A DNA stretch of 64,000 bases from Octopus sinensis. Its lineage: Eukaryota. This document shows positions 1-64,000 of the stretch, in pieces; positions within the stretch are counted from its first letter, which is position 1, and each line of letters opens with the position of its first letter. The stretch lies in assembly GCF_006345805.1 (NCBI RefSeq), contig NC_043014.1:18972001-19036000 (forward strand). Direction: 5' to 3'. The notes below the pieces were generated by a model, which saw only the letters and a program-made list of their open reading frames with translations, did no database searches and was not told the DNA's origin. The position numbers and the translations under genes were made by a program.

Positions 1-570
1 TGACTTAATAGTCCCAAATGATGAGCAAGTCAATATGAGAGGTATAGAGAAAATAGCAACATATCCGCACCTAAGCATTGAGCTAAATATGCTATTGAAA
101 TTGCTGGTAAAATGTTTCCCTAATGTTAGAAGCGCATTAGGAACTATTAATAAACATTTGATTAGATAGATAGGGTAAACATTCATAAAAAATCATGTGT
201 AGCTCCAGAAAACAGAATCATTAAAGACAGCATTTAAGCATACATATTGTAGCCTGATGTTCGTAATTTTTTTCCAGTGGTCTAATCGGAACAATAAAAG
301 AATTATATTCCTTCGATCAAAAGATACATTTGCCTAGTCCCAGGTGAACTCAAAATTATCAGTTTCCTCATAGTAACTTCATAGCAATTTACATACCTGG
401 ATACAAATTACATACCCCCATCTTCCACAAATAGATGCGGCATCTATTATATTTGAAGTTGTCTTTTCTTTTTAAGCTTTTCCTCTTTTCTTTTATTAAA
501 GCCTCTCCTTCAAACACTATACATCGAAATAGACAGGAGTGATCAAGAATAATATAGGCTTAATACTAAA

Positions 571-727
571 GGCACAAGGGCTGAAATTTAGTGATGAGGG
601 GACTGGTCGATTACATCGGCTCTACTCTCTCACGGTTGCTTAATTTATCAATCCCGAAAGAATGAAAGGCAAAGTCGATATCGATGTTATTTGAACTCAG
701 AACGGAAAGAGGGACGAAATGCCGCTA
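571..727 (-). mobile_element. tRNA-derived SINE family A, 5'-truncated and degraded
   Basis: Reverse complement matches the intact copy at 3695-3906 (gaaaggcaaagtcga...atttgaactcagaacg...gaaatgccgcta); abuts a (TAA)n array. Confidence 0.75.
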
Positions 728-733
728 ATAATG

Positions 734-807
<74 letters not shown>
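726..807. repeat. (TAA)n microsatellite
   Basis: Direct reading. Confidence 0.95.
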
Positions 808-810
<3 letters not shown>

Positions 811-1656
811 GTAAGAGTTAATAGATTATGTCGACTCTAATAAGCGACTGATATAATATTTTATTGACCTACTACTTATAAATGGCAAAGTCGACTTGGT
901 ATAGACTTGAACTCATTTCATAAAGGATTATAACTAAATAGCGGAACAATGTTTGGATTTGTTTTGTTTTTGTCTTTATCTCTTCCAGGCTGGCGCTCTG
1001 GTGATTAGGCCAATCGAGCACCTCGTTATCGAAAGAAAAATAAAACACTTCCAAATGATTGTAAAATATAATGTACAAGTTGTCAGGCAGAAAAGAAATA
1101 AAATAAACACAGAATCAGCAGGAAACAGTTCAACCAGTGAGAACCAGTTTATTAATTAAAAAGAAAGAAAAAGAATCAAAACCAAAAAAAAAAACCTAAG
1201 AAATGAATAGAATTTAGTAAAAAAGAAAAAAACAATCAAAAAGAAAGGGAAGCAAAGAAAATTATTTTCACGCTGTATTTGTAGGCTGATGAATAATTAA
1301 TCTTTGATAAAATAGGCTTTGACAATATGAAATATCATCACAAAGATGGCAGAATCATCATCTCCGTATTGAAGTGATCATGTGAGAACTGCAGAAACAA
1401 CAACAAAAAACAACAAAAGAAAAATCAAAAGTTGTTGAACAAATAGAAGTTAATAAGTAATAATACACACACACACACACACACACACTTCTAATTGAAT
1501 TCTTCGAAAGTTCACGCCTACGTAGATGTATATAACTATAAAACTATATATGTACATATATAGATGGCTAAATAGATATAAACAAGCGTATATATATGTA
1601 TGTATGAATGTATGTATGTATGTATGTATGTATGTATGTATGTATGTATCTTTCTT

Positions 1657-1697
<41 letters not shown>

Positions 1698-1740
1698 ACA
1701 TATATATAACTGTGTGTGTATATATTTATGCTTATTTGTA

Positions 1741-1810
<70 letters not shown>

Positions 1811-2180
1811 AAAAGAAAGAGTATGATGTCTATATACTATTTTATTTTCCAAGTGTGTTCGTGTTAATGAGAAAAATAAGAAAAAACTCTTTTTTTTCAA
1901 CTATTTGTCAATTTTATTGCATCAATTACGTCAAGCTAGATTTAAAATAAGGAGTAAATGTAGTATAAGGAGGAGAAAGAATGGGGCAGAAGGTGGAGAA
2001 ACATAAAGAAGAAAACCTGGTGGTTGATCAAGAGGATGCGATACTAAATAGGTGGGGTATAAAATGATTGGAAGTGGGAGAGAATGCGAGTTATATGGGA
2101 TCATTTATTTGTGTAACCTCTTCGATATTGTCTTTTATAGATTAGACATAGCAGTCTTTATTAATATTTTTCTTCTATTA

Positions 2181-2360
2181 GCACGGGGGCTGATTTAATT
2201 TTTTTGTGGTGCCGGTGGTGGTGATGGTGGGGTCTAGTCGATTGCATCTACTCCACGTCGTTGAAAGGATGAAAGCCAAAATCGACTTCAGTATAATTTG
2301 AACTGATAGTGCGAAACCGGGAGAAATGCCGCTAAGCATTTAGCCCGACATGCTAACTTC
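2181..2360 (-). mobile_element. SINE family A, degraded
   Basis: gaaaggatgaaagccaaaatcgac...atttgaact...gaaatgccgctaagcatttagcccgacatgctaac matches family A in reverse. Confidence 0.7.
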
Positions 2361-2610
2361 TCTCTTTTTGTCATACTCAGCATAACTAAAGTTACGCGTG
2401 TGTGTGTGTGTAAAGGGCGTATTTGGGTACTGACGCACCTAATGATTTACATTATTGCATGTTTTGTTCCTATCGTTCTTATTGTTTTCCCTCTTTTTCT
2501 TAATTTCTCCCTGTCTGTAGCTATAACTTTGCAACAAAATCTGTCCCTTGCTTTAACGTACAGGCATTTTCAATACGTTGTATTAAATCCGAGCGAAACA
2601 GAGTACATTT

Positions 2611-2790
2611 AACAAGATACCTCTTATCACATCACTCGAGGAGACGCTTCTGTATGGAAGTATACACCACAACTAGTTGCATAGTTTTTCACCCGCGTGG
2701 GATCGATGCATGATGTGTCGAAACGATCATTGTGAGCAATAAAGTTTTCCCGTGTATTCCATTTTCCCGTCTCCTATCGTTTGTTATATA
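2611..2790 (+). mobile_element. Penelope pLTR-like element with a degenerate hammerhead-like motif
   Basis: tcac-TCGAGGA-gacgc...gtgtc-GAAA-cgatcatt-gtga at 2632-2735, then AATAAA, a pyrimidine-rich tail and a (TA)n end; the left boundary is uncertain. Confidence 0.45.
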
Positions 2791-3014
2791 TATATTTATA
2801 TATACACTACTTGACGTACTCGGTTAATTCCCGGGTAAGCGAATTCCGTTCTCATAATCGTTTCGTTAATCCAGTAACAACAAAACAAAGCATATAGCCC
2901 TTAAAATAGTTTTTGTACATTTACAGAGAATACCGGACTGTCTTACACAGGATCTTGTGTTTAGGAAGTTCCAATAAATTATGAATTCACAAATTGTGAA
3001 GTCAGTTATTTAAT

Positions 3015-3640
3015 AACATGAAATTAGTTACCCGATAGAAAGAATTCAAATAAAGTAGCCCCGGAAAGGGCTTTAATGAATCCCAGAGTAAATAGAACTT
3101 GGGAGGAAATACTAATAAGCTATGTATACTAAAATCGTGAAGCATGTTATGTAATAACAGGCTAATCAGATATGAGATAATAACAATTCAAAGTAAATAA
3201 CTCTGAAAGGACTTTAGTGCGTTCCCAGAGAATATTTCCTTCAGGGGCCCGTGTATTGGTATATTCGTGAATAAGTAACTAACTGAAATAAGTGGATCTA
3301 TTGTTTAGGAAAATACTATTTACTTATTTAAGGGTTGTACTGGATAAATTTCGAAAATAACACTAACAGTTCAAATAATAAGAAATAAGCATACTCAGTT
3401 TGACTTATACCAAATAATTTAGGACAAAGAATTGGTTATTTCCCTTGGCTATATAGAAGGATCCCTTTCAGGAGCCCTGTTATCGATATTTTCAGCAATC
3501 TGAGTACGCCATGAGGTTTCCAGACATGTGTTCTACTCAAGTGTCAAGTTTCATATAAATCGATAAAACGATGTAGGAGGCGTTAGCTAACAACTGCAGA
3601 AGGACACCCACAGACAGAATTTCCCACGTATGTAGTATAT
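3015..3640 (+). mobile_element. Possible non-autonomous Helitron/Helentron-like element
   Basis: 3' part (aagtttcatataaatcgat...cacagacagaatttccc...tagtatat) resembles ends of DINE/HINE-type elements; left boundary uncertain. Confidence 0.3.
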
Positions 3641-3665
3641 ATATTTATAAAATACATTATATACA

Positions 3666-4728
3666 CAAATGGTGCGGTGAATATATTGTCGTCTAAGGCG
3701 GCGACCTGCCTAAAACGTTAGCACACCGGGAGAAATCATTCGTGGTATTTCGTCTGTCTTTACGTCCTGAGTTCAAATTCTGCCGAGGTCGACTTCGCTT
3801 TTCATCCTTTCAGGGTGGATAAATTAAGTACCAGTTGCGTACTTGGGTTGATCTTATCGACTGGCCCCTCCCCCAAAATTTCGGGCCTTGTGCCTAGAGT
3901 AGAAAAGAATATATTGTCTAAATTACGCAAAATGACAATAACACTGACATCTAATTTTAACTGATATATTTACCAAAATTACATTAAGATATCTTGAAAT
4001 ACTGAAGAGTATATATATTCAATAAAATCACCATTGGCTTCAACCATGTCGCCCAGATAAATTCGAAGTCTGCAACTCTTCTTGTCAGTCTCCTTGTTTA
4101 AGTTGGTAAAAGCTGCCATAACACTTGCTTTCAGTTCATCTTTGGTGTTACAAGGAGTTTTGTTGGTTTCTCGATCAACTGCGCCCCACACATAATAATC
4201 AAGGGAATTGCAGTCTGGTGAGTTGGTTAGGTGGCCAGCTGTTAGGGGTGGTGTAGTCGCAGAAATTGCCTGACAGCCACGACTGGGTTCTCATGTTTGT
4301 GTGACATAGGGTTTTCCAGCAGTTACCATCTTGAGACAGGGCAACAATAGCTCCTCCGGGCATGTGTTGAGTGTGACGCCGTGTGGAAGATGAATGGAGG
4401 CATAACGTCGCCATCACTAGCAATCATTCCAAATACCACGATGTTGACAGAATCTTTGACTTTTATCACACTTAGTTCATGCACTGACCTCAGATTTACA
4501 CCCAAACACTCTGAAATATTTCTGTTGGAGCTTCCGGCGCGAATGCCAAGTAGTACCATATGTCATTTCCAAATTTCTGGCAGACTGAATTAAGTCATAG
4601 TGCTGTCATTCTCACAGACGGTGCCTTGCTAACCCTACTGCACTGTGTTGTCATAAAAATCAAAAACGAACAATGCACATCCGCGAAATAAAAACTAAAA
4701 ATGGCTACAATTTATCCATCGCAATCTG
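3666..4728 (-). mobile_element. Internally deleted Tc1/mariner-superfamily transposon (maT/DD37D-like), transposase pseudogene
   Basis: Minus-strand peptides VNIVVFGMIASDGDVMPPFIF, WPPN/SPDCNSLDYYVWGAVDRETNK...ELKASVMAAF (frameshifted); degenerate TIRs ggtgcggtgaatatattgtc (3671-3690) and acaatttatccatcgcaatctg (4707-4728). Confidence 0.8.
3695..3906 (+). mobile_element. SINE family A, full length, with target-site duplication
   Basis: tRNA-like head with B box gagttcaaattc, central gaggtcgacttcgcttttcatcctttc...aagtacca block; 12-bp direct repeat gaatatattgtc at 3679-3690 and 3907-3918. Confidence 0.9.
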
Positions 4729-4933
4729 TAAATATATTGAATAAAGTGGCTACTTCTAAAATCTCTAAACGAGATATAAGTAGTGACAATATTAGACGGT
4801 AACGTATTTTTATGACACTATGACATGGTTGTTCTATAAAGAACAATGTTATTATATTTTGACCCCAGGAAAACTTCTTTTCCAGCTGGTCAATGACACA
4901 CAAACTGTATATATGTATATATATATATATATG

Positions 4934-4977
<44 letters not shown>

Positions 4978-5741
4978 GTGTGTGTGTGTGTGTATGTGTG
5001 TGTGTGTTTATGTGTGTGTGTGTATGTATGTGTATATATGTATATTCCTGCATTTATGTATAAAATTACGATGTCGAGTATATCTTATAATGTTTTGTTT
5101 CAATATATTTATAGTTTCCAATAATACTACAGAATATTATATACTGCACTCTTATTTAAATAATTATTTAATACATGCAAATCAGAAATACTACACTAAC
5201 CAAGTCAACAATTGTATACTGTAGAAACTGCTATGAGGTAATAATCAATATGTGAATACAAAATGACTACACATTCTACATAGAATGACTTACAAACAAC
5301 ACATATGATGTAATAGGAGACAAACAAAACCACCTGCGTTTTAGCCAGTTTCTCTAGTCACGTAGCAGAGTTATATTATATGATTATGAAATTTGGGACG
5401 CCAGACATTTCGATATAGTCCAAAGCACATATAATGTTGCCAAGCATGCATTATACATGCAAATCGCTCTATATAATTCACTTGAGATCTTATTAATGGT
5501 GGATAAAGAAAATGTGACCGTGTGGACAGTGAAATAACTTAAATCAATCGCTGACGATCTTCCAACTTTGGAAAGATTTTACTTTTCTGTGCGAGAAGTT
5601 ATTGTATGTGTACATAAGTATAAGCAGGTTAGACCTTACTGTCCAGAAATTCTTATTTGAAAATCTATAAATATATTACGTAGTACGATATTTCGCACTC
5701 ACAGTCATACACACACCTGACGGTGAGTCTGTGTATATACA

Positions 5742-5789
<48 letters not shown>

Positions 5790-5888
5790 TACACATATAT
5801 ATATATGAACACGCATATTCATATCTCCTTTCCTATCTGCCTATCTACCAATCTATCAACCAACACATATATAAATACATATATATTC

Positions 5889-5921
<33 letters not shown>

Positions 5922-6001
5922 TACATATATATACATATATATACATACATACATACATACTTGCATACATACATACATATATAACTATGTATATATATGT
6001 A

Positions 6002-6107
<106 letters not shown>

Positions 6108-7028
6108 ACACATCAACTACGTTAAAATCTATGTCAGCGGAAGATTATTCATTTTGGCTCTCAAATTATCTATAGAATGCCATAGAAATGAATTTGAATT
6201 GAACATAATAAAAATATTCTTTTATGCGAGACTATCATCGTCATTTACTCTCATTTTTCTCTTACAATCCCTCTTTATTTCATTCAATTTCTCTCTTTCT
6301 ATCTCGGTCTCCTAGTCTCTATTACCCGCTTATCTTCATAAAGTAAGTCATACATACTTTATATTTTATGGTTCTCCAAACACACCTTCACTCAAAGTTT
6401 TTTCTGTGTACTCCTTTGAGAATATACATATGTATGTGTGTGTGAGTGTATGTGAGCGTGCAGTCGTTTGTGTGATTCATACATACGTATCTTGAATATT
6501 ATACATTCGCCCTTATATAATCTGAGGTCTAACATCACAAAGAATCCAATAGATACGTAACAATAACTTAGAGTATTCATAACTGAGCTGCTAGCCTACA
6601 TAACACATAAGGAACAGATTTAGACAACTTAGAAATGCAAACAGAATGCAAAAATACACACGCACCCACACACAGACACACACACACACACAGAAAACAC
6701 ATATTTACATATATATTTATATATACGTATGTATATATCTCATTTTATCTATCTATTTGAATATATACACACAGATACATACGTACATACATACACACAC
6801 ATACACATATATATACACATTTATATATATATATATTTATATATACATACATACACATATATATATATATAAATATATGAACGTGTCCACGTGTTTGTAA
6901 GTTTCCCGTATATTTCTCTATCGTCTTTGCCCACATCTTCAGTGTGATTTTCCTTGTGCTCTATTTCGTCCTACTATGCAAATTTTACTCTCACCCTCAC
7001 TTGTCTTTCTGTCTAAAATGCTATACAT

Positions 7029-7079
<51 letters not shown>

Positions 7080-7169
7080 CCTCTTCTACAGAAAGGTACA
7101 CAGAAACAAACAAGGAGAGAAAAATACGTGTGTAGTGGCTACCGATCTATCATGCCGACTGTATATATG

Positions 7170-7207
<38 letters not shown>

Positions 7208-7846
7208 TTTGGACACACCCGTGTTGAGTATTATACATTGTATAGTGTCTAAATCGAAGCATAGCAAACAATGCGCTCATTAAATAAGCTAAAATATTCA
7301 GAGATGCGACACAAATCTACATCATGAATATACAACTGATCTTGAGAGTTGCGTAAATTTACACAAAAGAAAGCAATATATGGGTACCATTACATTTTCG
7401 TATCTCTCTGTGTATGTGTACGTGATTATATTTCTATGTGTGTTTCTTAATACATATACATACACACACATAAATATGTATATATGTAATGTAAAGATAT
7501 ATATACACATATATGTATATGTATACAATATACATCTCTATATACATCATATATATATAGACAGAAAAATCAATGTTTCGTAGAATTGAATATTTATCTC
7601 CTAAATTCTCAGATTCTTCGCAGGTTTGCCAAGTGAAATTTCCCTGAATGATTATTTGAAAGCAGTCCTTGAAATTTCCAAATGTGTGTCGTTGCCGTCG
7701 ACTCCTTCTCCTACTCCTGCTGCAGCTGTTCCTCTCTCCTCGGCCTCCTCCCCCCCTCTTGCTTCTACTTCTCCTTCCCCCTCCTCCTTCTCCTCTTCCA
7801 CCTCATCGATATATGCATATGCATATATATATATATATATATATAT

Positions 7847-7895
<49 letters not shown>

Positions 7896-8133
7896 CACAT
7901 ACATTTGGCTTAGTTACTGCGAGTTTAATAGCCTGGTGTATAACTCAATATATATATGCTTCAGAATGAAGCCTTATTCGAGTACAGAACGGTAATATGA
8001 AAAGGGATTACAAAGGCAAAAGCAGCCATCCATTGAACTTCCTTAGCTTACAGCTGTTTCTGCCTTAAGATGCACTGGATACATAGTTGAATGCCTTTAG
8101 TAACACCATATAGCTTCATGCGAGCCTCGAATA

Positions 8134-8209
<76 letters not shown>

Positions 8210-8224
8210 TATATAATTGTCTGT

Positions 8225-8330
8225 TTTTATTCTTTTACTTGTTTCTGTCATTTGACTGCGGCCCTGCTGAAGCACCGCCTTTACTCGAACAAATCGACCC
8301 CAGGACTTATTCTTTGTAAGCCTAGTACGC
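8225..8330 (-). mobile_element. SINE family B, 3' fragment
   Basis: Reverse match to the 3' part of 29127-29528 (cttttacttgtttc...atttgactgcggcc...gcaccgccttt...cttattctttgtaagcctagtac). Confidence 0.75.
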
Positions 8331-8387
8331 TTTCATACACTCGCATCACACACACTCACACACACACATACACACACACACACACAT

Positions 8388-8436
<49 letters not shown>

Positions 8437-8458
8437 GATACACATATATACATATACA

Positions 8459-8543
<85 letters not shown>

Positions 8544-8547
8544 TATA

Positions 8548-8880
8548 TGTAGAAAAATACAAACTGGGACAAGAACGTAAAACATTTAGAAGACGATACA
8601 AAAAACACGGATGGGACATTCGAAGCCTTCAATCTTCATTCAAGAATCGGATTATCCTAGCAATTTCGGCTGATTAATCTTGAGATCACTCCGATCCGGA
8701 CAGACCAAGGATACGAGCATTAGATTTCTTGGAAAAAGGATCGAATGTATACGAAACAGGGACAGAAAAACGGACGATGCCACACGAATATAAAATAAAA
8801 AATACAATAATAGTAAAAATAGGACAAAAACAGCGGGTGTCTTACGACTAATAGACTGTACAACATAGTTTAGTTGGCGT
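8548..8880 (-). mobile_element. Probable Penelope pLTR-type repeat embedded in (TA)n
   Basis: Non-microsatellite block flanked by TA repeats; pyrimidine-rich on the minus strand like 46935-47290; no canonical hammerhead core found. Confidence 0.35.
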
Positions 8881-9621
8881 ATATATATACGCATAAATAC
8901 AAGCAAAAGCACACACATTTATCATCGCCTGCACAGATTTCAATTTCAGCAATGCTGTATGTTTGAGTTTGCTTTCAGATCGAATACTGGAAGTCAGCGT
9001 TAAAAAAGTGTCATTCGTTTTAACCAGTCGTTCATATATGTAATTTCATTGTTTTACAAGCTCAGTATCTGCCGACTCCATAGCTCTAGACAAATTGACC
9101 TTCCAAACGTACGAAGGAGCCAACTATATGTGCACAAATATATGTGATGTGTATATTCTTTTTGAAATACTTTATAACGATCATTGGCTCTGAAATTGCT
9201 AATCACTCGTGTTATTTTCCACTAAACGACTAAGTACCACTATAATTCTGAAAGGATTAGTTGTCTATGAATGTTTTGCTGCGTATCAATATTTTTTCCT
9301 TTTGTTTCTTAATGTCTTGAATTGTTAACGAAACTATGATATATTTTTCATCAGTAGTATTCCGGTAGTCCTCCAATTTCACATCTTGTTTAATTCAAAT
9401 TTAGGCCGCTAGGTGTTAATCTCAATATAACACTTCTTCCACATTTCTTGAATGGTAAATAGATAAAAATAGATGCGAAACACACGGACATCGGCTACTC
9501 TTCTATTCTACTTGAATAGAAATATTGCGCTACGACGGCGTAGAATGAAGCATTGAAAGTACCAGACAATGATTTACCTGAGTAATAGCTATCAAATTAA
9601 TCGAACTATAGTGTGTGTGTG

Positions 9622-9726
<105 letters not shown>

Positions 9727-9743
9727 CATACATACATATATAC

Positions 9744-9777
<34 letters not shown>

Positions 9778-9781
9778 GCAT

Positions 9782-9861
<80 letters not shown>

Positions 9862-12800
9862 AAGATATATAGATAGATATACATAGATACATATACATAC
9901 ATGCATAACTATATTTCTTGTTAACCTAATAAGTGGTGCACCGTAACAGAATTTTCGACACGTGAAACATAACAATCTACTTCAAATCGCTATTAGGTCA
10001 TCGTATGTAGAGTCATGATAGGTGAGTTTGTACTGGCACCGAGTCGTTTGAATAGCAATAATGAAATCAAATCAAATAGCGATATTTTGAAATCTTTTAA
10101 TACGTTCGTTTTAGGTTTACGTAATATATGACAGCAAATTCCTCCATTACGTTTAAGTAATTTAAAATTCAAGGAAATTAATTAAAAAATTTCAATATTT
10201 ATGTAGTCAGAGAAGTAAATTAGCTACTAAGTCAGGAGAATCGAGAGAAAGACAGGAAACACAAAGAGAAAGAGAAAGAGAGAGAGGGGGAGAAAGGAAG
10301 AAAAGGAGAGAAGGAAGTGTAAAATGAAATTCTAGGGATATGAAGAAATGATGTCCAAGGGACTTTTTAAATTCGTACATCAATTCCTTCCTATTTTAAA
10401 TCGTTTTGTCTGAGAAAAGTTTACATAATGTATGCATTTCTCATTATATATTACACAAAACAGAAACGTACGTATTAAATTAGTTCCTCAATATTTGGTT
10501 GGCTTCATTATTACAGCCTATACATGTGTGTGTTTGTGTGTGTGTGTGTGTGTGTTTGTGTGTGTGTGTCTGTGTGTGCGTGTCTCTAAGTTTATACTTG
10601 ACAACTTTCCGTATTTCATTCACAAATCATTGGTCTCGGCCTAAGTTGTTCGTTTATTTATTATTTTTTTTTTTAAGAAAAGCACCAGCTGAAACTTGCC
10701 GTGTAGTACGGTGTAGACCGATATCACATTATAGCGAAGCGAGCTAGTTAACACCACAACCATGCCTGCCTCCTGGTTGATAAATCCTCTTTCAAAATCA
10801 CTCAATGAAGAACGATATATTTGCTGTTTGTAAGCTACACGGACTTTTCAATCAATGTAGAAATTCTGCCATTATTCGGTTCGATTAATAATAGTGTTCT
10901 ATTTTCAGTATGAGAAAAAATAACAAAATATGAATATACATATACATCATAAAAAATGTATAGTTTTGTGTATGTATATTATTTTTACAGATTATTCCTA
11001 AGAGGTCTTTTACACTTTCTGATTCGAGATTGTTATTGTTTTTGTTTTGTTTATTGTTTTCGTATATTTTTACAATAACACCCATTCCCCGACTTTAATT
11101 GCATTTTTCTTAAAGAACAGAAAATTCGATATTAAATACATATACTTAGAGATGTACAATTACACGCCTTCCATAACACATATAGACACGTATGTTACTG
11201 AGTAAACACACACATACGCACACATACACATACGCGCGTGCATATGTATAAATATATATATATATATATATATATAATGCATATATGTATGTGTGCGTTT
11301 GAAAATTCATATACATATACACGTACATACAGAGATATATGCATAGCCAGTTATTTATATATAAATATGTGTATACACACACACACACATATATATAATG
11401 TGTATAAATATAAATATATATACTTATATATACATATACACTTACTTATATACACGCACAAATAAGCACATATACATAAATATATATACACAGGTATAAA
11501 CACACACGTACATATGTACGTATGTATATTTGTATCTACCTAACTATCCATCTATCTATCTATCTATCTGTCTATATATATATATATGTATATGTATATA
11601 TATATACATATATATATATATACATATATATATATACACATATATATATACATACATATACATATATGTATGTATATATATACACCTATATATATATACA
11701 CATATACGTATATACATACATACATATACATACCTACATATATATATATATATACATACATATATGATACATGTATATGTGCGTGTTTGGATAAGTGTGT
11801 ACGTATATTGGTGCGCATATATAGATATTATAATGTGTAAGTGTATGTCTGTGTAAGCCTGTTCTTGGTAACGTGTTTGTATTTTTGGAAAGTATTCAAA
11901 ACACTAGCCAGGCAGCAATAAAAACTTTCTAATATATAATAAAAGAAGTAAAAAATACACCCACACTTCATAAATAATAGTTATTGTTCATGTTTGTATT
12001 ATGTCTTATATATATTTTATTTGTTGTTTTCGTGTGTTTTATGTTCTTGTATTTGTGGCTATGTTATTTGTAATAGTTGTATTCCTCTGAGAATCATACA
12101 ATTAAACTGGCTGTAATCAAAATATTTTTTACGCTGTTGGTGTTCCATACTTACTAAGACGTTTGCGCCATGTTTTAGTTTGTTTCAAATTTATTTCGTT
12201 TATTTTACATTATATCGTTTTATTGTATTTTTATATATAATTTTTCTTGTTGTTTAGAATTTAGTTTGGATTGGAACAAAGGCGATTAAATTACTTAGGG
12301 AGGAGGGCGTGAATGTTTAACTACGTATTTCTGATTGCTCTTTATTTGGTGGATTTGCTGAATCGATCGAGCATCGGTCTCAGAACGTATATATAGCCGT
12401 AACAAATTACTATCATTTAGTAATTTAAGGCTGTTTACGTCCTGAGTTCGAACCCTACCGAATTCAACATCGCTTTGCGTCTTTCCTGGGTCAATAAAAT
12501 AAAATACTGATGCGATTTTATTTAATAATAGTATAAAACAGCCGAAAAATTAAGGAAATTATCATAGAGAACAAGATTTGACAAGTCACACACGAGTTCG
12601 TCATTGGTGGAGCAATAAGTTTATGATGAGAATAGATACTATAAACCATTTAATACAGCGCCCTGCAGAGACTACACCTCCATCAACTTATAAATGGTCA
12701 ATAATAAGAATCGACCTGTTAAATATAGCAACCAAATTACCCTAAGACTTTAACCTATTTAGTGAGAGAGAGTTTGTGTAATATACTCTTAGAAAATGGC

Positions 12801-13494
12801 AGAGACATAGACGGGCGAGTCAAGGGTAGATTTACATGGAAGCCTACTTTATCAAGCCTGGCCTGGAGCTAAACAAGAACTGCAACGTCAGCAAAAGCAA
12901 CTATCAACAATACAATGGTACAACGGTCATGAAACATGCAGAACCCGTATCCCGTAGAATATGAGATATAATCGTACAATGTTTAGTTTCTGTAGATTAC
13001 TGATTCTAGATCTAAATAATTGGAACACGTAGAATATTGCGAAATCAGTCGTGTTCTTAGTAAATTTTGAAACAGAAAGTGTACCTATTTTTACCTTAGA
13101 TTTTAAAATTTTAGTTTAAGAGCTTAGAAAATCCTGCTTCAAAACAGTATTCAGATATGCAATATAATAATTTTCCATAAGTTTAATTTTCTTTTTTAAC
13201 TTTGAGCTTTTTTCGTATTTTGAGCTTTTTTCCATATTGAAGGAGCCAGAAGTTTCTGGTCCGGCTTGAAGTTTAGAAGATTGAGAAATTTTGTGCTGTA
13301 AGTATTGTAAGCCAAATTAACTGACAAACAAAAAAATAAATTGTACATTTCTCATCAGTGAATTCAACATTTGTTTAACAATGGTGATGGTCATAATCAC
13401 TTGCTTATGATTACACACACAAACACACACACACACACACACACAAACACACACATACCTAAATAATAAAAATAATGATATATATATATATATA

Positions 13495-15163
13495 TATAAT
13501 TTCAACAATTGAGGGTAAAATTAATTAATTAATCAATTTCACCAAGTATTCAGTATGCAAAGGGACCATTTAAGGCGAATTCAAATTATTACATTATATA
13601 AAAGGGCTTAGTAAAATAAATTACTTTGCCGCATACTGAACTCATTAGAAATAGCAGCTAAAAAAACTTTTTTAAAACTATTTCTAATACTTAAAGAAAA
13701 CCTCTCTCATATAGTGTTTGCTCAACTCAACTCACGAAAGTATGGGGGTAGAGACATTAAAAAATCAAATGCAAAGGTTATTTGAGAACGTACGTTTCAA
13801 GATTAGTCAAACTCGACACTTCTATCATCAGCTCAGAACTCCCTGGTTTGGATTTGAAAACACTGAAAGTGGGAGCATACCCTTTCGGCTTCTTATCGCT
13901 TCTGAAGATCTGCTCGAAACTAACAGTGCCAGCAAACTCAAATATGCAAGCGAAGAATTTCTGCTCTCCCCTTTCCACCAGCGTGGGTTAAAATCAGTAA
14001 ACACTATGCTTTTTTCGGTAAAATCCGAGGCATTAAATAGAGAGAGATGAATTATAATTTCAACAATTGAGGGTAAAATTAATTAATTAATCAATTTCAC
14101 CAAGTATTCAGTATGCAAAGCGACCATTTAAGGCGAATTCAAATTATTGCATTATATAAAAGGGCTTAGTAAAATAAATTACTTTGCCGCATACTGAACT
14201 CATTAGAAATAGCAGCTAAAAAAACTTTTTTAAAACTATTTCTAATACTTAAAGAAAACCTCTCTCATATAGTGTTTGCTCAACTCAACTCACGAAAGTA
14301 TGGGGGTAGAGACATTAAAAAATCAAATGCAAAGGTTTTTGAGAACGTACGTTTCAAGATTAGTCAAACTCGACACTTCTATCATCAGCTCAGAACTCCC
14401 TGGTTTGGATTTGAAAACACTGAAAGTGGGAGCATACCCTTTCGGCTTCTTATCGCTTCTGAAGATCTGCTCGAAACTAACAGTGCCAGCAAACACAAAT
14501 ATGCAAGCGAAGAATTTCTGCTCTCCCCTTTCCACCAGCGTGGGTTAAAATCAGTAAACACTATGCTTTTTTCGGTAAAATCCGAGGCATTAAATAGAGA
14601 GAGATGAATTATAATTTCAACAATTGAGGGTAAGATTAATTAATTAATCAATTTCACCAAGTATTCAGTATGCAAAGGGACCATTTAAGGCGAATTCAAA
14701 TTATTACATTATATAAAAGGGCTTAGTAAAATAAATTACTTTGCCGCATACTGAACTCATTAGAAATAGCAGCTAAAAAAACTTTTTTAAAACTATTTCT
14801 AATACTTAAAGAAAACCTCTCTCATATAGTGTTTGCTCAACTCAACTCACGAAAGTATGGGGGTAGAGACATTAAAAAATCAAATGCAAAGGTTATTTGA
14901 GAACGTACGTTTCAAGATTAGTCAAACTCGACACTTCTATCATCAGCTCAGAAGCCCTGGTTTGGATTTGAAAACACTGAAAGTGGGAGCATACCCTTTC
15001 GGCTTCTTATCGCTTCTGAAGATCTGCTCGAAACTAACAGTGCCAGCAAACTCAAATATGCAAGCGAAGAATTTCTGCTCTCCCCTTTCCACCAGCGTGG
15101 GTTAAAATCAGTAAACACTATGCTTTTTTCGGTAAAATCCGAGGCATTAAATAGAGAGAGATG
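13495..15163 (-). mobile_element. Three tandem copies of a 558-bp Penelope pLTR/retrozyme-like unit
   Basis: Marker caacaattgaggg starts at 13503, 14061 and 14618 (periods 558 and 557); copies differ by only a few substitutions or 1-nt indels; each has a minus-strand hammerhead motif; (TA)n on the left. Confidence 0.85.
13777..13839 (-). ncRNA. Type I hammerhead ribozyme motif (copy 1; repeated in copies 2 and 3)
   Basis: Minus strand tgag-CUGAUGA-stem II-GAAAC-guac-GUU-cuca; TCATCAG at 13825-13831. Confidence 0.6.
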
Positions 15164-15500
15164 GCACTGTTAGTTTCGAGTAGATCTTCAGAAGCGATAA
15201 GAAGCCGAAAGGGTATGCTCCCACTTTCAGTGTTTTCAAATCCAAACCAGGGAGTTCTGAGCTGATGATAGAAGTGTCGAGTTTGACTAATCTTGAAACG
15301 TACGTTCTCAAATAACCTTTGCATTTGATTTTTTAATGTCTCTACCCCCATACTTTCGTGAGTTGAGTTGAGCAAACACTATATGAGAGAGGTTTTCTTT
15401 AAGTATTAGAAATAGTTTTAAAAAAGTTTTTTTAGCTGCTATTTCTAATGAGTTCAGTATGCGGCAAAGTAATTTATTTTACTAAGCCCTTTTATATAAT
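15162..15500 (+). mobile_element. Inverted partial copy (339 bp) of the 558-bp unit
   Basis: tggcactgttagtttcgag...aagcccttttatataat is the reverse complement of the unit interior; TG microhomology at 15162-15163; runs into (TA)n. Confidence 0.9.
15254..15317 (+). ncRNA. Type I hammerhead ribozyme motif in the inverted copy
   Basis: CTGATGA 15262-15268, GAAAC 15295-15299, palindromic stem III ACGTACGT, GTT triplet 15304-15306, stem I tgag/ctca extended by gtt/aac; the first stem II position is a U-U mismatch. Confidence 0.6.
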
Positions 15501-15526
15501 ATATATATATATATATATACATATAT

Positions 15527-15716
15527 AAAGTTAGGGAATGGAGGAGATAAAATCCAGGTTACATGTTTCATACCTAGCGGAACATCAGAAGTAGTCAATT
15601 ACCCAAACGAGCGGTAGACCGCAAGCTACTCTTCAGGCAAAGGATACTTTAATCATATGAAGTTTACGTTGTCATTAGGAGATTCCGTAATAACTCGTAG
15701 GAATTTCGATCGAAAT
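15527..15716 (-). mobile_element. TA-embedded hammerhead-bearing pLTR-like repeat (family H2), copy 1
   Basis: Homologous to 30676-30875; minus-strand CUGAAGA (15630-15636), stem II guagcuugcgg/ccgcuagguau, GAAACAUGUA; stem I is mutated. Confidence 0.7.
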
Positions 15717-15822
15717 ATATATATACTATTTCAGACACCTTGATTCGGCTCCATGCAACTTAATGTTTCGCGTTCCTCTAACAGAAGCTCATCTCTTTCA
15801 GTTTTAGATTAAATATATAAGT

Positions 15823-16052
15823 GAAGGGGCGTGCTCAGTGATTAGGGGTATTCGGCTCACTATCGAAAGGTCATGAGTTCAACACCCAGTGGCATGCTTT
15901 TTACCTGTACAGGACACTTTGTTTCACGTTGCTCCAGCCCACTCAGCCGGCAAATATGAGTAGTTCCTGTATTTCAAAGGGCCAGCCGTGTCATATTTTG
16001 TGAGAATTACGTTAATGTTACGCATGCTGTGGAGTACTCAACCTCTTGCACT
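15823..16052 (+). mobile_element. tRNA-derived SINE family D, degraded
   Basis: A-box-like gtgctcagtgatt, B-box-like gagttcaacacc, then cactttgtttcacgttgctccagcccactcagc shared with family C. Confidence 0.6.
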
Positions 16053-16069
16053 TGGTCGACCGGACGTTA

Positions 16070-16170
16070 TGGTCGATGATATTTGCCCAAGATACCACGC
16101 AGTGGGACTGATCCCAGAACCATATGGTCGTGAAGGAAACTTCTTACTACCCATCCATGCCTGCGCCCAA
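16070..16170 (-). mobile_element. SINE family B head fragment
   Basis: tgcccaagataccacgcagtgggactga...gaaccat matches the family B head in reverse. Confidence 0.65.
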
Positions 16171-16791
16171 CCTGAAAAAGCTTTAGATCTGTTGTTGATT
16201 TTGGCCACGGTTCAATAACTGAAGCATGTAAAAGAATAAATACCTGTTTATTTTCGAAGTCAGATTCCGCCGAATGTCAATATATTCTTACTTCACTAAC
16301 GGTACGAGAGTCACCATCAACGCTCCACCATTACTACTAACACTCAATAGTTATCACAACCACCGCCACAAATACCGCCGCCATCACTGCTAGTCCCCAT
16401 CACGAACACGTCAACTCTAAACCATCCCACCTATTCAGTCTCTTATCATTTATCACCCAAGTCCAATTAAATAGAAGACACTTATTGACTTCCGCTCCAT
16501 CGAACTATCGACTGGACCACCTTGTAGAATTTATTCATTTAATTATTTTTAAACTGGTGGATCACAATCTCTTCCTTCTTTCCATTCTTTCTTTCTTTCT
16601 TTCTTCCCTTCTTTCTTTCTTTCTTTCTTTCTTCTTTTCTCTCTCTGTCTATCTCTCACACTCTCTCTCAGTCTATTCCTCACAACACAAACAGACACAC
16701 AGACACAGACACCCCCCCCCACACACACACACGTCGCAACTACACACAAGATATAAAAATATATATACATTTATAGACATACATGTATGTA

Positions 16792-17016
16792 TTGGCTTGT
16801 CCAGAAAGTTCGTGCCGATTTTTAAAGGAAAGAAAAAGGTCAATAAATACTTGCCGTTACATATTTAATCAACTAAATATGAAACATTTTGTTGCACAAT
16901 GCGTCTCCATCTTTCCTCTAACTTGAAAATACCCTTTTCCCAGAACTGTGGTGCATGGGAGGGTAAGTCGAAAGGTAAGCCACTATAAATCGGCACGAAC
17001 TTTCCGGACAACCCAA
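16792..17016 (-). mobile_element. Mariner MITE (225 bp)
   Basis: TIRs ttggcttgtccagaaagttcgtgccgattt / aaatcggcacgaactttccggacaacccaa with TA on both sides; the minus strand encodes a mariner C-terminus QFWEKGIFKLEERWRRIVQQNVSYLVD*. Confidence 0.9.
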
Positions 17017-19801
17017 TATTTATTTGTGTGTACCAATGAACATACCAATATCTCTATCTATTATCCATTTAATGACATATTTTTGCGTGTGTTTGTGTGT
17101 ATGTGTGTGTGTGTGTGTGCGTGCATGTGTGCGTTGTTGTGACTGTTGTTGTTACTATTAAAACTACTACTATTACTAGAACAACAACAACAATAGTATG
17201 AATGGCTGATAGCGGGTTATTGGCAACATAGTTACAATGATAGAGAGAAATAAAACAGAAACATAGATAGACACACACGTTTCACACCAAGTCACACGTT
17301 CAAACATATATATATATATAGAAATACACGAATACAAACACGAAAGGAAAATCCGCACGAACACACACCCACACGAGTAGCTCATCCGCACAGTTTATAT
17401 ATAGAGTAACAAAGAGAGAAGGAGAGAGAGAGAGACAGGAGGAGAGCGAGGAAGAGTGAAAGAAGCGAAAGACCTCAGACATTCATACGCACACACGAAT
17501 ATATCATTATTTACGCACAGACATAAACACATACGTACATATATACACACTTCCGTACATACACCAATATACAATCACACATACAGACAGGAAGGTGGAT
17601 ACCAATGCATGCACATTGACATTCACATTGGCAAACATACACAAACATACAGACATATACAGCCATATAGTTCAAATTTACAGAAGGCACACACACACAC
17701 ACACACACACACATGTATGTAACACAGAATCAGACACACGCATGCACACATACATCCACCACTATCACTGTTACGCCAAACTTTCACTCAATAATCTATT
17801 GTAGATTCACAAAATTTCATTATCACTTTACGCTAAAGTATTGTTCAAATGGACAGTATTTCCTATCAAGCAAGGAATTTTCTTCATTCAATGGCGTATT
17901 TCAAACTTTTACCGTATTCTATAAGTAGAGATTATATCGCTATAACGACTCCTTCACTCCCATCTCTACCACCGCGACATTGCCACCACTACCACTACCA
18001 CTACCACCCGATTTCATTTCGATGTGTTTAACGAATATATTGATTCCTGAAGACGAAGTCTTAATATAAATAGCAATTCTTGTTCAAACGAATATACAAG
18101 AGGAAATTTCTATTGATTAGACAGAGGTCCCTATAATTCTCGAAGGAGGTAATAAATATATAAAAACAGAGGAAATTGTGACATTTACGTATTCCTCCTC
18201 TGCACTAACAAAAGCATTATCAACAATGAAAGTGGTTTCATAAACCGTAACTGCATCATTGTTACATAATTTGCAACTGTCTTACATAATGTGACGAATT
18301 TCTCTTTCTCATCGCACGATTCTACCTCTTTTCAGGGGGCAGAAATATATGTCAACTTCTTGCTCACTCCTAGAAAATTCCTCGGGAAAGGTGACACATC
18401 TTCGCCACAAGTGTTTCTTTGACTGAAACTTATTTATGTTAAGAGTTACCCCTTTTCAGTTGCGACATTTGCAAACCTGTCTTGCTGTTGGCGGCGGTGT
18501 CGCTGTTGTTTAGCGAGTTGTCAAAATCGCTTTCATTCGTATTATAAACTACAAAAACATGAATATCCTTTGAATCAAGCTTTTTATATTTCATGTGCAA
18601 GTATATATTCTGTATATATTTGATCACAGTTTATCTTTGTAATAGTTTTATGTTTCATCTCTGTTTTATAGTATATTTTCTATTTTCTATCCTTTTGATT
18701 GTGCGATTGTGTGTAACTTCAAAAGTATTGCTTGTGGGCGGGGAGTTTTCCAGCAATGTTATTTATTCAATAACTAGAAAAAGTATTCTAAAACGATATA
18801 TTTCGTTCAAATTAGGCGGAAAAAAATTAAACTATCATTTTATGCAGAAAGCTACAATTTAAATCAAGAAAAGATTTTACATAGTACTTATATTCTGACA
18901 CTACTTATTCAAATACATTTGGTTCCCAGCCCTACGACTAATGATAAAAATTTAAAGAGAAAGCTACAGTTTCCTTGTAATTGTGTGTCACTTTATTTTA
19001 TCGTTCTCGGGAAGATAAACGGCAGAGTCGATCTTCTTAGAAATTGAACTCAGAATATAAAAGACCATAATTAAATATGTAGATATGAAGGTAATTTCTT
19101 ATAGCTTAACCTGAAATAGATTTTGCATTGAAAGCAGAAACACTGACTTCTAACTTCCAAAGAGAAATGACAAATAAGATTTCAAGCAGTATAGAAACCA
19201 CCCGTAATTTTCAAATTTAATTCGGCTGTGAAATTCATCAGCTGACACAATAGGAACACGGTTGAGAGAGTTCCGTATGAAATATATGATGCAGAACTAG
19301 ATTGGAAAGTGTGTCATCGACAAAATATTATTCAATTTATAACTAAAACAACCAACTGACATGATTCATGTTATTCTAAATACTACTATTGTATTATTAC
19401 TTTATCGAACCTGAAACGCTGAAAGCAACGTTGAACTCTGCCGCAGATTTAAAGGTGTAAAACGATGCAATTAAATATTCCAAAGCGTGAAGGGATCGAT
19501 TTCATCGACTGTTAGATCTTTTCCCACAATATGTGGCCATCTGACTAATTTCAGGGAAAATCATTATTAATACTATCGGATTATTGTGTTGGCAGACATA
19601 TGTAGCGCCAGACAGCGAGCGTCGCCCCGAAAGTAGCATAACATATATGAGAGCAAATATTGAAGATCACGGGTAAATAGGCGCATGCAGAAAGTATGTC
19701 TGTCTGTCTTTATATATATATAACGGGAAGCTTTATGAAAATAAACAAAAGACGAAGGCAGGTGGAAAACAAACGAACAATTGTATTAGTATGGCGCTCA
19801 G

Positions 19802-19837
<36 letters not shown>

Positions 19838-21561
19838 TACTCACACACATATAATGCATGCCAGAAGATATGCACTGCAAAGAGAAGTTTCACTATCTAC
19901 TGGTCGTAGATTACGGTTCACCTCAAATTTATTAAATGGAACTCTAATATATAGTTATGTTTTAAAAGAAAAATATTGCTTGATTTTACTTGGAAGAAGT
20001 GTGTCATTTATACAATTAGAGAAGCATAAGTCTGAAACCAAATTCATTTAAAATGTGATGTTTATTAGTTGCTCGAATATTTTGAATTGACTAATAAAAT
20101 AAAAATAGCGAAGTATATTTAATGTTGACATTTTAACAAAAGTAATCTGTTACAAGTGGCTGATTGTAAAGAATCTTGTTTCAGGTATTTATCATCTGAA
20201 TACATTCGATGTCAGCAATGACTTTCTTGTGTGTGTTTGTGTGTTATATAGATTTCAAGTTTTGGTTCAATTCCGGGGGTGGAGTTAAGTCGATTACATC
20301 GACTCCAGTACTCAACTGGCACTTATTTAATCGACTCCAATAATAATGGTTTCTGATTAAGGCACAAGGTCAGTAACTTTGAAGGGTAAGGGCTAGTTGG
20401 CACTATTGACCACTGCCCAAGTACTTGCCTGAAACTAATTTTCCGAACCTTCGTAAAAAATGAAAAGCAATGACAACCGTGGCAGAATTTGTAAAGAGTA
20501 GAAAAAATGATGCAAAGCATTAAATATTCTGCCTCTGGCGCAGATATGATTCTGATAAATTTCTGATAACTTTTCCTGAATTGATCAACAGTAGGTTGTA
20601 TACTAATAACACATAAATAACATACCCTGCAGCGAGATTATAATGAAACAAAATGTCTATGGATTGAACTCGTTTAGGATACATCCATATCAGTATCTAC
20701 GTGGCCGAGTATTGTTTTGCATGTGATAGAAATTCATACCATTAGAATTCCTTGGTGTTGTTCCAAAATATGCAATCAATAGAAATATCGGAAGCAGTTC
20801 TGGACAGGGTTGACGTTGCAGATGCAAACATCGCCATATTAAATCCTCTGCAGCATTCAGCTATATCCTCCTTTCTCACAGTACCAACATACTTGATTAT
20901 TAGTATCGGTTTGGGCTGTAGTAAAGTAGATTGTTGCTGTTAGCTGTCATAGTTTTAGCCCAAGGTCAGCACTGATGGAACCGATATATTTTAGAAAATA
21001 GAACTAGGAATTTTATATGTGTTTGTGTGTACGACTATGTGCGCGCGCGCGTGTGTGTGGTTGTGTGGTTTAGAAGCTCATATTGCAACCAGATGGTGTC
21101 GAGTTCATTCCTACGACGTCGCACCTTGAACAACAATCTTCCATTATAATCCAGAGAATGAATTTAGTTGACAGAAAATGTATGTGTATGTGTTTATATA
21201 AATACATATGTGCGCACGCGCGCATGTCTGTGTGTCTTAGTGTTTATATCTTCCAACACTGGACAATTGACGTTTCGCTGCTTCATGACTGTAATTTAGC
21301 GGTTGGCTCAAATTGAACAACTGAATAAGAACCAGAATTAAAATACGTAAGTACTGGAGTCAATGTAGAAGACACTAGCACAGAGTAACACGCAGCGTGA
21401 GATTGGGAAGCAAGCTTCTTACCACACAGCCACACCTGCGCTTACTTACATACATACATGCATATATATATATATATATATGTATTGTATGTATGTATAT
21501 ATATATATATAATATATATATATATTATATATATATATATATATAATATATGTATTGTATG

Positions 21562-21634
<73 letters not shown>

Positions 21635-21657
21635 CATATATATATATGTATTGTATG

Positions 21658-21721
<64 letters not shown>

Positions 21722-21722
<1 letters not shown>

Positions 21723-21896
21723 CATTACAGATATAGGGTGAAATATAATTAATTTAATAAAATCAACAAATTTCACCTAGTAGTATTTCGGTATGGAAAA
21801 AGACCATATTCGATAAAAACTTATATAATTATAACAATAAGGGCTTTTGCAATAAGTATGTGGTCAAGCAACTTGTTGCAAAAACCCTTATTGTTA

Positions 21897-21903
<7 letters not shown>
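21722..21903. mobile_element. Short TA-embedded element related to one end of the 558-bp unit, with terminal inversion
   Basis: gggtgaaa...aatttcacctagtagtatttcggtatggaaaaagacca resembles gggtaaaa...aatttcaccaagtattcagtatgcaaagggacca; inverted repeat taattataacaataagggcttttgcaa / ttgcaaaaacccttattgttataatta. Confidence 0.65.
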
Positions 21904-21934
<31 letters not shown>

Positions 21935-22214
21935 GAGAGAGAGGAAAGTGGGAGAGAAAGATGGGTATATAAAGTTAGAAAGAAGGGAAAGGGTGAGAAG
22001 CAGAGTAGGATAGTGATAAATTACCCTATTAATCTAAAAATGTCCAACTGCCAAACATTTCAACAAGTTAAGCTGTCAGAGTATATCGTCTCCAGAGGAA
22101 TCTCAGATTGTTCAGTCTTCCCTTGGGTATCATTATGAATAGCTACCGGATTAATTTTAGCTAGCCACACAAGAGTGCACAGGACCTTGATGAGCGCTCT
22201 CTTTATCGTTTACT

Positions 22215-22445
22215 TTTTTCAGTTATTAGAATGCGATCCTGCCTGGGCGCCGCGTTGAAGAATATTCGTCAAACTAATCGACCCCAATATGTACTTTCTT
22301 TTTAAGTCCGGTACTTGTTCTATGGAGGTATTTTGCCGAACCGCTAAATTACGGGGTCGTATGCACACTAACACCGTTTTCGAACTGAACCCAGGACGCA
22401 TGTAGTTTAGAAGTAAGCTTCTTGTCACACAGCCACGCCGGCACC
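22215..22445 (-). mobile_element. SINE family B, internally deleted
   Basis: Contains reversed tail (ttttgccgaaccgctaaattacgggg) and head (gaacccaggac...cacacagccacgcc). Confidence 0.65.
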
Positions 22446-24108
22446 TTTGTTGAATTCATCGCAAACCAAAATATCGATAATAAACAGTAAAGAACTAATA
22501 TTACAATGATTGCTGATCTTGTTATTTAATCATTCTTAATAAGTTGTCCTGATTTACTAAGCATGGACCTATGATGAAAGGTTTCGTACTCATGGTGTTC
22601 GCTCCGTGCTTTGGGAGATGGTTTTACAACAACATTATCTACTATGCCCTTATCAATCTTAGTTAGGAAGATGTAATTAATGATAAATGTCTGATATTTG
22701 AAGAAGGATGGTTCGTTTGACAATATAAAGCTGTTCTCTCTTTCATAGTTGGTTCCATTATGATACTCTTATAACGTTGCTGCTGTTATTTAAATCCCAC
22801 CGTTATGAATCGGGTAGGTTCAGAGTAGATGGCATTCCACCTTGTGGTGAACTCGCCTTTTATTTAAAATCAATGCCTCTACAATTATTTTCTTCTATGC
22901 ATCCTATATTTTGCGATATTTTGAAATATAATTTGAAGGGGAATTCCTTCTTATTTCTAGCATATAGGCTGACTGCATAAAGTATTCTAGTTTCGTTCGA
23001 ATTGGTTCGAATATTTAATACTATTGTTCTGGTTTGGGTTTAGCTCCAATTTAAACAGCCTCTGACCAGTAACAGTAGCTAGAACTACACTTATCACGCA
23101 CCTTTTCTTTCTTCTAAAGAAACCGATTTTGATGTATACGTGTTTGCTATTTCGATCAAGTGATATGACTGTTACAGGTTCCCTCATAGTCTCAAGTATT
23201 ATGTAAGTAGGTTCAAATTATTGTCATTCTTATTGCTGCTGTTTAGCATGATCCAGCAGACTCATGATTAAAGATTTTCCATTTGTAACCATTTCATTTA
23301 TTTTTCTTTTATCTTTTTTTATTATTATTTTGATATATCAATTGACTGTGTATAATACTTTTTTTCAACATGCTAGTTAGAGAGGTTCGCTGTTATTTCT
23401 AACATATCGACCGACCGCATACTAATACCGTCATCGGATCTCGTATTGCAGCAGTATTCAGAAATGGTGTATTTCACCGCTGCTATTTGGTAGAGCAAGC
23501 TATACGAGGAAGGAATTCACCAAAGAAATTCCACAAGCTACAGAGAATCAAAGACGAGAAGAGTGAGAGTGAATGGGAGGGAAGGAAGGAGAGAGGGGGA
23601 GAAAGAAGAGAGAGAGGACGTGAAAGATGAGGAAATAGGTTAAATGAAAATCAATATTCGATATGACACAAGTGGAAGCAAAAGATAGGATAGGGCTAGC
23701 TAAATATAGAACACAAAACATTAGATTTACGACTAAAATATATTGGTGTTGAGGTATCGACGGCAAAATATTGAAAAAACTCATAAAATCTAAAAAAAAT
23801 GTAATATAAAAACGGATATCCTCATCTCATAGACGCATATATTGACTTGATTGCATATAACTGCAGCTACATATACACATCTTTGAATGTGTTTGTGTGT
23901 GTGTGTGCATGTATTTGCTCGCGACTGAACATACGTACACATAAGATTCTGTAGTCGCATACACATACATATATTAAAGTGTGTGTAAATCTATATATAT
24001 ATATATATATACATATATATGTTAAACGTATTTGAACGAGCAATTAAATTTGAATGCGAAATATATATTTGTATATATATATGTATATATGTAGGCATGT
24101 ATATATAC

Positions 24109-24149
<41 letters not shown>

Positions 24150-24746
24150 CACACACATATATGCACACGTGCGCACCATCGCACACGTGCACATGTGCAT
24201 ACATATATGAGTGTTTATGAAATATGCATTTACAAACATCAATTACAGTTCAAAGAGAGAATACATATAAATATAATACTTATACATATGCATACTTATA
24301 TAAATATACATACATATGAATATATATATATATATCTTGAGATATATATACACATAATATACATGTATACTTGCATATATATACATACATATATACATAC
24401 ATGCATACACGTATACATACATATACTTATATGTTCACTCATTCATTTTCACATGCTCATATATACACATCTTTTATTGTAATTTTGGTAGAATGTGCAG
24501 ACATCTTCGTTCGTAAGCTGCTGAAATATAGTAATCGAATGAATAAAACAACCAACACAAAACAAAACAAAAAAGATGCAACAGATAAACAAACAAAAAT
24601 AACAAAATAGATATTGGAACTGGCAGAAGGAATGTATATGATCTAAACGAACAAGATATGAGAACATTGCAGCAGAATGATGTGTTCATATCAGAAAGTG
24701 TAGACGAATAGAAAGCTTTAATATAGGAAGCAACAGAATGACCTGG

Positions 24747-24761
24747 AAGATGATGATGATG

Positions 24762-24795
<34 letters not shown>

Positions 24796-24865
24796 TGATG
24801 ATGATGATGATGATAATGATAATAATAATAATAATAATAACAACAACAACAACAACAACAACAAC

Positions 24866-24948
<83 letters not shown>

Positions 24949-24962
24949 TGATGATAATAATG
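24747..24962. repeat. Compound (TGA)/(TAA)/(CAA) trinucleotide microsatellite
   Basis: Direct reading. Confidence 0.95.
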
Positions 24963-25046
24963 TTCAAAGCAAGTTTTAAGTGAATTTATTAAAAGCAGAA
25001 TCAAATGACTTTATTTCATAAAATAAAAATGAAAAGTGATATGTGC

Positions 25047-25097
<51 letters not shown>

Positions 25098-25505
25098 CCT
25101 ATGTGTTTGTGTCTATGTGTGTGTGTGCGTGTGTATGTGTAGAAATGAGCAAAATCTATATATAAAAGAAATATATGGAGAATCGTGTTGCAGAGTGGAT
25201 AAATCTATCTATTTATCGATCTCTCTGTCTATATATCAATCTGCGCGTTTAGCTGATTGCTCTCTATCTGTATTTCACTCTTGCTCCGTCCATTTCTTTC
25301 TCACACAAACACACTCGCACACGCTCACGGACACATCTACACACGCTCACACACACATACACACGTAGATACGCAAACAATTGTACACGCACACACGCTT
25401 ACACACAAACATACACACACATACAAATACTCCTGCACACGCCCATACACACGCACACAGGCTCTCTCAATATATATATATAGATAAATATATATATATA
25501 TATAG

Positions 25506-25539
<34 letters not shown>

Positions 25540-25547
<8 letters not shown>

Positions 25548-25846
25548 CACGTGACCGACCAGGCTATCAGATGTTGCTACACATCGCTGGTCATAATGCG
25601 CTTCGCATTGCTTTAGCCTTCAAATGACGCCACCCCGCTGGCTAAGTGAGCAGGCCAACAGAAGAAAGAGTGAGAGAAAGTTGTGGCGAAAGAGTACAGC
25701 AGAGATCGCCACCACTCCCTGCCGGAACATCGTGGAGCTTTAGGTGTTTTCGCTCAATAAACACTCACAACGCCCGGTCTGGGAATCGAAACCGCGATCC
25801 TACGACCGCGAGTCTGCTGCCCTATCCACTGGGCCATTGCGCCTCC
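25540..25846 (-). mobile_element. tRNA-derived SINE family E, full length (resembles the octopus OR-type SINEs)
   Basis: Minus strand starts ggaggcgcaaTGGCCCAGTGGatagggc...GGTTTCGATTCCcagacc (Pol III A and B boxes); family name from recall only. Confidence 0.8.
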
Positions 25847-26327
25847 ACACGCACACGCACATACACACACACATAACACACACACACACACATATATATA
25901 GATGTACATACATACATCGTTTATATATATAGACATACATATACATAAATATATCTTATGTATATACAGGTATATATGTATATGTGTATGTATATGTGTA
26001 TTTGTGTTTATGTGTGTGTGTTTATGTGTGTGTAAGTGTCTTCATATATATATATATACGTACATATGTAAGTTTTTATGTATACATTTATGTCTATATA
26101 TTTATCCCCAGTGTTCAGTATGTCCTGTGGTCGCTCTATAATATGGATTTCCCTTAAGCATGAGTATAAACACTTAAGTGTTTGAATGTCAGCTGACATG
26201 ACAACCCGGTCACATAGTCTTTGACTTCAGTTTCGATATAATCATGTCTTAATTCTGTATGCCTTATTACTGCTACATGTTCAAATTCTCCAAGATTTTC
26301 TTATGGCAGAGAAATAATTAGTTTTAA

Positions 26328-26515
26328 CTGCTATTTCTAAATTTCGGTATGTGGTGAGGCAAATTTTTGCGGAACCCTAATTGTAATTATACTCATAATT
26401 ATTTAAAAAATTGTTTAAGTTTCCCGATAATGGTTTTTTAAAATACCGAACTACTTGGTAAAAAATACTAATTATTAATTAATTAATTAATTTTACCCTT
26501 TATGATTATTGATAT
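26328..26515 (+). mobile_element. Diverged relative of the terminal part of the 558-bp unit
   Basis: ctgctatttctaa..ttcggtatgtgg ... ataccgaactacttggtaaaa...attaattaattaattttaccct aligns to the reverse complement of about 13500-13660; ends in (TA)n. Confidence 0.7.
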
Positions 26516-26706
26516 ATATATGTATATGTATATATAAGAAGAAAAAACTGAGGCAAGCACTCAGTTTTAAACGAATTTGGTAAACTATATCAAACAATCA
26601 GACACCAATACATGCAAGTAGAGTTAACATTCAAGGAAATTCCTCATGTATTAAATGTAAATTTAAATATCGTTTAGAAAAAAATTAAAGAAATCCATAA
26701 TATTAG

Positions 26707-27120
26707 ACAACACAAATGGGGATAGAGAAAATCACATCTTAAATTGTTGAATTCACTATAGAATGCCGACTATCATTTCTGTTGTATCAACATATTCAAA
26801 TACTGAAAATATCATTCAATTAATATATTCGAAAATAAGTGTTAACACGTTTCCAAAGCAATCCAAATTATTCAAATTCAAGGTGAACTAAGAAAATATG
26901 TCCAGCACACGGACGTATAATAAAGTATGTTAAGATATTTTCTTAGTTTTAACTAATTTCGGATCGCCTGGGAAACGTCGTGTTAAAATGTATGTTCGTA
27001 TATATTAATTTGAACGATATTTTCTGTATCGAAATATGTTGATACCATTTAAACGATCGTCGGTATTCTATAGTGAATTCAACAATTAAATATGTTTGTC
27101 TCTGTCCCTATTTTTGTTGT
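26707..27120. repeat. Imperfect long inverted repeat (arms about 190 bp, spacer about 35 bp)
   Basis: aattgttgaattcactatagaat / attctatagtgaattcaacaatt, gtatcaacatatt / aatatgttgatac, aactaagaaaatat / atattttcttagtt. Confidence 0.85.
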
Positions 27121-27529
27121 ATATATGCATGTGTGTGAGTGTATGTGTATATGTGTATGTGAGTGTGTGTGTGCTTGAGTGTGTGCATGCTTCTTTTTAT
27201 ATATGTGCACGTTCTTTGTATTATATTCCGTAGAGGACATGTTTGTGGATGTAGTTAGACTTCTGTTAAGAAAACTATGGCTTATACCCATATTAGTCAT
27301 TTATAATTAGTCAGAAACAACAACGTTCCTCAAGCCATTAATGCTTGAAGGCCTATTCTAACCCATCTTCTGAATGAAGCAATGATGCCACTGCAGTGTT
27401 GAAGCCTTTTGTAGATGCCCAATGAAGAAATCAAAAGACTCATCAACAAACACGATTTAATCCGATCGCAATGCTATCTCGATGTAACGTGTTTGAACGC
27501 AAAGCTGAACTCTATTCCTACATAATGTA

Positions 27530-27930
27530 CATGGTGATTCCTCCATCTTCATAGATGACTGCCACCTGCTTGTGCTTCGTCATTATCCATATCATTTCTG
27601 ATTTTCCATTTGTGACGTCTCAGATGATTACTCATTCCCTTTGCAGGTCTGAATGTTTTGAAGCATAGGTGACAGACGAAAGTTGTATCATAGTAGTGCA
27701 GAATCAGGTACTTTTCCATAACTCAGAAAAATGCCCCCACACTATACATTGCTGAGTAGCATATTACTGTTTATGACATGTAAGTGGTCAGAATGTTACC
27801 GTCGGTTTCGCATCGACTGTTGCACTCGGCAATATTGACAATATTTAAGACATGCCAGCCAGTAGCTTGTCTCAGGTAATTGATGGCACAATTCTGAACA
27901 GTTATATGCCATAACCAGTAATACACTACT
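27530..27930 (-). mobile_element. Probable RTE-clade LINE 3' remnant with a C-terminal C2H2 zinc finger
   Basis: 27680-27612 translates to FVCHLCFKTFRPAKGMSNHLRRH (CX2CX12HX3H); upstream WLWHIT resembles the RWxGHI motif of RTE ORF2. Confidence 0.5.
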
Positions 27931-27954
27931 CGATGATGCATAGCTATACATACA

Positions 27955-28001
<47 letters not shown>

Positions 28002-28012
28002 TATATATATAT

Positions 28013-28081
<69 letters not shown>

Positions 28082-28111
28082 TTGTATTTATGTATATCTA
28101 TGTATGCATGT

Positions 28112-28153
<42 letters not shown>

Positions 28154-28949
28154 GAGAAAGAGACTCAGTTTCTAGCTATTTGGCTCATCCTCTGTCATGA
28201 GCAGCCGCATACCAAAGCGATAGGCAGACACTGCTAACGCTAACAATATACTGTAAACAATGTGACCATCAATCGCTGATTTGCAACAAGCAAAATAGCT
28301 AGTTGTAAAATCTGAAGAAATGATAGGTAGTATCTATACTAAAATATAAATTACACACACATATAGACAGATACATACACACACATACAAACACACACAC
28401 GCACACACACACAAACACACAAACGTACACACACAGTTACTCAAACACATATATGTACAAATCTCTCCCCGGCTCTACATATCAAGACATACATATATAC
28501 ATACATACAAACATACTTACCGGCATACAACCACGCATACACACATGTTTACACATATATACACTTACACATACGCACAGGCGGAAAGATTTGCACACAA
28601 ATGTTTTCTTCCTTTAATCGTCATAACCCTTATGATAAAAAACAATCACCATCATTGTCACAAGTATTCTCCAGTGAAATAAAATCTCTCTACGCAACAG
28701 TTCAAGTTGCTGCAATGAGGAAGTAAATCTTGTTTAAATCTGACATCACTGTTTAATGAAATGAACACATTAGATAATGGAGGCTAAGATTTACAATGGT
28801 TTAATGCAAAGCGGCATGGTCATATTTGGAAAGTTTTTATCACATATAAGTCTCATCATTGTTGGCCTATACCTAAATATCTACTATAATAATATTATCT
28901 TTGCTATTAGTACTGTCACAAACTTCCTTAAGGTGACAAACGGTGATAT

Positions 28950-29110
28950 CCGTTAGCACGCCGGACAAAATGTTTAGTGGTATTTCGTTCGCTATTACGT
29001 ACTAGGGTTTAAATTCCGCTAAAGTTCACTTTATTTAATATCCTTTCGGCCGATGAAATAATCGACTTCCCCCTTCCCTCAAATGCTGTTGACCCTGTGC
29101 CAAAATATAT
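28950..29110 (+). mobile_element. SINE family A, degraded
   Basis: cgttagcacgccggacaaaatgtttagtggtatttcg...aaattccgct...tcctttcgg...cctgtgccaaaa. Confidence 0.7.
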
Positions 29111-29126
29111 AACCATTATCACCATA

Positions 29127-29528
29127 GGTGCAGGAGTGGCTGTGTGGTAAGTAGCTTGCTTACCAACCACATGGTTCCGGGCTCAGTCCCACTGCGTGGC
29201 ACCTTGGGCAAGTGTCTTCTACTATAGCCTCGGGCCGACCAAAGCCTTGTGGGTTGATTTGGTAGACGGAAACTGAAAGAAGCCCGTCGTATATATGTAT
29301 ATATATGTGTGTGTGCATGTGAGTCTGTGTTTGTCCCCCCCTCCAACATCACTTGACAATCGATACTGGTGTGCTTACGTCTCCGTAGCGTAGCAGTTCG
29401 GCAAAAATAACCGATAGAATAAGTATTAGACTTACAAAGAATAAATCTTGGCGTCGATTTGCTCGACTAAAAGCGGTGCTCCAGCATGGCCACAGTCAAA
29501 TGACTCAAACAAGTAAAAGAGTAAAAAA
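29127..29528 (+). mobile_element. tRNA-derived SINE family B, full length
   Basis: A box TGGCTGTGTGG, B-box-like GGCTCAGTCC, caccttgggcaag block, internal (TA)/(TG) tract, tail aaacaagtaaaagag; many homologues in the window. Confidence 0.9.
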
Positions 29529-29951
29529 ACATCGTCGTTTAATATATTTATATATATCAACGTCATTAACATAATCGTCGTTGTTGTCATCATAATCATC
29601 ATCACCATCATTATCAACAGCGACAGCATTATCTAGAAATGATTACGTCGATATATAGATGAAATGATAATGGTGGTGATGGTTGTGGTGATAGTGGTGA
29701 TGGTGTTGTCGTTGTAGTTGTTGTTGTTGTTGTGGTTGGCGGTGGTGGTGGTGGAGAATGCTGTTGGTGATATATGAGGAAACTGTTCAGTTTGCCAATA
29801 GATGTGATATTATCTTCAGATCGTCATATATCATGTTATCAGATTTAATACATCTGCAACGTATCCGGTAGATTTTAATGTGATAACGTTCTACACGTAT
29901 GAATCGCTCACGCAAACACATGCAGGCAAAACTACACACTGCCGGGGTATA

Positions 29952-29993
<42 letters not shown>

Positions 29994-30675
29994 ATATATT
30001 TACATATATATATATATTATATGTATAAATATAATTGTACATATGTCCTTGTATTTGTGTGTATAAATTCAACAGAATGCATGCATTGAGACGCGCGCGT
30101 GCAAATACACTCGATTGTGCATGGATGCGTTTTGTAATTGTCCGGAGTTAATTAAATGATATGACAGTATAAACAAGTAGATCTTCATATCATCATATTT
30201 AAATATTACATTTAAACGTTGAATAAGCATAGATATACGTTTATCTATATATATCTATCTAACTATCTATGTATCTATCTATCTATCTATTTATCTTCCT
30301 ATCTAACTATCTCTAGATGTATATATTTTGTGTCTGTATCTGTGTACATGTTAGCCTGTGTATGAGATAGCATAATTATTTTATACATGTGTATAAATAT
30401 GTATAGAGACAGAAACATAATATCATATGACGTATAGATTTATTGTGAAGCAAAATTCCACGAGTGACAGTATTAACAATAAATAGCAGGAGAAATGTTA
30501 TCCAGCGACGTAAATTACATGGATGTATATTCAGTCTTCGATGTCTGAAAAGACAGGCTTTGGAATGTATTTCTTCGTTCCACATAAATTTATCAGGAAG
30601 CATGCTTTCAGCTGATTTCCACAATGAAGCACCCTTACAACAATTCGTTTTAGTGATATATATATATATATGTAT

Positions 30676-30875
30676 GAGGAATGGAGTAGATAAAATTCAG
30701 GCTACCTATGTTTCATAGCTAGTGGAACCTCGGAAATAGTAAATTATCCAAACGAGGGGTAGACCGCAAGATACTCTTCAGGCCAAGGATACTTTAATTA
30801 TATGGAGTTTACATTGTTGTTAAGCGATCCCGTTAAACTCATTCGATCGAAGTTCATTGAAAACGACTAGTACTC
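30676..30875 (-). mobile_element. Family H2 hammerhead-bearing repeat, copy 2
   Basis: Homologous to 15527-15716; preceded by (TA)n. Confidence 0.75.
30698..30786 (-). ncRNA. Type I hammerhead motif with a long stem II
   Basis: Minus strand ggc-CUGAAGA-(gua...ccucg...cgagg...uau)-GAAAC-auag-GUA-gcc; TCTTCAG at 30775-30781. Confidence 0.65.
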
Positions 30876-32011
30876 TACTATATTTTGAGTTGTTGGTTAA
30901 GCTGAGTTTGTAGCCGACCCTAGTAGCAACAGCAGCAACAGCAGTTTTTCCCAACAATTACTACGGTAGCAGGAAGGACAGTAGCAATAGCAACTGCAGA
31001 AACCCCCAAATAATTTTGGTTAAGTAACACTGGTTGCTGTAAAATATATGTTCAAAATTTTGGAGAGTACATCTTTTAAGCAGTGTGGTTTCCTTCTGTA
31101 TTGCTTTTGTTTTGATTGCACTTAAAAGATCTCAATGACAACAATCTAATTCTTTGAACGCGGTGAGGTCGAAAAAATCTTAGGCACAAAATAATGAGAT
31201 GGTGAAGTGATTAAGGCCCGATATCCTCTTGAAATTATCATGCTTTTGTGATTTTAAAAGAAAATTTAGCCTAGACTGGCAGCTTTTATGAGCACGTCTT
31301 AAGAGTAATTTTGAGATACTTTCACTCGCCTAGTAGCGATGAAATAGGTAGTAGCATTCTGTCTGTTTTGATAATGAGAGGTAAATGGTGGTGTGGTTTA
31401 GTTCGGTCAGTCTTTCCTCGCTTAAAAATGGAAATTCGTTTCCATTAGAGACAAAAGAGAAATTGGAATGTATGCCAATGAATCTCTGGAAATCCTGTAT
31501 TTTGGGGCCCTTGAGACTAAACAACTAATCACACGGAAACTCATGCCTTCTATAAAGTTTATCCAACGAATTTCCTCTCCCAGTACAATATATTGAATTT
31601 ATCTTCATCAGATTCAGCGCAAATCATTGGGTATCAGCACACTTGTAGATGATCACCGGATAGTACTAGAGGGGGAAAAAAGGGTCCTTTAAATTTAACC
31701 ACATCTCCAATATAATTCTTAATTACACGATAGTCTTCTCTTCACTCTTTTCCATAAAGTCTTCGCCCGAAACAAAGTCAAAACGTAAAATGAAATAAAA
31801 TATAAATTCAAATGCGCTTCCACTTCTTCTTTTCTTGTACGTTTCCATGTTTAATAAATTAAAAATATAATCACCCCTCTGCCTGAATTTTCCTGCTAGT
31901 GTATACACCCCCACCCACCCACACACATACACACATATCATTATATGCACACATGGATATACATAAATGTAAACACGCATATATAATATATATACACATA
32001 CACGTATGCAT

Positions 32012-32390
<379 letters not shown>

Positions 32391-33805
32391 GTGTGGTGTG
32401 TGTGTGTGTGTATGCGTGTGTGTGTGTGTGTGTGTGTGTGTATCTACACATAGGTGTGCCAATCTGTATGTGTGCATGTTTGTAGTGTTTCTTGGTACTA
32501 GACAAAAAGTTAATGAAACGTCGCTCTCTGTATAGATGCAGTAATGTTTAGTAACATATTTCACAGATAGAACTTCTGTCAACTGCTGTTAATACTGTAA
32601 GAAACAGCTCATCAGTGATTCTAGATCTCATCAAGCAGAAGATCCAGATCAAATCGAGATAAATATGTTTTTCCTCATATACTCACATGTAGTGTCATAT
32701 TGTTCAACCCGCCAATGAATAAAAGAAACTTTCCCTTCAATAGTAATAGCCAGTATTAGTGAATTTATGACAGAAATGATGTGCTACATTCTTTACGTGC
32801 TGCATTCTTTACACTCAATCTTCAATATCAAACTACAAAAAGCTTCTCTATAAATATTGAACATAAAATTTATAGACACTTATAGTGAGACTGTAAAGTA
32901 GAAGTAAATAATACCTTGTGAGTGAATTTGTTACAGGGAAATTGTGTGGAAGCCATCAGTATATATATACATGTATGTATGTACGTATGCATGTGTGTAT
33001 GAATATATGTATGTATGTATGTATATATGTATGTATGTATGTATGTGTGTGTATGTGTGTATGTGTATGTATGTATGTATGTATGTATGCATGTATGTAT
33101 GGATGTATGTATGTACGTATTTAGTAAAGCAAGAAAACATTGACGCACCCACCCTCTTTGCAATATACTTTTCAAATCTCCGTGGAAGGTATTTACATAA
33201 AATATCGAACATCAGAGAATGTTTTTAATCTGACCAGACTGAAATTCAAAATGAAAGTTTTTACTTCACTCATTAAGGGAACTCTTTTACGCTGGCCATT
33301 GCGATCTAATCAGTCACTTTGAAACAGGTCTGCAATCTCTTGTATCTGAATTTGACTCGGCTTGTGGTGATTTTGGCTTGTCCAACAACTTGAAAAATAT
33401 TAGTACCAGGCTTAAAAGGAAGTACTAGGGTCGGCTAAATCCTTCAAGGAATGCCTCGGAATGGCTGCAGGTCTATGACTAAAACAAGCGAAAGATGAAC
33501 CACCTGATCTTTGAATTAGAGCCAAGAGGTTGTGTACTACACTGACTCCTGAGCATCAGCGGGATTCTCAGGTGGGGATATTGTGATACGTTGGGAGAAA
33601 TGTTCGACCTCTAAATTATAGAATCTGCCCAAATGGCGGGATTCAATGCATTTTCTATCACAAAGCTTTGATCAACATCAGGTTATTATAAAATGCACTT
33701 TCCCAAGATATCAGATGGGATCTAGCCTGGGACCTCTTAACTGAGAAGTGAAGTTTGCAACCATTTCGCTATGCTGCCTTCATATCATTCCAATGACATT
33801 ATTAG

Positions 33806-34029
33806 TCTTCAAATTTTGGCATAAGTCCATTAATTTTCGGGGTGGAGGTAAGTAGATGGAGATACATCACATCAAACCGGTGCTCAGCTGGTACTTATTT
33901 TATTAACCTCCGAAAGGATCAAAGGCAAAGTCGGCCTTGGCAGAATTGCAACTCAGAATGTGAAGTCAGACGATATGCTGCTAAGCATTTTTTCCCGGCG
34001 AGCAAACGATTGTGGCTGCTCTCCGCCTT
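33806..34029 (-). mobile_element. SINE family A, near full length
   Basis: ctggtacttattttatt...gaaaggatcaaaggcaaagtcg...gctaagcattt...ctccgcctt. Confidence 0.8.
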
Positions 34030-34587
34030 CATTCCTATTACAATATTATTGCAGAAATTTAAACATCAACACAGTGGAGCTAAATTAGAATTTACCAATG
34101 CTACACGAGGTCATTGTCATATTGCTAAAAGGAATTAATTGCCCGTAACACTATAAACTCGTTAACAACAATATTTCAGCCATTTAGATAATTGGGCCAT
34201 AGACTATTTATCACAAAATTCCTAATTATTATGAATTACGAACATCACCGGAAATCGCCATTTATTAATCGTGAACCTCTGTGTCCCAGGGCTTCTTTAT
34301 TATGTGCATGGAACGAAAATTTTATTTCTTTTTGCGCCTGAAAATATGCATAGACTTGCACTTCCAACATTAGGCATATGCTATCTTCCCCATAAGAATT
34401 CTGTTATTTTAATTTCTGTATGCTTCATTCCATTAGAAGAAATGTGCTTAAACAATCTCTTTTGCTCTTTGGTGAAAAGGTTTTGGTATAGCATAGTTTC
34501 ACTAGACTGAAGTGGCAAAAGTTTCTGATCATCGGACATAGAGTATTTGTTCTGGCTATTGATACACACACACTCGGGCGTATATAT

Positions 34588-34635
<48 letters not shown>

Positions 34636-34680
34636 GTGTGTGTGTGTGTATACATACTCATGTATATATATGTATATATA

Positions 34681-34845
34681 GGTGGCACAGGCATGGGTGT
34701 GTGGTAAAAAACTTGCTTCCCAACCACATATTTCCGAGCTAAGTCCCACTGTGTCCCCTACTATAGCCTCGCTCAACCAAAGCCTTGTGAGTGGATTTGG
34801 TAGGCAGAAACAGAAAGAAGATCGTGGTATATATATATATATATA

Positions 34846-34876
<31 letters not shown>

Positions 34877-35102
34877 TGTGTGTGTGCGTGTGTGTGTGTT
34901 TGTGTGTCTGTACCTGTCCTCCCACATCGTTTGACAGTCGCTGTTGGTGTGTTTACGTCCCTGTAGCATAGCGGGTTGGCATAAGAGGCCGACAGAATAA
35001 ATACTAGGTTTACGAAGAAAATGTCCTGGAGTCGATTTGTTCGACTAAAGGCGGTGCTCCAGCAGGCCGTAGTCAAATGACTGAAACAAGTAAAAGAAAA
35101 AG

Positions 35103-35105
<3 letters not shown>
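34681..35105 (+). mobile_element. SINE family B with an expanded internal microsatellite
   Basis: Head, internal (TA)n(TG)n tract and tail match 29127-29528. Confidence 0.85.
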
Positions 35106-35146
<41 letters not shown>

Positions 35147-36423
35147 CATCAGGTTTGCCCTTACTTTATCAGTGAAATTCGGTAAACGTGAGGCGAAGCC
35201 CATTGGGTGTAATTCAAAAAGTACAACCTCATCACACTCTGTATCCTGCACATTCTATCTTAGTATTATATTAACGTTACATGTGTGCGTAGAATGGCCA
35301 GCTATATGAATTTAGGAGATCGTAATTCTCCTGATCGGTCAATTTTTTTCTTATCGTCACCACGTTTACTGCCAAGGACACGGCCTTTGTAAATCCAGAT
35401 CCATCGGGGCAATAGGATCTTATGTAACTTATCAGTCGAGAAATGTTATGAAAAGAGTGATGTTTCCCCCGGCGTCACCGAAGATTTCGATTGTTTTTAC
35501 CGTGTAAATTCTGTAGCAAATCCCGTCGGTGAACTTCATCTGTTTCTGTTCAATTGGAGCGTTGTTTTTCTGCCAGAACTTACTATCATGATGTGCTGTG
35601 ATATATCCCACCAACTCTATCAACTCTCATGTACATCAAATGTTCGACTTTTTACCTACACGATCTTAGCTCTCTACACCAAAGCACAATTTTGGTTGTA
35701 TGTTTCCATCGTCCATTTTTCTGAAGGTACCCACTACCAAACGCCATTCACAGGCAACATCCCACAGAACTTTATGAACAGAGGTTTCAAATGACCTACA
35801 TCATGTCCTTTCAACAGAAACGACACAGTCTCTGCATATATCATGAACACATTGTCGAACTTCTCCGCTAAATAGGAAAACCTCAAAGATGCTACAAACA
35901 TTAGGCCTCACCCACATTCGTGGCATCATCCCTGAGGAACACACAACCTCAACATATTATGTTACAAAATTCGGTTTCTCTCCTTAGAGACCCGACGAAC
36001 TTTATCGCTCAGGGATTAGTAGCCCTCAAAATTGAATGCTTTACTACCTCCGCATATTGCTATGTAGACAATTATCTTCTGCTTTATCCAAAGATGTACC
36101 ACCCATGTAATGAGGATGAAGTCACTTATCAATACGTTCTGAATTTTGTACAGAGATTAGAGAGAAACAGAGGATTAGCGGCATTCTATCTGTCTGTTTG
36201 TTTGTCTGTCTCTCTCTCTCCATCTCTCTCCCTCTCCCCCACCTCCCCCCTCTCTTTCATTTCCTGCCGTTCGTATATTGAACCTTGTTCTTTCTGGCTA
36301 CATGCCATCCCTTCTGCGGCACTTGCTCCTTATTCTACTGTACTTCATATAAGCCCAAGTTCTCACACTAACCACTATGCCTGTGATTCTTTCAACATCA
36401 GTTAAATTACTACTGTAGATTAC

Positions 36424-36467
<44 letters not shown>

Positions 36468-36751
36468 TATTATTATTATTATTATATTATTATTATTATT
36501 ATTATTATTATTTTGCCTACGGTCATCGACTTGCAGTTTCCCAAGATGAACAGAAATTCTCATCAGTGTAGTATCGGAATGTCTGCGAAAACCACGGGCA
36601 CAGCCACATTCTCAAAAACAAACGAATAATAATAATAATGATGATGATGATGACGACGATGAAAATGATGATGCTGATGATGATGACGATGAGGAGGAGG
36701 AGGAGGAGGAGGATGAGGATGATAATAAAAATAATAATAATAATAATAATA

Positions 36752-36794
<43 letters not shown>

Positions 36795-37689
36795 ATTAAT
36801 AATAATAATAATTATAATATATTAAAAGGCCTAGCCCTTTCAACATTGTCACGATAATTATTTCTGAGAATTACGCTAATGCTATAAGTATGAGAGGAAT
36901 ACTTGCGTTGTAATTCAATTAGTATCTCGTTCCGTTCATTGAACAATTGGAACACACAGCGTCAAAGGAAGACACGATGTTATATTAAATATATGAACTG
37001 CAGACAAACAGTTCGGTGTGTCTGTGTTAATGTGTGCGTGTGTGTATGCGTGTGTGCGTGTGTGTGCGTGTGCGTGTGTGTATGTGTGTGCGTGTGTGTG
37101 TGTGTGTGTGCTTGTGTGTGTGTGCGAGCGTGTGTGTGCGTGGCTGTCTGCATGTGTGTGTGTGTATGTGTGTGTGCCTGTGTTTGTGTGCGTATTTGTA
37201 TATTTAAAATATTGATAAAATATTAGATGTTGAAATATGATTTACATCAATATTTAAGTATGTGTGTGTTTGTGCGCGCGTGTGTGTATGTTTATGTATG
37301 TATGAATGAGTGTGTTGCTGTGTGTGAGTGCAATGTGTGTGTGTAAAGAAAAGGGAGAAAAGTTACCATCACATTTACTGAACGTAAATATATCTATATA
37401 ATTTATAGGAAGCTTAAACTTCATAAATCGTTACATTCACGGAATCGTTACTGATCTCTGGAAAATTATATAAAAGTAGAGTCATAAAAGTTGCATCTAG
37501 GAGGCAAAAAGGTGTTTGAAATATACTTATATTCCTATAATTTCGTAACTGACGTCAAGAAAGACAGTATTACTTCATAAATATAGAGATATTTGAGCCT
37601 TGTGGGAAATGTTATACTCTGTGCAAATAGCTTACAGCATCCTATCTTATGTCTGAAATTTAAAATTTAGAAAAGCAGTTATATAATAT

Positions 37690-38040
37690 TGATTTCAAAT
37701 GTTGGTACAAGGCCAGCGATTTCGGGGTAGCGAGTGAGTCGATTAAATCGACCCCAGTGCTTAACTTTCAGCCCCGAAACGATGAAAGGCAAAGTCAACC
37801 TTGACGGAATTTGAACCCAGAATGTAAAAACAGACGAAATTGCACTAAGCTTTTTGCCTGGTGTGTAAACAATTCAGCCCGATCGCCGCCTTAGAATCTT
37901 AAAATGTTGACTTTAAAAGATGGCACAGTGCCACCAATTTCAGCGGCGGAAATAAGACGTTTACGTCGACAACATTGCTGAACTGGTACTCATTTTAATG
38001 GCCCCGAAAGGAGGAAAGGCAAAGTCGACCTCGTTGGAAT
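37690..38040 (-). mobile_element. Two adjacent SINE family A copies
   Basis: gaaaggcaaagtc block at about 37784 and 38014; head end gccgcctt at about 37892. Confidence 0.75.
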
Positions 38041-38328
38041 AAAGGCTTCTAATGTTAAAAGAGAAAGCTTCATATGTGAGTACATATTTCATACAGTTGA
38101 CTCAGCCTCGTAAAATTTTTATTGTTGTTGAGATTTAACACTAGGAGACGCTTGACCGAGCAGATCTCTGGTCAAACACACACACACACACACACATACA
38201 CACACACATACTTATAGAGACATATATAGCTTCTTGTAAACATTTCATTTGAATTCATAACGTAACGTCGGACGAAATACCAACAAGCATTTTCCCCAGT
38301 ATGCTAACGATTCTGCCAGCTCACCGCC

Positions 38329-38369
<41 letters not shown>

Positions 38370-38396
38370 TAATAATAATAATAATAATAATGATAT

Positions 38397-38446
<50 letters not shown>

Positions 38447-38456
38447 TGATGATGAT

Positions 38457-38505
<49 letters not shown>

Positions 38506-38555
38506 TAATAATATAATAATAATAATAATTTCATTTATTTGCCACAACAACAACA

Positions 38556-38815
38556 TAAATAATAAGAATGATCCAGCTATGGAAAATGGACAAAATGAAG
38601 ATAGTACCAATTACGGTTGGGTCCTTGGGATCAGTATCAGAAACCATCCAGAGGAATATAAAGGAAATTGTAATAGAATTCTTAGTAGAACTGTTACAAA
38701 GTTTGCCTCCTTGGCATGGCCAGAATATCCAGGAAAATATGAGATAGCTGAAAAGAACGAATGGCATGCAAGACTCCAGGAGCTCCAGGAAAACCTGTGA
38801 CAAAGAGAAAATAAT
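38556..38815 (+). mobile_element. R4/Dong-type non-LTR retrotransposon 3' fragment
   Basis: LWKMDKMKIVPITVGSLGSVSETIQRNIKEI...ELLQ/VCLLGMARISRKI matches the RLE-LINE C-terminus (VVPIVIGALG...LLGTARILRK); (TAA)n on both sides. Confidence 0.8.
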
Positions 38816-38834
38816 AGCAGTAATAATAATAATA

Positions 38835-38887
<53 letters not shown>

Positions 38888-38898
38888 TAATAATAATA

Positions 38899-39205
38899 TT
38901 GACCGATTGGCTGATTGCTACCTAACTTAGATACCAGGAAACCCCAACATGGCAGAAATTCAAAAGATAGTGCTCATGGGAACTGCTCATATCCTACGCA
39001 AAATACTCTCTATGTAATCCCAAGGTTTAAAACAAACTTTTTTTTAATGTATTAGACATTCACTAGTACAACACCAAAAAAACCCCCAAATATATGGCAC
39101 ACTAGGCATAACAACAACGTGAACTTCCAACCTGTTGTCTCTTGAGGTCTCTGGGTGAGACTTGGAGCCAACTTGTACAGACATAAAGCAAAAGTCAAAC
39201 ATATG
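38899..39205 (+). mobile_element. R4/Dong-type 3' fragment, second subfamily
   Basis: IPGNPNMAEIQKIVLMGTAHILRKILSM* plus a 3' UTR ending in (TAA)n; homologous to 44760-45070. Confidence 0.8.
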
Positions 39206-39285
<80 letters not shown>

Positions 39286-39289
39286 AATA

Positions 39290-39339
<50 letters not shown>

Positions 39340-39347
39340 AATAATAA

Positions 39348-39660
39348 ACAGGACGATTTGAAGTGGGAAATCCGAAGGTTGTGGTCAATGAAGAGAGTAG
39401 ACGTAATACCTATACTAATTGGTGCACATGGAGGTATCAGCACTCAGCTACCAGCATGGCTGAAAAAGATCGGTGCAAATATGAAGGTAGAGCAGTAACA
39501 AAAACCAGTATTGTTTGGAACAGCAAGAATTCTTCGCAGAATTGTTAAATCATGAACAGGCAAATAAGTGTCACCTTATTCTGCTGGCTGTGGACACCTG
39601 ACACTTCCCATAATATCCAGCAATATAAGCTATGAGTTTTAATGCAACAACAAAAGCATC
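39348..39660 (+). mobile_element. R4/Dong-type 3' fragment, third subfamily
   Basis: DDLKWEIRRLWSMKRVDVIPILIGAHGGISTQLPAWLKKIG...LFGTARILRRIV; flanked by (TAA)n. Confidence 0.85.
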
Positions 39661-39684
39661 AATAATAATAATAATAATAATAAT

Positions 39685-40240
39685 AACTGCCCTGATGCAG
39701 TACGAGGCAGTGCCTCACATGGCTTCTGATCATAACTGATTGGAAGTGTTATCATGTACATTGCTTTGTCTTGGTATAAAAGATTGGCTAAAGCAAATAT
39801 TCTGCTCACTACCACAGATTAACTTGTCAGTTGTTTGACCTTAACCAGTACAGCATGTCCCTTGGTGGCTGACGATATGTGCATCTCTGATCACATGCAG
39901 AAGTAGTGAGGGAACTCATAGACATGTGTTTAGAGGGATTCTTTGGGGATTGGATAATTCACATTTGGAACCATGGGTGTGTCGTTCAACATCCTTAAAC
40001 AACCCTTATTCATGGACCTTTTGAGTGGGATGGGATACTCGAAAAAATTCTAACTGGGCCCCACCTGCAACTTCATGCGATGTTTATCTTGATATGAGAT
40101 AACAATGTCACGTACATATGGTTGTGATGCATGTGCCTGATGTACTCTTATCAGAAGTGTAGTTATAATAGGTATACTAAGCTTCGTATATTTTACTCCA
40201 GTGTCACTTCGATGGTATGCACTGCTCACTCACTCAATAA
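39685..40240 (+). mobile_element. Unclassified TAA-associated repeat, probably a LINE 3' UTR
   Basis: Complex block starting after (TAA)n and ending ctcactcaataacaataat; no coding similarity recognised. Confidence 0.35.
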
Positions 40241-40272
40241 CAATAATTCTTTCTACTGTAGGCAAAAGACAC

Positions 40273-40330
<58 letters not shown>

Positions 40331-40555
40331 TATTATTATTATTATTATCATTATTATTTATTATTATTATTATTATCATTATTATTATTATTATTATTAT
40401 TATTCCTTTGCAAATACCGATAGGGCACAGAAAGTGTGTTAAAAGCCAGCTGGAGAAGATGTTCTCCTGGGGCTACAAGCTACAGTAACATCCACCCTTA
40501 GTGGTTAGCCATATTTAGATGGCAAATATACTTCACTTTATTATTATTGTTGTTG

Positions 40556-40644
<89 letters not shown>

Positions 40645-40645
<1 letters not shown>

Positions 40646-41290
40646 GAAAACACATCTTATTTTGCTGGGTGTGATGGGAAGGGTCAGCTGTCCACAGCCA
40701 GCAGACTAAGGTAACACTTGTTTACTGGTCTTGCTTCAAGAACCTTGTGAAGAATTCTTGCAGTGCCAAGCAATGCTGATCTTTGTAGGTGTTCTATCTT
40801 CACACTTGCACCAATATTTTTCTGCCATTGTTGTGTTTGAGAGCTGATACTTCTAAGTGCACCAATTACTATTGATATCACGTCTACTCTCTCTTTCATC
40901 ACAACCTTCGTGTTTCCTACTTCAAATCGTCATAGCTGTTTATTTGTTCTTCTTTCACAATGAGCATGTTGTCACCGCAGCATGCTATGTCGATTATCAT
41001 ACATGTTCTTCCATTTTTATTCACCGCAACGAAGTCCAGTTTCCGATGTCTGGTCTGGTGATCGCACTGGATCATTGTTTCCTACAAGATTTTGCAATTC
41101 TCATTTTCGGTGACTCATTCTAGAGTTTGCTCATACAACATTTTTGCTGTTTGAAGGCCGTGTTTTCCACAGAGCTCCCAATGGATCATTCTTGCCACAT
41201 TGTCATGGCGTCTTTTGTGTTCGCGTTGTGCCATTTTCGAGCACTCGCTAACGATGTGCCATGGCGTTTCACCCCTTTCATCACATACTT
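40645..41290 (-). mobile_element. R4/Dong-type LINE 3' fragment with partial zinc knuckle and restriction-like endonuclease (pseudogene)
   Basis: Minus strand CDERGETPWHIVSECSKMAQREHKRRHDNVARMIHWELC...HRKLDFVAVNK...IIDIAC...VIGALRSIS...LQRSALLGTARILHKVLE with several stops; 3' end joins (TAA)n. Confidence 0.9.
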
Positions 41291-41708
41291 ACCGTGGGCT
41301 CCTAAACTGAATTGTTCGCGCACATATACACGCACGTGCGCATGCTCGTTCACAGACATACACACAAACACACAGAAACAAAACGACATATATGTGTGTA
41401 CGTGCGATATATGTTTTGATGTGTGTATGTATGCGCACATGTCTGTGTGTTCATGAAACTGTTGCTGCATTTGTCTAATACAATGCGTTTGGTTATTTTT
41501 TCATTTTTCCACTTTTAAATGCATCACATCGTACTCTCTAATAATTCTATGAGTTTAAGACGCGCTGAGGTTAAAAGGAAATATTAAAGTGTGCTAAGGA
41601 ATCAATAACCTGGAAAATTACAAGAACTGCCGCAAACCGCGAAGTTTGTAATATTAGAAGAGTGCGAAGAAAGAAGACAAATAAATAGAAAAGTAAAAGA
41701 ATAAAAAT

Positions 41709-41865
41709 AGGAGTGGCTGTGTGGAAAGTAGCTTGCTTCCCAACCACATGGTTCCGGGTTCAGTCCCACTGTGTCACCTTGGGCAAGGGTCTTCTGCTAT
41801 AACCTCGGGCCGACCAAAGAATTATGAGTGGATTTGGTAGACGGAAACTGAAAGAAGCCTGTCGC

Positions 41866-41921
<56 letters not shown>

Positions 41922-42150
41922 GTGTGAACGTGTGTGTGCGTGTGTGTGTGTTAGTGTTTGTTCCCACACCCCATTGTTTGACAACCGTAATTGGTGTGTT
42001 TACGTCCCGTAATGTAGCGGTACGGCAAAAGACGCCGATAGAATAAGTACTAGGCTTACAAATAATTAGTTCTGGGATCGAATTGTTTGATTAAAGGCGT
42101 GATCCAGCATGGCCGCAGTCAAATGACCGAAACTCATAAAAGAATATAAA
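41709..42150 (+). mobile_element. SINE family B, full length
   Basis: ggagtggctgtgtgg...ggttcagtcccactg...(TG)n...ccagcatggccgcagtc. Confidence 0.9.
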
Positions 42151-43423
42151 CAACAAGAGAGTGAAATTTAATTGCGTAACAAAAATATATGTTTAAAAGA
42201 TGGTATTTATTTTTGTTTTTAGCTCTGTGTCGAGGGGATTTAAATGTCAAACCTGGGAATGAATCGTATGAAATGTCATACGATACTTAGGTACAAATCT
42301 TTACTTTCGAAATCAAATATCCGCCATTATGACCCTTCTGTCTAAAACTTCCCTGGTGTAAAAGTAATGTATTTGGAGTACTAATCGACATTTTATGGCC
42401 TTCAGCCTACCTAAGATTTCATTATTAGTTATATTAAGTGCTTGGATAATCAGTAACAGAAGATCGCTACATAAAAGAGCTCGCGAAGTATAGCAGTGTA
42501 ATTTGAGTTTGTGAGTCCTCTAATTTGCATTTCATCTTAAACCGAATAATTAATAATCAGGTACTAGGATTTGATTTAATTTATTTATGCTGTTACCGTT
42601 CAGTCCGTAAACCTGTGTGAGGAGAAAATGTTAGAATGCATTGTTAGAATGCATTAGAATACATTGTGAGGGCGATGAGGTAGCAGGAACTGTGGTGTGC
42701 CAAATAAAGTTCTTTGGATGAATTTGTTTCATTTTCTTCCGTTTCAAATTTGATTCATCCAAAGTCGATTTAAATGACAATAACCCTCACCTCTGAAAAA
42801 GCGGGCACGAGTCTATTTTTATTCATAAATGACAATTAGATGTGATAATTTATCGTAAATAGGAAGATTACATTGATTTCTGCCAGATACCTGACAATTG
42901 AAAGACGAGGCATTGTATTGATGTAACTCAGATGTTATATCTTCATATTCACTCTGACTCCTGTCATGATTCTGGGGTTTATTTCATGCTGTTTCCGTTC
43001 AAATACTTGTAGCTAGACGACATTAGATTCTAACTCATAACTGTAGAGTATTAATTACATTCGATACTATTGCGGAATGATTTACCTATCTTCACCTTCC
43101 AGGTCAAGAATCTACAGGTAAAATATCGATTTTTTAAATCCCAGAGAATTTAGAAGGCAATAACGAGAGAGAAAGAGAAAGATCTGGCAATGCAATAACA
43201 TTTGTTGATTTACTTTCAGCAGCGTCTTTAAATGCTGTTTAACCTGGTAAGATAATATTAGGCTAAAGTCTACGGCTTCTATGAATGTTTATATTTTGCC
43301 GGAACAGGAAAAATTATTATACATGTGAGGTGTTGGGGGACAGGCTTAAACGATCCGTATAAAACAAAACGCCAAATTCATCTGAAAAAAAATACGAGAG
43401 AGAATACAAAGTATGGTGTGAGT

Positions 43424-43461
<38 letters not shown>

Positions 43462-43650
43462 ACATTTATATAAATAATTGTTGAGTGACACGCTTGTGAA
43501 ATGTCGAAAATTTGAAAAGTTTTCAAGGTTTGTTGTATGCAAAAGTTAATTTGCAGTTCCAAGGCAAAGTAACATAAAAGTATGAGGATGTACGGCAGAA
43601 TATCGTTCCAACAGAAGAAATGAAGCAACACGTCTAAGACTTGATATATA

Positions 43651-43712
<62 letters not shown>

Positions 43713-43959
43713 TATCAGAAAATAAGAAGCTATAGAGCACCTTCTAATTAGTTCTGCCTGTCAGAAATAGACAAATTTGAGGAGATGGTTATCACACACA
43801 GCACATTTCGTACTTCAGAGATATTTATTATATCGGTTAAAAGGAAAATGCAAAGAACAGATTTGAAATTAGAATCTTGAATTCTGCGATCAAACACCGC
43901 AACCTCCATCCACACCATTACCGTTGACTTCCCAATTATAATAATTATTTTTCCTGACA

Positions 43960-44135
43960 CAGGCATAGAGACAGAATTTGAATTCAGAAAGGTTCATCGA
44001 TGATTAACTGAACTCACAGGGATGAAAAGCAAAGTCGACTATGCTGGAATTTGAATTCACATCTTAAAACCGAAAGAAATGCTACTAAGCATTTTCTCCG
44101 GTGCGATAACAATTCTGCTAACTCACCACCGTAAT
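43960..44135 (-). mobile_element. SINE family A, degraded
   Basis: gatgaaaagcaaagtcgac...gaaatgctactaagcatttt...ttctgctaactcaccacc. Confidence 0.7.
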
Positions 44136-44138
44136 ATC

Positions 44139-44186
<48 letters not shown>

Positions 44187-44187
<1 letters not shown>

Positions 44188-44435
44188 CGATAAGAAAGAA
44201 AGGAAATTCGATAGATATGACTAGTTAGCGTGGGAGGTTAAGCAGTTGTAGCCGCTGAAAAAGGTGGCGGTAGTACCAATAATTGTCGGAGTCTTGGGAA
44301 CAGTGAGTAAAACATCTTGAGAAGTACATGGAACAAATAGGGGCTGCAATAATTGTGGAGCAGTCGCAGAAAACAGCACTGCTTGGAACCGCTCGAATAA
44401 TCCAGATTGTGCTCGAAAAATAAGGAGTGTCGGCA
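44187..44435 (+). mobile_element. R4/Dong-type 3' fragment
   Basis: DRYD*LAWEVKQL*PLKKVAVVPIIVGVLGTVSK/LEKYMEQIG...QKTALLGTARIIQIVLEK*; follows (TAA)n. Confidence 0.8.
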
Positions 44436-44439
44436 TTAG

Positions 44440-44612
44440 GGAGCAGTTTAGGGCGAAGGGGTCAAGTCGATTAAACCGACCCCAGTGTTTCACTGGTACT
44501 TATTTTATCGACCTCGAAAGGATGAAAGACTATGTCAACCTCGACGGGATTTGAAATCAGAACGTAAAGATGCTACGCATTTTGCCCGGCGTGCTCACGA
44601 TTCGGCCATCTC
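44440..44612 (-). mobile_element. SINE family A
   Basis: ctggtacttattttatcgacctcgaaaggatgaaag...gcattttgcccggcgtgct. Confidence 0.8.
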
Positions 44613-44759
44613 ACTGTCTCACTACTACTACTACTACTACTACTACTATACTACTACTACTACTACTACTACAACTACTACTACTACTACCACCACCACC
44701 ACCACCACCACCACCACCACCACCACCACCACCATCACTACCACCACCGCTAATAATAA

Positions 44760-45070
44760 TAGCAAAAGGGGATGATTGCTTCTTAGCTCAGCTACCAGAA
44801 AATCCAGAAATAGCATAAATTTAAAAAATAGTGCTCATGGGAACTGCTGATGTCCTACGTAAAATACTGTCTATGAAATCTCAAATTTTAAAACAAACTT
44901 ACAATTTTCTTGTTTTCTTAAAAATTCTCTAGAACAATACTATGTGCAAAACCAACTATATGACACCCTAGGCATAACACCAACATGAAATTCTAACTTA
45001 TTGTCTCTTGAAGTCTCTGGTTGAGACTTGGGTACAACTTATAGAAATGCAAAGCAAAAGTCAAACATAT
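44760..45070 (+). mobile_element. R4/Dong-type 3' fragment, same subfamily as 38899-39205
   Basis: atagtgctcatgggaactgct...cctacgtaaaatact and the gcaaaagtcaaacatat end are shared. Confidence 0.8.
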
Positions 45071-45077
45071 AATAATA

Positions 45078-45137
<60 letters not shown>

Positions 45138-45176
45138 TAGTAATAGTAATAGTAATAGTAATAATAATAATAAATA

Positions 45177-45211
<35 letters not shown>

Positions 45212-45294
45212 AATAATGATAATATTAATGATAATAATAATAATAATAATAATATAATAATATGATAATAATAGTAATAGTAATAGTAATAGTA

Positions 45295-45330
<36 letters not shown>

Positions 45331-45349
45331 TAATAATAATGATAATGAC

Positions 45350-45380
<31 letters not shown>

Positions 45381-45405
45381 TAATAATAATAATAATAATA
45401 ATGAC

Positions 45406-45440
<35 letters not shown>

Positions 45441-45553
45441 TATTAATAATAATAATATAATAATAATAATAATAACAATAACAATAACAATAATAATAAT
45501 AATAATATAATAATTATAATAATAATATGATAATAATAGTAATAGTAATAGTA

Positions 45554-45596
<43 letters not shown>

Positions 45597-45615
45597 TAAT
45601 AATAATGATAATGAC

Positions 45616-45646
<31 letters not shown>

Positions 45647-45672
45647 TTAATAATAATAATAATAATAATGAC

Positions 45673-45707
<35 letters not shown>

Positions 45708-45708
45708 T

Positions 45709-45743
<35 letters not shown>

Positions 45744-45835
45744 TAACAATAACAATAATAATAATAATAATAATAATAATTATAATAATAATAATGATGA
45801 TGATGATAATAATTACAACAAGAATGACAATAATA
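45068..45835. repeat. Long compound (TAA)n array with higher-order TGA/TAG/CAA variant blocks
   Basis: Direct reading. Confidence 0.95.
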
Positions 45836-46357
45836 TGGTGATGTTATGTTGTAAAATGTGTTCGGCTGCTTATTGGCTGTATAAAGCATATGGAAAACTC
45901 ATACGCATATGGGTTGAGTTGTTTTAGCGGAAGACTAATAATGAACCTATCAGATGTGATTTATGTTACAAGAGGCCAGAGAAAGGCAAACAGATTGTAA
46001 TGTACGAGGAATAGAGTAACAAAAGGAAAAAGAAAAACATGTCCTATATAGTTGTCTCATATAATAACAGATATAATGTGAGAGATCAGATATTGAATAT
46101 ACTAAAGCACACAGGAAAGGTAGATGGAGAAAGAGAAACGAGATACTGGGATGGAAAGAAGGAGCGAGTGAGAGGTGAGAGAAAGAGAGAGATAGAAGGA
46201 TAAAGAGAGAAGAGTGTGTGTCTGAGAGACAGTGACAGATAAATAGATAGATAAGAATATAAGCAGAAGTAGATATGTATATTGCATAGCTATAAAAATA
46301 TATATGTATGTATATTTATATATATATTATGTATATATGTCTGTATATATAAATGTA

Positions 46358-46391
<34 letters not shown>

Positions 46392-46521
46392 CTCACATAT
46401 ATTTATATATATACTCACATATATTTATATATATATATATTATATATATATATACATACATTTATGTATATAAATATATATATGCATATGTATGTATATA
46501 TGTTTATATATCTATATCTAT

Positions 46522-46561
<40 letters not shown>

Positions 46562-46638
46562 ATCTATATATATATATATATATACATACATTTATGTATA
46601 TAAATATATATATGCATATGTATGTATATATGTTTATA

Positions 46639-46675
<37 letters not shown>

Positions 46676-46680
46676 CTCTA

Positions 46681-46745
<65 letters not shown>

Positions 46746-46934
46746 CTATACATACACATACATAAATGTACAACAATATTAGCTCATGCATTTATATTAT
46801 ACATTTGAAAGTTGTCCTGAAAGTGATGCGAAATTGGGTATACTTTGTGTGTGTGGGTCTTTGTGAGTTTTTGTATGTATTCATATCTGTACATGTGTAT
46901 ATCTTAATATCTATCTACTTATCTGTGTATTTGC

Positions 46935-47290
46935 GTGTGTATGTCATTCGTATTTTCTTCTCGTTCTGCTCTAACGACTCTTCATGTTTGTTTTCCTTCG
47001 ATTTCCTTGTATATCAACACTGTCCTGCTTTTGTTCTCCATTTTGACCCTCAATAAAATCCAAAATTATATTTTGGAGTTTATGGGAGCAACTGTCCTCG
47101 AAGACTCATGTTGTCTTTGAATGCTCGAAATGAGGAGTTGGTAGACAGCCGACGACTGATGAAGGATCGTCCTCCGAGTTACTGTCCTGTTTTCGCTTTT
47201 TTCTCTCGCTGTTTGTGTATTGGACTCATTTGTTTTCGTACTTCATGTTGTTTACACAGCTCGTGACGTCCTGTACAAATATATGCATAT
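46935..47290 (+). mobile_element. Penelope pLTR-like repeat with atypical hammerhead-like motifs
   Basis: tcc-TCGAAGA-...-GAAA-tga-gga (47095-47136), then CTGATGA-agga-tcg-tcct (47156-47173) with no GAAA; pyrimidine-rich tail ending at TA repeats. Confidence 0.4.
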
Positions 47291-47320
47291 ATATGAGTGT
47301 GCATATATATATATATATAT

Positions 47321-47358
<38 letters not shown>

Positions 47359-49151
47359 TGGCTTAGATAGATATATACCGACATATGTTTACGAGATACA
47401 TATATGTGTCTATGTATATATACATGCGTATATATTCTACATATGCATAATATATACGTATAATATATGTACAAAGATGCACACACCCACGTAGTACATA
47501 CATGCATACATACACAACCACACACACACACGCACCACACAAACGTGTGTATGTGCGTGTTGTCTGTGTGTGTGTTTACCTGCATATGTGTACAAGTGTG
47601 TGTTTGCGTATTTGTCTGGTCTGATTTTTGTGGTCCGTATCTTCATATCCTATCATGCTTGTAGAACGAGTGACACCGTCTTCCATGACAATATGCTTAT
47701 ATTACACTGCTTGGAAACGGATGAATATTATTAGCAAGAAGACCATCTTGCATAAAATCTGTCTGAAAGAATTTCGCCTGACTCATGAAAATATCACCTA
47801 TTAAAACGACCTCTATGTTAAAAGCAGGTTACGCAAAATTTATTCCATCTTCTTTATAATATGTAAATTATTTCTGCTATTAAAATTTCTCTTCAAAGAA
47901 ATGCAGAAAATCTTTAAGAATCCATTTTATATATCCTCTAGAACAGAAAGAATAACAAAATAAATTAAAAATGGAAACAAAAATCAACCAATAAAAAACA
48001 AAGTGTATATTAATGAGCGAATAAGTGTGGAGGTAAAGACATATAAAATATTGTTTTAAGATGTAAACTATACAAAGTGGTAGAATTAAATTGATGAAGA
48101 ATTCAATTGTGAATAAGAGTATTATGCGAAAGTTGTTACTTTATATAATGTAGAATTTAAATTTAGCCTCATAAGTCAAGTGAAATAAGGAATAATCATT
48201 ATTGTCTTACACATCATAATAGAAAATAAAACAGAGAAAGAAATATCGAACCAGCGATAAAATAAATGAATAAATATCAAGCTAGCGATGAAAAGATTTA
48301 AGAAGCACATACAGGTATATTTATATGGCATGACTAATAAACTGAGAAACAACAAATTTGAAAAGTATACAAACGCAAACAGCTATAAAAATGCAAAACT
48401 ATATCAGTAAGAATATAAGTATAATAATAAGGTTGTGCAAATCAGGAAGCATAATTGTCGCGGCAGAGGAAATGTTTAAATTTTTTAGAGAGGTCTCAAA
48501 AAGAAGGAGGCGGAAAGTCTACATTCTTTCGCGATGTTTGTCGGGTGTTGATTGTGGCAGTTGCTTGGAAGGTGTTAGGGGATGCGAACAAGAAACTGAT
48601 GCTGCTTCGTTTCCTCATTCACTAAACAAATCTCAGTCATCAGCTGAACGCGACATCAATGTTGCCCCCTTTTGCCTTGTCAAAGACCCTCAAGTCACGT
48701 GGTTACCGTAGATGTGATTACATGGTAATTCTTAGTGGAAGAGTAGGAAGCAAATGAATAAAGTGCAGGACGGTGGACGGTGGTGGATGGGTTCAGGTGT
48801 TGTGCATGGATAGCTGTTATGAGATAAATTCAAGCCTTGAATGTTGTTGGAGGCGAAGTTACTCCAGTTTAGCGAACGGAGTTAGTAACATTAGAGGAGT
48901 TATTTAGTATAGCAACCCGATGTAGTAGCGACTAGCGAAAGAGTAATACGGCGTAGGCCAATGGCCGAAACATGCATCACTTCTGGTGCACTCAGGAACG
49001 ACACTCCAGTGTTGGTAGCGAAGGATCTCGCTGATGGCGCTTTATTTATAGAAGCTAAATGGAGAAGTAAACAAACACACATACATGCACGCAAGCAAGC
49101 ACGAATGCACATGAACACATACATGAACACGCATATAAGGAAGAATAAACG

Positions 49152-49238
<87 letters not shown>

Positions 49239-49379
49239 TTAACGTATGTATATACACTAACGTACATGGATACGCACACACTGAAGTATATTAAACAAGT
49301 TGTAAGAAAAGACTACATAAAGATCTTACATGTATGCATATGTGCGTGTAAGTGTGTGTGTTTGTAAAAGCATACATAC

Positions 49380-49420
<41 letters not shown>

Positions 49421-50424
49421 TATATATATATATGCGTATGTATATAGAAATTGACATAGACAAATGTTTTAATAAATCAATAGATAGATAGGTAGATAGA
49501 TACATGCATGTATACTTACGTACATACATACATACAAACATACATAGATAGAGAATAAGTGCGAGAGGGAGAGGTAGACAGATGGTATTCGTATGATATA
49601 ATCATATTTTAGGTTGCTCATCATATCTATAATGACATCTTGAAATACGTTAATAAGGCAACAGCTATCTCTGCTGATTGTAAATTGGAGGAGACGGGAG
49701 GGATAGAAAAACTTGTAGCAATATAAATAGATTGATGGATAGATAGATACATGGCAGAAGAAATGGAGAGATCGATGTAAAGATCCATTGACTGATCGTG
49801 TTGAAAGGAGGAGAAGGGTAAGAAGGAAAAAAAAATAGAGAAAGTTTGGAGGGAAATTAATTGTGATATAGTATGATGTAATCTTATTTTAGTCCGAAGT
49901 AGTTCACATCTTATGAAGACATCTCGAAATCTTAAAAATAACAAAAGTGCTTGTACATTAATAGATTTAGAAGATAATAGAAATACACTATATATATATA
50001 TATATTTTCAACATACATACGCATATATATATGTGTGTGTGTGCGTGTGTGTGTATGCATATACAAATGTATTATATAAGATTGTTGAATAGACAGAAAG
50101 GGACGTTGTGGGTAAGGGAGTGGAAAAATAAGATGGAGGGAGATAGAGAGGGAGATACAGATGCATCGTGATATTTTTGATACAAATGCAATCATAATTT
50201 CTTATGCACACCATATCTACAAATGTGAGACAACCAATAATATCATTATTGATATCTATCATAAGTTCTGTCGGAAGCAAATATTCGATTAAATGCTTCC
50301 GAAGAGAGGATGTTTATAATCACTTTCACCAACCACATCCCGGATAATGCTTAGACGAGTCAAACCGAGCGGATAAAGTAGAACATTAGCTTCTCAGAGG
50401 TCTACATATAATGTTAAATTTGTT

Positions 50425-50945
50425 GATTGGTACTTAATTTATCGACCTTGGAAGGATAAAAGGCAAAGTCGACCTCGGCGTGTTTTGAACTGGGAGCAGA
50501 AAATGCTGTAACTTAATACTGCAAGCATTTTGTCAGACACAGTAGCCATTCTACGACACTAATATAATAATGGGCCAGCAGTTTTTAAGGAGACGAGCAA
50601 GACGATTGCATTCGCCCCTGTATTTGACTGATACTTATTTTATCGACCAAGAATGAATAGCAAATTCGACATCGCTGTGCTTTGAACTCGAAACTTAAAA
50701 GTTGCTGCAACATAATACTGCATGCATTTGATTGGATACGGTAACGATTCTAAAACTGATTTCTAACTTAAGAAAAAAGTTCCAAATTCGGAGCGATGAG
50801 TTACTCGAATAAACACACTCTAGTTTTTAATTATTACTTTTCAAAAGATGAAAGATACATGTGGCATCACTAGGATTTGAACTCAGTGAGTAATGAGCTA
50901 GAACAAACACTGCCGGACATTTTCTCTGTCTCATTAACGATTCAG
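50425..50945 (-). mobile_element. Cluster of successive degraded family A-like SINE copies
   Basis: tactta..ttatcgacc...aggcaaagtcgacctcggcg..tttgaact recurs at about 50432, 50632 and, more decayed, 50835. Confidence 0.6.
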
Positions 50946-51892
50946 TTATTCTCCAGTAGACGGGTAAAACAAATATAAGCATTCGATTATAATGACATCA
51001 GTATATGACTTGTGTTTATGCTGTTATCTTAAGAGAGGATAAGTTCACATTGAAGGGATTAAAGCTCAAACTGTAAAGACACGCAATATATACAGTCAAA
51101 GAATTTTGTCTACCACTTTAATAATAGTGCAAAATCACCACGAGAATCAATGGGGCCACATGCAAGACATAATTAGCTTAATCGATTCCACCGGCTCTGA
51201 AATGGACACGAGACTACATGTTTTGAGTGAAAGAATCACTAAGAACCAGTAAGAAACATTAATTTTATTATCAATCTTCAACGTCAACATCTTGAAGAGA
51301 TGCTGGGATGGAATTTTGAAACCGAGACTGATAGAGAACCTGGGATGAATTTGAATTCATGAGTAGTCAACCAAGATAAGATATTCGACTTGTTGAATAA
51401 AATTATGAGAATATATACAACAAAACATTTTGTAAATTTTCCTGTCAACTGTGCCCTACACTGCTCTATGCCAAGGTGAGGTCGTCCCCGGAAGAATTTC
51501 AACTTAAAACGTAATGAAGTAAAGCTAAATAAATCATACGTATTACCTCTGACAGTTTACCAATTCCATCATCCATCGACTTCATTAACAATTATAGCAA
51601 CAACAGCAGCAAGACTAAGTGCAATAATGGCCTCGTGACAGTATGATATATTTGGTGTTATATTTCACAAAAATAGATCTGACAGCTATATAACACCTGA
51701 GTTAAACTATTATTGTAAGCAGAAGTTTTAAGCAGAATTTCATTACGACATTATTTTTCTTATGGAAACATTTTCCTAACATGCGGTTTTATATTTATAT
51801 GCAATTTTTCTTCTTAGACGAAGAAGTAAATAGAATAACAGATAGCAGGTTCGCTTCAGGGTTGAGGCGTCCTGGTATTAACATTTTACAAT

Positions 51893-52095
51893 AAGGCGAC
51901 GTGCTGGCAGAATTGTTAGCACGTTGGGCACAATGCTTAGCGGCCTTTCGTCCGTCTTTATATTCTGAGTTCAAATTCCGCTGGGGTCGACTTAGCCTTT
52001 CGCCCTTTCAGGGTTAATGAAATAGGTACGGTTGAACACTGGGGTGGATAAAATCTAGTCACACACTTCCGCGAAGTTGCTGGCCTTGCGCATAT
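51893..52095 (+). mobile_element. SINE family A, near full length
   Basis: aaggcgacgtgctggcagaattgttagcac...gagttcaaattccgctggggtcgacttagcctttc. Confidence 0.85.
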
Positions 52096-52110
52096 TACAC
52101 TATTTGTTGG

Positions 52111-52210
52111 TTTCTTCTTCTTCTTCTTCTTCTTCTTCTTCTTCTTCTTCTTCTTCTTCTTCTTCTTCTTCTTCTTCTTCTTCTTCTTCTTCTTCTTCTT
52201 CTTCTTCTTC
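52111..52210. repeat. (TTC)n microsatellite
   Basis: Direct reading; source of the poly-K ORF. Confidence 0.95.
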
Positions 52211-52505
52211 CCCCTCCTTCTTCTCCAGACTGTTAGGCATATACAGATAGATAGAGATACTGACACCAACATATATACGTACGTACGTACATGTATTACT
52301 GGGTGGATTTTAGAACGAAACGGATGTGTGTGTGGGTCTGACAAGTCTGAACAGCATTGACAAGCGAAATTCTGGGTTGCTTCAAGGACTATTTTGTTAA
52401 ATATAATTCTGAGGTACATTGTTATTGAAACAATACGACCGTGAAGAACTCTATTTTCAGACGAGCACTGCAAAAACATCTTGATATGTTTAATAATAAT
52501 ATCCT

Positions 52506-52607
<102 letters not shown>

Positions 52608-52691
52608 ATGTATGTGTGTGTGTGTGTGTGTGTGTATGTGTGTGTGTGTGTGTGTGTGTATACCAATGAGCTTTTATACGATATATACGCC

Positions 52692-52940
<249 letters not shown>

Positions 52941-52970
52941 ATAAATGTTAATGGTCAATACACATATTGT

Positions 52971-53244
52971 AGGCGCAGGAGTGGCCGCGTGGTTAGTAGC
53001 TTGCTTACCAACCACATGCTTCCGGGTTCAGTCCCACTGCGTGGCACCTTGGGCAAGTGTCTTCTACTATAACCTCGGGCTTACCAAAGCCTTGTGAGTG
53101 GATTTGGTAGACGGACACAGAAAGAAGCCCGTCGTATATATATATATATATAAGACACTTGCCCAAGATGCCACGCAGTGGAGCTGAACCCGGAACCATG
53201 TGGTTGGTAAGCAAGCTACTTACCACACAGCCACTTCTGCGCCT
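52971..53244. mobile_element. SINE family B 5' half (+) followed by an inverted family B head (-)
   Basis: 52971-53135 forward; 53153-53244 is the reverse complement of the first roughly 90 nt, with few mismatches. Confidence 0.9.
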
Positions 53245-53553
53245 ATGTTTATAATAATAATAATATCCTTTATCTATCTATCTATCTATCTACCTATCTA
53301 TCTATATAAATGAATATATGTGTATGTGTGTGTGTGTGCGTGTGAGTGTGTTTGTGTACGTGTGTGTGTATGCATGTGTGTGTGTGTGTGTAATATGTAT
53401 ATACATATGTAACAGTTGATGAAGAAAATGGTTATAACCCAAATACAGCGAGCAAGAACAACATGCCATGGAAAGCCTGTATATCTAATGGGACACATCC
53501 CCTTCTTTATGCATGAACCTGATGTGACACAAACTGCACACATTGATGCATTA

Positions 53554-53668
<115 letters not shown>

Positions 53669-53669
53669 T

Positions 53670-53872
53670 ATACGTTTGTTTGTGTTTGTCCCCACCAACA
53701 TCGCTGGACAACCGATGGTGGTGTTTACGTTCCCGTAACTTAGCGGTTCGACAAAACAATCGATAAGTACTAAGCTTACAAAGAATAAGTTCTGGGGCCG
53801 ATTTCTTCGACAAAAAGACGGCGCTTCAGCATGGCCGCAGTCAAATAACTGAAACAAGTAAAAGAGTAAAGA

Positions 53873-53875
<3 letters not shown>
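53670..53875 (+). mobile_element. SINE family B 3' half
   Basis: gtttgtccccaccaacatcgct...cagcatggccgcagtcaaataactgaaacaagtaaaagag. Confidence 0.85.
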
Positions 53876-53910
<35 letters not shown>

Positions 53911-54256
53911 TCTTATATATACACGGAGAGAGAGAGAGAGAGAGAGTCAATGAACTTACATGCATAGTCTTTAATGAAGAACTGTACTACTTCATATACA
54001 TACTCACAAGGGTATGAAGTATGTTCCATCAATACCACACGAAATGGCACACATGCATCAAACAACCATCATTATACATGTGCTATGGAATGAATCACCA
54101 TTATTAAACAACGGACTTCTTTTGTCGTTATGCAATCCATGTATTTTATTATTTCATTATATTTCTTTTTACATATTCTTACAAAATACATCAGAATGGA
54201 ATGCATTACATGCTTGAAAACTCCATTGTAGTAGTAGTAGTAGTAGTAGTAGTAGC

Positions 54257-54287
<31 letters not shown>

Positions 54288-54523
54288 ACAGCAGCAGCAG
54301 TAGCAGAAGAAGAAGAAGCAGCGGTAGCGGCAGTAAAGCATGGAAAGTTGCGAAAACTGCGTGTTGCAGAGAAGATAATTAATGAGAAATATTTTCGTTA
54401 CCGAAAAATCACACAATAAGAGGAAACGAGATGACATGGAGCGAAAAGCGAAATCGAAATCCACAAACAATGTGATATATATGTGTACGTGCATGTATAT
54501 GCATACACACACACACACACACA

Positions 54524-54585
<62 letters not shown>

Positions 54586-54622
54586 GCATATATATGTATA
54601 TATATGTATGTCTACATTTATG

Positions 54623-54657
<35 letters not shown>

Positions 54658-55796
54658 ATATATATATATGTATATATATATGCATTCATATATATGTGTA
54701 TGTATATATATATATTCATATATATATATGTATATATTATATAAGTATATATAAATATTTGTATACATAAAAATATATATAATTGTGTGTATATATTATA
54801 TTTATAGATGTATATAAATGTTTAAATATACAGATATATCCATACATGCATCTATACATATGTACAAAAGAAATATTCTTCAACGCGCACATACGCACAC
54901 ACACATTTATAAACATATGTGCCTGTGTATATATATGTGTATACATGTGTATATGTGTACATCTGAGTAGATGAATAAATATACTACATGCAAAAAGACT
55001 AAATCTTAATCAGTAGAATATAATGATATCCAAAAACAACAAAAGCATCATTTTTAAAACTACTCTTGACTAGAATATCTAGTTCCAGCAGTTTCGGTGG
55101 GGATTTTTTTTTTCGTCGATTTGCAATTGGCATCGGATTAGATTCCCATCAAACATACTGGATACGATTTCGGAAGAAAAAAAAAGAAAAAAAATCAGTT
55201 GTTTGTGATCGATAGAAGTTGTGTTCCTCATTTGTTTCAGAATCCCAGGAGGAAATTGTATATAGATGGAAACGAGAGTGGTTTTTGATGCTTAAAAAAT
55301 CGTAAGACGAAATATATTGCAGAAAACCAGCTGCCATCTTGGCTGTGGTAGGCTTCAATTCTAACCGTGTTCTTAATCGAAGTAACGCTGGGTTTACATT
55401 AAGGTGTGCGCATAACGGTTTTATAGGTATAATTAACAAGATGCGTGGATATTGCTCCGAATGCATGAATATTTGTAGGCATATATTTATATGTATGGAA
55501 GCAGACAATCTTTTAACAATGGTTGTTATCCGTATGCTTCAACAATATATATTTGCCATATGTGAGAATAAAGGAATAGATATCATGGAAACATATACAC
55601 GCGCGCGTGTGTGTGTCTGTGTGTGTGCGTGTCTATGTTGATATATATATTCGTAAAAATAGACCGTTCTTTTTATTCCTACCCATATACATCTATTTGT
55701 GTGTGTGTGTGTGTGTGTGTGTATTATATGCGGGCACTTTTCTATATTTATGCATACACATAAACATATATGCATACATATCTGCTTGTATGTACG

Positions 55797-55915
<119 letters not shown>

Positions 55916-56258
55916 TTATGTATGTACATATTTCTACATACACACATATATAGCGCTGCTACACACACTATCGTGAGATCGTGTTTTCAATTCCTAGACC
56001 GGGTTGTGCCGTGTGCTCTTGGAGGAAGCACTTCGTTTCAAGTTGCTCTGCGATTCTGACGCTTGGTTCACCGGGCACCTGTTCAGACGACGTCGATTTG
56101 ATGAAGAGAGTGAGCTAAGATGCGGCCGAAACATTTTACTACTATAAACAGGTCATTTTTGCAGATGGTTCGGCGAAAATCTGAACATACATACGTCGTT
56201 TCCGACTAGAGAATCCATCATATTTGTGTGCGTTTGTGTGTGTGTGTGTGTGTGTGTG

Positions 56259-56331
<73 letters not shown>

Positions 56332-56334
56332 TGC

Positions 56335-56525
56335 TTGCTACTGCGACGTGTATAATACTCAGCAGCTCTCGTTCCGGCTCTTTGCCTACCGAGTTCAAAT
56401 GGCGCCGCGATCAATCTTGTCTCTCATCGACAGGTCAATGAAATAAGGATGAATGGAGGTCGAGAAAATAAGGATGAATGGAGGTCGAGAAAATAAGGAT
56501 GAATGTAGCATTACTTCAAATTTAC
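56335..56525 (+). mobile_element. Degraded family A-like SINE with an internal 26-bp tandem duplication
   Basis: gagttcaaatggcgccg B-box region; aaataaggatgaatggaggtcgagaa repeated about 2.5 times at 56442-56505. Confidence 0.55.
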
Positions 56526-56719
56526 TGGCATTGTTACTTCAGCTGAATCAAATTCTTCTGGCAGTATAAGTGTTTAAGTTGTATAACTGCCGAAAAGAAA
56601 AGGACAGAAAAACAGATAGAAAAAGGAAAGAAAAAAGAAAAGGGGAAAGATGAAGAATATATAATCAAAGTTTTGTATGAATTTCATGAAATTCTCCTGT
56701 CACTTTACTCATTTATCCT

Positions 56720-56967
56720 GGGCGAATGCTAATAACCCCCAAACATATTTCTCCTCATGCATTTTGTGTATTGAAAGTGTAGCAGTTTCAGAATATTTTC
56801 TGTTTTCAAATTGCAGCCGTTTGAAGCAAAAATGTTCAGCAAGTTCTGTCGAACTACTGTTATTGTGCCTGACGTCATATCTGTGCTCTTTAAATCTTTT
56901 GTTTAATTGTTGTGTTGTACAAGCAGCAGAAATCAAGTTGAGTTTCGTGCATTATGCTGCGTACAAC
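56720..56967 (-). pseudogene. Penelope-type GIY-YIG endonuclease remnant
   Basis: In-frame LYAA*CTKLNLISAACTTQQLNKRFKEHRYDVRHNNSSSTELAEHF matches the PLE pattern VIY..C..C...YIGQT...L..RF.EH...LA.HF; motif residues are decayed. Confidence 0.7.
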
Positions 56968-57189
56968 AAAAAAGGAATCTCTACATGTCCCACCTTCTGT
57001 ATAAATCATAACTATTCTGCTTGGTATGACTCTCACGAGATTTTCTTATGTTTTTTTTTTTATAGACGCTAGGGATATATGTGTATGTAGGCATACATGT
57101 GCGTGTGAGTATGTGTTAGTGTAATTTCATCATAAATTTCCAATTTGTGCCAAAAATATATTACTGCGTGTAAAATTATCAAAGACACA

Positions 57190-57350
57190 TGCCGGCATTG
57201 CTATGTATTAAAAAAACTTGCTTCACAAACACATGGTTCCAAGTTCAGTCCTACTGCATGGCACTTTGTGTAAGTGTGTTCTAATATAGCCTCGAGCCGA
57301 CCAAAGCCTTATGAGTGGATTTGGTAGTCGGAAACTGAAAGAAGCTCGTC

Positions 57351-57384
<34 letters not shown>

Positions 57385-57592
57385 GTGTGTGCTTGTGTTT
57401 TGTGTCTGTCTTTTGTCCCCTCCCACCACTTGACACATGGTGCTAGTGTGTTTACGTCCCTGTAACTTAGCGACCGATAAAATAAGTACTAATCCTAAGT
57501 CCTAGAGTCGATTTGTTCGGCTAAAATCTTTCGAGGTAGTGCACCAGCATGGCCACTGTGTAATTACTGAAACAAGTGAAAGATAAAAGATA
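57190..57592 (+). mobile_element. SINE family B
   Basis: cacatggttccaagttcagtcc...gccgaccaaagcctt...(TA)n...ccagcatggccac. Confidence 0.85.
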
Positions 57593-58064
57593 TTAAATTC
57601 TGCAGTTTTATTCGGGTAGTCCTTCACTCAACTCCATCGGCACATAATATGAAATAAGACATACATTTTAGGGTCTGACGACATAATTAATAGGTTGCTT
57701 TCTACATCAGGGCCACGTCATTCGAAATTTCAGTGAAGGTACTCGGCTTGGGTTGGTGAGATAACATTAGCTGTGTTGGTAAATCGAGACTCGTTGCAGA
57801 ATGATACTTCTCCGCGAAGCAGAGATCAAAGCACTTTGACGCCTTCTAACATGTCTATGGCTTCATTCACACTGGCATGAGATTTAGGTTGCTTCCCTGT
57901 ATATGTATGCAAGTACACAAACATATAGGTATACAAGCACGCGCGCGCACACACAACACCACCACACATATAAACAGGTATATATATATATATATATATA
58001 TATGATTATATATATACATATATATATATGTGTATATATATCTGTATGATTATATATATATGTA

Positions 58065-58928
58065 CGTGATCTGATCAATAAGTATCCGGATTTTTTCCAT
58101 AGTAGCAAAGCTAAAGGATGTAGAATAAAGCAACTTGGCACAAATTGACCATGAACTCTGCTGTGCATGCACACTAAGGTTTAACAGTCTAGCTCACTTC
58201 CGCTCTTTACAGTAGTGCTTGGAAGGAAGGTGTGTAGCGTGTGATCGCTGCATTGACCATGACAATGGAAGATGAACAGAGAATCTGCATCAAATTTTGC
58301 CAAAAGCTTGGCAATACCTGATCACAGACCTACGCAAAGTTTTCAAAAATTTTTCATTATTCTAGACGCAGTCAAGGAGATCTTGCACAACTGAAACCCG
58401 AGCGTCTCTTTGGTTAGCTGAAAGTAGTTTTAGTACCCAAATCTCCAGTACTAATGCACTGAACTGAACCGTAACTAATCTGTACACCCTCTGATAACTC
58501 ATGGATGGTGATTCGTGGATTTTCCTCATAGCTGTGTGTACATTTGCGATATATTTCTCAGTTCTGCTTGTTGCAGGTCTCCAAGAACGTTCGTCAATAT
58601 TGACATTTTTTCGGCCACCTAAGACACAAATGAACTACTCATACACTTGTGTGTGGCTCATACACTCCTCTGCATTTTCTGTAACTTTGCGTAGGCCTCT
58701 GAGCACGTATCGCCATGACAACTTATTCTGTCATGGTCAATGCGACGTTCACACCCTACACAACTTCCTTCCAAGCACTGCAGTAAACAACGGAAGTGAG
58801 CTAGGACGTTAAAACTTAGTATGCATGCACAGCAGAGTTGCAGGTCAATCTGTGCTAAGCGGCTTTACTCTGCGTATTTTAGCTTTCTTACTATGGCAAT
58901 AGTCCGGATGCTTATTGATCAGACCTCG
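58065..58928. mobile_element. Non-autonomous mariner element built from two inward-facing 5' ends
   Basis: TIRs cgtgatctgatcaataagtatccgga / tccggatgcttattgatcagacctcg with TA flanks; plus arm encodes MTMEDEQRICIKFCQKLGNT*, minus arm encodes MSHTQVYE*F...DERSWRPATSRTE.../RITIHELSEGVQISYGSVQCI. Confidence 0.85.
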
Positions 58929-59424
58929 TATATACATATATATATATATATATATGCACTAACATTCCACATTTTATTATTGTGGAAAAAAATGGAGGAT
59001 CAAAATAAACCAATTAGCCAAATTACAAAAGGAGAAAACAGATCAACAAAAGAATTCTGGTGATATAAGATGATATAACACAGAATGGTTAAAAAAATAC
59101 GAAGTAACCTAAACAATGAAGACAATATGTAGTGAATAATTTAGTATGTGACATGTAAGCCAGAATTTAGGTTATTATTCTCCGATGATACAGTTACGCA
59201 CAGAAACACACACTCAGCCACACACACATATATATACATACATGCGCATATGTGTGTGTGTGTGTACATATGTGTGTGAGCGTTGATTTAATGTGTGTAT
59301 GAGTAATATATACCAAATATAGTTTAAATCAATAAAAGAATTTGTGAATATGCATATATAAACACGAGCATACGCATGCACCTTCCTACACTCGCATGTA
59401 CACACACACGCGCCCACATTTATA

Positions 59425-60565
59425 TAAGGGTAATTCAAAATGTAACCCCACTTTCGCCAAAACCTTCCTTAGGTTGGCCGTACTGCTTCCAGCGATCGCA
59501 TGCTAAAATGTGCTTCTCTTATGTTAGCTTAAACGTGGTTTGATTCTGATCGAAGCAGTTTTCTTGTTTTTTTGGGGGGGTTCTTTTTTTTGTGTGTGTT
59601 ACCGAGTAAACATTGCCGCTCTGCTCTCAGTGTGTAACGAGGGGGAAGACAGATCAGTGAACCGATTTCTATGGTGACTAAGGAGATGAAATTATCACAG
59701 GATTTCAGTACAATACGAGAACACCGTTCTACCGCGTAGTACTAAGCATGAGTGTAATGAGAAGCTTAACAATGACCGGATGAGTGAGAAGGACGAACAG
59801 CGAGCAGAACGCTCGTCAACTTCTGCCTCTGGCGTAAAAATTCAATAAGTTCGAGATTAACCACCAACTAGTAGACATGTTCTCTCTGCAAATTATTTAT
59901 AATACTGCATACGAAGTCATCTATGACAAGCTTTGCTTCTGTGAAGTCTGTGGGTAATGAGTGCCAAGCGAGCTTTCCGGAGCGCATAAGTACAATTGAG
60001 TTGAGATCTGTCAATGCTTACACGGCCGCTGCATCGATGAAGGTGAAGCTTATTTTGAAGAGAATAGTTGTAGAATATGAGATATGGGCCCATCACATTC
60101 AGCCAGAATCTAAAAGGCATAGTATCGAGTGGAAACACATGGAATGGCCAGTGGAAAATAAATTCAAGGAAAAAATTCAACCGTCCGCAGAAAACATAAT
60201 GCAGCCTGTTTTGGAGATGGAAAAAGCCTATAATGGAACATTAGCTGGAAAAGGCGTCTACACTCACCAATGCATGCGACAATGAAATACTGGCCAAAGA
60301 ACTAAATCCAGCCTTTCGTAGCAAACGCAGACGTGTATTGTGAAATCAAGTATTAGTTTTCCACGACAATGTATTCCCGCCTACAGCCGCCTACACCGTT
60401 GAAACCATTGGAAAACTAGGCTATTAGTTGCTGGCATACAGGCCGAATTTTGCCTTTTCTATCTAACACCTCTTTGGACGACTCAGACTTTTTTTACAAT
60501 GTTGTCGATTTACTGCGGACGAAGAAGCGTAGGAATTGATGAACAAATGGTTGCGCGACGACCTC
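59425..60565 (+). mobile_element. Degenerate mariner transposon (DD34D-type transposase pseudogene)
   Basis: LKRIVVEYEIWAHHIQPESKRHSIEWKH...QPSA, LVFHDNV, YRPNFAFSI*HLFGRL correspond to IVTGDETW, HDNA and YSPDLAPSDFHLFGPL; many stops; right TIR not seen. Confidence 0.85.
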
Positions 60566-60643
60566 GTTCATAAATATAAACAAAGTAACATTTGTTATTC
60601 ATAAGCACCGAAATATATATATAGATAAAAGATTTTGTTTTTA

Positions 60644-60922
<279 letters not shown>

Positions 60923-60924
60923 AC

Positions 60925-61220
60925 CCCCTTCGGTAAATAAATATCCATAGGATTGCACGTAGAAATTTCCACAAATCTTGGCAAGAGTATTTATGGAAGA
61001 CCAGCAGTCACTCATGCATGCCACTTTCCCCTCTCCACACCACTGATGTTATCAAAGGAAAAGGCAAAGACCGATACATCTTGGCACCAGTGACGTCGCA
61101 ACACATTTCTACAGTTGAGTGAACTAGACTGACATGAAATAAAGTTCCAGACCATTCCAGGAATCTAACTTACAACCTCACAACTGTAAGCCCGACCCTC
61201 TAACCACCGAAACATGTGTC
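60925..61220 (-). mobile_element. tRNA-derived SINE family C, degraded
   Basis: Reverse complement matches 62438-62740 (cttggcaccagtgacgtcgcaac..catttctacag.tgagtgaact). Confidence 0.75.
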
Positions 61221-62151
61221 TATATATATATACACGCGCGCCTACACGTAGGTACCTATTCGGTACTAAGAAATTTTCCTCGTTTGATATTAACCACCAA
61301 TATTAATGTAAATTAATTATAAATAAATTCACGTATCAGGAGCAGGCGTAGAATAAGAAAGCCTAACTGCTGCCAAATACAAAATATACGTCTAGTCAAT
61401 GGTAATTACTTCTAAAAGTTCCTTCCATTTAGCTCCATCCACTTCGAACATTGATCAGAAAGGGCATATATTACGTGGAATTAATAGCAAATTCATTGAA
61501 TTATGGATAATACTAAAATGACTATACTTTCAGTAGTTCAATAAGCGATTAAATCCTCGCTGCGCGATTCATATTTGGAATTTATAAAGAAAGATGCCGT
61601 CTACATTAGTATGTGTTGTCTTATAGGCTAGACTAATCTTTATACACAATCAAACTCATTATTCAATTTATGCATTCGTATCTTATATTATATCTAAACA
61701 TTAAAATATTGAACAAGCAAAGCAAATACTTTTCTGCTTCTCCACACAATCGACACTAACTAAATATTATACACACGTTTTACCAACAGTCTTAAAATAA
61801 CACATTTTTAAAATAGCACAACTTGAAAATAACATAACGGTAGGATTGCTTCCTTTTAACTATAACTCACCTAGCGTATTGCAAAAAAACGTAAATGTCT
61901 ATTGAGGTATATAAGAAAATATTTCCGCAACAATTCTTTTCAATACAACTATAGATACATTCCATAAATTTACACATAACTGGTCGAATGAATATTTATG
62001 TTGAAAACTATGGATTTCATATTCACTCGTCACCAGCTATTCCTCCAACAACAAATGACAATCAGCTTTTACAAATTTAAAACACAATTACTCACGCTAT
62101 AACAGTAATTTTAACACATAAACATAAATTCCTACTATGTTTATATGTTGG

Positions 62152-62795
62152 TGTAGGCGTGAGTGTGTGGTAAGTAGCTACCTTCCCAACGACATAGTTT
62201 CGGATTCAGCCCCACTACACCGCAATTCAGGCTGGTGTTTTCTTCCACAGCTCCACGCCGACCAAAAGCTTTAGGATTGGGTAGGTGGAAACTGAAAGAA
62301 GCCCATCGTATATACATGTGTATCTACATGTGTGTCTTTATGTTTGTGTTTGTTCCTTACTGCCGCTAGGCAACCGGTATTAATTTGCTTTCGTCTCCGT
62401 AGCAGTTTAGAAAAAGAGCCCGATATAATAAGTACCAGGTTAGAGAGTCAAGCTTACGATCGTGAGGTTGTAAGTTCGAATCCTGGACCGGGCTGCGTGT
62501 TGTCTTCTTGAGTAAGGCACTTTATTTCACGTTGTTCCAGTTCACTCAGCTGTAGAAATGAGTTGCGACATCACAGGTGCCAAGCTGTATCGGCTGTTGC
62601 CTTTCCCTTGGATAACACTGGTAGCGTGGAGAGGGGAGGCCGGTATGCATGGGCGATTGCTGGTCTTTCATAAACAACCTTGCTCGGACTTGTGCCTGCG
62701 AGGGTAACTTTCTAGGTGCAATTCCACGGTCATTCATAAAGAGTAGAACTATTTGAGTCAACCCTTCAAGGCAGTGCCTCAATATGGCAACATAC
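62152..62795 (+). mobile_element. SINE family B interrupted by a family C copy
   Basis: Family B head and body to aataagtaccaggtt (62440); the tail resumes at acccttcaaggcagtgcctcaatatggc. Confidence 0.7.
62438..62740 (+). mobile_element. tRNA-derived SINE family C, slightly 5'-truncated
   Basis: B box aagttcgaatcc, gtgttgtcttcttgagtaaggcactttatttcacg block; homologue at 60925-61220. Confidence 0.8.
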
Positions 62796-63702
62796 CATAC
62801 ATATATATATATATATATATGCACATACGCACATCCATATACAACAGCGTGTTTGTGTATGTTTGCATCTACCACTATGTAACTGATAAAGAGATAGATA
62901 GATAGCTAAATTCAGAACGCACATAAACACGTTCTGAAAGACCGTACAACAATAGAACCTACACCTGAAAGCTTTTAGAAGAAAAATTATACTGCGAGTA
63001 GTAATACTACTTTATTTCGAAATAGAATAAAGAGAAAGTACTGGATACGAAATTCTCTGTGAATATGGCTTCCCAAGTGTTAAGCCTAAGCAAATTATGC
63101 TACGATAGATAGATAGCTAAATGCGTGATTGCATAAGGTAGGTGAATAGATTTAAACCAACTTAGATGTTAACCTAAAATCATGATATCTCTTTACTTTA
63201 TACCACATAATATTACATTTATGCATTCATTCATACAAACATATTTTATAACTGACTTCTTTTCCTTTATATTTCGCTAGAAAATAATTGATAGTGAATT
63301 TCAAGGAAATTTTTACGTGAAGCACGAAATAAATGATAATGCATTTAATATTGTTCAATACACATACACACACATATATATGTATATGCATATGTAAATG
63401 TATATATGTGTGTTTTTGTACGTATGTATATATATATATATATATATAGATAGATAGATAGATAGATACACACATATACGCACGCACGTTTCAAGTGCTT
63501 TAAAATACTCTGTACTTTGCTGTTTTTTCCTGTCGACAATTTTCCTTTCGCTGTTATTTACTTTAAGAGGCTATTTCTTCTTCCCTCTCTATTTCACTCT
63601 ATTTCACAAAAAAAAAAAAAATTATTCCCATTCTCTCATTCAACTTATATTTCTTCTACTACTCTTTCTTTCTAACTCTGTCTCTCCGCATCCTTATTTC
63701 GC

Positions 63703-63753
<51 letters not shown>

Positions 63754-63868
63754 AGCTTTATTTTTTTCCTGCCGCCATTATTTCCCTTTTTTGAATTTTA
63801 ACCTCTCTCTATTAAACTAAAGATCAGGAATAATTTTCTGGTTGATTTTCACGTTCACTTTTTATTAA

Positions 63869-63869
<1 letters not shown>

Positions 63870-63912
<43 letters not shown>

Positions 63913-63965
63913 TATTATTATCATTATCACTATTATTATTATTATCATTATTATTATTATTATCA

Positions 63966-63998
<33 letters not shown>

Positions 63999-64000
63999 TA
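63870..64000. repeat. (TTA)n microsatellite running off the window
   Basis: Direct reading. Confidence 0.95.

Follow-up and report, generated by a model that had tools for sequence, protein, structure and literature searches.

Hundreds of young (TA)n insertions of a 558-bp hammerhead-bearing repeat in Octopus sinensis point to a non-LTR retrozyme probably copied by a Penelope-like enzyme

The window analysed here, the whole 64,000-nucleotide stretch of Octopus sinensis DNA, contains an array (13495-15163) of three head-to-tail units of 558, 557 and 554 bp that are 99% identical, each pair differing on alignment by 2-5 substitutions and 1-2 gap columns (Table 1). The units adjoin one another directly, which fits the absence of an LTR structure, and they lie between two (TA)n runs, as the initial annotation of this DNA had described. 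An inverted copy overlaps the end of this long arm by 2 nt and differs from unit 1 by 2 substitutions on alignment; its presence had been recognized earlier, but the length then given, 339 bp, becomes 342 bp by alignment, because the shorter figure omits the 2-nt junction overlap and the TA-ambiguous end. The array was also correctly said to contain no reverse transcriptase (RT) ORF. The longest ATG frames of the unit encode 18 aa on the strand that carries the hammerhead motif and 102 aa on the opposite strand, and a Pfam search with the stop-to-stop form of the opposite-strand frame (111 aa) returned no match; we rejected this frame as an endonuclease remnant.

Table 1. Array, ribozyme motifs and flanking runs, in window coordinates
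Feature	Position	Strand	Remarks
(TA)n run, left	13478..13499	.	likely target; overlaps outer 3′ end of long arm
Unit 1, 558 bp	13495..14052	-	3′ end = outer start site, unit position about 554-558
Conserved 3′ region, unit positions 366-558	13495..13687	-	both start sites inside; recurs in every unit
Type I hammerhead, unit 1	13783..13835	-	stem I UGAG/CUCA; core 13831-13825; GAAA 13798-13795
Unit 2, 557 bp	14053..14609	-	
Hammerhead motif, unit 2	14340..14392	-	
Unit 3, 554 bp, unit positions 4-558 (first 3 nt absent)	14610..15163	-	5′ end of long arm
Hammerhead motif, unit 3	14898..14950	-	
Inverted arm, 342 bp, unit positions 122-463	15162..15503	+	terminates at inner start site
Hammerhead motif, inverted arm	15258..15310	+	predicted cut after 15306
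(TA)n run, right	15500..15527	.	likely target

Other repeats accompany the array in the window. On its right side it is adjoined by a second repeat (15527-15720, minus strand), of which an 82%-identical copy lies at about 30670-30850; this repeat carries a minus-strand CUGAAGA ... GAAAC sequence with no obvious type I stem I, and could be a further element with a ribozyme, sharing the (TA)n run with the array. Elsewhere (58038-58955, 59875-60285 and 3979-4290) we observed a 227-nt inverted-arm element and two frames, which we take to resemble Tc1/mariner transposase fragments.

All four copies in the window, the units on the minus strand and the inverted arm on the plus strand, carry the sequence UGAG-CUGAUGA-stem II-GAAAC-GUAC-GUU-CUCA, bearing out the earlier proposal of a hammerhead in each copy; the cut predicted for the inverted arm also agrees with the position previously given. 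In unit 1, the motif has a U·U at the base of stem II and a 2-bp stem III with a palindromic tetraloop, and cleavage is predicted between 13787 and 13786. An Rfam scan of 12000-17000 (E<=1) reported no hammerhead, and the identification of the motif therefore rests on its pattern and on comparison rather than on an Rfam score. A possible second hammerhead, on the opposite strand at 13902, was rejected on inspection, as stem I is missing and the base at the cleavage position is a non-cleavable G.

An exact 32-mer from the ribozyme has 447 matches in the 2.72-Gb genome and its control has none, and a looser hammerhead pattern that includes relatives matches 3,754 times versus once for the reversed control, demonstrating that the motif does not occur by chance. 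Searching the same genome with the unit gave 1,362 first-look candidates, of which the best 40 contained 165 matches, mostly 96-100% identical. Arrays reside on many chromosomes and the unit is also present in public runs from 6 studies, which argues against the possibility, named in the initial annotation, that the window array is a local assembly artefact. No RNA run is on record among the public runs containing the unit; contigs from runs guessed to be RNA cover the unit in fragments, some continuing into (TA)n, and are uninformative regarding circles. The window array thus belongs to a young non-coding repeat of 558 bases, designated family A, with hundreds of insertions scattered through the genome. 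Literature searches listed no paper on cephalopod retrozymes, and the words hammerhead, retrozyme and ribozyme are all absent from the main text of a published annotation of octopus repeats (PMC13282606); the repeat library of that study, or the supplements of the papers, may contain the unit.

Family A has several relatives in the genome. Subfamily B (546 bp, about 85% identical to A, 832 exact matches) is very young and forms long arrays, of 15 or more units, despite a U4C change in its core, which is accompanied by a compensatory change in stem I (e.g., L008:3355-3420). Family C (569 bp; loci L217 and L322; 172 matches for one motif) has the same two 3′ ends as A, and families D and E are represented by diverged arrays. 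Family F (L163:2615-2875, L232-L255; ~2,475 candidates) consists of short, older, mostly inverted copies sharing the conserved 3′ region of the unit, and no hammerhead was seen in the pieces examined. A different non-coding, two-armed family with a Hydra-like hammerhead (L168:6760-7460, L250, L277, L296) was also observed, whose tail has two short motifs in common with the 3′ end of the 558-bp unit.

Comparison of nine related sequences reveals that the core and the stem III pairs are kept and that the ribozyme varies at N7, at U4, at the base of cleavage and in the 10.1-11.1 pair. The core (CUGANGA / GAAA / NUH, with three helices) is intact in family A, where H is U. The cleavage base is U in families A, B and E and A in C and D, U4 is C in B, and the 10.1-11.1 pair, for which family A lacks a Watson-Crick combination, is U·U in A and B, G·U in D, A·A in E and A-U in C. 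The family C hammerhead, with CUGACGA, A-U at 10.1-11.1, a 3-bp stem III and GUA, is fully canonical. Among these nine sequences, 90% of helix cells are paired versus 32-42% in slid controls, and two pairs with changes on both sides still pair; as the covariation score for so few sequences was equalled by 76 of 500 shuffles, the evidence for the ribozyme is the pattern of conservation and not significant covariation. Conservation of the core among genomic copies, on which the initial annotation had made its reading depend, holds in diverged relatives, down to roughly 75-80% identity as judged by eye from the alignment.

The GUU triplet is slower than GUC or GUA. Together with the U·U, it makes up the weaker features of the family A ribozyme, and both features, previously flagged as suboptimal, are indeed present. 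Folding predictions give -10.4 kcal/mol for the stem III self-duplex and only -3.3 for stem II, and the family A hammerhead is predicted to be weak, working best as a dimer through its palindromic stem III. The axolotl HHR_Amex2, which resembles family A in having a 2-bp helix III with a tetraloop and a U·U at the base of helix II, provides an active precedent for the U·U, with 22% cleavage as a monomer and better cleavage as a dimer (PMC7229834; here and below, this source, PMC4209133, PMC8557442, PMC11167929 and bioRxiv 10.64898/2026.07.22.740005 are cited from excerpts). Among nine predicted retrozyme dimers from Xenopus, one cleaved and eight did not (bioRxiv 10.64898/2026.07.22.740005). 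The U4C change results in considerably lower activity in vitro, yet allows viroid infectivity (PMC3088659).

We mapped 80 family A loci, comprising the 40 best-scoring and 40 taken by position order, and found 49 inverted, 27 single-armed and 4 complex insertions; with the complex loci left out, the anatomy counts cover 76 loci and 125 arms. The 3′ ends of 123 of these arms enter (TA)n, meaning that at least 5 TA follow within 20 nt, and they occur at two sites about 95 nt apart, an outer site at unit position about 554-558 and an inner site at about 458-470. Inverted loci combine an outer with an inner end in 42 of 49 cases, two inner ends in 2 and one other end in 5, and never two outer ends, for which our own arithmetic gives an expectation of about 11 under independence. 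The same outer and inner combination is found at 24 of 27 inverted loci of subfamily B. The 5′ ends, by contrast with these fixed 3′ ends, are spread over the entire unit. We counted 216 arm passages across the predicted cut site but just 5 arm ends within 10 nt of it, with 4.7 expected; 5′ ends do not accumulate at the site of cleavage, which argues that cut linear RNA is not the main template.

Both 3′ end sites reside within the conserved 3′ 190 nt of the unit, which have 76% and 89% invariant columns among five relatives; for the first 210 nt, the corresponding values are 47-49%. Judging from this sequence comparison, the conserved 3′ region is likely to be recognized by the RT. In a folding prediction, the outer and inner sites meet at the base of one AT-rich helix. 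The paired ends, inverted truncated arms and microsatellite target represent a Penelope-like footprint, and its components (an inverted 5′-truncated arm, a tail at one end and a microsatellite target) were all found in the survey of 80 loci. The earlier suggestion of a non-autonomous element copied by a Penelope RT is accordingly supported by the (TA)n targets, the paired fixed 3′ ends, the variable 5′ ends and the inverted arms, as well as by conservation of the ribozyme core in diverged relatives. Classical twin priming, in which the outer arm halts at the inner primer, was considered and set aside: outer-arm 5′ ends at unit positions 420-510 are not reproducibly enriched, with 11 of 28 in the first 40 loci (p=0.003), which are query-biased, versus 3 of 18 in the 40 listed by position (p=0.58). 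Nor are the junction phases of the two arms correlated (7 of 49 within 20 nt, 4.3 expected, p=0.13).

The nature of the template was examined by classing substitutions away from gaps in 76 loci. Within arrays, full family A units diverge by 0.93% over 353 pairs (0.82% where the units compared lie in opposite arms), and between arrays by 2.0%; 35 haplotypes are found in 38 arrays. Variants that are private and fixed or nearly fixed number 11 and occur in 9 of the 45 arrays with at least threefold coverage, and both arms carry every one of the 15 checkable private or rare fixed variants; the window array itself has one variant fixed in all four copies, common to one other locus. The presence of array-fixed private mutations in both arms implies that new mutations often pass through a one-unit bottleneck and are then repeated, as copying around a monomer circle predicts. 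From these patterns, the template was probably one unit and probably circular. The circular monomer is predicted to adopt a stable fold (z = -5.2 on 25 shuffles).

One array, L076, tells a different story. Its arms have in common four unit-specific variants (two pairs), in register from the 3′ ends and not from the centre. This implies a template with several non-identical units whose two readings began at the same final unit, which a monomer circle cannot supply. The circular-RNA step put forward in the initial annotation is therefore favoured by the array-fixed private mutations, while the L076 array points to a linear multi-unit template. Mirrored minor variants number 7, in 4 of 80 inverted arrays, versus 183 present in only one of two same-rank units; the three arrays with such variants other than L076 are all weak cases, and cross-arm sharing in aggregate is in register in 4 of 9 arrays where a rough count of our own gives about 3 expected, leaving L076 as the only strong case. 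Minor variants also occur twice within one arm (33 cases in 68 arms), mostly at a spacing of 1 or 4 units, and the four-unit recurrence in the long arrays L045 and L090 suggests block duplication or multi-unit templates. Such repetition within arms indicates local duplication or multi-unit templates, with homogenisation at the DNA level also acting. Strict multi-unit circles were rejected, as repeats in L300 and L315 break the period, and so was read-through inheritance across arrays, for which 85 units yielded no unit pair with two common non-fixed variants. Within-array divergence in family A is six times that in family B (0.93% versus 0.15%) in the same assembly, indicating that most family A singletons are real and that read-through should pass them on. 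We read the templates as mostly monomers and sometimes multimers.

An ORF for RT and GIY-YIG attached to the unit, for which the initial annotation had proposed a genome search, was found at none of the 80 family A loci, and at none of 20 loci of relatives does the unit continue into coding sequence. The arrangement expected of an autonomous Penelope-like element, an RT and GIY-YIG ORF between pLTRs, is likewise absent from all 80 loci. RT/EN fragments in the flanks of some loci stand apart from the array, as judged from coordinates and sequence ends. Penelope-like elements do coexist in the genome, including young Neptune-type elements (775-781 aa, RT and GIY-YIG) and young Hydra-clade elements (778-960 aa), and both types end in (TA)n. 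A 947-aa Hydra-clade protein carries RWK, DKT, CxCx5C, CxxC and CxH, the motifs that define this clade (PMC8557442). The resident Hydra elements have a hammerhead with a palindromic tetraloop on a 2-bp stem III and a G·U at the base of stem II, and the inner end of their inverted copies lies about 118 nt before the outer end. By ribozyme build and end pairing, the young Hydra-clade elements appear to match the unit more closely than the Neptune-type elements do and are the best candidates for the partner, with young (TA)n-targeting Neptune-type elements as the alternative.

A sequence link to a partner was not found in the Neptune-type families, the Hydra-clade families or family F. The best matches of the unit to 30 Hydra-clade loci (about six families) are separate insertions or have E>=0.03, and 45 GIY-YIG loci from the Neptune search gave no convincing match beyond separate insertions. 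A motif derived from a public run is absent from this genome and gave no partner link, and a GGU..ACC hairpin in common with Hydra tails is unsupported by folding. The Hydra-clade loci (L266, L272, L279, L280, L285) represent several young families with frames of 778-960 aa that Pfam does not recognize, and the family with the 778-aa frame has a CCGAAGA (U4C) hammerhead core. The 781-aa Neptune-type family (L166:1674-3113, L170, L183) has a U3-A8 variant hammerhead and an upstream frame of 470-479 aa that overlaps the RT frame in another phase, for which Pfam gave no informative match.

Judged at the level of sequence, the 558-bp family has the features that define animal non-LTR retrozymes and appears to work like a non-autonomous Penelope-like element. 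Those retrozymes (PMC7229834; bioRxiv 10.64898/2026.07.22.740005) resemble the unit in consisting of non-coding tandem units of less than 50% GC, each with one type I hammerhead, in having a stable predicted circle and in sharing a genome with Penelope-like elements. At 558 nt, the unit falls within the 51-972 bp range of a 2026 survey (bioRxiv 10.64898/2026.07.22.740005); it exceeds the 220-390 nt of the retrozyme circles that have been tested, and it has a GUU triplet. The excerpted parts of these two sources do not mention strict (TA)n targeting, two paired fixed 3′ ends or head-to-head arms in retrozymes.

Several Penelope-like systems provide parallels for the insertion anatomy. Hydra-clade elements share (TA)n insertion, a terminal-repeat hammerhead, an inverted 5′-truncated arm and an optional tail at one end (PMC8557442), whereas the unit has neither an ORF nor a detectable sequence match to the Hydra repeats examined; the tail is about 95 nt in the unit, about 118 nt in a resident Hydra family and 30-40 bp in published Hydra elements (PMC8557442). 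The Poseidon element PAc of Anolis is similar in having two internal RT start sites that set the tail and an AT-rich target, and in vitro both target strands are cut and extended and ribozyme cleavage is dispensable for insertion (PMC11167929). PAc differs in being autonomous and, in the portion of the study cited here, in having no start-site difference between strands in vitro (PMC11167929), whereas the arms of the unit use different sites at 42 of 49 inverted loci and never combine two outer ends. Chlamys non-autonomous elements such as MRC1 (PMC8557442) are, like the unit, non-coding, multicopy in head-to-tail arrangement and Penelope-like-driven. Their 3′ end resembles that of their partner and their clade is without canonical hammerheads according to the excerpted text (PMC8557442), whereas the unit has a hammerhead and a 3′ match to a partner was not found.

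We consider the array to be an insertion of a non-LTR retrozyme that was delivered into (TA)n by an RT-endonuclease borrowed from a Penelope-like element, probably a Hydra-clade one, with a one-unit circle as the probable template in most cases, and assign this reading a probability of roughly 60%. An existing array would be transcribed into a multi-unit RNA, in which weak hammerheads would cut part of the time, with monomers ligated into circles and some multimers left uncut. The putative enzyme would then cut both (TA)n strands and prime two cDNAs, the first from the outer site and the second from the inner site, which lies about 95 nt upstream, in keeping with the paired fixed ends. As the observed anatomy indicates, the RT would run a variable distance, through as many as 13 or more units and straight past the ribozyme site, after which the two cDNAs would be joined head to head or one alone would be kept. 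Copying around a single monomer would leave all units with the same private mutations, the pattern seen, whereas a minority of insertions would be copied from an uncut multimer and some arrays would later duplicate units locally. We advance a more specific version only tentatively: a dimeric Penelope-like enzyme would carry out rolling-circle reverse transcription of the ribozyme-made circle from two fixed start sites per RNA, and the canonical ribozyme (GUA, A-U and a 3-bp stem III in C) would have been traded for weakened ones (GUU and U·U in A; also U4C in B) because partial cutting keeps both circles and multimers copyable. A related idea, that a weaker ribozyme gives longer arrays, was weighed on two measures that disagree: by our own counts over the first 100 listed matches of each, B has about 2.6 matches per locus versus 2.1 for A, and the median insertion length of C, about 1.0 kb at 17 loci, is not below the 887 bp of A at 48 loci.

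Mobilisation by a Penelope-like enzyme could instead always involve an uncut linear read-through multimer, with the ribozyme vestigial or serving in trimming and unequal exchange at the DNA level homogenising the arrays. The in-register sharing of unit-specific variants between the arms of L076 and the duplications within arms are what such templates would leave behind, the ribozymes of A and B look weakened, arm ends do not pile up at the cut site, unprocessed RNA is the main substrate in vitro (PMC11167929), and local amplification has been proposed (bioRxiv 10.64898/2026.07.22.740005). Heterogeneity is rarely inherited, however, as the 7 mirrored variants in 4 of 80 inverted arrays compared with 183 one-sided ones attest; nearly every array has its own fixed haplotype in both arms; the real singletons implied by 0.93% divergence in A versus 0.15% in B should have been passed on; and relatives keep the ribozyme core, which in family C is canonical. 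We therefore regard an exclusively read-through template as rather doubtful. That the unit is instead the pLTR of a so far unfound autonomous Penelope-like element, the arrays being its truncated products, seems improbable. Penelope-like pLTRs do carry type I hammerheads and occur as truncated, inverted copies (PMC4209133, PMC8557442), and the family was sampled in part, by genome searches that score best candidates only. Against this, none of the 80 family A loci or 20 relatives' loci runs into coding sequence, the RT/EN fragments in some flanks are separate from the array, units follow one another directly 13 or more times, and the 45 GIY-YIG and 30 Hydra-clade loci offer no convincing match other than separate insertions. 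An ordinary satellite, DNA-transposon-like repeat or assembly artefact with a chance hammerhead-like string might be proposed given the many 1-nt indels of the assembly and the lack of an Rfam hammerhead in 12000-17000. This account is very hard to sustain and is largely refuted by the hundreds of loci whose 3′ ends are fixed and whose 5′ ends are ragged, by the pattern count of 3,754 against 1 in the control, by conservation of the core alongside divergence in the 5′ part of the unit, and by the occurrence of the unit in public runs of 6 studies.

The retrozyme class was already known, and what is new here is a family together with two refinements, mixed templates and weakened ribozymes. Circle-templated copying by Penelope-like enzymes has been proposed (PMC4209133, PMC7229834) and is supported by pLTR homology in Xenopus (bioRxiv 10.64898/2026.07.22.740005); Penelope-like copying of retrozyme circles, proposed since 2014-2020, is not shown in the excerpted parts of these three sources. 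The 558-bp family offers a test system for such copying, with young copies, two mapped start sites and candidate intact partners in the same genome. Its mutation patterns separate one-unit from multi-unit templates, and its ribozymes show a natural gradation, canonical in family C and weakened in A and B. That two different start sites are so strictly paired may also explain the one-end tails and inverted arms of Penelope-like insertions.
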